From an uncultured Actinomycetes bacterium (lineage in GTDB: Bacteria > Actinomycetota > Actinomycetes > S36-B12 > CAIYMF01), in assembly GCA_963843975.1 (NCBI GenBank), contig CAWJMG010000001.1:720001-752000 (forward strand): a DNA stretch of 32,000 nucleotides, given 5' to 3'. Both the position numbers and the translations under genes were made by a program. A model generated the notes under the pieces. That model was given only the letters and a program-made list of their open reading frames with translations, did not search any database and was not told the DNA's origin. Numbering within the stretch: the stretch's first letter is position 1; each line of letters begins with the position of its first letter. Positions 1-32,000 of this stretch are shown here, piece by piece.

Positions 1-1365
1 GACACGAGCGACGTCGTCGGCAGTTACACCCTCGCCAGTGGCGACCAGGCGCGGACGGCGTTCGTAGCGGCACGTGCGGCCGCACCGGGATGGGCCGATG
101 CCTCTCCGCTGCTGCGGTTCGAGGTCCTCGACAACGCCGGCAGCGAGATCATCCGCCGCAAGGACGAGCTCGGCGACCTGCTCGCGCGCGAGGAGGGCAA
201 GACCCTGCCCGAGGCGGTCGGCGAGGTCGTGCGCGCCGCCCACATCCTGAAGTTCCACGCCGGTCAGGCGCTGCGGCCCGCCGGGCAGCTGCTCGACTCG
301 ATCCGCCCGGGTCTCGAGGTCGCCGTCACCCGCGAGCCCGTCGGCGTCGTCTCGATCATCACGCCCTGGAACTTCCCCATCGCCATCCCCGCATGGAAGA
401 TCGCGCCCGCCCTCGCCTACGGCAACGCCGTGGTCTTCAAGCCCGCCGAGCTCGTGCCCGGCAGCGCCTGGGAGCTCGTGCGGATCCTGCACGAGGCAGG
501 CCTGCCCGACGGCGTCCTCAACCTCGTGATGGGTCGCGGCCGCGACATCGGCGACATCCTCACCAGCAGCGCCGACGCCGTCTCCTTCACCGGCTCGGTG
601 CAGACCGGCGAACGCGTTCTCGCCTCCGCACAGGGCTCACGCGCTCGCGTCCAGCTGGAGATGGGCGGCAAGAACCCGCTCGTCGTCCTCGACGACGCCG
701 ACCTCGGCATCGCGGTCGACTGCGCGCTGCAGGGTGCCTACGGGTCGACCGGTCAGCGCTGCACGGCGTCGTCGCGCTTCGTCGTCACCGCCGGCGTCCA
801 CGACCAGTTCGTCGACCGGCTCACCGAGCGCATGCTCGCTCTGCAGGTCGGCGACGCCCGAGCGGCCGGCACGCAGATGGGTCCCGTCGTCGATGCCTCC
901 CAGCTCGCGCAGGACGAGAAGTACGTCGACATCGCGCGCGGCGAATCGGGCACCGTGATCGGCGGGCGCCGCCTCGAGCGCGGCACCGACGGGTTCTACC
1001 TCGAGCCCGCCCTCGTCGTCGACACGAGTCCGGAGGACACGATCAACCGCGACGAGGTCTTCGGCCCCGTCGCCTCGGTCGTGAAGGTCGCGTCGTACGA
1101 CGAGGCCCTCGCCGTCGCCAACGGCACCGAGTTCGGCCTCACCTCCGGGATCGTCACCACGTCGCTCGCAGCGGCCACCGACTTCCGACGCCGCTCCACC
1201 GCGGGCATGGTCATGGTCAACGTGCCCACGGCGGGCGTCGACTTCCACGTGCCCTTCGGCGGGCGTCAGGCCTCGTCGTACGGCCCGCGCGAGCAGGGCG
1301 AGCAGGCCCGCGAGTTCTTCACCACCGTGAAGACGTCGTACATCGCCGCCGGCCGACCCAGCTGA
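1..1365 (+). CDS. Aldehyde dehydrogenase family protein (5' end cut by window edge)
   Basis: Frame 1 is open from nt 1 (DTSDVVGSYTLASGDQ...), upstream of the listed Met at 229. It has ALDH motifs FTGS, LEMGGKNP (catalytic Glu) and GQRCTASS (catalytic Cys), and a TGA at 1363-1365. Confidence 0.9.
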   Translation, partial: DTSDVVGSYTLASGDQARTAFVAARAAAPGWADASPLLRFEVLDNAGSEIIRRKDELGDLLAREEGKTLPEAVGEVVRAAHILKFHAGQALRPAGQLLDSIRPGLEVAVTREPVGVVSIITPWNFPIAIPAWKIAPALAYGNAVVFKPAELVPGSAWELVRILHEAGLPDGVLNLVMGRGRDIGDILTSSADAVSFTGSVQTGERVLASAQGSRARVQLEMGGKNPLVVLDDADLGIAVDCALQGAYGSTGQRCTASSRFVVTAGVHDQFVDRLTERMLALQVGDARAAGTQMGPVVDASQLAQDEKYVDIARGESGTVIGGRRLERGTDGFYLEPALVVDTSPEDTINRDEVFGPVASVVKVASYDEALAVANGTEFGLTSGIVTTSLAAATDFRRRSTAGMVMVNVPTAGVDFHVPFGGRQASSYGPREQGEQAREFFTTVKTSYIAAGRPS

Positions 1366-1419
1366 TACGACCGGTCGCACGCCGGTTTCGGCGCGCGGGA
1401 TCCGTGGTTTGGCACTTTC

Positions 1420-1719
1420 ATGGTCGGCATGGTTCTTCTCGCCGCGCTCGGGCTCACGATGGTCGGCCTGCTGGGTGTGCTCATGGTGGCCATGACCCGG
1501 CACCTGCTCGCGCACCCCGACGACGCCGTGCACACGCACGGGGCGGGTTCGTGGAGCGACGGCCTCCCGGCAGAGCGCGCCGGCACCGCCGTGCCCGACT
1601 CCCCTGCCTCGCTCATGGCCGCGAGCGCGCCGTCGCGCTCGGGCTTCGACGTGCCGTTGGACGACATGCCCGCCGAGGTCGTCGCCGAGGCCGCGCGCCG
1701 GGCGCGCGAGGGCAGCTGA
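1420..1719 (+). CDS. Hypothetical small membrane protein (99 aa)
   Basis: The N-terminal hydrophobic stretch MVGMVLLAALGLTMVGLLGVLMVAM suggests one TM helix. The third codon position is strongly G/C as in neighbouring genes. No clear SD and no recognisable family. Confidence 0.4.
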   Translation: MVGMVLLAALGLTMVGLLGVLMVAMTRHLLAHPDDAVHTHGAGSWSDGLPAERAGTAVPDSPASLMAASAPSRSGFDVPLDDMPAEVVAEAARRAREGS

Positions 1720-1734
1720 CAGCTGCTCTCGCGA

Positions 1735-1974
1735 TCAACCGGCGCGGAGGTGCTCCAGCGCCTCGGCGGCAACGGCGTCGAGGCCCTCGCCGCCGGCGTC
1801 CATCCACTCGGTGAGGTGCAGGCGCATCGACGGCGCCCAGAAGTCGCGCAGGTGGCTCTCGACCATCGCGACCGCCGCATCGTGCGGCTTGTGGTGGGCG
1901 TTGCTGGCGATCTGGTTGGCCATCCGCAGCAGGCTGGCAACCTGGACCGGGTCCGCGTGCACGCCCTCGCTCAC
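1735..1974 (-). CDS. fdsD: Formate dehydrogenase delta subunit (FdsD family)
   Basis: 79 aa with the FdsD-type core LLRMANQIA...HLRDFWAPSMR. The GTG start overlaps the fdsA TGA (GTGA). It is the last gene of the fds operon. Confidence 0.8.
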   Translation of the reverse strand: MSEGVHADPVQVASLLRMANQIASNAHHKPHDAAVAMVESHLRDFWAPSMRLHLTEWMDAGGEGLDAVAAEALEHLRAG

Positions 1975-4787
1975 GACCTGCCTGCCACGGACCGGTGCTC
2001 GGCGTGCATCTCGTCGTCGGTCACGGGCGTGCGCGAGGTCGGCGCGAGCTCGACCGCCGTCACCTTGTACTCCGGGCAGTTGGTCGCCCAGTCGCTGTAC
2101 TCGGTCGTGACGACGTTCGCGCCGCTGCCCGGGAAGTGGAACGTCGTGTAGACCACGCCCTGCGGCACACGATCGGTGACCTTGGCACGCAGAACGGTCT
2201 CGCCGACGCGGCTCGTGATCGTGACGGCCTGCCCGGTCGCGATGCCCCGGGTCTCGGCGTCGTGCGGATGCACCTCGACGACGTCCTCGCTGTGCCAGCG
2301 GACGTTCTCGGTGCGCCGGGTCTGCGCGCCGACGTTGTACTGCGACAGGATCCGGCCCGTCGTGAGGATGAGCGGGAACTTGCGGTTGGTGCGCTCGTCG
2401 GTCGGCACGTACGGCGTCTCGACGAAGTGACCCTTGCCGCGCACGAAGCCGTCGACGTGCATGATCGGCGTCCCGTGCGGAGCGGCGTCGTTGCACGGCC
2501 ACTGCACGCTGCCCTCGGCGTCGAGCCGGTCGAACGAGACACCCGCGAAAGTCGGCGTGGTGGCTGCGATCTCGTCCATGATCTCGGCCGACGCCGCGTA
2601 CGACATCGGGTAGCCCATGGCTGTCGCGAGCTCGCAGGCGACCTCCCACTCCTGCTTGCCGGAGGCTGCCGCCATGACCGGGCGCACCCGGTTGATGCGG
2701 CGCTCGGCGTTGGTGAAGGTGCCGTCCTTCTCGAGGAACGACGTGCCCGGCAGGAACACGTGGGCGAACTTCGCGGTCTCGTTGAGGAAGAGGTCCTGCA
2801 CCACCAGCAGCTCGAGCGACCCGAGCGCAGCCTTCACGTGCTGGACGTTCGGGTCGCTCTGGGCGATGTCCTCGCCCTGGATGAACATGCCGAGGTAGCG
2901 GCCGGCAATAGCGGCGTCGAGCATGTTGGGGATGCGCAGGCCCGGCTCGGGGTCGATCGCACGCCCCCACACGGCCTCGAAGATGCCGCGCACGGCCGGG
3001 TCGCTCACGTGCCGGTAGCCGGGGAGCTCGTGCGGGAACGAGCCCATGTCGCACGACCCCTGCACGTTGTTCTGGCCGCGCAGCGGGTTCACGCCCACCC
3101 CGGTGCGACCGATGTTGCCGGTGGCCATGGCGAGGTTGGCCATGCCCATCACCATCGTCGAGCCCTGGCTGTGCTCGGTGACGCCGAGGCCGTAGTAGAT
3201 CGCGGCGTTGCCGCCGGTCGCGAAGAGCCGTGCCGCCGCGCGCACGTCGGCAGCGGGCACCCCGGTGACGGCCTCGAGTGCCTCGGGGCTGTTCTCGGGC
3301 TGCGCGATGAACGCCTCCCACTGCGCGAACGAGTCGTCCTCGCAGCGCTCGGCGACGAACTCGCGGTCGACCAGCCCCTCGGTGACGACCACGTGGGCGA
3401 GCGCGTTCACGATCGCGACGTTGGTGCCCGGCTGCAGCTGCAGGTGGTACGCCGCCTCCACGTGCGGCGACCGCACGAGGTCGATGCGCCGCGGGTCGAT
3501 CACGATCAGCTTCGCCCCCGCGCGCAGCCGCTTCTTCATCCGCGACGCGAACACCGGGTGCCCGTCGGTCGGGTTGGCGCCGATCACGACGATCACGTCG
3601 GAGTGCGCGACCGACTCGAAGTCCTGCGTGCCCGCCGACGTTCCGAATGTCTGCTTGAGGCCGTAGCCCGTCGGCGAGTGGCAGACGCGCGCGCAAGTGT
3701 CGACGTTGTTGTTGCCGAACGCCGCCCGGATCATCTTCTGGACGACGTACACCTCCTCGTTGGTGCAGCGCGACGACGTGATGCCGCCGATCGCGCCGAC
3801 CCCGTGGTCGCGCTGGATCGCGAGGAACCGCTCGGCGGCGTACGCGATCGCCTCCTCCCACGCCACGACGCGCCACTCGTCGTCGATGGAATCGCGGACC
3901 ATCGGCTCGAGCTGGCGGTCGCGGTGCGTGGCGTAGCCCCAGGCGAAGCGGCCCTTCACGCAGCTGTGGCCGGCGTTGGCGCCGCCGTCCTTGTCGGGCA
4001 CCATCCGCACGAGCTTGTCGCCGCGCAGCTCGGCGACGAACGAGCAGCCGACACCGCAGTAGGCGCAGGTGGTCTTGACGCTGCGCGTCGGCGTGCCGAG
4101 CTCGATGACGGTCTTCTCCTGCAGCGTCGACGTCGGGCACGCCTGCACGCACGCGCCGCACGACACGCACTCGCTCGACATGAAGGGCTCGGCCGCGCTC
4201 GCCGACACCTTCGACGCGAAGCCGCGACCGTCGATCGTCAGCGCGAAGGTGCCCTGCGTCTCGCCGCACGCGCGCACGCAGCGCGAGCAGGCGATGCACT
4301 TGCTCGCGTCGAAGGAGAAGTACGGGTTGGAGTCGTCGGTCTGCGCGTCGAGGTGGTTGGCGCCGTCCATGCCGTAGCGGACCTCGCGAAGACCGACGAC
4401 GCCGGCCATGTCCTGCAGCTCGCAGTCGCCGTTCGCCGGGCAGGTGAGGCAGTCGAGCGGGTGGTCGGAGATGTAGAGCTCCATGACGCCGCGGCGCAGC
4501 TTCTCCACCCGTGGTGTCTGGGTCTGCACCCGCATGCCCGGCGTGCACGGCGTGGTGCAGGAGGCCGGAGTGCCGGGACGACCCTCGACCTCGACGAGGC
4601 AGAGGCGGCACGAGCCGAACGCGTCGAGTGAGTCGGTGGCGCACAGCTTGGGGATCGCGACGCCCGCCTCGGCGGCCGCGCGCATGACCGACGTGCCGGG
4701 CGCGACGAAGACCGGGATGCCGTCCACGACGACGTCCACCGTGCGCTCGCCGGGGATCGCCGGGGTGCCGAGGTCGACGATGCTCAT
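1971..4787 (-). CDS. fdsA: NAD-dependent formate dehydrogenase alpha subunit (Mo-bis-MGD, Fe-S)
   Basis: The start MSIVDLG at 4787 is preceded by GGAGG and is in frame with the stop at 1971 (938 aa). It has an N-terminal 2Fe-2S/4Fe-4S Cys cluster (CATDSLDAFGSCRLC, CIACSRCVRAC, CVSCGACVQACP). The molybdopterin domain has the active-site CARVCHSPT, a Cys rather than Sec. The longer 1297-aa listed ORF is an in-frame upstream extension across fdsB. Confidence 0.95.
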   Translation of the reverse strand: MSIVDLGTPAIPGERTVDVVVDGIPVFVAPGTSVMRAAAEAGVAIPKLCATDSLDAFGSCRLCLVEVEGRPGTPASCTTPCTPGMRVQTQTPRVEKLRRGVMELYISDHPLDCLTCPANGDCELQDMAGVVGLREVRYGMDGANHLDAQTDDSNPYFSFDASKCIACSRCVRACGETQGTFALTIDGRGFASKVSASAAEPFMSSECVSCGACVQACPTSTLQEKTVIELGTPTRSVKTTCAYCGVGCSFVAELRGDKLVRMVPDKDGGANAGHSCVKGRFAWGYATHRDRQLEPMVRDSIDDEWRVVAWEEAIAYAAERFLAIQRDHGVGAIGGITSSRCTNEEVYVVQKMIRAAFGNNNVDTCARVCHSPTGYGLKQTFGTSAGTQDFESVAHSDVIVVIGANPTDGHPVFASRMKKRLRAGAKLIVIDPRRIDLVRSPHVEAAYHLQLQPGTNVAIVNALAHVVVTEGLVDREFVAERCEDDSFAQWEAFIAQPENSPEALEAVTGVPAADVRAAARLFATGGNAAIYYGLGVTEHSQGSTMVMGMANLAMATGNIGRTGVGVNPLRGQNNVQGSCDMGSFPHELPGYRHVSDPAVRGIFEAVWGRAIDPEPGLRIPNMLDAAIAGRYLGMFIQGEDIAQSDPNVQHVKAALGSLELLVVQDLFLNETAKFAHVFLPGTSFLEKDGTFTNAERRINRVRPVMAAASGKQEWEVACELATAMGYPMSYAASAEIMDEIAATTPTFAGVSFDRLDAEGSVQWPCNDAAPHGTPIMHVDGFVRGKGHFVETPYVPTDERTNRKFPLILTTGRILSQYNVGAQTRRTENVRWHSEDVVEVHPHDAETRGIATGQAVTITSRVGETVLRAKVTDRVPQGVVYTTFHFPGSGANVVTTEYSDWATNCPEYKVTAVELAPTSRTPVTDDEMHAEHRSVAGRS

Positions 4788-6352
4788 CGCGCTGCCTCCG
4801 TCGCGTCGACGGGCTCGAGGCCGAGCTCGTCGGGGAAGTGCCGGATCACGCTGCGCACCGGGTTGGGCGTGAGCCCGCCCATCGCGCAGAGCGAGCCGTC
4901 GGTCATGAGCTCGCAGAGGTCTTCCAGCACGGCGAGCTCGTCGCGCCGCGACTCGGGCGGGCCGACGAGGATCCGGTCGATCACCTCGACGCCGCGCACC
5001 GCACCGACACGGCACGGCGTGCACTTGCCGCACGACTCCTCGGCGCAGAACTCCATCGCGAACCGTGCCTGCTGCCCCATGTCGGCGGTGTCGTCGAACA
5101 CCACGACCCCGCCGTGGCCGAGCATCGCGCCGGTGGCGGCGAGCTCCTCGTAGCCCAGGGCAACGTCGAGGCCGGACGACGGGACGTAGGCGCCGAGCGG
5201 TCCGCCCACCTGCACGGCCTTGATCGGACGTCGGGATGCGGTGCCGCCGCCGTACCCCTGCACGAGGTCCGCCAGCGTGAGGCCGAACGCCGTCTCCACG
5301 ATGCCGCCCCGGGCGACGTTGCCGGCGAGCTGGAAGACCTGGGTGCCGCGCGAGCGCCCGATGCCGAGCGCTGCATAGGCGTCGGCGCCCTGGGCGAGCA
5401 CCATCGGGACGGTCGCGAGCGTGAGCACGTTGTTGATCACGGTCGGCCCGCCGAACAGGCCGGAGAGCGCAGGCAGGGGCGGCTTGGCGCGGACCATCCC
5501 GCGCTTGCCCTCGATGCTGTCGAGCATCGCGGTCTCCTCGCCGCAGATGTATGCACCGGCGCCGACCCGCACCTGCAGGTCGAAGGAGAACCTGCTGCCG
5601 AGCACGTCGGCACCGAGCCAGCCGGCAGCGTTCGCGGCCTCGATCGCACGACGCATCACGCGCACGGCGTCGGGGTACTCGGACCGGATGTAGACGATGC
5701 CCTCGCCGGCACCGACGGCGTACGCCGCGATCGTCATCCCCTCGATCAGGGTGAAGGGGTCCCCCTCCATGAGCATCCGGTCGGCGAAGGTGCCGCTGTC
5801 GCCCTCGTCGGCGTTGGCGACGACGAACTTCACCGACGACGCCGCGTCCGCGACGGTCGTCCACTTGATGCCGGCGGGGAAGCCCGCCCCGCCGCGCCCA
5901 CGCAGGCCGCTCGCGGTCACTGCGGCGACGACGTCGGACGGCGGCATGGCGAGCGCCGCGCGCAGCCCGGCGAGCCCGCCGTGCGCCTCGTAGTCGGCCG
6001 TGGACAGCGGGTCGACGACCCCGACGCGCGCGAACGTCACGCGCTGCTGGCTCGAGAGCCAGTCGATGGAGTCGGTACGGCCGTGGCCGAGAGCGTGGTC
6101 GACGCCGTCGAGCATCCCGGCGTCGAGCAGTCCTGCCACGTCACCGGCAGTCACAGGCCCGTAGGCGATCCGGCCCGACGGCGTGGCCACCTCGACGAGG
6201 GGCTCGAGCCAGTGCAGACCGCGCGAGCCGTTGCGCACGATGCGCAGGTCGAGGCCGCGCAGCGCCGCCTCGGACTCGAGCGCCACCGCCACCGCGTCGG
6301 CGCCCACCGCTCGTGCAGCGGAGTCGCCGGGGACGTAGACGGTCGTCGTCAC
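4784..6352 (-). CDS. fdsB: Formate dehydrogenase beta subunit (NuoF-like, FMN/NAD-binding, 4Fe-4S)
   Basis: GTG start ([10 protein letters not shown]) at 6352, in frame with the stop at 4784 (522 aa). NuoF motifs are GLRGRGGAGFPAG, ANADEGDSGTF and ESCGKCTPCR. There is an ATGA overlap with fdsA and a GTGA overlap with fdsG. Confidence 0.9.
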   Translation of the reverse strand: MTTTVYVPGDSAARAVGADAVAVALESEAALRGLDLRIVRNGSRGLHWLEPLVEVATPSGRIAYGPVTAGDVAGLLDAGMLDGVDHALGHGRTDSIDWLSSQQRVTFARVGVVDPLSTADYEAHGGLAGLRAALAMPPSDVVAAVTASGLRGRGGAGFPAGIKWTTVADAASSVKFVVANADEGDSGTFADRMLMEGDPFTLIEGMTIAAYAVGAGEGIVYIRSEYPDAVRVMRRAIEAANAAGWLGADVLGSRFSFDLQVRVGAGAYICGEETAMLDSIEGKRGMVRAKPPLPALSGLFGGPTVINNVLTLATVPMVLAQGADAYAALGIGRSRGTQVFQLAGNVARGGIVETAFGLTLADLVQGYGGGTASRRPIKAVQVGGPLGAYVPSSGLDVALGYEELAATGAMLGHGGVVVFDDTADMGQQARFAMEFCAEESCGKCTPCRVGAVRGVEVIDRILVGPPESRRDELAVLEDLCELMTDGSLCAMGGLTPNPVRSVIRHFPDELGLEPVDATEAAR

Positions 6353-6807
6353 GACGACACCAGCCCGTCGAACGCCGACGCGTCGACCCGGCCGACGCCG
6401 TGGCCGTCGACCAGCACGGCCGGCGCCACCGAGCAGAGGCCGAGGCAGAACACCTGGTCGAGCGTGACGGCGCCGTCCGGCGTCGTGCTGCCGAACGCGA
6501 CGCCGAGCGAGCCGGTGGCGTGGTCGGCGAGGGCGCGGCCGCCGCTGGACTGGCACGCCTCGCCGCGGCACACGGCCACGGTGCGGCGCCCGGGCGGAGT
6601 CGTGCGGAAGTCGGTGTAGAAGGTGATCACGCCGTGGACGTCGGCGCGCGACAGGTTGAGCGCCTTGGCGACCAGCGGGACGGCGTCGGGGTCGACGTAC
6701 CCGAACTCCTCCTGCAGGGCGTGCAGCACGGGCAGGAGCGGCCCGCGGACGCCGGAGTGCTCGGCGATCACGCGTGCGGCGGCCTCGGCCGACCACTGCG
6801 TCGTCAT
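6349..6807 (-). CDS. fdsG: Formate dehydrogenase gamma subunit (NuoE-like 2Fe-2S)
   Basis: The start MTTQWS at 6807 is preceded by GGAGGGG (152 aa). NuoE-type Cys pattern: VCRGEAC...[10 protein letters not shown]. Confidence 0.85.
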
Positions 6808-7018
6808 CGCTCGCCCCTCCAGCACCGGCCGCCGTGACCGGAGAGCCTCATCCTCCGGCGCGGGAACCCCTCGGGCAAGGATCCCGGGGCCCGTCCCCGC
6901 ACGCGCCGGATCAACGCTGCGACAACCGGCGCCCTGCCGCGCTGCGGGCGGTACAGCCCCATCGCATAATCGGGAGCCTGACGCCGTTCCGGCGCTGGCA
7001 CCTCTGGGAGGACCTCGC

Positions 7019-8023
7019 ATGGCGCTTCGGCTCGGTTACAAGGCATCGGCGGAGCAGTTCGGCCCCCGCGACCTCGTGGAGTACGCCGTCCTGGCCGAGC
7101 AGGTGGGCCTGGACAGCGTCGTGACCTCCGACCACTTCCTCCCATGGCGCGAGAACGGCGGCCACGCGCCGTTCGCACTCGCCTGGATGGCCGCGGTGGG
7201 CGAGCGCACCGAGCGCGTCCTGATCGGCACGAGCGTGCTCACGCCGACCTTCCGCTACAACCCGGCGGTCATCGCCCAGGCGTTCGCCACGATGGCACTG
7301 CTGGCCCCCGGCCGGATCATGCTCGGCGTCGGCACCGGCGAGGCGCTCAACGAGATCGCCGTGTCCGGGCGCGAGTGGCCGGAGTTCAAGGAGCGGGCCG
7401 CGCGCCTGCGCGAGGCCATCGACCTCATGCGCCAGCTGTGGACCGAGGCGCACGTCGACTTCACGGGCGAGCACTACACGACCGTCGGCGCCAAGATCTA
7501 CGACAAGCCCGAGACCGCTGTCCCCATCTACATCGCCGCCGGTGGCCCACAGATGGCGAAGTACGTCGGGCGCGCAGGCGACGGCTTCATCTGCACCTCG
7601 GGCAAGGGCATGGAGCTCTACACCGACCAGCTCATGCCCGCACTCGCCGAGGGCGCGGCGTCCGTCGGCCGCACCGTCGAGGACATCGACCGGATGATCG
7701 AGATCAAGATCTCGTACGACCGGGATGCGTCGGCCGCACTCGAGAACACGCGGTTCTGGGCCCCGCTGTCGCTCAGCGCCGAGCAGAAGCACAGCGTCAC
7801 GTCGGCCGAGGAGATGGAGCGGCTCGCCGACGAGCTGCCGATCGAGCAGGTGGCCAAGCGCTGGATCGTGAGCAACGACCCCGACGACGCCGTGGCCCAG
7901 ATCAAGCCGTACCTCGACGCGGGCCTCAACCACCTGGTCTTCCACGGCCCCGGTCACGACCAGGCGCGCTTCCTGGCGCAGATGGCCGAGGACGTCATCC
8001 CCCGCCTGCGCGAGCTCGGCTGA
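7019..8023 (+). CDS. fgd: F420-dependent glucose-6-phosphate dehydrogenase
   Basis: 334 aa, near-colinear with mycobacterial Fgd1 as I recall it ([78 protein letters not shown]). GGGAGGA sits upstream of the ATG at 7019. Confidence 0.93.
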
Positions 8024-8037
8024 GCCGACCGCACCGC

Positions 8038-8529
8038 TCAGGCGACGGGCAGCGTCCCGCCCGGCAGCGTGCTGAAGTGCACGGGGGCGCCGTCGCCGGA
8101 GGAGATGCGCACCACGATCGGGTGCCCCTCCCACGACAGGCACACGCGATGGAGGGACTCGGTGTCGGCGTCGGACTCCTGAGGGGCCTCGACGCGCGGC
8201 AGGGAGAGCAGCGTCTGACCGTCGATGCAGCTCTTGACCGAGCCGCCCAGGATGTTGGCGAGCTCGCCCAGCGCGTCCTGCAGGTCGGGAAGTGCGACGT
8301 CGGCGATGGGCAGGTCGAGCATCTGGCCGGCGATGGCCGCGGCACCGTCCACGCTGGTCTCGACCTGGACGCAGCCGAACCAGCCGCCGAGCAGCTCGAC
8401 GTGGCCGCAGATGGTGAAGTGCGGGAACTCGACCTCGTCGATCTCGTGCGGTGCGGGCGAGATCAGGGATGCCCACATGTCGTCGGTCATGGAGCGCAGC
8501 TCGTCGCGCTCGAGCATGAGGGTCGTCAT
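8038..8529 (-). CDS. CheX/CheC-like phosphatase-domain protein (orphan)
   Basis: 163 aa from MTTLML (ATG 8529, GGAGG upstream). The central motif LQDALGELANILGGSVK resembles the CheX E-x2-N-x3-G helix. No other chemotaxis genes are in the window. Confidence 0.55.
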   Translation of the reverse strand: MTTLMLERDELRSMTDDMWASLISPAPHEIDEVEFPHFTICGHVELLGGWFGCVQVETSVDGAAAIAGQMLDLPIADVALPDLQDALGELANILGGSVKSCIDGQTLLSLPRVEAPQESDADTESLHRVCLSWEGHPIVVRISSGDGAPVHFSTLPGGTLPVA

Positions 8530-8797
8530 CAGGCGTACCTCCGTGTACGGGACAGGTTCCAGGGGCGGTGGACCGCTCCTGCTCGTCCTCATCGGGAGGG
8601 GTAGGGCGGACCTGAGCGGAACTGCACGCGGTTGCAGCGCCTGACCGGTCCTCCCACGCCCTCCGGCCGACGCATGCTGGAGCGATCGTTCCAGGGAAGC
8701 CGTGTCGGCCACACCCTCGGAGGGCACCCGCCGTAGCCTCACGAGGACGGCCCGGATGACCGGTCGTCCGCGCCGAGCACGCATGAAGGAGGCTCCC

Positions 8798-9394
8798 GTG
8801 GCCGCACCCACCCGCCGCCCGGCCCAGGACCTGGCGCTGATCGCCGTGTTCGCCGGCGTCATCGCCGCCCTCGGGCTCGTGCCCGCCGTCTTCGTGCCCG
8901 GCTTCCCGGCCCCCATCACTCTGCAGTCGATGGGCGTGGTGCTCGCCGGTGCGGTCCTCGGATCGCGCCGCGGCTTCCTGGCGGTGCTGCTGTTCCTGGC
9001 ACTCGTCGCGCTGGGGCTCCCGCTGCTGTCCGGCGGACGCGGCGGCCTGGCCGTGTTCACCACGCCGTACGCCGGGTTCCTGTGGGCCTTCCCGTTCGCG
9101 GCGCTCGTCGTCGGCCTGCTCACCGAGCGCCGGGGTGCGCCGTACCAGCTCCGCTACGGCATCCCGTTCAACGTCGTGGGCTCGCTCGTGCTCTACCTCG
9201 GCGGCTGGATCAGCCTCATGACCCTGGGCGGCAACACACCCGTCGCCGCCCTCGCACTGCTCGTCATCTACATCCCCGGCGACGCCGTGAAGATGGTGCT
9301 CGCCGCACTCGTGGCACGCGGCGTGCACGCGGCGCTGCCGGACCTGCTCCCGGCGCGCAGGAGCAGCGATGAGCCCGTCGACGTCCCAGCCTGA
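8798..9394 (+). CDS. bioY: BioY-family ECF transporter substrate-binding (S) component
   Basis: BioY hallmarks PITLQSMGVVLAGAVLGSRRG and YIPGDAVKMVLAA in a multi-TM protein. The GTG at 8798 lies about 5 nt after GAAGGAGG. An ATG at 8783 or the listed 8702 are alternative starts. Confidence 0.8.
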   Translation: MAAPTRRPAQDLALIAVFAGVIAALGLVPAVFVPGFPAPITLQSMGVVLAGAVLGSRRGFLAVLLFLALVALGLPLLSGGRGGLAVFTTPYAGFLWAFPFAALVVGLLTERRGAPYQLRYGIPFNVVGSLVLYLGGWISLMTLGGNTPVAALALLVIYIPGDAVKMVLAALVARGVHAALPDLLPARRSSDEPVDVPA

Positions 9395-10385
9395 CCGGGC
9401 ACGGGACGTCCTCGCCGAGGCCGACCCGGTCGCTGCCTTCCTCGCGGCGCACGAGGCGGGCGACGACGTCCTGCTCCGTACGTCGGGCACCTCGGGCGCG
9501 CCTCGCGTCGTACGCCGGACCACGTGGTCGTGGGTCGACTCGTTCGTCGCGGTCGAGTCCCTCACCGGGTTCGCGACGGCGTCGCGCACATGGATCCCCG
9601 CACCGATGACCGGCACGATGAACCTCTTCGCGGCCGTGCACGCCCGCTTCCTCGGGGCCGAGGTCGTCGACGACCCGCACCGCGCCACGCACTGGTTCCT
9701 GACGCCCGCGGCACTGCACGACGTCCTCGACTCCGGCGAGCGGTTCGACGGCGTGCGCGCGGTCGTCGCCGGCGACCGGCTGACCGTCACGCTGCACGAC
9801 CGAGCGTCCGCAGCCGGCGTCACCGTGAGCCACTACTACGGCGCGGCCGAGCTCTCGTTCGTCGCGTGGGGCTCCCACGAGGGCGACCTCTCGGCGTTCC
9901 CCGGAGTGGAGCTCGAGGTACGCGACGGCGTGGTGTGGGTGCGCTCGGCGTACGTGTCAGCGGGCTACCTCGACGGCGACGGGCCGTTCCTGCAGGGCCC
10001 GGATCGCTTCGCAACGGTGGGCGACCGGGGTGTGCTCCGCGGCGCACGGCTGACGGTGCTCGGCCGGGACGACGTGGTGCTCACCGGCGGTGCGACCGTG
10101 CACGTCGCGGACGTGGAAGGCTGCCTGCGGGCAGGTGCCACCGGGGCGCTCGCCGTCGTCGGGATCCCGCATCCCCGGCTGGGAGCAGTCGTGGCCGCCG
10201 CGCTCGAGCACCGGGACGATGTCGCGCCGCTGCGCACCCTGTCGCGCGCCGAGCTCGCGACGTCGCACCAGCCGCGGCGATGGTTCGTGCTCGCACCGTT
10301 CCCGCTGACGCCGACGGGCAAGGTCGACCGCGACGCGGTGGCCGCTCGCATCGCTGCGGGCGAGGGCGCGGAGGTGGCGCCGTGA
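9369..10385 (+). CDS. Short adenylate-forming (ANL) acyl-CoA ligase-like enzyme, 338 aa
   Basis: ANL core motifs are present: TSGTSGAPR (A3, only about 38 aa from the N-terminus), YYGAAE (A5), FATVGD (A7), GRDDVVLTGG (A8) and PLTPTGKVDR (A10). It lacks most of the usual N-terminal subdomain, like the short actinobacterial MenE-type ligases. It overlaps the bioY 3' end by 26 nt. Confidence 0.8.
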   Translation: MSPSTSQPDRARDVLAEADPVAAFLAAHEAGDDVLLRTSGTSGAPRVVRRTTWSWVDSFVAVESLTGFATASRTWIPAPMTGTMNLFAAVHARFLGAEVVDDPHRATHWFLTPAALHDVLDSGERFDGVRAVVAGDRLTVTLHDRASAAGVTVSHYYGAAELSFVAWGSHEGDLSAFPGVELEVRDGVVWVRSAYVSAGYLDGDGPFLQGPDRFATVGDRGVLRGARLTVLGRDDVVLTGGATVHVADVEGCLRAGATGALAVVGIPHPRLGAVVAAALEHRDDVAPLRTLSRAELATSHQPRRWFVLAPFPLTPTGKVDRDAVAARIAAGEGAEVAP

Positions 10386-11518
10386 CCGGCCATCCCGTCA
10401 TCGTCGGCGCGCTGCGGTCGCCGATCGGCACCTCGGGCCGCTCCCTCTCCGACGTCGGCGCCGCCGAGCTCGCCGCCACCGTGCTCCGCGGGCTGCGGCC
10501 GCTGCTGGACGAGCACGCGCTCGAGCCCGGCGAGGTCGTGCTCGGCAACTGCATGGGCCCGGGCGGCGACGTCGCACGCGTGGCCACTCTGGCCGCCGGG
10601 TTCGACGTCTCGGTGCCCGCGCTCACGGTCGACCGCCAGTGCGCGAGCGGGCTCGCGGCGATCGCAGTCGCCACCGCATGCCTGCGCGCCGACCGCGGCG
10701 TGATCCTCGCGGGTGGGGTCGAGTCGGTGTCGACGGCGCCGTGGCGGATGTGGCCGCCGCGTGACGGCGGCGAGCCCGTGCGCTACGAGCGCGCGCCGTT
10801 CGCGCCGTCCCCTGAGCTCGACCCAGACATGGGCGTGTCGAACGACCACCTCGCCGCCGAGCACGGCATCACCCGTGAGCGTCAGGACGAGTACGCCGCG
10901 CGGTCGCACGAGCGAGCCGCAGCGGCCATCGCCTCGGGCGCGTACGACGCCGAGCTCATCGCGGTCGGCGACGTCGTGCGCGACGACCGCCCCCGCCAGG
11001 GGCTGACCGTCGAGCGGCTCGCCCGGCTCCGGCCGGCGTTCCGTGAGGGCGGGACGGTGACGGCCGGCAACTCGTGCGGCATCAGCGACGGGGCTGCCGC
11101 TGTCGCGCTGGTGGACGATGAAACCCATGAGGAACTGGGGATCCCGGGCCTTCGGGTGCTGGCCACGGCAACAGCGGGGGTCGACCCGCGACGACCCGGC
11201 ATCGGCCTCGTGCCGGCGGTGGAGCGTGCCGTGATCGCGGCCGGGATCGGCTTCGACGACCTCGACGTGATCGAGATCAACGAGGCGTTCGCCGGCCAGG
11301 TGCTCGCCTGCTGCGACGCACTCGGGCTCGACCCGGCACGCGTCTGTCCCGAGGGTGGCGCGCTGGCGCTCGGGCACCCGTGGGGCGCGTCCGGCGCTGT
11401 GCTCGTCGTACGTCTCTTCAGCCAGCTAGCGCTGCGCGACGGCGGGCGGTACGGGCTCGCGGCTATCGCGGCCGGGGGCGGTCAGGGCGTCGCGATGGTG
11501 GTCGAACGATGCCCGTGA
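10382..11518 (+). CDS. Thiolase-family protein (acetyl-CoA C-acyltransferase-like, C-terminal catalytic Cys absent)
   Basis: GTGA overlap with the ligase stop. Thiolase motifs are VDRQCASGL (nucleophile Cys), NEAFA and GHPWGASG (His). The usual C-terminal CxGGGxG reads AIAAGGGQG, with Ala where the Cys should be. Confidence 0.85.
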   Translation: MTGHPVIVGALRSPIGTSGRSLSDVGAAELAATVLRGLRPLLDEHALEPGEVVLGNCMGPGGDVARVATLAAGFDVSVPALTVDRQCASGLAAIAVATACLRADRGVILAGGVESVSTAPWRMWPPRDGGEPVRYERAPFAPSPELDPDMGVSNDHLAAEHGITRERQDEYAARSHERAAAAIASGAYDAELIAVGDVVRDDRPRQGLTVERLARLRPAFREGGTVTAGNSCGISDGAAAVALVDDETHEELGIPGLRVLATATAGVDPRRPGIGLVPAVERAVIAAGIGFDDLDVIEINEAFAGQVLACCDALGLDPARVCPEGGALALGHPWGASGAVLVVRLFSQLALRDGGRYGLAAIAAGGGQGVAMVVERCP

Positions 11519-12201
11519 TCGAGGTCCGCGGCGTGACGCACGCCTTCGGCGTCGGCTCGGCGCGACGCCCGGTTCTCCGCGACGTCACCGTGACCCTCAC
11601 CGAGCAGCGCGTGGGCATCATCGGCGCGAACGGCTCCGGCAAGTCGACGTTCGCGCGCCTGCTCAACGGCCTCGTGCTGCCCGACAGCGGAACGGTCGCG
11701 GTCGACGGTGCGGACGCGAGGAGGGACGGCAAGGAGGTCCGCCGCCGCGTCGGCTTCGTGTTCACCGATCCCGACGCGCAGATCGTGATGCCGACCGTGC
11801 AGGAGGACGTCGCCTTCGGCCTGCGCCGCCGCGGCCATTCCTCCTCCGTCGTGTCGGCCATGGTGACCCGGGCGCTGGCCGACTTCGGGCTGAGCGCACT
11901 GGCCGACTCGCCCGCGCACTCGCTCTCGGGCGGAGAGAAGCAGCTGCTCGCCCTGTGCTCGGTGCTGGTGACCGAACCGTCGGTCCTCGTGCTCGACGAG
12001 CCGACGACGCTCCTCGACCTACGGAACGCCCAGCACATCGGGCGCGTCATCGCCGGCCTGCCGCAGCAGGTGGTGCTCGTGACGCACCACCTCGAGCTGC
12101 TGGAGTCGTACGACCGCGTGCTCGTCTTCGACGAGGGCCGCATCGTGCATGACAGCTCTCCCGCACCGGCCATCGAGCACTACCGGCGGCTGATGGCATG
12201 A
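11509..12201 (+). CDS. ECF transporter ATPase (A component, BioM/EcfA/CbiO type)
   Basis: The start MPVIEVRG at 11509 overlaps the thiolase 3' end. Walker A GANGSGKST, signature LSGGEKQ, Walker B VLVLDEPT. Confidence 0.85.
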   Translation: MPVIEVRGVTHAFGVGSARRPVLRDVTVTLTEQRVGIIGANGSGKSTFARLLNGLVLPDSGTVAVDGADARRDGKEVRRRVGFVFTDPDAQIVMPTVQEDVAFGLRRRGHSSSVVSAMVTRALADFGLSALADSPAHSLSGGEKQLLALCSVLVTEPSVLVLDEPTTLLDLRNAQHIGRVIAGLPQQVVLVTHHLELLESYDRVLVFDEGRIVHDSSPAPAIEHYRRLMA

Positions 12202-12800
12202 GGGACCTCTCTCTCTACGTGCCCGGCGACTCCGTGCTGCACCGCACCCGCGCCGGGGTGAAGCTGCTCGTGCTGCTCGCCGTCTCGGTGCTCACTATCT
12301 GGCTGCGCACGCCCTGGCAGATCGCGGCCGTCGGCGCCGTGGTGCTCCTCGGCTATGCGATCGCGCGGTTCTCGCCTGCGCTGGTCTGGCGCCAGGTCCG
12401 GCCGATGATGTGGGTGCTGCTGTTCATCGGCGCGTTCCAGGCGTGGGCCGCCGGGTGGGCGCGTGCGGTCGTCGTCGTCGGCACTGTGCTCGTGCTCGTG
12501 CTCGCCGCCGCGCTCGTCACGCTGACGACGCGCACCACCGCGATGGCCGACGCCGTCGTCACCGCGTGCCGGCCGCTGCGCCGGCTCGGCGTCGATCCTG
12601 AGCGCGTCGGGCTCATGCTGGCGCTCGGGATGCGCTCGGTGCCGGTCGTGGTGGGGGCGGCGTACGACGTGCGCGATGCTCAACGGGCGCGCGGCGTGGT
12701 CTTCGCGCCGCAGGCCTACACCGTGGCGCTCGTCGTCCGCTCGCTGCGGATGGCGACCGCCCTGGGCGATGCGCTGCTCGCCCGTGGGCTCGACGACTGA
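12198..12800 (+). CDS. ECF transporter transmembrane (T) component (BioN/EcfT/CbiQ type)
   Basis: ATGA overlap with the ATPase gene. A 200-aa polytopic protein with an Arg-containing cytoplasmic helix region (ALGMRSVPVV...RDAQRARG) typical of T components. Confidence 0.7.
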   Translation: MRDLSLYVPGDSVLHRTRAGVKLLVLLAVSVLTIWLRTPWQIAAVGAVVLLGYAIARFSPALVWRQVRPMMWVLLFIGAFQAWAAGWARAVVVVGTVLVLVLAAALVTLTTRTTAMADAVVTACRPLRRLGVDPERVGLMLALGMRSVPVVVGAAYDVRDAQRARGVVFAPQAYTVALVVRSLRMATALGDALLARGLDD

Positions 12801-12813
12801 GACCCGAAAAGTC

Positions 12814-12832
12814 AACTGCCCCAAGGGCAGTT
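12814..12832. terminator. Perfect 8-bp stem / 3-nt loop hairpin after the ECF operon
   Basis: AACTGCCC-CAA-GGGCAGTT lies 14 nt after the ecfT stop. It is flanked by GAAAAG on the + strand, which gives CTTTTC after the hairpin on the - strand. There is no U-tract on the + side. Confidence 0.45.
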
Positions 12833-12877
12833 AGCGTGAGCCTCCCCGCCGTGAAGGCCAGCGAGAGGTCGCCACTC

Positions 12878-14026
12878 ATGGACACCTGGAACACCGACGA
12901 ACGACGCCTGCTGCGCGAGTCGGTACGCCGGTTCAGCGAGCGCCAGGTGCTGCCGAACCTGGCGCGCTGGGAGGCGGACGGGCTCGTGCCGCGCGAGCTG
13001 CACCGAGCCGCGGCCGACGCAGGGCTGCTCGGCATCGGCTTCCCCGAGTCCGCGGGCGGCAGCGGAGGCACGCCGGTTGATGCGTTCATCGTCGCGGAGG
13101 AGCTGATCCTGTCCGGCGGGTCGTCCGGTCTCGTCGCCGCGCTCTTCACCCACGGCATCGGGCTGCCCCACCTCGTCACCGCGGGAAATCCCGCCCTGAT
13201 CGACCGCGTGGCGCGCCCCGTCCTCGAGGGCGAGCGCATCGTGTCCCTGGCCGTCACCGAGCCCGACGGCGGATCCGACGTCGCAGGCATCCGCACCCGC
13301 GCTGTCGTGGACGGCGACGACTACGTCGTCACGGGTGCGAAGCTCTACATCACCTCGGGCACACGCGCGGACTTCATCACCACCGCCGTGCGAACCGGGG
13401 GCGACGGTGCGGGCGGCCTGTCCCTGCTCGTGATCGACAGCAGCACGCCCGGCGTCACGGTCTCGGCGCCGCTGGCCAAGATGGGCTGGCTCTGCTCGGA
13501 CACCGCCGAGATCACCTTCGACGAGGTGCGGGTGCCTCGGGCCAACCTCGTCGGCACCGAGGGCAGCGGGTTCCTGCAGATCGTCGGCCAGTTCGCCGCC
13601 GAGCGGCTGAGCATCGCCGTGCAGGCGTACGCCACCGCGCAGCGGTGCCTCGACCTCACCATCGCCTGGACGCAGCAGCGCGAGACGTTCGGCCGCCCGC
13701 TCGTGAGCCGCCAGGTCGTGGCGCACCGTCTCGCCGAGATGGCCCGCGACGTCGACGTCGCCCGCACCTACACCCGCGCCGTCACCGACGACTGGCTCGC
13801 CGGCGACGACGTCCTCATGCGCGTCGCGATGGCCAAGAACACCGCGGTCGCCGCCTGCGACCGCGTGGTCGATGCCGCGGTGCAGCTGCACGGCGGCATG
13901 GGCTACATGCGCGAGTGCGAGGTCGAGCGGCACTACCGCGACAGCCGCATCCTCGGCATCGGCGGCGGAGCGACGGAGATCATGACCGAGATCGTCGCCA
14001 AGCTCCTGCTCCCCCGCCCCACCTGA
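12878..14026 (+). CDS. Acyl-CoA dehydrogenase
   Basis: ACAD fold motifs: SLAVTEPDGGSDVAG, YITSG, QRETFGRPL, and the C-terminal YRDSRILGIGGGATEIM with the catalytic Glu region. ATG at 12878 (MDTWNTDE) is preferred over the listed GTG at 12836. Confidence 0.9.
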   Translation: MDTWNTDERRLLRESVRRFSERQVLPNLARWEADGLVPRELHRAAADAGLLGIGFPESAGGSGGTPVDAFIVAEELILSGGSSGLVAALFTHGIGLPHLVTAGNPALIDRVARPVLEGERIVSLAVTEPDGGSDVAGIRTRAVVDGDDYVVTGAKLYITSGTRADFITTAVRTGGDGAGGLSLLVIDSSTPGVTVSAPLAKMGWLCSDTAEITFDEVRVPRANLVGTEGSGFLQIVGQFAAERLSIAVQAYATAQRCLDLTIAWTQQRETFGRPLVSRQVVAHRLAEMARDVDVARTYTRAVTDDWLAGDDVLMRVAMAKNTAVAACDRVVDAAVQLHGGMGYMRECEVERHYRDSRILGIGGGATEIMTEIVAKLLLPRPT

Positions 14027-14044
14027 CTCGGCGGCATTACTCGA

Positions 14045-14464
14045 TCAGCCTCGGGGAGCCTGAATGACGCCCGGGGGCTGCTCGACGACCTCATCACCGC
14101 GATCGTCGACCACGCGGCGATCCCCGATCGGCGACGTGAGCGAGACGGTCGTCGAGTAGTAGAACGCGGGCCGCGTGCCCGATCCGCCCACCAGGGGGTC
14201 CGCAGTCAGGACCACGTGCAGCATGATCCGTTCGGTTGACTCCTCGGCGGTCGCGCTGATGATGCTCTGGCCAGGGCCACGCACGTACTCCACCGTCACG
14301 ACGGTGGGCGAGTCCCTCGAGTAGCCGGTGATCTGGGCCGTCTCCGAGCGGCTGCCGTTCCAGCCCACGACGGCAAGCGACGCGACGACCACCAGGCCCA
14401 GGGCACCGAGTGCCACGGCCCAGGCTCGCGGGCGCCTCACCCCGTGCGCGGCCTCCACCGTCAT
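14045..14464 (-). CDS. Hypothetical membrane-anchored protein (139 aa)
   Basis: One N-terminal TM helix (AWAVALGALGLVVVASLAVVGW) followed by a soluble domain. No recognisable family. It sits in a locally lower-GC stretch downstream of the HNH gene. Confidence 0.45.
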   Translation of the reverse strand: MTVEAAHGVRRPRAWAVALGALGLVVVASLAVVGWNGSRSETAQITGYSRDSPTVVTVEYVRGPGQSIISATAEESTERIMLHVVLTADPLVGGSGTRPAFYYSTTVSLTSPIGDRRVVDDRGDEVVEQPPGVIQAPRG

Positions 14465-14590
14465 GGCATCGAGTGTGCCGGTGAGGGAGCCGCGCGCGCA
14501 GGCAGTCGGACGTGACGGCGGAACCGCTCCCTCATGGGTGGTGCGGTCTCTCGGTCGTGTCGTGGATCCCTCGCGCGTGCCGGCCCTTCT

Positions 14591-16117
14591 TCAGGGCCGG
14601 GTTCGCCGGGGCGCGGGGTCGGGTGGTTCGAAGGTGAGCCAGATCGGGCAGCCCGGGTCGATGCCGGGGTTCGTCACGATGGTCCAGCCACCCTCGTGCA
14701 CGGCGTGGTGATGGCGGGCGCAGAGCAGGGTCAGGTTGTCGAGGTTGGTTTCCCCGCCCGCCTCCCACTCGTGGAGGTGGTGGGCCTCGCACCAGCCGAC
14801 CCCGATCCGGCAGCCCGGGAACGCGCAGTGCCGGTCCCGGATCTCCAGCGCCCGACGCAGCCGCGGTGGGACGGTGCGGTAGCGGCGGCCCTCGTCCCAC
14901 ACGTGCGCGCGACGGCGCAGCAGCCGGGCGGAGTCCGGATCGAGGTCGCAGCCCGCGACCGGGTGCAGCAGACCCAGGCCGTGGTGTGCCTGGGTGTGCG
15001 CCGACCGGCGTGCGTCGCCGTGGTGGGCGGGGCCGTGGTGGGCGGGGCCGTGGCAGGGGACGCCGTCGTGGTGGTGGGTGTGCCGGTCCGCGACCGACCC
15101 GACGGTGGACAGCTCGGTGACATCGGCGTCGCAGAGCATCCGCTTGACGGTCTCCCCGTTGACCAGGACGGGGTTGGCGTAGCCGGGGACGGTCAGCTCG
15201 CCGGGGAACCCGGCGGTCACGTCGTCGACAGTGGTGGTCAGGGTGATGTGGGGCTTGACCCCGTGGGACTGGCCGACCAGGCCGTTGCCCAGCCACAGCT
15301 GCACCAGGTGGTTGAGGGACAGGGCGTCCTGGTGCGCGGATGCGTTGCGGCGCCGCCGCTCATCGACCGCGTCGTCCCCGGTGGGCTGCTCGTCGGGGGT
15401 CAGGGATCCCTCTCGGTACTTCGCATCCCGCATCCGGTCCAGCAGCACCTTGAGCGCTGCCCCGTTCTCGAGCGTGAGCGCGCCCTTGATCACGAACTGG
15501 TCCCCGACCTGGGTGACCGTCAGGAACTGGGAGGCCATCGCCTCCTCCGCGCGGCGGGACGCGGCCTCCGGATCCAGGATCTCCTTCAAGACCGCGGCGG
15601 CGCCGACGACCTCCTCCACCGAGCCCTGCTCGGCGATCGGGAGCAGGTACTCCTCGCAAAAGGTCCGCCACTGCACGCGGTCGGCGTCGACCTTGTCCGC
15701 GATCGCGGCCTCGCTGCCCCGCATCACCGCAGCGGCCAGGTCCGGGGTGATCCGGCCGGCGACCTGCGCGACCCGAGTCGCGGCATACGAGCGCTGCGTG
15801 CGCGCCGCCGACACCACCGACCCCGCCCGGCCCGGAGCCATCCCGGTGCGCTGGGCCAGGAACGCCTTCGTCGACCCGAACCCCTGCGACAGCAGCACAC
15901 CCGACGCATCGAGCCGATCCACCGCGAACGCACCCAAGGAGTGCGCCGCGTCGCGCACCGCGAACAGCTCCGCCGTCAGCTCCGGCAGACCGGCGAGCGA
16001 CACCTCCGAGACGGCACCCGAACCCGCAAGCGCACACGCCTCCGTCAGCATCCCCCGCACCCCGGCGACCAGGCGTGCGAACTCACGCCCGGTGTCGACG
16101 GAGGTGGCCTGACTCAT
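14591..16117 (-). CDS. DUF222 / HNH endonuclease (13E12-repeat-type family)
   Basis: 508 aa from MSQATSVD (ATG 16117). The helical N-terminal domain is typical of DUF222. The C-terminal HNH nuclease motif is CAFPGC...CEAHHLHEWEAGGETNLDNLTLLCARHHHAVH. Confidence 0.85.
   Translation of the reverse strand: MSQATSVDTGREFARLVAGVRGMLTEACALAGSGAVSEVSLAGLPELTAELFAVRDAAHSLGAFAVDRLDASGVLLSQGFGSTKAFLAQRTGMAPGRAGSVVSAARTQRSYAATRVAQVAGRITPDLAAAVMRGSEAAIADKVDADRVQWRTFCEEYLLPIAEQGSVEEVVGAAAVLKEILDPEAASRRAEEAMASQFLTVTQVGDQFVIKGALTLENGAALKVLLDRMRDAKYREGSLTPDEQPTGDDAVDERRRRNASAHQDALSLNHLVQLWLGNGLVGQSHGVKPHITLTTTVDDVTAGFPGELTVPGYANPVLVNGETVKRMLCDADVTELSTVGSVADRHTHHHDGVPCHGPAHHGPAHHGDARRSAHTQAHHGLGLLHPVAGCDLDPDSARLLRRRAHVWDEGRRYRTVPPRLRRALEIRDRHCAFPGCRIGVGWCEAHHLHEWEAGGETNLDNLTLLCARHHHAVHEGGWTIVTNPGIDPGCPIWLTFEPPDPAPRRTRP
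15017..15053. repeat. About 2.5 tandem copies of a 15-nt unit inside the HNH gene
   Basis: On the + strand GCCGTGGTGGGCGGG occurs twice, followed by a partial GCCGTGG. This encodes HGPAH-HGPAH-HG in a His-rich linker just before the HNH domain. Confidence 0.8.
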
Positions 16118-16123
16118 GGCGTA

Positions 16124-16152
16124 ATCGTACACCTGTACTATTGACAGCACAA
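16124..16152 (-). promoter_or_regulatory. Candidate promoter giving a leaderless HNH transcript
   Basis: The minus strand reads TTGTGC-17 nt-TACGAT, then 6 nt, then the ATG at 16117. No SD is present. This spacing is what leaderless actinobacterial mRNAs show. Confidence 0.35.
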
Positions 16153-16267
16153 GGGTCCGACCCGCGATATCCCCAGCAACCGCAACCGATCCCGCCGATT
16201 CACCACCGCGGAAGTCGATAGCACCAGTGTCGCCCGCGGATTGACCTCCACTACCGAATCCACGAAA

Positions 16268-16297
16268 TTGCACGAAGTGGGCTTCGTGAATTATTGT
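16268..16297 (+). promoter_or_regulatory. Candidate promoter for the riboswitch-terC transcript
   Basis: TTGCAC-18 nt-TATTGT (TAnnnT-type -10) ends about 6 nt before the conserved GGAGGGGAGUA of the riboswitch. The spacer contains a 7-bp hairpin, CACGAAG-tggg-CTTCGTG. Confidence 0.35.
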
Positions 16298-16402
16298 TCG
16301 CGGAGGGGAGTACTTCACCAAGAGCGTCTCGTCAGTACGGCGGCCCATGTGCCGCCCGGGGCGCCGCCCGGTCCGCCGGGTGAAGGAGACCAGGCCTGCG
16401 AC
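16296..16402 (+). promoter_or_regulatory. yybP-ykoY (Mn2+) riboswitch
   Basis: The conserved 5' element GGAGGGGAGUA is followed by CUUCACC, which pairs with a downstream GGUGAAG, then the conserved GGAGACC. Inside are a GUCUCGUCAGUACGG segment and a GGCGGC/GCCGCC hairpin, arranged as in known family members. It lies directly upstream of a TerC-family gene, the classic regulated target. A 7-bp hairpin ACGGCAU/AUGCCGU (16401-16424) follows. Confidence 0.7.
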
Positions 16403-16444
16403 GGCATTTCTTCCGGGATGCCGTACGACCTGGAGGTTGCTCCC

Positions 16445-17509
16445 GTGGACGTCTCTCTTCTCGCCTGGGGCGCGGTTCTCGTCGCGATCCTCGCGATGCT
16501 CGCCGTCGACCTGTTCCTGCATCGCGATGCGCACGAGATCCCCGTGCGCGAGGCCGCGACGTGGACGGGCATCTGGATCGCGATCGGCGTGCTCGCCGGC
16601 GGGGTCATCTGGGCGGTGTACGGCGCCGAGTTCGGCCAGCAGTACTTCGCCGGATACGTGATCGAGAAGTCGCTCGCCATCGACAACGTGTTCGTGTGGG
16701 CGATCATCTTCAGCTTCTTCGCCGTACCGCGTCAGTACCAGCACCGTGTGCTGTTCCTCGGCGTCCTCGGCGCACTGGTGTTCCGCGCGATCTTCATCGC
16801 GGCCGGCTCGGCGCTCATCGCCTCGTTCGCCGCGATCCTCTACGTCTTCGCCGCCTTCCTGATCTGGACCGGCTGGAAGATGTGGCGCACCCGCGACGCG
16901 CACATCGACCCGTCGAAGTCCAACATCGTCGCCTGGTGGCGCCGCCGCGTGCCTTCGACTGATGAGTTCCACGGCCAGAGGCTCTGGATCCGCGAGAACG
17001 GCAAGCGTCTCGCCACGCCGCTCCTCCTGGTCCTCGTCATGATCGAGGTCACCGACATCATCTTCGCGGTCGACTCGATCCCGGCCGTCTTCGCGGTGAC
17101 CAGCGAGCCGTTCCTCGTCTTCGCCTCCAACGCGTTCGCGATCCTCGGCCTGCGCGCCATGTACTTCCTGCTCGCGGACCTCATGCACCGCTTCGTCTAC
17201 CTCAAGGCGGGCCTGTCGTTCGTCCTCATCTGGGTCGGCATCAAGATGTTCCTCGTCGTGGACATCGTGAAGATCCCGACCTGGGTCTCCCTCGTGGTGG
17301 TCACCTCGATCATCACCGGCTCCATCGTCCTCAGCCTGCGCGCGACGCGCGGCCAGGACCCGGCTCCCGCGACGGAGGGCACCGCCCCTGCTCTCCACGC
17401 GGAGACGTCGGCGGACGGGTCCGGGAGCCCGTCCGCCGACAGCAACGACGCCGTAGTGCCCGCGGCCGCCACCGACGAGGCGGACACGAGCCCCTTGGGC
17501 CGCGGGTGA
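16445..17509 (+). CDS. TerC-family integral membrane protein
   Basis: The GTG at 16445 comes 8 nt after GGAGG (alternative ATG at 16418). TerC motifs are EKSLAIDNVFVW and EVTDIIFAVDSIPAVFAVT. The Ala/Asp/Ser-rich C-terminal tail is low complexity. The first 68 codons of the listed ORF overlie the riboswitch and are rejected. Confidence 0.85.
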   Translation: MDVSLLAWGAVLVAILAMLAVDLFLHRDAHEIPVREAATWTGIWIAIGVLAGGVIWAVYGAEFGQQYFAGYVIEKSLAIDNVFVWAIIFSFFAVPRQYQHRVLFLGVLGALVFRAIFIAAGSALIASFAAILYVFAAFLIWTGWKMWRTRDAHIDPSKSNIVAWWRRRVPSTDEFHGQRLWIRENGKRLATPLLLVLVMIEVTDIIFAVDSIPAVFAVTSEPFLVFASNAFAILGLRAMYFLLADLMHRFVYLKAGLSFVLIWVGIKMFLVVDIVKIPTWVSLVVVTSIITGSIVLSLRATRGQDPAPATEGTAPALHAETSADGSGSPSADSNDAVVPAAATDEADTSPLGRG

Positions 17510-18510
17510 CCCCCACCGCGGCGTCGACAGGTGACGGTCGACGGGCCGGGCGTCTCGCCCGGCTCGTCGACTCGTCCCGCTTCAACCTCGCGATCGCGGC
17601 GGTCATCGTCGCGAACGCCGTCGTCCTCGGCCTCGAGACCTACCCCGAGGTCATGGACTCGTACGGCGGCCTGCTCGTGCTGCTCAACGAACTCTTCTTC
17701 GTCGTCTTCGTCGCCGAGCTCGCGCTGCGCATCGCGTCGTACGGGCGCCGGCCCCAGGACTTCCTGCGCAACGGCTGGAACGTCTTCGACCTCGTCGTGA
17801 TCGGCGCCGTGCTGCTGCCCGGTGTCCGCGAGCAGGCACAGCTCCTGCGGCTGCTGCGCCTCGCGCGCATCGTCCGGCTCGTGCGCTTCCTGCCCGACGC
17901 CCGGATGCTCGTGCTCACCGTCATCAAGTCGATCCCGTCGGTCGCCAGCATGGTCGTGCTGACGGTCCTGCTGCTGTTCGTCTACGGCATGGTCGGCTGG
18001 TCGCTGTTCGGCGGGGCGCTGCCCGAGACCTGGGGCACCATCGGCCGCTCGATGCTGACGCTGTTCGTCCTGCTGACGCTCGAGAACTTCCCGACGTATC
18101 TCGCCGAGGCCGAGCCCGTCAGCGTGCTCGCGATCCCGTTCTTCGTCTCGTACGTGCTGCTCGCCGCGTTCATCGTCTTCAACCTGCTCATCGGAGTCGT
18201 CATCAGCTCGATGGAGAAGGCGCGCGAGGAGGAGGCCGCGAAGGAGGAGCACGACGACGCCGAGCTGCTCGCACGCCTCACCGAGGTGCAGTCGGCGCTC
18301 TCACGTCTCGAGCGCGACCTGCGCGAGCGGAAGCCGGGCGAGGGAGCGGCCCTCAGCCTCTCCAGGTGCTTCCGCAGGCCGCTGAGCGTGCTCGTGACGA
18401 GGTCACCGATCACCTTGCGGCGCAGGAAGCCGGGGATAGGCAGGTTGTGGCTGACTGTCAGGTCGAACGTGACGTCGCACGCGCCGTCGCCCGCCGCCAC
18501 GACCGTGTAG
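17506..18510 (+). CDS. BacNaV-type voltage-gated cation channel (6-TM, single domain)
   Basis: GTGA overlap with the terC stop. S4 has Arg at every third position (LLRLLRLARIVRLVRF). The pore is MLTLFVLLTLENFPT, compared with TLESW in NaChBac/NavAb. S6 is FIVFNLLIGVVISSME, followed by a C-terminal coiled coil EEHDDAELLARLTEVQSALSRLERDL. The 3' end is uncertain: the last roughly 50 codons run antisense through the SRPBCC gene. Confidence 0.8.
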   Translation: MTPTAASTGDGRRAGRLARLVDSSRFNLAIAAVIVANAVVLGLETYPEVMDSYGGLLVLLNELFFVVFVAELALRIASYGRRPQDFLRNGWNVFDLVVIGAVLLPGVREQAQLLRLLRLARIVRLVRFLPDARMLVLTVIKSIPSVASMVVLTVLLLFVYGMVGWSLFGGALPETWGTIGRSMLTLFVLLTLENFPTYLAEAEPVSVLAIPFFVSYVLLAAFIVFNLLIGVVISSMEKAREEEAAKEEHDDAELLARLTEVQSALSRLERDLRERKPGEGAALSLSRCFRRPLSVLVTRSPITLRRRKPGIGRLWLTVRSNVTSHAPSPAATTV

Positions 18511-18789
18511 TGGGCCTCCTGACCGGTCTGGAGCTTGCCCTGCACGAGGGTCCAGTCCATGCCGTCGGCACGGTGCGTGTAGGCCAGCGTGTACTCGTCG
18601 GTGCCCACCGGCGTCGCCGCTGCGAACACCGCGGTCAGCACGAGCCCGTCGTCGTCCCGCGTGAGCACCTGCGCGAAGCTTGATCTCGTGGACCCACTCG
18701 GTCTGCCCCTCGACCGCGCGGATCGTCTCCAACGCAGTCCCGGCGGGCGCCTCTATGCGCATGGTCTTCTTCGCGTTGTCGGTGGCCAC
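18353..18789 (-). pseudogene. SRPBCC (START/cyclase-dehydrase-like) protein, frameshifted
   Basis: The N-terminal 37 codons (VATDNAKKTMRIEAPAGTALETIRAVEGQTEWVHEIK, GTG 18789) are in one frame. The rest of the fold (FAQVLTRDDDGLVLTAVF...TDEYTLAYTH...WTLVQGKLQ...FLRRKVIGDLVTSTLSGLRKHLE) is in the +1 frame starting at 18677. That second frame has no stop until 17982. A TGA at 18353-18355 would be reached only after a further +1 shift. Confidence 0.6.
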
Positions 18790-18793
18790 GTGG

Positions 18794-20167
18794 TCACGCT
18801 CCTCGGGAGGATCCGGTCGTGATGGCGACGAGGTCGTCGAGCTCGGCGTCGAACGCGTCGACGAGCCGGTCGGCGTCAGGTACGACGGACGCATCGACCT
18901 TGAAGCCGACCCGCACCGTCTGGTTGTAGCTGAAGATGCAGACTCCTACGGTCTGCCGCCCCGAGCCGGGCACCCAGCCGAGCACGCCGGCGATCCTGCT
19001 GCCCGCGAGGTAGCGGTCCTGCAGCGGCCCCATCACGTTGGTCGTGACGCCGATGGCCTTGCTGGAGAAGAAGTCGACGAGAAGGTCCTCGATCTTCGGG
19101 TGCGTCAGCCCGATCGCGTTGATGAGCCCGAACGTGATGAGCGCCTCGGGCGACTCCTTGATCCGGTCCATCCGCTGCTTGGCCGAGGCAAGCCGATCGC
19201 GGGGCGAGCGCTCGCCGATCGGCATCGGCAGCATCGCGAGCGCGAACTTGTTGCCGAGCTCGCGCGGCAGCGGCTTGTCGACCGGCCGGAGGTTCACCGG
19301 CACCATCGTGGTGAGGTCCTCCGGGTGCCCGCCCGCGTCGACGACGTAGGACGACAGCGCCCCCGCGACCGCGGCGACGAGCACGTCGTTGACCGTGGCG
19401 TCGGACGCCCTGCCGATCGCCTTGATCTGCGCGATCGGGTGCGGCCTCGACCACACCGCGCGCTTGGCCAGACCGGGCTCCCCCAGCAGAGGGCCGGGCG
19501 GGTTCGAGCCGAGCAGGAGCTTGTCGGCGATGTGCGCGGTCTGCGCCGCGAGCGTGAACGCGTCGCGCACCACCGACGGCCGGGCAAGCTTCGTCGCCTC
19601 CGACAGCAGGTTGCGCGCCGCACCGACGCCCGGGATCGAGAGCGTCCACCCCTCGTGCTTCGGCGTCTCGTCGGTGCTCGGCGCGAGGTCACCCTCGGGC
19701 TCCTCGTCGGTGAGGGAGAGCAGCACCTGCGCCAGCGCGATGCCGTCCGCGATCGCGTGGTGGAAGCGGCACACCACCGCCGAGCCTCCGTCGTACGACG
19801 CCACCACGTGCAGCTCCCACAGCGCGTGGTCGCGGTCGAGCGGCGTCTGCATGAGGCCCTCGACGAACAGCTTGAGCTCGGCCTCCCCGCCCGGCTCGGG
19901 CAGCACGGCGACCGACAGGTGGTCGTCGAGGTCGAACTCGGGGTCGTCCTCCCACTGCGGTGCGAGCAGCGGCCAGCTGTCGGGCGCGATGCGCTGGTGG
20001 AACACGGGGTAGCGGTCGACGATCCGGCTCTGCACCACGGCGCGGAACCGCTCGAGGTCGAGCGGCTCGTCGAGCCACATGACCGAGTCGATGACCATGA
20101 GGTTGGCCGGGCGGTCCATCCGCAGCCAGATGTTGTCGACGGCGCCGACCGTCCGCCGACCCGCCAT
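18794..20167 (-). CDS. Wax ester synthase / diacylglycerol acyltransferase (WS/DGAT)
   Basis: 457 aa from MAGRRTVGAVDNIWLRMD (ATG 20167). The active-site motif is HHAIADG, and the C-terminal half is the DUF1298-like region typical of WS/DGAT. Its stop lies 4 nt before the SRPBCC GTG. Confidence 0.9.
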   Translation of the reverse strand: MAGRRTVGAVDNIWLRMDRPANLMVIDSVMWLDEPLDLERFRAVVQSRIVDRYPVFHQRIAPDSWPLLAPQWEDDPEFDLDDHLSVAVLPEPGGEAELKLFVEGLMQTPLDRDHALWELHVVASYDGGSAVVCRFHHAIADGIALAQVLLSLTDEEPEGDLAPSTDETPKHEGWTLSIPGVGAARNLLSEATKLARPSVVRDAFTLAAQTAHIADKLLLGSNPPGPLLGEPGLAKRAVWSRPHPIAQIKAIGRASDATVNDVLVAAVAGALSSYVVDAGGHPEDLTTMVPVNLRPVDKPLPRELGNKFALAMLPMPIGERSPRDRLASAKQRMDRIKESPEALITFGLINAIGLTHPKIEDLLVDFFSSKAIGVTTNVMGPLQDRYLAGSRIAGVLGWVPGSGRQTVGVCIFSYNQTVRVGFKVDASVVPDADRLVDAFDAELDDLVAITTGSSRGA

Positions 20168-20313
20168 GCGCCCACGCTCCCCGCTCGTCGACGGCGAACG
20201 CCGCACGGCCAGAGCGTACGTCGGAGCCCGCGCCCAAGCGCGCCGTACCACCCGGCGCCGTCAGAGGCGGCACGATGAGGTGTCGTCCCCGGATCCACCC
20301 GGCGCGGAGCGAG

Positions 20314-20838
20314 GTGTTGGCCGTGATCCTCCCTGAGGTGCGCGACCCTCGGTTCGTCACGATCAGACGAGGCGGCAGTCTCACCGACGACGACCACCAC
20401 CTCCTGGCGCAGTGGGCCGCGACCTGCGCCGAGCATGCCCTCCCGCTGTTCGAGGCGACGCGACCCGGCGACGCGAGGCCCCGTCGGGCGATCGACCAGG
20501 TACGCGCGTGGGCGAATGGCGAGATCCGGATGTCCGACTCACGAGCCGCCGGGGGCCACGCCATGGCGGCGGCCCGTGACCTCACGGGCCCGGCTCGGCA
20601 CGCCGCGTTCGCCGCAGGTCAGGCAGCAGTGGTCGCCCACGTCGCAGCGCACGAGCTCGGCGCAGCCGCCTACGCCATCAAGGCGGTCCGAGCCGCCGCA
20701 CCAGCCACGGAGGCCGATGAGGCCGGGCGCCAGGAGTGCGCGTGGCAGCGCGCCCAGCTGCCCGACTCGATCCGGGCCCTCGTGCTCGACGACCAGCGCC
20801 TGCGCAATGCTCTCTGCTGGTCCGTCTTCGACCTGTGA
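20314..20838 (+). CDS. Helical protein of the Imm-5-like 'putative immunity protein' family
   Basis: The conserved core RDPRFVTIRRGGSLTDDDHHLLAQWAATCAEHALPLF...AHELGAAAYAIKAV...DDQRLRNALCWSVF matches an actinobacterial family I recall as annotated putative immunity protein, sometimes mislabelled SbcC. The start is uncertain (GTG at 20314 or 20323; listed ATG at 20275). Confidence 0.55.
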   Translation: MLAVILPEVRDPRFVTIRRGGSLTDDDHHLLAQWAATCAEHALPLFEATRPGDARPRRAIDQVRAWANGEIRMSDSRAAGGHAMAAARDLTGPARHAAFAAGQAAVVAHVAAHELGAAAYAIKAVRAAAPATEADEAGRQECAWQRAQLPDSIRALVLDDQRLRNALCWSVFDL

Positions 20839-20879
20839 CGACGCACGAGTCCGCACCGGGGCGTGCCAGGCTCTGACCC

Positions 20880-21683
20880 ATGCCCTCCCCCCTGTCCCCG
20901 CTCGAGGACGCGCCTGGGATCACGTGGTCGGCGTGCGTGATCGACCCGGCCACCGGCGACGTGCTCGACTCGTACGACGCGGAGCGCGTGCTGCCCACGG
21001 CGAGCGTGGGCAAGCTGCTGCTCCTGCTCGAGGTCGCGCGCCGGCTCGCGAGCGCCGACCTGGCCGCCTCTGCTCTGCTGCGGCGCACCCCGGACGACGA
21101 GGTCGCCGACTCGGGGCTGTGGCAGCACCTGCGCGTCGACGCGCTGTCCGTCGAGGACCTTGCGGTGCTCGTGGCCTCGGTGTCGGACAACCTCGCGACG
21201 AACGTCCTGCTGCGCGACGTGGGGCTCGATGCCGTCGCCGGCGTCGGTCCGTCGCTCGGGCTCCCGACGCTGCGGCTGCACGACCGGATCCGCGACGTCC
21301 GCACGGCCGAGCACCCGCCCACGCTGTCGGAGGGGTCGGCGCTCGACCTCGCGCGGTTCGCTGCCCTTCTGGCCACCGAGGAGGCGCTCGAGTGGTCGCT
21401 GCTGCGGCGCTGGCTCTCGACCGGCGTCGACCTGTCGCTCGTCGCGGGCGACCTCGGGCTCGACCCGCTCGCGCACGTGGAGGATGACCGCGGCCTGCGC
21501 CTGCTCAACAAGACCGGCACCGACTCCGGGGTGCGCGCCGACGTCGGGATCCTCGGCGTGGGCGATCGGGTGCTCGCGTACGCCGTCGTCGCGTCGTGGA
21601 CGCCGACGTCCGGCGACGGTCTGCGGGACGACGCGATCCGCGCGATGCGCGCGGTCGGCACAGGGCTCGCAGAGCCGGGCTGA
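20880..21683 (+). CDS. Class A beta-lactamase-related serine hydrolase, no signal peptide
   Basis: The catalytic triad of motifs is in order: SVGK (SxxK), SDN, KTG. The N-terminus MPSPLSPLEDAPGI has no hydrophobic signal sequence. Confidence 0.8.
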   Translation: MPSPLSPLEDAPGITWSACVIDPATGDVLDSYDAERVLPTASVGKLLLLLEVARRLASADLAASALLRRTPDDEVADSGLWQHLRVDALSVEDLAVLVASVSDNLATNVLLRDVGLDAVAGVGPSLGLPTLRLHDRIRDVRTAEHPPTLSEGSALDLARFAALLATEEALEWSLLRRWLSTGVDLSLVAGDLGLDPLAHVEDDRGLRLLNKTGTDSGVRADVGILGVGDRVLAYAVVASWTPTSGDGLRDDAIRAMRAVGTGLAEPG

Positions 21684-21684
21684 G

Positions 21685-22554
21685 TCAGATCCCGCGGATG
21701 CGGTGCTCGCCGGCGTAGACGGTCATCCGGTCGCCGCGGACGAAGGCGGCGAGCGTCAGGCCGGCATCGCGGGCGGCATCGACCGCCAGCGAGGTCGGCG
21801 CGGACACCGCGACGAGCACGGGGATCGCGGCCATCGCGGCCTTCTGCACGATCTCGAAGCCAGCACGCCCGCTCACGACGAGCACGTCGGCGGTGACCCC
21901 CTCGAGCAGGGCAGCGCCCACGGCCTTGTCGACGGCGTTGTGGCGGCCGACGTCCTCGCGGACGAGGAGAACCGCGCCATCGGCGTCGGCGAGCGCGACG
22001 GCGTGCAGCCCACCGGTGCGCCGGAACACCGCCTGCTTCTCCTGCATGCGGTCCGGCAGGGCGAGCAGGGTCGCCGCGTCGACCGACACCTCGCGCCCGA
22101 CCGGTGGCACGAGCGCCAGCAGGTCGTCGATGTGGTCGCGGCCGCACAGCCCGCACGCGCTCGACGGGTGCGCGACGCGGCCGAGCCGGGACGGGTCGAG
22201 CTCGACGTCGTCCGCGAGCACGACCATCACGTCGTTGTCCGATCGCACGAGGTCGCCCGAGCAGGGCCGCACCTCGACCACGTCGTCCCGACGGCGCACG
22301 ACGCCCTCGGCCACCGCGAGGCCGACCGCGAGCTCGGTGTCGTGGCCAGGCGTGCGCATGGTGGAGCCGAGCACGGAGGCGACGCCGCGGTGCCGCACGT
22401 GCACCTGCAGCGGCTCCTCGACCACGACCTGGTCGGGGCGAGCACCGGCGCCCGGGCCGCCGACGCGCACGACCCGCACGCTCGCGGTCGTGCCCGTCCG
22501 CGCACGCGGGGCGGAGTCGTCGGCCTCGTCGGGAGGCAGGTCGGCTGAGGTCAC
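21685..22554 (-). CDS. fdhD: Formate dehydrogenase accessory sulfurtransferase FdhD
   Basis: 289 aa from the GTG at 22554. FdhD motifs are SSACGLCG, DVGRHNAVDK and SGRAGFEIVQKA. Confidence 0.9.
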   Translation of the reverse strand: MTSADLPPDEADDSAPRARTGTTASVRVVRVGGPGAGARPDQVVVEEPLQVHVRHRGVASVLGSTMRTPGHDTELAVGLAVAEGVVRRRDDVVEVRPCSGDLVRSDNDVMVVLADDVELDPSRLGRVAHPSSACGLCGRDHIDDLLALVPPVGREVSVDAATLLALPDRMQEKQAVFRRTGGLHAVALADADGAVLLVREDVGRHNAVDKAVGAALLEGVTADVLVVSGRAGFEIVQKAAMAAIPVLVAVSAPTSLAVDAARDAGLTLAAFVRGDRMTVYAGEHRIRGI

Positions 22555-22567
22555 GGCAGGAGCGCCG

Positions 22568-22822
22568 TCAGGCGTCCGGCGTCGCGGGTCGGGCGGCCCA
22601 CTCGGCGGCGAGGGCGCGCGCGACTGCGACCGCCTCGGCCACGGCCTCGGCGCCACCGCCGTCGCGGCCGGCGGCGTACCCCACCAGGAAGGTCGTCACC
22701 GGCGCTGCCGGCCGTACGACCGCCCTGGCGGCATCGCCGGCGAGGTCGAGCACGATGTCGATCTCCGCGGTCATCTCCACGCCGAGCGCGGCCGCGAGCT
22801 CGCGGGTCCAGTCGTCGAGCAC
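22568..22822 (-). CDS. DUF6457-like small protein (84 aa) between mobA and fdhD
   Basis: VLDDWTRELAAALGVE...VTTFLVGYAAG resembles the small conserved protein usually found beside mobA in actinobacteria. Its GTG comes 1 nt after the mobA stop. Confidence 0.55.
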   Translation of the reverse strand: MLDDWTRELAAALGVEMTAEIDIVLDLAGDAARAVVRPAAPVTTFLVGYAAGRDGGGAEAVAEAVAVARALAAEWAARPATPDA

Positions 22823-22823
22823 G

Positions 22824-23424
22824 TCAGCCTCTCCTTCGTCCGGCCCGCAGCCGGGCCAGGTCGTCGGGGGTGTCGATGTCACCAGCATCGGCCCGCGGCA
22901 CGTCGACGACGCGCAGCAGGTCCACGAGGTCGCCGAACCGGTGCTCGGCCACGCCCTCGAGCACGACGAGCGAGTCCAGCGCCCGGCGTACGGCGACGGT
23001 GCGGTACGCGGCCGCGAGCCACTGCCGTCGTCCGCCGGGGTCGACGACCACGGCCGCCTCGGCCTCGGGGGCGGCCTCCAGCGCCGCGAGCAGCGCGCCC
23101 GGGAGCGCGGACGGGTCGACCAGGTCCGCCGCCAGCAGGACGAGGAAGCTCGGTGCGCACGTGCGGGACGGCGGCGGCGAGCGCGGCGAGCGGGCCGCCG
23201 AGGGGCGGGTCCTCCCGTAGCCGCACGACGGGAGCCGCGAGCCGGTCGTCCTCGGGCGAGGGCGGCCCCACCAGCAGGACGGTGGAGGCATCGGCCACGG
23301 CGGCCACCGCGCGGGCCCGGAGGGTCGCGCCGTCGACCTCGAGGCCGGCCTTGTCGATCCCGCCCATGCGGCGGCTGCGGCCTCCGTCGAGGACGACGGC
23401 CGCGAACGCAGTCCGGGCGGGCAC
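22824..23424 (-). pseudogene. mobA: Molybdenum cofactor guanylyltransferase MobA, +1 frame break near 23148
   Basis: Codons 1-92 (MPARTAFAAVVLDGGRSRRMGGIDKAGL...GPLAALAAAVPHVRTE) are in the frame of ORF 22879..23424. The remaining 107 codons (FLVLLAADLVDPSAL...DIDTPDDLARL) are in the frame of ORF 22824..23600. Joined, they give a normal-length MobA of about 199 aa. Confidence 0.75.
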
Positions 23425-23587
23425 GACCCCACGCTACGCGCGGGCCCGGGATCGCGGGTCCCCGCTGCTGCACGGGCCGTCGGCAGGCGCACCACCGCGC
23501 CTTGAGGGTCCGATCGGTGATTTTCGGTATTCACCCCTACGGAGCAACGCGATTCAGTCGATCGGCCGTCGCTCCGATGCCTTGACC

Positions 23588-24319
23588 ATGACACGCGCAC
23601 GGCACCTGCAGCGGCACCTCCACCGATCGGCCGCAGTCGCCACCGCGACCGGGCTCTTCGCGCTCGCCGCCCTCGGGACCGCCGCCGTCGCCTTCGCCGG
23701 CCAGGAGTCCAGCGCCGTCGCCGTCGCCGCCCCTGCCGCCGTCTCCGCCCCTCTCAGCCCCGCCGCAGTCCCCGTCGCCGCCGCCGACGCGATCCGCGCC
23801 ACGAAGGCCGAGGCCGCCCAGGTCGCCGCCGACCAGCGGGCCGCAGCGAAGGCCACCGAGCAGGCAGCCCAGGCTGAGAAGGCCGCCAAGTCCGCCGCTG
23901 CGCGCAAGGCCGCCGCCAAGGCCGAGGCCGCGCGCACCGCTGCCGCCGCCAAGGTCGCGACGGCAGGAGCCAAGGCCACCAGCGCCACGGCCGCCCTCGC
24001 CGCGAAGACCATCACGATCTCGCGCTACACCAACGCACCCGGCTCGCAGGCCGCGATCGACAAGTGCCAGCTCGTCCTCTGGTCGAGCAGCCCGAACTGG
24101 CTCGCCGGCCACAACTGGTGCGGCTACCAGTGGATGGCGTACGTGAAGACGGGCACCACCGTCGTCGTCACCTCCGGTGCTGCGAAGGGCACCTACGTGG
24201 TCTACGACCACCAGCGCCTCGGCCGCCAGAGCGGTGCGATGCCGAGCACCAACGCCGACCTCGTCCTGCAGACCTGCGTCGGCAGCGGCACCGGCCTCAC
24301 GTTCCTCCGCCGCGTCTGA
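23588..24319 (+). CDS. Secreted Ala/Lys-rich protein with sortase-like C-terminal domain
   Basis: 243 aa. It has an N-terminal signal/TM segment (AAVATATGLFALAALGTAAVAFAG), then about 100 aa of low-complexity A/K/E/Q. The C-terminal roughly 95 aa carry ordered LAGHN ... TYVVY ... LVLQTC ... LRR, which resembles the His/Cys/Arg layout of small sortases. Confidence 0.65.
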   Translation: MTRARHLQRHLHRSAAVATATGLFALAALGTAAVAFAGQESSAVAVAAPAAVSAPLSPAAVPVAAADAIRATKAEAAQVAADQRAAAKATEQAAQAEKAAKSAAARKAAAKAEAARTAAAAKVATAGAKATSATAALAAKTITISRYTNAPGSQAAIDKCQLVLWSSSPNWLAGHNWCGYQWMAYVKTGTTVVVTSGAAKGTYVVYDHQRLGRQSGAMPSTNADLVLQTCVGSGTGLTFLRRV

Positions 24320-24343
24320 CCCTCAGCGTTCGTCCCGATCGAC

Positions 24344-24376
24344 GGACCCGTCGCCCTCCACCGGGGCGGCGGGTCC
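24344..24376 (+). terminator. GC-rich hairpin after the secreted-protein gene
   Basis: GGACCCGTCGCCC-tccacc-GGGGCGGCGGGTCC is an imperfect stem of about 12 bp lying 25 nt after the stop. No U-tract. Confidence 0.35.
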
Positions 24377-24401
24377 GCGCCTTCGTCGGACAGATCCCCG
24401 C

Positions 24402-24436
24402 TTAACCCGCTCCCGCGTCGCGGCGGCCTGGGTTAA
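24402..24436. promoter_or_regulatory. Inverted repeat TTAACCC-N21-GGGTTAA upstream of bfaA
   Basis: Two AT-containing 7-nt arms stand out in otherwise GC-rich DNA and end 10 nt before the first possible bfaA start. This could be an operator or an RNA stem. Confidence 0.3.
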
Positions 24437-24445
24437 CGTCGATGT

Positions 24446-25843
24446 GTGGCGGTGGCTCCGACAGCCCAGGTGACGCGCCGCGCGTACGACCAGGCGGTCG
24501 GGGCGCTGGTGGGGCAGTTCCGCGCGCTCCCGCCCGGATCAGCGGTGCGCCTGGCCAAGAGCACGTCCAACCTCTTCCGCCCCCGTACGGCGACGAGCGC
24601 GCCGGGCCTCGACGTCTCTGCCTTCCGCGGCGTGATCGAGGTCGACGCCGAGGCGCGCACGGCCGACGTCCTGGGGATGACGACGTACGAGGAGCTCGTC
24701 GCGGCCACGCTTCCGTACGGGCTCGCACCTCTGTGCGTGCCCCAGCTGCGGACCATAACCCTCGGCGGCGCCGTCACGGGCCTCGGCATCGAGAGCGCGT
24801 CGTGGCGCAACGGCTGCCCGCACGAGAGCGTGCTCGAGCTCGACGTGCTCACCGGGTCGGGCGACGTCGTCACAGCGCGGCCCGACAACGAGCACGCCGA
24901 CCTCTTCTTCGGCTTCCCGAACTCGTACGGCTCGCTCGGCTACGCGCTGCGGCTGCGGATCGAGCTCGAGCCCGTGACGCAGTACATGGCCCTGCGGCAC
25001 GTGCCCACCGGTGACGCGGCCTCGCTGGCGCACGCGATCGTCGAGGTCACGTCGTCCGGCACGTACGACGGCGGCCGCGTCGACTACGTCGACGGCACGG
25101 TCTTCTCCCCGTCGGAGTCGTACCTCACGCTCGCGTCGTACACCGACGTCGCCGAGCGCATGCCGAGCGACTACACCGGCGAGCACATCTACTACCGCTC
25201 GATCCAGGAGCGGCGCACCGACCTGCTGACGGTGCACGACTACCTGTGGCGCTGGGACACCGACTGGTTCTGGTGCTCGCGCGCGTTCGGCGTGCAGAAG
25301 CCGCTCGTGCGGCGGCTGTGGCCGAAGTCCAAGCTGCGCTCGGACGTCTACTGGAAGCTCGTGGCGCTCGACCGGCGTACGTCGTTCTCCGCACGGCTCG
25401 AGTCCGCACGCCGCCGGCCGGCCCGCGAGCAGGTCGTGCAGGACGTCGAGGTGCCGGTCGAGGCGCTGCCGGAGTTCCTGGACTTCTTCCACCGCGAGGT
25501 CGGCATCGAGCCCGTGTGGGTGTGCCCGCTGCGCCAGCGCGACCCAGCCGTCTCGTGGCCGCTGTACGAGCTCGACCCTGCGGTCACGTATGTCAACGTC
25601 GGGTTCTGGTCGACCGTCCCGCTCCCGGCGGGCGCCGACCCGGCGGAGGGCCGCGTCAACCGCCGCATCGAGGAGGTCGTGACCTCGCTCGGCGGGAAGA
25701 AGTCGCTGTACTCCACCGCTTACTACGAGCGCGAGGAGTTCGACCGGATCTATGGCGGTACGGCCTACGCCGCGCTGCGGTCGGCGTACGACCCGGCGGG
25801 GCGGCTGCCGGACCTCTGGACCAAGACCGTGGGGCGGGGCTAG
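24446..25843 (+). CDS. bfaA: FAD-binding oxidoreductase of the tuberculostearic acid pathway (10-methylene-stearate reductase type)
   Basis: An FAD-linked oxidase (PCMH) domain (RLAKSTSNLFR..., TLGGAVTGLGIESASWRNG) with a DHCR24-like C-terminal half (YLWRWDTDWFWCS). It sits immediately upstream of a Cfa-family methyltransferase, the BfaA/BfaB arrangement. The start could be a GTG at 24446, 24452 or 24470. Confidence 0.8.
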   Translation: MAVAPTAQVTRRAYDQAVGALVGQFRALPPGSAVRLAKSTSNLFRPRTATSAPGLDVSAFRGVIEVDAEARTADVLGMTTYEELVAATLPYGLAPLCVPQLRTITLGGAVTGLGIESASWRNGCPHESVLELDVLTGSGDVVTARPDNEHADLFFGFPNSYGSLGYALRLRIELEPVTQYMALRHVPTGDAASLAHAIVEVTSSGTYDGGRVDYVDGTVFSPSESYLTLASYTDVAERMPSDYTGEHIYYRSIQERRTDLLTVHDYLWRWDTDWFWCSRAFGVQKPLVRRLWPKSKLRSDVYWKLVALDRRTSFSARLESARRRPAREQVVQDVEVPVEALPEFLDFFHREVGIEPVWVCPLRQRDPAVSWPLYELDPAVTYVNVGFWSTVPLPAGADPAEGRVNRRIEEVVTSLGGKKSLYSTAYYEREEFDRIYGGTAYAALRSAYDPAGRLPDLWTKTVGRG

Positions 25844-25876
25844 GAGCGCGGGGCGCGCTGAAGGAGGGGCACACAG

Positions 25877-27118
25877 ATGAAGCTCGCAGACATGCTGGCT
25901 CTGGTGGTCGGGCCGGACGTCGACATCACCATGACCGCGTACGACGGGAGCCGGCACGGACCGGCCGACTCGGACGTGCGCATGGACATCAGGTCGCCGC
26001 GCGCGGTGTCGCTGCTGATGTCGGCACCGGGGCAGCTCGGCCTCGCGCGCGCGTACGTCGCCGGCGAGCTCGAGGTGCACGGCGACCTGTTCACCGCGCT
26101 CGACCGTCTCGCGCGGCTCGGCGTCGAGGAGCCGACGCTTCGCGAGAAGCTGCGGCTCTACCGCGCGCTCGCGCCGTTCGCGCTGCGCCGCGAGCCACCG
26201 CCGCCGGAGGAGGTGCGGCTCGGCGGCGGCGCGCACTCCAAGCGCCGCGACGCCGACGCGATCCAGCACCACTACGACGTGAGCAACACGTTCTACCGGT
26301 GGGTGCTCGGCCCGTCGATGGCCTACACGTGCGCGGTCTACCCGAAGGTCGACGCGACGCTCGAGGAGGCGCAGGAGGAGAAGTTCGACCTCGTGTGCCG
26401 CAAGCTCGGGCTCTCCCGCGGCGACCGGCTGCTGGACGTCGGGTGCGGCTGGGGCGGGCTCGTCCTGCACGCCACGAAGCACTACGGCGTCAAGGCGATC
26501 GGCGTGACGCTGTCCGAGCGTCAGGCGGCGTGGGGGCGCGAGGCGATCGAGCGCGAGGGTCTCGGGCACCAGGCCGAGATCCGGCACCAGGACTACCGCG
26601 ACGTCGCCGAGCGCGGCTTCGACGCCATCTCCTCGATCGGTCTCACCGAGCACATCGGGTTCGCCAACTACCCGGCGTACTTCTCGTTCCTGCACTCACG
26701 GCTGAACCCGACTGGGCGCCTGCTCAACCACTGCATCACCCGCACCGACACGAACTCGCGCACGATCTACCAGGACGGCTTCATCAACCGGTACGTGTTC
26801 CCCGACGGCGAGCTCGTGCCCGTGGGGCGCATCGTGTCGGCGATCGAGGATGCGGGCTTCGAGGTGCGGCACGAGGAGAACCTCCGCGAGCACTACGCGC
26901 TCACGCTCGCCGCATGGTCGCGCAACCTGCTCGACCACTGGGACGAGGCCGTCGCGGAGATCGGAATCGGCAAGGCGCGGGTGTGGAAGCTCTACCTCGC
27001 GGCGTCCCAGATGGGCTTCCACCGCAACATGATCCAGCTGCACCAGGTGCTCGCCGTGGCCCCCGACGACCACGGCCACGCCGACGTCCCCCTCCGCCTA
27101 GGCCTCGACCGCCCCTAG
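25877..27118 (+). CDS. bfaB: Cyclopropane-fatty-acyl-phospholipid-synthase-family SAM methyltransferase (10-methylene-stearate forming)
   Basis: GAAGGAGG lies 8 nt upstream of the ATG. CFA-synthase family motifs are HYDVSNTFYRWVLGPSMAYTCAVY, the SAM-binding LLDVGCGWGG, and FINRYVFPDGEL. Confidence 0.85.
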   Translation: MKLADMLALVVGPDVDITMTAYDGSRHGPADSDVRMDIRSPRAVSLLMSAPGQLGLARAYVAGELEVHGDLFTALDRLARLGVEEPTLREKLRLYRALAPFALRREPPPPEEVRLGGGAHSKRRDADAIQHHYDVSNTFYRWVLGPSMAYTCAVYPKVDATLEEAQEEKFDLVCRKLGLSRGDRLLDVGCGWGGLVLHATKHYGVKAIGVTLSERQAAWGREAIEREGLGHQAEIRHQDYRDVAERGFDAISSIGLTEHIGFANYPAYFSFLHSRLNPTGRLLNHCITRTDTNSRTIYQDGFINRYVFPDGELVPVGRIVSAIEDAGFEVRHEENLREHYALTLAAWSRNLLDHWDEAVAEIGIGKARVWKLYLAASQMGFHRNMIQLHQVLAVAPDDHGHADVPLRLGLDRP

Positions 27119-27127
27119 CGCTTTCTT

Positions 27128-27179
27128 CCCCTTAGGGTCACGAAGTGCCCTTCAAGGGCGCTTTCTGACCCCTAAGGGG
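27128..27179. terminator. Long imperfect palindrome between convergent bfaB and SDR genes
   Basis: CCCCTTAGGGTCA (27128-27140) pairs with TGACCCCTAAGGGG (27166-27179) with a one-base bulge. An inner GCCC/GGGC hairpin is enclosed. GCGCTTTCT occurs twice in direct orientation (27118 and 27158). No U-tract follows it on either strand. Confidence 0.4.
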
Positions 27180-27190
27180 CGGATTCGCCG

Positions 27191-28000
27191 CTAGCCGAGG
27201 ATGCCGGGGCCGGCGTTGTCGAGGCCGCCGTCGGCGGTGATGGTCGTGCCGGTGATGTAGTCGCCGGCCGGGGAGGCGAGGAAGCCGACCAGCGCCGCGA
27301 CCTCGTCGGCGGCCTGCATGCGCGGGAGCGGCACGATGCTCGACAGGATGCCGGTGTCGATGCCGTACTTCGAGATCGCCTCGGTGTGCACGAAGCCCGG
27401 CGCGATCGCGACGACGCGCACGCCGCGCGGCCCCCACTCGACCGAGAGCGTGCGGGTGAGCGACTCGACGGCGGCGCGCGCTGCGGACGAGTGCGCCATG
27501 CCCGGCGTGCCGCGGTGCGGCGACATCGTGATGCTGATGACCTTGCCGTAGCCGTTCGGCAGCATCGAACGCTCGGCGACCCGCGCGGTCATGTACCAGG
27601 TCGCGTCGAGATTGAGGCGCGTCACCGCACGGAACCCCTTGTGCGACAACGTCTCTGCAGGCGATACGAACTGCCCGCCTGCGTTGTTCAGCAGGATGTC
27701 GATGCGCCCGAGATCGGCGAGCACGGCATCGAGCAGGACGTCGACCTGCTCGGGCTCGCGTACGTCGCACACCGCGATGCTGATGGCCTCGGCGTACCCG
27801 GCCTCGGCGCCGAGCCGCGCGGTCTCCTCGAGCTTGTCGGCCGTTCGCCCCACGACGCAGACGCGCGCGCCCATCCGCGCGAGCAGCAGGGCGCTCGCGC
27901 GACCGATGCCGCTGCCACCTCCACTGACAAGAGCGGTACGCCCCGTCAAGGAGCCGTCGGCGAGGACTGCGAGGACATCGGGGCGCGTGGGAACCGTCAC
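27191..28000 (-). CDS. SDR-family oxidoreductase, PECR/DECR-like (enoyl-CoA reductase type)
   Basis: 269 aa from a GTG at 28000, which forms a GTGA overlap with the upstream stop. Motifs: TGRTALVSGGGSGIGRA and NNAGG. The active-site region reads MAHSSAARAAV in place of YxxxK, as in peroxisomal trans-2-enoyl-CoA reductase-type SDRs. Confidence 0.85.
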   Translation of the reverse strand: MTVPTRPDVLAVLADGSLTGRTALVSGGGSGIGRASALLLARMGARVCVVGRTADKLEETARLGAEAGYAEAISIAVCDVREPEQVDVLLDAVLADLGRIDILLNNAGGQFVSPAETLSHKGFRAVTRLNLDATWYMTARVAERSMLPNGYGKVISITMSPHRGTPGMAHSSAARAAVESLTRTLSVEWGPRGVRVVAIAPGFVHTEAISKYGIDTGILSSIVPLPRMQAADEVAALVGFLASPAGDYITGTTITADGGLDNAGPGILG

Positions 28001-28944
28001 GCGTCGAAGGGTAGGGGCCCGGGGGCGAATGCGCGGCGAAGCACCCCGGATGCCACCTGCAGCCCCGCGCGCAGGCCGCCGTCGAGCGCGACCGCGCCGA
28101 CCAGCGCCTGCACCTCGTCGGCCATCGCACGCCGGTCGTCGCGGTCGTCGTGACGCCGCTCGAGCCCGAGCTCCTGCGCGCGCACCGCCATCGTCGCGTT
28201 CGACGTCGTCCCGCGGCGCTCCTCGCTGAGCAGCGCCTCCGTGGCCTCGGGCTCCTCGACGTACTGAGCCGTCGACATCGCGGCCTCGATCACCGAGTCG
28301 CCCACCACCGCGAGCCGGCGGCGCGTCGGGCCGGCGAGCGCGGCGGCGCCGAACCACACCGGGTCCACGGGCTCGTGCCCGAGCGTGCGCGCCGCGGACT
28401 CGTAGCGGACGGCCCGCTCGGCCGAGGGCAGATCCGTACGCCGCGGCAGCCCGTCCAGCGCCGCGCGCACCACGAGGTCGTAGGCCGCCGCAGCGGCGTC
28501 GTCGATTCCGCGGTCGACCCAGATCGCGCCGATCGAGGCCTCGATGCGGTCGGCGAGGCGGTGCTTGGAGGCTGGGAAGGTCCGCACCGCGGGCAGGCCG
28601 CGGCGGGCGGCCACCCGGCCGAGCGCGTGGTCGGACACCATCGCCTGCTGCTCGCCGTTGATGAGCGCGAGCGAGGTCTCCTCCCACGGCTCGAGGCGCA
28701 CCAGCTCGAGGACGACGACGGCGTCCAGGATCGAGTCACCGACGTACTCGAGCCGCTGGAACAGATGCCCGCGCGGGTCGATGAGGGCCCGCACGAGGTC
28801 CTCGCGTCCGAGCGTCACACCCAGGGCGTGGTCGAGCGTCGCCACGTCGTCAGCGGCGAGTCCGGTGAGCGCCGCGCGCCAGGTCGTCACGGGCGACCAT
28901 GCTGGCGCATCCGGCCTCCACCGTCGCGCGCGCCGGGCCGACAC
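27997..28944 (-). CDS. Protein with two tandem RNase III catalytic domains, no dsRBD
   Basis: Domain 1 has RLEYVGDSILD and LADRIEASIGAIWVD. Domain 2 has RLAVVGDSVIE and MADEVQALVGAVALDGG. The start is uncertain (listed GTG at 28944, or an in-frame GTG 18 codons downstream). Confidence 0.8.
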   Translation of the reverse strand: MSARRARRWRPDAPAWSPVTTWRAALTGLAADDVATLDHALGVTLGREDLVRALIDPRGHLFQRLEYVGDSILDAVVVLELVRLEPWEETSLALINGEQQAMVSDHALGRVAARRGLPAVRTFPASKHRLADRIEASIGAIWVDRGIDDAAAAAYDLVVRAALDGLPRRTDLPSAERAVRYESAARTLGHEPVDPVWFGAAALAGPTRRRLAVVGDSVIEAAMSTAQYVEEPEATEALLSEERRGTTSNATMAVRAQELGLERRHDDRDDRRAMADEVQALVGAVALDGGLRAGLQVASGVLRRAFAPGPLPFDA

Positions 28945-29029
28945 GCGGCCCGGGCAGGACGAAGGCGGCCCGCACGGGGGATGGCAGGCCGCCTTCGTCG
29001 ATCAGGGGAGCGCAGGGCTCGGACGCGGG

Positions 29030-29665
29030 TCACACGCGGACGCGCGCGACCTTCCACGACGAGGTCCAGATGCGCTCGAGCATCACGCGCTTGCCGGGGT
29101 ACGGCGAGTGCCAGATGTAGCCGTTCCCGGCGTAGATCGCGACGTGGTAGATCCGGCCGCTGGAGGAGTAGAAGAAGACGAGGTCGCCCTTGACGGCCTT
29201 GCTCTTCTTGATCGGGATCGCCCACGCGTACTGGTCGCGCGAGACGCGCGGCAGCGAGATGCCGAGGCGCGAGTACACGTAGCGCGTGTAGCCCGAGCAG
29301 TCGAAGCCGGTCGAGGGGCTCGTGCCGCCGGCGCGGTAGGCGATCCCCTTGAAGCGCATAGCCGTGGCCACGGCCGCCTTGCCGCGGACGACCGGGTCGG
29401 CCTTCGCGGCGGCGCTCAGCTTCACGAAGCCGGTGCGGGCGGCCGGCAACGAGTACGTCGCGGTCGGCGCCGTCGTGACGGCGGTGGTGGACGACGACAG
29501 CGACGACGTCGTGAGCGTCGTCGTGCTGACCGAGGTCTCGGTGATGGTCGAGGTGCCGGTGTCCGAGGGCACGGCGGCCGAGGCCGGGGCCGTGAACGCG
29601 GGCAGCAGCGTGAGCGCCAGGGCAGCCGAGACGGCCGCGCCGAGGCGCGCGCGAGCAGACGCCAT
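29030..29665 (-). CDS. Secreted NlpC/P60 (C40) peptidoglycan endopeptidase
   Basis: 211 aa from MASARARLGAAV (ATG 29665, with GGAGG 6 nt upstream). It has a signal peptide ending ASA-AV and a Ser/Thr-rich linker. The NlpC/P60 core is GFDCSGYTRYVY (catalytic Cys) ... YHVAIY (His). Confidence 0.9.
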   Translation of the reverse strand: MASARARLGAAVSAALALTLLPAFTAPASAAVPSDTGTSTITETSVSTTTLTTSSLSSSTTAVTTAPTATYSLPAARTGFVKLSAAAKADPVVRGKAAVATAMRFKGIAYRAGGTSPSTGFDCSGYTRYVYSRLGISLPRVSRDQYAWAIPIKKSKAVKGDLVFFYSSSGRIYHVAIYAGNGYIWHSPYPGKRVMLERIWTSSWKVARVRV

Positions 29666-29680
29666 GAAGTCCTCCACGAC

Positions 29681-29846
29681 GCCTGCGAGGTGAGCTGTCG
29701 GGTTCGGGTCGTGGATTGACCCGGCCGGTCCGGGGACCGGCTTCACCCCGAGGGCTCGCCGTGCGGCGAGGCCCGGAAATCCTGGGTCCCCCGCTCCTGC
29801 CAGCGAGGTCATGACCGGGGGCGACTGGCAGGACTCGGCGTCCACC
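29681..29846 (-). promoter_or_regulatory. ydaO-yuaA (c-di-AMP) riboswitch
   Basis: The minus strand reads, in order: ...GAGUCCUGCCAG...CUGGCAGGAGCGGGGGACCCA...CGGGGUGAAGCC...CCGGGUCAAUCCACGACCCGAACCCGACAGCUCACCUCGCAGGCG. This reproduces the ordered conserved blocks of the ydaO motif, including the 3' CCGACAGCUnACCUCGnAnGCG box. It ends 16 nt before the NlpC/P60 start. Cell-wall hydrolases are a classic actinobacterial target. Confidence 0.7.
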
Positions 29847-29878
29847 CTCGGCGCCCGTCGGGTGACGGGCCGTGACGG

Positions 29879-29908
29879 AAACTAGGGCATCGCACCCGCC
29901 TATGTCAC
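29879..29908 (-). promoter_or_regulatory. Candidate promoter for the riboswitch-NlpC/P60 transcript
   Basis: The minus strand reads GTGACA-18 nt-TAGTTT (TAnnnT -10), about 30 nt upstream of the riboswitch. The neighbourhood contains repeated CCGTGACA / CCGTCAC motifs. Confidence 0.35.
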
Positions 29909-30032
29909 GGGTTTGTCACGGACGGGCCAACGATCGGGGTGAAGTTCACCCTGCAAACACGGGTGAAACGGACATCTCGGGCTGCCTCGATCGGGTGGCG
30001 GCCCCGCCCGGGTGACGCCGTGTGCTCACGCG

Positions 30033-31280
30033 CTAGAGCTCGACGGCGAGGCGGTCGCGGCCCTCGGCCTTGGCCCGACGCAGCGCCGAGTCGGCGCGCT
30101 CGAGCAGCGCGTCTACGTCGTCGCTGATCCGCAGCTGGGCGAGCCCGAAGGACGCCGTACGGAAGAGGGGGTCGTCGCCGCCGAGCAGCTCGGTGCCGGC
30201 GACCTCCGCGCGCAGCCGCTCGATGAGCACGAGCGCGCCCTCGAGCCCGGTGTCGGGCAGCAGCAGGCAGAACTCGTCCCCGCCGAACCTGGCCACGACG
30301 TCCTCCGCCCGGGCCGCTCCGCGCAGCACGGCGCCCATCGTCGCGAGCACGGCCTCGCCCGCGAGGTGGCCGCGGTCGGTGTTGACGCTCTTCATGTGGT
30401 CGAGGTCGACCATCACGGCGATGAGGTCGCGCCCGTGCCGTCGTGCGCGGGAGATCTCGCCTACGGCGACGGTGCGGAAGGACTGCAGCGTCAGAAGCCC
30501 CGTCTTGGCGTCGATCCCCGCGAGGAGCAGCGCCTCCTGGGTGCGCAGCGACCGCACCAGCATCCAGACCGACGGCAGGACGAGCAGCGCCGTCACGGGC
30601 GACACCGCCAGGAGCGCGAAGACGAGCAGGCCGATGGCCACCCCGGGGGCATCGCGCCGCACCAGCTCCGGCCCGAGCCCCTCCATGTCCTCACCGAGCC
30701 CGTCGGCGACGTCGAGGTGCCGGAGGTGGGCGACCACCTCGACCGCGAGGTACGTCGCCCCGGAGGCCGCCAGGCCGATCACGCGGATGGTGTCGTCGGG
30801 CATCGCTGAGTCGGCGGCGAGCAGCGTCGCGAGCTCGTAGGCGAGCATTGCGATCGACATAGCCGCGGTGCGGATTGCCGCGTTGAGGGCGAGGCGTCTC
30901 CGGTCGCGACGCCATGCCGACGCCAGCGCCACGACGGGGAAGGCGAGGGGCGGCACGAGCAGCGCGGCGCCGATGAGCACCGCGCCGGTCGCGTCGAAGA
31001 CGACCGTCCGCTCGCCGCGCGAGCGCCCGAGCCGCGCCCGCACGCGGTTGCCGGCAAGGGCGAGGGTGCACAGCAGCGGGACGAGCCACAGGTGGTCGTG
31101 CTCGGTCCAGGCCTCGTGGACCGGGTCGTAGAGCACGATGGCTGCGACCCACGAGACGGCGGTGATGGCCGCGAGCTCGAGGCCCGCGCGGCGCATGCGC
31201 CCCCGCGCCCGCCGTGCCTGCGCGCCCAGGTCGCTCCGGTCGGTGATGTCGACCTGCAGGTCCTCGTGCTCGTGGAACAT
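30033..31280 (-). CDS. Membrane-bound diguanylate cyclase (GGDEF)
   Basis: 415 aa from MFHEHEDL (ATG 31280, GGGAGGGG upstream). It has an N-terminal multi-TM region. The GGDEF domain has the active site RFGGDEF, with an RAED I-site five residues upstream. Confidence 0.9.
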   Translation of the reverse strand: MFHEHEDLQVDITDRSDLGAQARRARGRMRRAGLELAAITAVSWVAAIVLYDPVHEAWTEHDHLWLVPLLCTLALAGNRVRARLGRSRGERTVVFDATGAVLIGAALLVPPLAFPVVALASAWRRDRRRLALNAAIRTAAMSIAMLAYELATLLAADSAMPDDTIRVIGLAASGATYLAVEVVAHLRHLDVADGLGEDMEGLGPELVRRDAPGVAIGLLVFALLAVSPVTALLVLPSVWMLVRSLRTQEALLLAGIDAKTGLLTLQSFRTVAVGEISRARRHGRDLIAVMVDLDHMKSVNTDRGHLAGEAVLATMGAVLRGAARAEDVVARFGGDEFCLLLPDTGLEGALVLIERLRAEVAGTELLGGDDPLFRTASFGLAQLRISDDVDALLERADSALRRAKAEGRDRLAVEL

Positions 31281-31484
31281 GCGCGCCCCTCCCGAGAGAC
31301 CGGGCCCCCTGGCCCGTGGGTGAAGCAGATCAGCGCGCGCGTGCGTGCGGCAGCGGGTGAGTGTCCGGAAGTCGGTCGGGCGAACGTCCCATCCGGAGCA
31401 GCCCGAGGTCACCCTGCGTGCTCGGGCCGGTCCGTTCCTGACCCGGTCATCATCCGAACGACCCGCCCGGCGGACAGCGGTGGT

Positions 31485-31510
31485 GACGGAGCGGCGTCGG
31501 CTGCTCCGTC
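31485..31510 (-). terminator. Hairpin after the DtxR-family gene
   Basis: GACGGAGC-10 nt-GCTCCGTC is an 8-bp stem lying 20 nt downstream of the stop at 31530. No U-tract. Confidence 0.3.
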
Positions 31511-31529
31511 CGGGGGAGGCTCGGGAGGT

Positions 31530-32000
31530 CTAGCCCTTCGTCACGAAGACGTGCGACGCCGTGGCCGCGTCGAGCTCGGCGTACTCGCCGGCACTGCCCA
31601 CCAGCACGCCGCCGGGCGACGCGACGACCTTGACCGTGGCCGAGGGGACGACGCCGGCGCGGTGCAGCGAGGCCATGAGCGCGGCGTCGTTCTGGATCGG
31701 CTCGCCGATGCGCGCGACGGTGACGCGGGTGGAGCTCTCGCCGCCCACCTTGTCGAGGGTGAGCAGGCCGCTGAGGTCGGCCGACGCGCTGTCGCGGTCG
31801 AGCTCCTCGAGGCCCGGGATCGGGTTGCCGTACGGCGAGACCGTGGGGTTCTTGAGCAGCTCGAGGATGCGGCGCTCGACGCGCTCGCTCATCACGTGCT
31901 CCCAGCGGCAGGCCTCTGCGTGGACGTCCTCCCACTCCAGGCCGATGATCTCGACGAGGAGGCACTCGGCCAGGCGGTGCTTGCGCATCACGCGGGTGGC
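31530..32000 (-). CDS. DtxR/IdeR/MntR-family metal-dependent transcriptional regulator (5' end beyond window)
   Basis: The frame is open to nt 32000 (...ATRVMRKHRLAECLL). It carries the metal-binding/dimerisation region HAEACRWEHVMS and a C-terminal FeoA/SH3-like domain. Confidence 0.85.
   Translation of the reverse strand, partial: ATRVMRKHRLAECLLVEIIGLEWEDVHAEACRWEHVMSERVERRILELLKNPTVSPYGNPIPGLEELDRDSASADLSGLLTLDKVGGESSTRVTVARIGEPIQNDAALMASLHRAGVVPSATVKVVASPGGVLVGSAGEYAELDAATASHVFVTKG

Follow-up and report, generated by a model that had tools for sequence, protein, structure and literature searches.

Five plus-strand genes occupy positions 8798–12800 of the window, as we call the whole 32,000-nucleotide stretch of DNA that was analysed (Table 1). 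They encode, in order, BioY, a 338-residue ANL ligase, a thiolase, an ECF ATPase and an ECF T component, and each junction overlaps. The gene calls bear out the order and the overlaps given in a preliminary description of this DNA.

Table 1. Features of the bioY operon and its flanks (window positions).
Feature	Positions	Strand	Description
Intergenic region	8530..8797		Between the divergent CheX-like gene and bioY; promoter and leader
18-bp palindrome CTGGAGCGATCGTTCCAG (CTGGA-N8-TCCAG)	8677..8694		121 nt 5′ of the bioY start; candidate operator only
TAGCCT	8734..8739	+	Candidate −10 hexamer inside CCGTAGCCT; read by eye
bioY	8798..9394	+	S component of the biotin ECF transporter; 198 aa; GTG start
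Ligase	9369..10385	+	Short ANL (acyl-AMP-forming) CoA ligase, 338 aa; 26-nt overlap with bioY
Thiolase	10382..11518	+	Atypical thiolase of the YhfS clade, 378 aa; GTGA overlap with the ligase gene
ecfA	11509..12201	+	BioM-like ECF ATPase, 230 aa; 10-nt overlap with the thiolase gene
ecfT	12198..12800	+	BioN-like T component, CbiQ family, 200 aa; ATGA overlap with ecfA
Hairpin AACTGCCC-caag-GGCAGTT	12814..12832	+	Within the 35-nt spacer ahead of the next gene
Acyl-CoA dehydrogenase	12836..14026	+	396 aa; no equivalog match; membership in the unit uncertain

The BioY family assignment (PF02632, E = 1.8e-32, 112.6 bits against a cut-off of 25) is clear, and the start codon of bioY is preceded by the ribosome-binding site AAGGAGG at 8786–8792. 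The ecfA product scores 195 bits with TIGR04520 (ECF ATPase), which is under the 315-bit equivalog cut-off, and passes ABC_tran PF00005 with 99.5 bits. The ecfT product matches PF02361 with 47.8 bits and is the sole T component of its kind detected in the genome by tblastn. Thus bioY shares its operon with a dedicated ECF ATPase and a CbiQ-type T component. The S, A and T components are likewise all co-operonic in the BioMNY transporters of Rhodobacter capsulatus and Corynebacterium glutamicum (bioYMN), whereas here two enzyme genes intervene between S and A/T. It is well supported that a two-enzyme cassette sits within a dedicated BioYMN importer, flanked by the S component and the A/T energiser. 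The earlier statement that bioYMN operons normally hold only the three transporter genes does not stand, the five-gene form being common in Actinomycetia.

A BirA-, BioQ- or BioR-type operator had been suggested as worth seeking in 8530–8797. No BioQ or BirA site was found there, and reading the sequence gave no AT-rich stretch of the BioR-box type. The BioQ box TGAAC-N3-GTTCA has no exact site genome-wide and no one-mismatch site near any bioY of the source genome, in contrast to the BioMNY group of C. glutamicum and R. capsulatus. Control by BirA is impossible in the host because its biotin ligase, of group I, has no HTH domain. An Rfam scan of the window and the three bioY loci returned unrelated c-di-AMP and cobalamin riboswitches only, with no family in 8530–8797, and a sigma-70 consensus scan called no promoter upstream of bioY. 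The sequence CCGTAGCCT is found upstream in the window and likewise in two same-genus genomes, G020 and G021; a third, G007, has CGTAACCT. Each of the three bioY genes has a site of the form CTGGA-N8-TCCAG, at −121, −132 and −131, and G007 has one at −142. No such site precedes bioY in G020, G021 or other genera, and the only further exact intergenic site flanks sugar-ABC and PEP-mutase-family genes. We keep it only as a lead to a possible operator. The palindrome TGACCGGTCA was rejected as a specific operator, with 136 sites at one mismatch or fewer. The two stand-alone bioY paralogues have a leader in common. A DNA search of the genus gave no more copies of it, its two-sequence fold is without covariation, and a metagenome scan with its pattern gave chance matches, none of the 80 loci examined (among at least 120 matches) adjoining bioY.

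The ligase is about 115–150 residues shorter at the N-terminus than its YhfT counterparts; its alignment begins at residue 151 of the Priestia homologue, its Pfam AMP-binding match is limited to profile positions 167–384, and a full-length ANL N-terminal domain is absent. All core motifs of ANL acyl-CoA synthetases are present, namely the P-loop (S39, G40), YGxxE (Y157, G158, E161), D219, G232-R233 and the catalytic K318 (A10), and these are invariant in 23 of 23 orthologues. Despite the short N-terminus the predicted structure is confident (pLDDT 88.7). Precedents for a short N-domain are PRK07824 (362 aa) and PDB 4gs5 (350 aa). The model is closest to MenE and MatB-type CoA ligases (TM 0.69–0.74 on the query), the best matches being a short actinobacterial MenE, E. 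coli MenE and MatB. These nearest structures activate dicarboxylates (OSB, malonate, oxalate), an activity that would also fit glutarate or pimelate as substrate. A weak match to a steroid-24-oyl-CoA synthetase model was also seen. The possibility that the ligase is a canonical MenE, raised earlier, was rejected: it scores 80.8 bits against the 345-bit cut-off of NF005877 and 50 against 330 for TIGR01923, ranks seventh on the MenE model among the ANL proteins of the genome, and is outdone by a better candidate at C3:2244212 (262 bits). The ligase scores 87–107 bits with BioY-linked ligases of Firmicutes and at most 48 bits with ANL paralogues of its own genome. We class it as an N-terminally shortened orthologue of YhfT.

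The thiolase carries Thiolase_N and Thiolase_C and scores 354 bits with TIGR01930. The nucleophile Cys87, Asn300 of the NEAF motif and His332 of the GHP motif are present, and Cys87 and His332 are invariant in the orthologues. Residue Ala363 stands where the Zoogloea thiolase has its acid/base Cys378, in the C-terminal CxGGGxG motif. This position is Ala in 17 of 17 orthologues, is Ala, Gly or Ser in the nearest 40 or so cluster representatives and is never Cys in about 60 clade members, while it is Cys in 83 of 83 canonical thiolases. Both pocket methionines are replaced as well, the equivalents of Met157 and Met288 by Val116 and Pro272. Zoogloea ramigera PhaA, Clostridium acetobutylicum ThlA and BktB share about 40% identity and a like fold with the operon thiolase, yet canonical thiolases keep Cys378 and both methionines, and the operon enzyme has neither; a covering loop, RAxFxP...DP, is specific to its clade. 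Cys232 was considered as a relocated catalytic base and rejected, since 68% of the clade has it but so do 25% of canonical thiolases. Some members of the wider clade have Thr or Val in place of Asn300, a variation that weakens the argument from the Cys-His-Asn site. The best equivalog match of the thiolase is YhfS, PRK06690 (NF005212), with 308–309 bits, short of the 498-bit cut-off; it is the top match to this model among six thiolase loci in the genome, the five paralogues scoring no more than 242 bits. We assign the protein to a YhfS-type clade without the acid/base Cys378, distinct from canonical thiolases, as a clade member and not as the YhfS equivalog. Our search of the literature on base-less thiolases found nothing relevant.

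The gene order recurs in five further genomes of the same genus and, outside it, in no fewer than eight actinobacterial genera. G020, G007 and G021 share it, as do G001 and G050 for the bioY-ligase(-thiolase) part visible there. Nocardioides, Janibacter, Marmoricola and Nakamurella have the same order, Intrasporangium and Phycicoccus have bioY on the opposite strand, and in Petropleomorpha, Trujillonella and Arthrobacter the ligase-thiolase pair is convergent with bioY-ecfA-ecfT. In a sample drawn evenly across the class, 14 of 15 carriers have bioY directly upstream of the ligase gene and co-oriented with it; the locus of the fifteenth is at a contig edge. Knoellia and Propionibacterium cyclohexanicum hold the pair without bioY nearby, and the neighbours of these stand-alone pairs are uninformative. 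A chance insertion, which the preliminary description had left as one outcome, does not fit this synteny, and its conservation ties the two enzymes functionally to BioY. Elsewhere the pair has further partners: an SDR ketoreductase within its operon in another lineage, pairs of hot-dog/MaoC dehydratases in others, and an OYE-type (enoate) reductase in Caldanaerobius.

An ANL ligase and a thiolase adjoining each other next to bioY also characterise the YhfT/YhfS module of Firmicutes. B. subtilis yhfU-yhfT-yhfS likewise comprises a BioY paralogue, an ANL ligase and a thiolase of the same enzyme clades. The Bacillaceae cluster that passes PRK06690 (602 bits) sits in a bioY-ligase-thiolase-hotdog-MaoC arrangement in Priestia megaterium; the proteins of this cluster, as distinct from B. 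subtilis YhfS itself, have Gly at the acid/base position. Both operon enzymes are accordingly placed, by sequence comparison, in the Bacillus YhfT/YhfS clade. The yhf genes were reportedly assigned to the BirA/biotin regulon by Rodionov et al. in 2002. The corresponding Firmicutes operon, yhfUTS, has been described before (PMC4016012), and yhfUTS of B. subtilis and yhfS-yhfT of S. aureus are repressed by BirA and biotin (PMC4016012, PMC6391492); in S. aureus the pair forms an operon separate from bioY (PMC6391492). Here, in contrast, the pair lies inside a dedicated bioY-ecfA-ecfT operon, in a host whose biotin ligase offers no HTH domain and whose bioY upstream region offers no recognised operator. 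The BioY-linked ligase-thiolase pair is a known member of the biotin regulon that was never given a function, and the present operon is, on good support, the actinobacterial, fully fused form of this BioY-YhfT-YhfS module.

The repression of the Firmicutes homologues by BirA and biotin would also suit a biotin-sparing response. The pair would then ignore the substrate of BioY and be co-expressed with it since both answer biotin shortage, supplying or rerouting acyl-CoAs, for instance from scavenged fatty acids that it activates, once biotin-dependent carboxylases fail. The separate operon of S. aureus, the stand-alone pairs of Knoellia, P. cyclohexanicum and Shouchella, and the enrichment of the pair in auxotrophs agree with it. 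However, what the pair is physically linked to is the S component itself. This linkage is seen in several gene orders and in two or more phyla, with Priestia, Caldanaerobius and a Symbiobacteriaceae MAG among the firmicute lineages that show it, and it is the customary pattern for a transporter and the enzymes of its cargo. The ligase resembles MenE and MatB, not the long-chain FadD enzymes, and elongation free of malonyl-CoA would need the acid/base cysteine missing in the clade. We regard a sparing response as unlikely, though it is the strongest of the alternatives.

The preliminary description ended the operon at the hairpin at 12814. The hairpin is present, but an end there is unsupported because it has no U-tract, the terminator search gave no call at 12814–12832, and the acyl-CoA dehydrogenase gene starts only 4 nt on. 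This gene also follows ecfT in G020 and G007, and does not in G021 or in other genera; its place 3′ of the operon in the source genus is a hint of an oxidative direction.

The dehydrogenase would supply one step of a catabolic route that beta-oxidises the valerate side chain of biotin, or some other ring-bearing acid brought in from outside; the ligase, the adjacent dehydrogenase, a hydratase and a dehydrogenase of the host and then the thiolase would act in turn. Elsewhere the pair is joined by MaoC hydratases and SDRs, much as in the degradation of steroid side chains; this and the weak steroid-24-oyl-CoA synthetase match of the ligase are in keeping with such a path. Against it, the dehydrogenase is not conserved in G021 or beyond the genus, the enoate reductase of Caldanaerobius points to the reductive direction, ECF importers, with their high affinity and low capacity, suit catabolism poorly, and most of the carriers are auxotrophs, which have to conserve biotin. 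The thiolase lacks Cys378, the proton donor of thiolysis, and the Firmicutes homologues are induced by biotin shortage (PMC4016012, PMC6391492). Beta-oxidative trimming of biotin, one of the activities proposed at the outset, is thereby disfavoured, and we consider a catabolic role improbable.

The source genome holds neither BioB (best match 39 bits) nor BioD, and a BioF-like gene, sited elsewhere in the genome, is below cut-off. BioB is absent from 26 of the 29 actinobacterial carriers checked, which form three sets with BioB in 2 of 11, 0 of 3 and 1 of 15. Among non-carriers of the same draw it is present in 160 of 285 (about 56%; Fisher p about 1e-4 on raw genomes). Family f18 accounts for 10 of 16 carriers and has BioB in none of its 20 genomes; without it p = 0.087, and the association with auxotrophy rests largely on this one family. 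The bioY-ligase-thiolase-ECF operon is widespread in biotin-auxotrophic actinobacteria, and most of its actinobacterial carriers are auxotrophic for biotin. Firmicutes carriers that do make biotin include B. subtilis, S. aureus and Priestia megaterium; the present host makes none.

Auxotrophy bears on what the importer carries. The BioY family assignment and a genome without BioB and BioD suggest that it carries biotin. A BioY importing some compound other than a biotin vitamer, with the enzymes processing that compound, would be in line with the three BioY paralogues of the genome and with the non-biotin acids used by the structures nearest the ligase. The operon BioY is, however, 88% identical to a stand-alone paralogue and scores normally with its family model. 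Most carriers, moreover, have no second BioY and no BioB, so that there it must carry biotin. Another substrate is therefore doubtful at best.

A supply of precursor for biotin synthesis was also considered, with the ligase activating pimelate or glutarate and the thiolase building or trimming 3-oxopimeloyl-CoA by a BioW- or BioZ-like logic. The dicarboxylates activated by the structures closest to the ligase, the full bio operons of Firmicutes carriers (PMC4016012), and a condensing enzyme and dehydratase suited to C5-to-C7 extension speak for it. BioZ of alpha-proteobacteria, a KAS III-like enzyme of the FabH-like family, uses glutaryl-CoA and malonyl-ACP. It is a condensing enzyme of the thiolase superfamily that serves biotin metabolism and whose Cys-His-Asn-type site lacks a general base, features in which the operon thiolase may resemble it. 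BioZ differs in family from the operon thiolase and acts in prototrophs with bioFADB, which is missing in the present host. Because the source genome and most carriers lack BioB, and the source also lacks BioD, activation of pimelate for synthesis, an early proposal, is disfavoured; with the BioF-like gene below cut-off and remote, precursor supply is very improbable in general and, in the source organism, close to refuted.

Uptake coupled to CoA activation of a biotin-like acid would be the most plausible role of the operon. We tentatively favour, at somewhat less than even confidence, a CoA-dependent side-chain processing, that is, salvage, of a biotin-type acid delivered by BioY. The organism, unable to make biotin, would rely on uptake, and BioY would bring in biotin, or a close vitamer, whose side-chain carboxylate is free. 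The short ligase would convert the acid to acyl-AMP and then to a CoA thioester. The acyl group would be taken onto Cys87 of the thiolase fold for one step of side-chain carbon-carbon chemistry. Since the thiolase is without the acid/base cysteine, ordinary thiolysis or Claisen condensation with acetyl-CoA is unlikely; a decarboxylative, KAS-like condensation or a simple acyl transfer would better fit the retained Cys-His-Asn. Other steps at the beta-carbon could fall to housekeeping enzymes, or to a ketoreductase, hot-dog dehydratase and enoate reductase such as are attached elsewhere. The net role would be salvage or conditioning of imported biotin-type compounds under biotin scarcity, rather than de novo synthesis or catabolism.

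A more specific form of salvage can be drawn, which we judge quite unlikely as a whole. BioY would import chain-shortened catabolites such as bisnorbiotin, the ligase would activate them, and the base-less thiolase would condense them decarboxylatively with malonyl-CoA, lengthening the chain by two carbons; reduction of the keto group, dehydration and reduction of the enoyl group would then regenerate biotin without biotin synthase. Such a route would be unrecorded, and our search of the literature on bacterial biotinyl-CoA or bisnorbiotin metabolism found nothing relevant.

The BioY-linked ligase-thiolase pair has been a puzzle of the biotin regulon for more than 20 years. What is new here is an actinobacterial version almost confined to biotin auxotrophs, and the loss of the acid/base cysteine from the entire thiolase clade. 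Taken together, the two findings eliminate the usual guesses of pimelate supply and ordinary beta-oxidation, and narrow the substrates and reactions to a short, testable list. If the salvage of bisnorbiotin proves true, it would give a function to Bacillus YhfT/YhfS and a gene for the CoA activation of biotin-type acids. If the pair does serve salvage, B7 cross-feeding and auxotrophy would have to be read differently from genomes.

The five genes of the operon are chained by overlaps. The order bioY, ligase, thiolase, ATPase and T component, together with these overlaps, had been proposed in a preliminary description and is borne out by the coordinates and by Pfam and NCBIfam matches for all five, at the family level.

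Genes of the operon and their positions in the window
Gene	Position (nt)	Strand	Remarks
bioY	8798–9394	+	GTG start, AAGGAGG upstream
ANL ligase, 338 aa	9369–10385	+	26-nt overlap with bioY
Thiolase	10382–11518	+	GTGA overlap with ligase
ECF ATPase (ecfA)	11509–12201	+	10-nt overlap with thiolase
ECF T component (ecfT)	12198–12800	+	ATGA overlap with ECF ATPase

The window has a G+C content of 72% and belongs to a near-closed genome (3 contigs, completeness 92.9%), and Longivirga aurantiaca is the nearest named relative, with 85% identity in the ligase. The hairpin once taken as the end of the operon is present at 12814–12832. Since it lacks a U-tract and is followed at 12836 by an acyl-CoA dehydrogenase gene, the end of the operon there is not established. 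This dehydrogenase gene 3′ of the operon is seen in the window's genus only. A 536-aa plus-strand open frame at 14534–16141 has no Pfam match and may not be a real gene, because it overlaps a long minus-strand frame.

The ligase occurs in 6 of the 28 genomes of the genus, the window's genome counted, in identical order wherever the contig permits. The remaining members have a distant BioY (31–35% identity) without ligase and thiolase, or no BioY. Outside the genus, the identical five-gene order is found in Nocardioides, Janibacter, Marmoricola, Nakamurella and several MAGs; bioY lies on the opposite strand in Intrasporangium and Phycicoccus, and bioY-ecfA-ecfT and the ligase-thiolase pair are transcribed towards each other in Petropleomorpha, Trujillonella and Arthrobacter. 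A ligase orthologue was found in 16 of 301 genomes drawn evenly from the class, the window's genome among them. Of the other 15 carriers, 14 have bioY directly upstream on the same strand, and in the fifteenth the ligase is at a contig edge. The arrangement is conserved and is no chance insertion. A MOSC-domain gene, which might hint at reduction of an oxidised vitamer, is appended to bioY-ecfA-ecfT in Petropleomorpha (L087:10120–10647) and Trujillonella (L088:10131–10658).

The ligase and thiolase of the window are the actinobacterial counterparts of Bacillus YhfT and YhfS. BirA of B. subtilis, together with biotin and ATP, binds the operators of bioWAFDBI, yuiG and yhfUTS, and YhfU is a BioY paralogue (PMC4016012). 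The yhfS-yhfT genes are repressed by S. aureus BirA (PMC6391492; reviewed in PMC5640590). A non-biotin cargo for the window's BioY, considered in the preliminary description, appears improbable. The thiolase scores about 308 bits against the YhfS equivalog model PRK06690, below the cut-off of 498, and its paralogues in the genome reach at most 242. A Bacillaceae thiolase cluster passes the model (602 bits), and in Priestia megaterium it sits in bioY-ligase-thiolase-hotdog-MaoC. The ligase matches the BioY-linked ligases of Priestia, Caldanaerobius, Shouchella and a Symbiobacteriaceae MAG with 87–107 bits, and the ANLs of its own genome with 48 bits at best. It is not a canonical MenE: it scores 80.8 bits on the MenE model (cut-off 345), ranking seventh in the genome, and a better candidate lies at C3:2244212 (262 bits). 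The system is known as a kind from yhfUTS, and the variant here is a fused actinobacterial operon with a truncated ligase.

The ligase looks functional from its sequence and predicted fold. No variation is seen in the P-loop, YGxxE, GD, GR or the A10 lysine across 23 ligase sequences from both phyla, and the AlphaFold model is confident (pLDDT 88.7, pTM 0.81) although 115–150 N-terminal residues are missing. In structure the model is nearest to E. coli MenE and to ligases of the MatB type (TM 0.69–0.74 on the query).

Alignment of the thiolase to solved thiolases places Ala363 at the position of the acid/base cysteine (Cys378, Zoogloea numbering), with Cys87, Asn300 and His332 retained. Alanine is found there in 17 of 17 orthologues and glycine in the Bacillaceae YhfS-type thiolase. 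Of the 150 nearest cluster representatives (50% identity), the roughly 40 closest nearly all have Ala, Gly or Ser, and the cysteine reappears only in more distant ones. When 60 base-less thiolases are compared with 83 canonical ones, both pocket methionines are replaced in the base-less set, whose members have Arg at position 344 and an RAxFxP...DP loop in common. In thiolases, Cys378 takes a proton from acetyl-CoA during condensation and donates one to the departing enolate during thiolysis; the decarboxylating condensing enzymes KAS III and CHS need Cys-His-Asn only. Ordinary thiolysis or acetyl-CoA condensation would therefore be unlikely for the window's thiolase, and malonyl-dependent condensation or plain acyl transfer would be more likely. 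The accessory genes of other lineages suggest that a CoA ester undergoes a single round of beta-carbon chemistry: an SDR ketoreductase gene and the ligase gene overlap in a metagenomic operon with bioY, thiolase and ligase in this order, hot-dog/MaoC pairs lie 3′ of the thiolase in Priestia and the Symbiobacteriaceae MAG, and Caldanaerobius has an OYE-type reductase 3′ of the ligase. Catabolism of the side chain, put forward earlier as trimming of the biotin valerate, is given little probability.

The window's genome encodes three BioY paralogues and a biotin ligase of group I; neither BioB (best score 39 bits) nor BioD was found in it. An orphan BioF-like alpha-oxoamine synthase at G000:C3:2487403–2488467 (L061; 380 bits, under the 426-bit cut-off) is probably another member of that family. 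The carriers are mostly biotin auxotrophs. Of the 11 carriers examined first, two have a BioB that reaches the cut-off (Janibacter terrae and Propionibacterium cyclohexanicum, the second of which has no bioY beside the pair), and of three further ones (Nakamurella, Petropleomorpha, Trujillonella) none has. In the class sample, BioB is present in 1 of 15 other carriers (1/16 with the window's genome) versus 160 of 285 non-carriers (158/283 without the unpublished genomes G069 and G081); Fisher's test on raw genomes gives p ~1e-4, and p = 0.087 without one family that holds 10 carriers and has BioB in 0 of its 20 genomes. Pimeloyl-CoA supply for biotin synthesis is therefore very unlikely as the role of the pair in this organism. 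As a rival explanation, precursor supply is barely credible. Priestia megaterium has both BioB and the module, and therefore the function is not confined to auxotrophs. The genus falls into two groups: genomes with BioB, among them G009 and G024, lack BioY (and, in these two, the ligase), and BioB-negative ones have BioY where checked (G000, G020, G021), which suggests that biotin prototrophy was gained or lost repeatedly among close relatives.

An operator search had been proposed earlier for the region upstream of the operon; no BioQ box, BirA-type control or Rfam element was found. The only regulatory lead is a candidate, a perfect 18-bp palindrome at 8677–8694. Looser copies lie at about the same distance upstream of the other two bioY genes of the genome and in one congener (G007), and it is not conserved beyond these loci. 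A further exact palindrome of the form CTGGA-N8-TCCAG (CTGGAACGACCGCTCCAG; G000:C3:1368715–1368732, L093) is intergenic too, with a sugar-type ABC system on one side and, on the other, a PEP-mutase/isocitrate-lyase-family gene and then an FAD oxidoreductase gene. The stand-alone BioY paralogues (L002, G000:C1:1053396–1054110; L003, G000:C1:901137–901813) show 88% and 66% identity to the operon BioY. Their genes share a conserved leader of ~130 nt, with blocks including CACAACGC, CTTGGCG...CGCCAGAGTCGG and CCCCGGAGGAC; it matches no Rfam family and could be a new cis-regulatory element for bioY in an organism auxotrophic for biotin. The third bioY paralogue has a cobalamin riboswitch immediately upstream of it, on the other strand (89 bits; L003:458–677, minus strand, ~G000:C1:900345–900564), and a c-di-AMP riboswitch of the ydaO/yuaA type is at 29665–29850 (minus strand) of the window (62 bits, gathering score 38).

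Vitamin S components are usually encoded beside salvage enzymes in ECF systems, a pattern that the close association of the pair with the S component matches. With this association, the starvation-induced expression in Firmicutes, the mostly auxotrophic carriers and the base-less condensing-type enzyme taken together, CoA-dependent processing (salvage) of a biotin-type acid delivered by BioY would fit best. A rival, a biotin-sparing acyl-CoA response, to which starvation-induced expression might also belong, is rather unlikely. New constraints are the link of the carriers to auxotrophy and the loss of Cys378 across the clade.

Follow-up and report, generated by a model that had tools for sequence, protein, structure and literature searches.

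The window, the 32,000-nucleotide stretch of DNA analysed here, encodes on its minus strand a protein with two tandem RNase III domains (RIIIDs), with a short-chain dehydrogenase (SDR) gene downstream. The initial annotation had left the strand unstated; it follows from the ORF list and the translation. The genes and the main segments of the protein are listed below, with residues numbered, unless P0001 is named, on the 315-aa ORF in which they were first described.

27997..28890, minus strand: gene encoding a 297-aa protein with tandem RNase III domains; starts with GTG and ends with TGA (ORF list, translation and orthologue starts)
28891..28944, minus strand: 18-codon in-frame extension, probably non-coding 5' UTR (missing from nearly all close homologues)
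28507..28758, minus strand: Pfam core of RNase III domain 1, aa 63-146, catalytic residues intact (PF00636)
28378..28434, minus strand: inter-domain linker, ~aa 171-189, the least conserved segment (pairwise identity)
28075..28317, minus strand: Pfam core of RNase III domain 2, aa 210-290, conserved and pseudo-catalytic (PF00636)
27191..28000, minus strand: SDR gene (Pfam adh_short; sequence)

The 315-aa ORF is present as annotated, with a GTG start and a span of 27997-28944 on the minus strand, but its 5' end is 18 codons too long. Since nearly all close homologues are ~295-300 aa long and a start codon, GTG or ATG, occupies the position equivalent to V19 in 9/9 extracted orthologous genes, the real gene most likely comprises 27997-28890 and encodes 297 aa; a protein of this length and identical sequence (P0001) is called in public assemblies. 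The 18-codon extension starts directly after a 13-bp GC hairpin, itself located 3' of the upstream gene. This hairpin lacks a T-run and was not called by the terminator scan, and no sigma-70-like promoter was found in the terminator/promoter scan. GC3 of the RNase gene is 0.94, and dN/dS over the entire gene is 0.18-0.36.

A Pfam scan matched Ribonuclease_3 (PF00636) to two separate stretches of the protein. When each half was scanned alone, against a gathering threshold of 27 bits, domain 1 scored 35.1 bits (E=2.5e-8, aa 63-146) and domain 2 scored 35.6 bits (E=1.7e-8, aa 210-290), in agreement with the two non-overlapping matches that had been expected at about aa 45-150 and 195-295. The scan found no dsRNA-binding domain (dsRBD, PF00035), as had been claimed, and no other domain apart from RNase III. 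The score against TIGR02191, the equivalog model for canonical rnc, was 57.6 bits, below its cutoff of 166.25, which places the protein outside class I. The two domains are 28% identical to one another, and the linker between them shows a mean pairwise identity of 0.49, compared with 0.68 for each domain.

Alignment with E. coli RNase III indicated that the catalytic residues E41, D45, D114 and E117 correspond to E66, D70, D132 and E135 in domain 1 and to A212, D216, D276 and Q279 in domain 2, and the codons were checked directly in the sequence. Conservation is given as counts among 84 close homologues.

28747..28749, minus strand: codon GAG for E66, equivalent to E. coli E41 (alignment; E in 84/84)
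28735..28737, minus strand: codon GAC for D70, equivalent to E. coli D45 (alignment; D in 84/84)
28549..28551, minus strand: codon for D132, equivalent to E. coli D114 (alignment; D in 84/84)
28540..28542, minus strand: codon for E135, equivalent to E. coli E117 (alignment; E in 84/84)
28309..28311, minus strand: codon GCG for A212, at the E41 position (alignment; A in 84/84)
28297..28299, minus strand: codon GAC for D216, at the D45 position; varies between family members (alignment)
28117..28119, minus strand: codon for D276, at the D114 position (D in 84/84)
28108..28110, minus strand: codon CAG for Q279, at the E117 position (Q in 84/84)

Thus the acidic tetrad is complete in domain 1, as first reported, and invariant among the close homologues, while domain 2 lacks it. 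The A212 and Q279 substitutions are equally invariant. The two aspartates said to be kept in domain 2 are both present in this protein and D276 is universal, but position 216 is occupied by N in 50 homologues and by D in 32 (I and T occur once each), so that, judged from the alignment, degeneracy of the second site goes further than originally described. In E. coli RNase III, E117 bridges the two metals and is required for function (PMC3867540), and the Aquifex E110Q mutant, the equivalent of Q279, has been crystallised with dsRNA bound (PDB 1yz9). Domain 2 also retains the canonical E..LS..R...SN signature, including E236, S240, R243 and R244.

The combination of a live and a dead domain recurs in ~25 distant two-domain relatives and at further loci. 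The domain 1 tetrad is complete in 24/25 of these distant relatives, whose dead half-sites show several other forms of degeneracy. A dN/dS of 0.13-0.42 across both domains (0.13-0.31 for domain 2, comparable to domain 1), together with the equal mean identity of the two domains, indicates that domain 2 is maintained by purifying selection at the sequence level; a pseudogene or a decaying second domain was rejected on the same grounds.

An AF2 model of P0001 reached a pLDDT of 92.4 and a pTM of 0.92, and the whole chain superposes on Drosha, Dicer, DCL1/3/4 and Giardia Dicer with TMq of 0.60-0.68, as against ~0.39 for single-domain bacterial RNase III. A relative of 31% identity gave a similar picture, with a pTM of 0.86 and TMq of 0.55-0.68 against the RIIIDa+b cores of Drosha and Dicer. 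Between the domains, the model of P0001 has non-helical segments at P0001 146-160 and 170-176 and a short helix at 161-169. The packing of the two domains like an RNase III dimer, suggested earlier as a structural check, is therefore borne out by prediction only: the RIIIDs are modelled as pairing into a catalytic valley, as throughout the superfamily, and as doing so within one chain, as RIIIDa and RIIIDb do in Drosha and Dicer, with the qualifications that intramolecular and domain-swapped dimers look alike in such a prediction and that AF2 may be biased by the Dicer and Drosha structures in its training set.

Cleavage of double-helical RNA in the RNase III superfamily is Mg2+-dependent and yields 5'-phosphate and 3'-OH ends. 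In the textbook classification, bacterial RNase III has one catalytic domain per chain and acts as a symmetric homodimer, and fused two-domain enzymes are regarded as a eukaryotic invention, represented by Drosha and Dicer. Reviews likewise treat every bacterial RNase III as a single-RIIID enzyme, in line with what the initial annotation had stated. The family described here has the fused layout in bacteria, with a built-in asymmetry: of the two half-sites, one is live and the other dead but conserved. Like Drosha and Dicer, which are its best whole-chain structural matches, it carries two RNase III domains per chain and is predicted to form an intramolecular dimer. However, those enzymes are eukaryotic proteins of 700-2000 aa with two catalytic sites and PAZ, helicase, CED or dsRBD modules, whereas the window protein consists of bare tandem domains within 297 aa, has a dead domain 2 and is found in Actinomycetota hosts. 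In a profile search of the PDB, Drosha and Dicer were matched with E ~1e-9, a value helped by the presence of two domains per target, and Campylobacter RNase III with 8e-9. Since the sequence similarity is no higher than that to bacterial RNase III, a specific kinship with the eukaryotic enzymes was rejected, and nothing indicates common descent with the Drosha/Dicer duplication.

Among bacterial enzymes, canonical RNase III (rnc) shares the fold and the catalytic tetrad of domain 1, but its single RIIID is followed by a C-terminal dsRBD, in place of which the window protein has a second, dead RIIID. Mini-III (B. subtilis YazC/MrnC) is also a bacterial RNase III without a dsRBD; its specific substrate is 23S pre-rRNA, and it is assisted by ribosomal protein L3; unlike the window chain, with its two RIIIDs of which one is dead, it has a single RIIID, and both sites of its homodimer are live. 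The PDB profile matches at E<=1e-3 included no Mini-III structure, and a specific kinship with Mini-III was rejected for this reason. Engineered heterodimers of wild-type and catalytically mutant E. coli RNase III nick dsRNA, and a single functional site suffices, according to PMC3867540, which cites Meng & Nicholson 2008 and Conrad et al. 2002. These resemble the window protein, as predicted, in having one functional site per RIIID dimer, but they are artificial two-chain constructs that retain their dsRBDs, whereas the window protein is natural, fused and without a dsRBD.

Live RIIIDs are also paired with conserved dead ones in the trypanosome editosome (KREN1-3 with KREPB6-8, plus KREPB4/5), and these pairs are thought to cut the mRNA strand only. 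They are assembled in trans, with zinc-finger and PUF/RAM modules, in a 20S mitochondrial complex, whereas the bacterial pair is in cis and stands alone. Finally, chloroplast RNC1 has two RNase III domains per chain with degenerate catalytic residues and, without catalytic activity, promotes group II intron splicing; it is wholly non-catalytic and plant-specific, in contrast to the window protein, in which the domain 1 tetrad is invariant. Tandem RIIID proteins are also encoded by giant viruses.

The close family is rare and patchily distributed and was found only in Nanopelagicales-type actinobacterial MAGs; the wider superfamily of live and dead tandem domains extends to other Actinomycetota, including the cultured Geodermatophilus pulveris (DSM 46839). 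Carriers of the gene include near-complete MAGs with contigs of 0.4-1.7 Mb, among them JAXLSG010000003, CAWAKP010000005 and CAVQFE010000002. Members bear only generic names in databases, and the family is not described in the literature found on bacterial tandem or two-domain RNase III, in a search that took in a minority of the subscription journals. To this extent, the impression that the layout belongs to no characterised bacterial family holds.

Within the Nanopelagicales clade the gene order DtxR-(GGDEF)-NlpC/P60-RNase-SDR-<CMAS-<FAD-oxidoreductase is strict, and the RNase and SDR genes lie next to each other at every orthologous locus. In the window, the GTG start of the SDR gene overlaps the TGA stop of the RNase gene (GTGA), from which it is probable that the two are co-translated; overlap or abutment is seen only here (L001) and in its closest relatives (L002 and L010), and a gap separates the genes elsewhere. 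Since the neighbours of distant members are unrelated and include core genes, among them CarD-IspDF-CysS, RecR and TrkA, the syntenic block represents the gene order of a narrow clade and not a functional operon, and a conserved functional partner was rejected. The contexts are ordinary chromosomal ones that share no common partner gene. PADLOC gave no match for the RNase gene or its SDR and NlpC/P60 neighbours, and a known anti-phage defence system was rejected on the basis of this result and of the core genes nearby. The NlpC/P60 transcript near the RNase gene is controlled by a c-di-AMP riboswitch and may read through into the RNase gene.

We propose, with a probability of roughly 60%, that the protein is a pseudo-dimer made of one chain, whose only catalytic site nicks RNA that is structured or in duplex form. 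It would be a stand-alone endonuclease without a dsRBD, in which domains 1 and 2 pair within the chain to form the same valley as a homodimer or a RIIIDa/b pair. The half-site of domain 1 alone would bind two Mg2+ and hydrolyse RNA, and domain 2, which has lost both of its glutamates and, in the majority of homologues, an aspartate too, would be retained as an obligatory partner for dimerisation and RNA docking. One strand would be cut per binding event, to leave a nicked duplex or stem and no staggered double cut; we infer this single-strand cleavage by analogy with the engineered heterodimers and the KREN/KREPB pairs. Because there is neither a dsRBD nor a conserved gene partner, the enzyme, like Mini-III, probably targets a particular cellular RNA and does not degrade dsRNA in general.

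The same single active site could also give a double-strand cut if the enzyme rebinds its substrate in the opposite orientation, which would make the protein an ordinary, slower dsRNA-degrading paralogue of RNase III. A regular duplex has pseudo-two-fold symmetry, so either strand may enter the live site, and no sequence feature enforces a choice of strand. Nevertheless, A212 and Q279 of the dead half-site are invariant in all close homologues, and in distant relatives this half-site is variously degenerate, which argues that the asymmetry itself is selected and is hard to square with double-strand cutting as the goal; we regard this reading as rather unlikely. Alternatively, chains may dimerise through domain 1 alone to form a canonical two-site RNase III, with domain 2 as an RNA-binding or regulatory module that replaces the dsRBD. 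According to reviews, the characterised bacterial RNase III enzymes are all homodimers, and the E..LS..R...SN signature of domain 2 could serve in RNA binding. However, in two independent AF2 models of single chains, both with high pTM, domain 2 packs on domain 1 as in Drosha and Dicer, and the domains are joined by a short linker of low conservation, which leaves a domain 1-domain 1 dimer improbable. A non-catalytic RNA-binding protein or chaperone would have a precedent in RNC1, which illustrates that tandem RIIID proteins can act purely by binding RNA, and the window protein lacks a dsRBD and has one of its two domains dead; yet a domain 1 tetrad preserved in 84/84 close and 24/25 distant two-domain relatives is unexpected for a pure binder, making this explanation very unlikely. 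A mobile defence or toxin nuclease, which the rare and patchy distribution and the tandem RIIID proteins of giant viruses might suggest, is highly improbable given the absence of a PADLOC match, the lack of any match to phage structures, the strict, vertical-looking synteny among core genes in all Nanopelagicales loci and the location of distant members amid CarD-IspDF-CysS, RecR and TrkA; we infer instead a housekeeping role in RNA processing.

A more specific form of the single-site nickase can be offered only tentatively and is open to considerable doubt. The protein may be a natural, strand-selective RNA nickase that acts on the duplex of a regulatory RNA, antisense or small, with its target, or on a defined precursor-RNA stem; the live site would cut one of the strands, and the other would be held by the dead half-site and left uncut. 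It would then be a bacterial one-chain counterpart of the guide-sparing endonucleases of the editosome and an unclassified bacterial class of RNase III, with a fused pseudo-dimer whose origin has no demonstrable link to that of the eukaryotic enzymes.

If the predicted nicking activity is correct, the protein is a minimal (~30 kDa) natural dsRNA-nicking enzyme of use as a tool, and a simple model of how a pseudo-enzyme partner domain keeps an RNase III from cutting the second strand, the role proposed for such domains in the trypanosome editosome. It would also point to an unrecognised RNA-processing step in abundant uncultured Actinomycetota of freshwater and soil, and the distant family member carried by the cultured G. 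pulveris makes genetics possible.

The protein encoded by the minus-strand tandem RNase III-domain gene contains two stretches that match the Pfam model PF00636, and each half, when scanned alone, scored above the 27-bit gathering threshold:

aa 63-146, domain 1 (intact): 35.1 bits, E=2.5e-8; Q63, E66, D70, L92, D132 and E135 align with E. coli E38, E41, D45, E65, D114 and E117
aa 210-290, domain 2 (degenerate): 35.6 bits, E=1.7e-8; R209, A212, D216, E236, D276 and Q279 align with the same six residues

The two domains are 28% identical (E=7e-8), and neither a dsRNA-binding domain (dsRBD) nor any other domain besides RNase III was detected in the Pfam scan, in agreement with the initial annotation. 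The protein scored 57.6 bits against TIGR02191, the NCBIfam rnc equivalog, compared with a cutoff of 166.25. Residues (numbered on the 315-aa ORF) were mapped by alignment with E. coli RNase III and their codons were verified directly in the DNA; the residue numbers reported previously proved exact.

Across 84 close homologues with identities of 50-100%, the four acidic residues of domain 1 that had been described as retained (equivalent to E. coli E41/D45/D114/E117) are invariant, and A212, D276 and Q279 of domain 2 are likewise each found in 84/84. Position 216, on the other hand, is N in 50, D in 32, I in one and T in one, so that of the two aspartates said to be kept in domain 2, D276 holds throughout but D216 is not a family trait, and the half-site is more degenerate than first described. 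Since A212, D276 and Q279 are universal and position 216 is mostly N, the alignment indicates that the dead half-site is a fixed, inherited feature. The residue at the Q279 position, E117 of RNase III, is a ligand shared by the two catalytic metals and is essential for function (PMC3867540); the corresponding mutant of Aquifex RNase III, E110Q, was crystallised with dsRNA bound (PDB 1yz9). We rejected the possibility that domain 2 is decaying, because its pairwise dN/dS is 0.13-0.31 (0.17-0.42 for domain 1) and its mean pairwise identity equals that of domain 1 (0.68 for both; 0.49 for the linker). Domain 2 also keeps the canonical E..LS..R...SN signature (E236, S240, R243, R244), as would fit a domain that still contacts RNA. 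Two further conserved elements lie outside the RNase III cores, an xxWRxxL motif at the extreme N-terminus (W22, R23, L26) and an APGP motif at the C-terminus (G309, P310; 27997-28035, minus strand), which may serve in packing or in binding a partner.

An AF2 model of the protein, built with 83 homologues, is all-helical and confident (pLDDT 92.4, pTM 0.92). The top ranks of a Foldseek search of the PDB were Drosha, DCL1, Dicer, DCL3/4 and Giardia Dicer, in alignments of ~270-410 columns and with query-normalised TM-scores (TMq) of 0.60-0.68; one-domain bacterial RNase III chains covered half of the model, with TMq ~0.39. Both domains superpose at once, and their mutual arrangement in the model therefore matches the intramolecular RIIIDa/b dimer of Drosha/Dicer. 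The model of P0245, a 31% identical homologue of another subfamily (pLDDT 87.4, pTM 0.86), agrees, with TMq of 0.55-0.68 to Drosha/Dicer-type enzymes versus 0.36-0.40 to single-domain RNase III. Domains 1 and 2 are thus predicted to pack as in an RNase III dimer, as had been proposed, although AF2 could lean towards the Dicer/Drosha packings already known and the model could reflect either intramolecular or domain-swapped pairing. In the BFVD structure search no phage protein matched the two-domain model; proteins of 540-620 aa annotated as 'ribonuclease III' in the giant viruses Satyrvirus (A0A3G5AGS1), Bodo saltans virus (A0A2H4UV56) and Marseillevirus (A0A481YRQ0) matched it over its whole length (TMq 0.62-0.65) and, as modelled, look like tandem pseudo-dimers too.

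It takes a pair of RNase III domains to form the catalytic valley of an RNase III, with one strand cut at each half-site. In the proposed mechanism, the valley would form in cis from live domain 1 and dead domain 2; with its second half-site dead, each binding event would hydrolyse only whichever strand faces domain 1. Strand nicking is the key functional claim, predicted by analogy with engineered E. coli RNase III heterodimers, which remain active with one inactive subunit and nick dsRNA (PMC3867540). Similarly, KREN1-3 of the trypanosome editosome pair with catalytically dead RNase III-domain proteins, which is thought to leave the mRNA as the only strand cut in mRNA-gRNA duplexes. It is unlikely that the single site completes double cuts through rebinding. 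A domain 1-domain 1 homodimer with domain 2 as an appendage also appears rather improbable, given the predicted packing. We favor a specific structured RNA as substrate over bulk dsRNA degradation, because the protein resembles Mini-III in having no dsRBD, and Mini-III itself cleaves 23S pre-rRNA site-specifically, aided by ribosomal protein L3.

In the four-class scheme of a 2021 review, every bacterial enzyme, RNase III as well as Mini-III, falls in class I; a monomer of class I or II has one RNase III domain, and two domains occur only in Drosha and Dicer, classes III/IV (PMC8708148). This protein fits none of the known groups: it has two RNase III domains, unlike rnc and Mini-III, and no dsRBD, unlike rnc, and differs from Drosha/Dicer in its one dead site, lack of accessory modules and bacterial host. 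RNC1, cited as an example of inactive RNase III domains (PMC8708148), differs in that domain 1 is intact here, and an RNC1-like binder without catalysis is very unlikely, even with domain 2 dead. No special affinity of the sequence profiles to eukaryotic enzymes was seen, and hence there is no evidence of descent from a duplication shared with the eukaryotic one. In the literature searched, which comprised papers available without subscription, we found no description of a bacterial tandem RNase III-domain protein, consistent with the earlier remark that no characterized bacterial family with this layout was recognized; the observation of the initial annotation is confirmed and, as far as computation reaches, its interpretation is supported. 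The protein belongs to a genuine family that is rare, conserved and uncharacterized and represents a new architecture within a well-known enzyme superfamily rather than a categorically new system.

A word-indexed database search returned 89 relatives, nearly all ~296 aa, from metagenomes or from MAGs bearing the label Candidatus Nanopelagicales, and with only generic names ('ribonuclease III domain-containing protein', 'dsRNA-specific ribonuclease', 'hypothetical protein'). Exhaustive HMMER searching of 1.84 billion cluster representatives yielded only 25 clusters at E<=1e-10, including proteins of 240-330 aa with 25-40% identity aligned over both domains. Of the distant two-domain relatives, 24/25 keep the domain 1 tetrad, and their domain 2 is variously degenerate, with A/V/R/G/S at the E41 position, D/G/A/T/S/C at that of D45 and Q/R/L/K at that of E117. 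When 185,579 species-representative genomes were scanned, with counts that are lower bounds, the close family was placed in at least ~11 Nanopelagicales or 'Actinomycetota' MAG species and distant members in at least ~8 further Actinomycetota genomes, including cultured Geodermatophilus pulveris DSM 46839 (L014, 7896-8765); the other matches, among those listed, were ordinary enzymes with one RNase III domain and a dsRBD. P0103 (503 aa), P0134 (517 aa) and P0133 (1016 aa) carry a ~150-aa insert between live and dead domains as well as C-terminal extensions, and look like a more elaborate offshoot of the live-plus-dead superfamily. Two archaeal-MAG loci, from Candidatus Helarchaeota (L024, 7920-8654) and Candidatus Heimdallarchaeota (L057, 458-1243), could be genuine or binning errors. 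Database 'homologues' in which the RNase is fused to a neighboring short-chain dehydrogenase (SDR) or NlpC/P60 protein (P0086, P0089, P0095) were rejected as artefacts; at L011 (8825-12338) neighboring genes are split into many frames, consistent with MAG assembly indel errors rather than real fusions.

The 315-aa ORF, with a GTG start, was found at the annotated coordinates (27997-28944) and lies on the minus strand. However, close homologues are nearly all ~295-300 aa and the V19-equivalent codon is the start (GTG or ATG) in 9/9 extracted orthologous genes, so the true gene is most likely 27997-28890. An identical 297-aa protein (P0001) is already called in public assemblies, one a 1.4-Mb NCBI contig. 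The GC3 of 0.94 (window G+C ~72%) is what a genuine coding region of a high-GC actinobacterium typically shows. The 18 extra 5' codons directly follow a GC-rich hairpin 3' of the preceding gene. A short motif that includes GCATG(C/G)T lies ~8-15 nt 5' of the gene start (28895-28915, minus strand) and at the equivalent place in L002-L010, in the expected Shine-Dalgarno position; the ATG of the window copy opens a 16-codon out-of-frame uORF overlapping the gene start.

The gene is flanked by NlpC/P60 hydrolase and SDR genes, the SDR GTG overlapping its TGA as GTGA. The order DtxR-(GGDEF)-NlpC/P60-RNase-SDR, followed by convergent genes for a cyclopropane/mycolic-acid synthase-like (CMAS) methyltransferase and an FAD-oxidoreductase, is kept in every Nanopelagicales locus, with a gap in place of the RNase-SDR overlap or abutment in more distant orthologues. 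Neighborhoods of distant members are unrelated and consist of core genes (CarD-IspDF-CysS; RecR-GNAT; TrkA; GFO/IDH), and the Geodermatophilus member has yet another set. Because no recurrent partner was found across the loci compared, PADLOC defense models gave no match to the protein and no sign of mobility was seen at these loci, it has the look of a housekeeping gene that stands alone and is inherited vertically, and a defense or toxin nuclease is highly improbable. The CMAS-like gene (PF02353; 25877-27118, plus strand) matched the PADLOC model 'mad2' (E=1.5e-19), which was set aside as probably generic methyltransferase similarity rather than the mark of a defense gene. Upstream of the RNase gene lie:

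29665-29850, minus strand: c-di-AMP (ydaO-type) riboswitch, RF00379, 62.2 bits (gathering score 38)
29030-29665, minus strand: probable NlpC/P60 hydrolase gene; the 271-aa ORF at 29030-29845 over-extends into the riboswitch
28950-29000, minus strand: perfect 13-bp GC-rich hairpin without a T-run, GACGAAGGCGGCC...GGCCGCCTTCGTC, 3' of the NlpC/P60 stop codon and 5' of the RNase gene

The riboswitch directly precedes the NlpC/P60 gene, after which the RNase gene comes next on that strand, and transcriptional read-through would therefore place the RNase gene under c-di-AMP control. The window hairpin may be a U-tract-less terminator or a processing site. Most orthologous loci have strong hairpins of different sequence at this position; L008 has no comparable hairpin, and its NlpC/P60 and RNase genes are ~20 nt apart.
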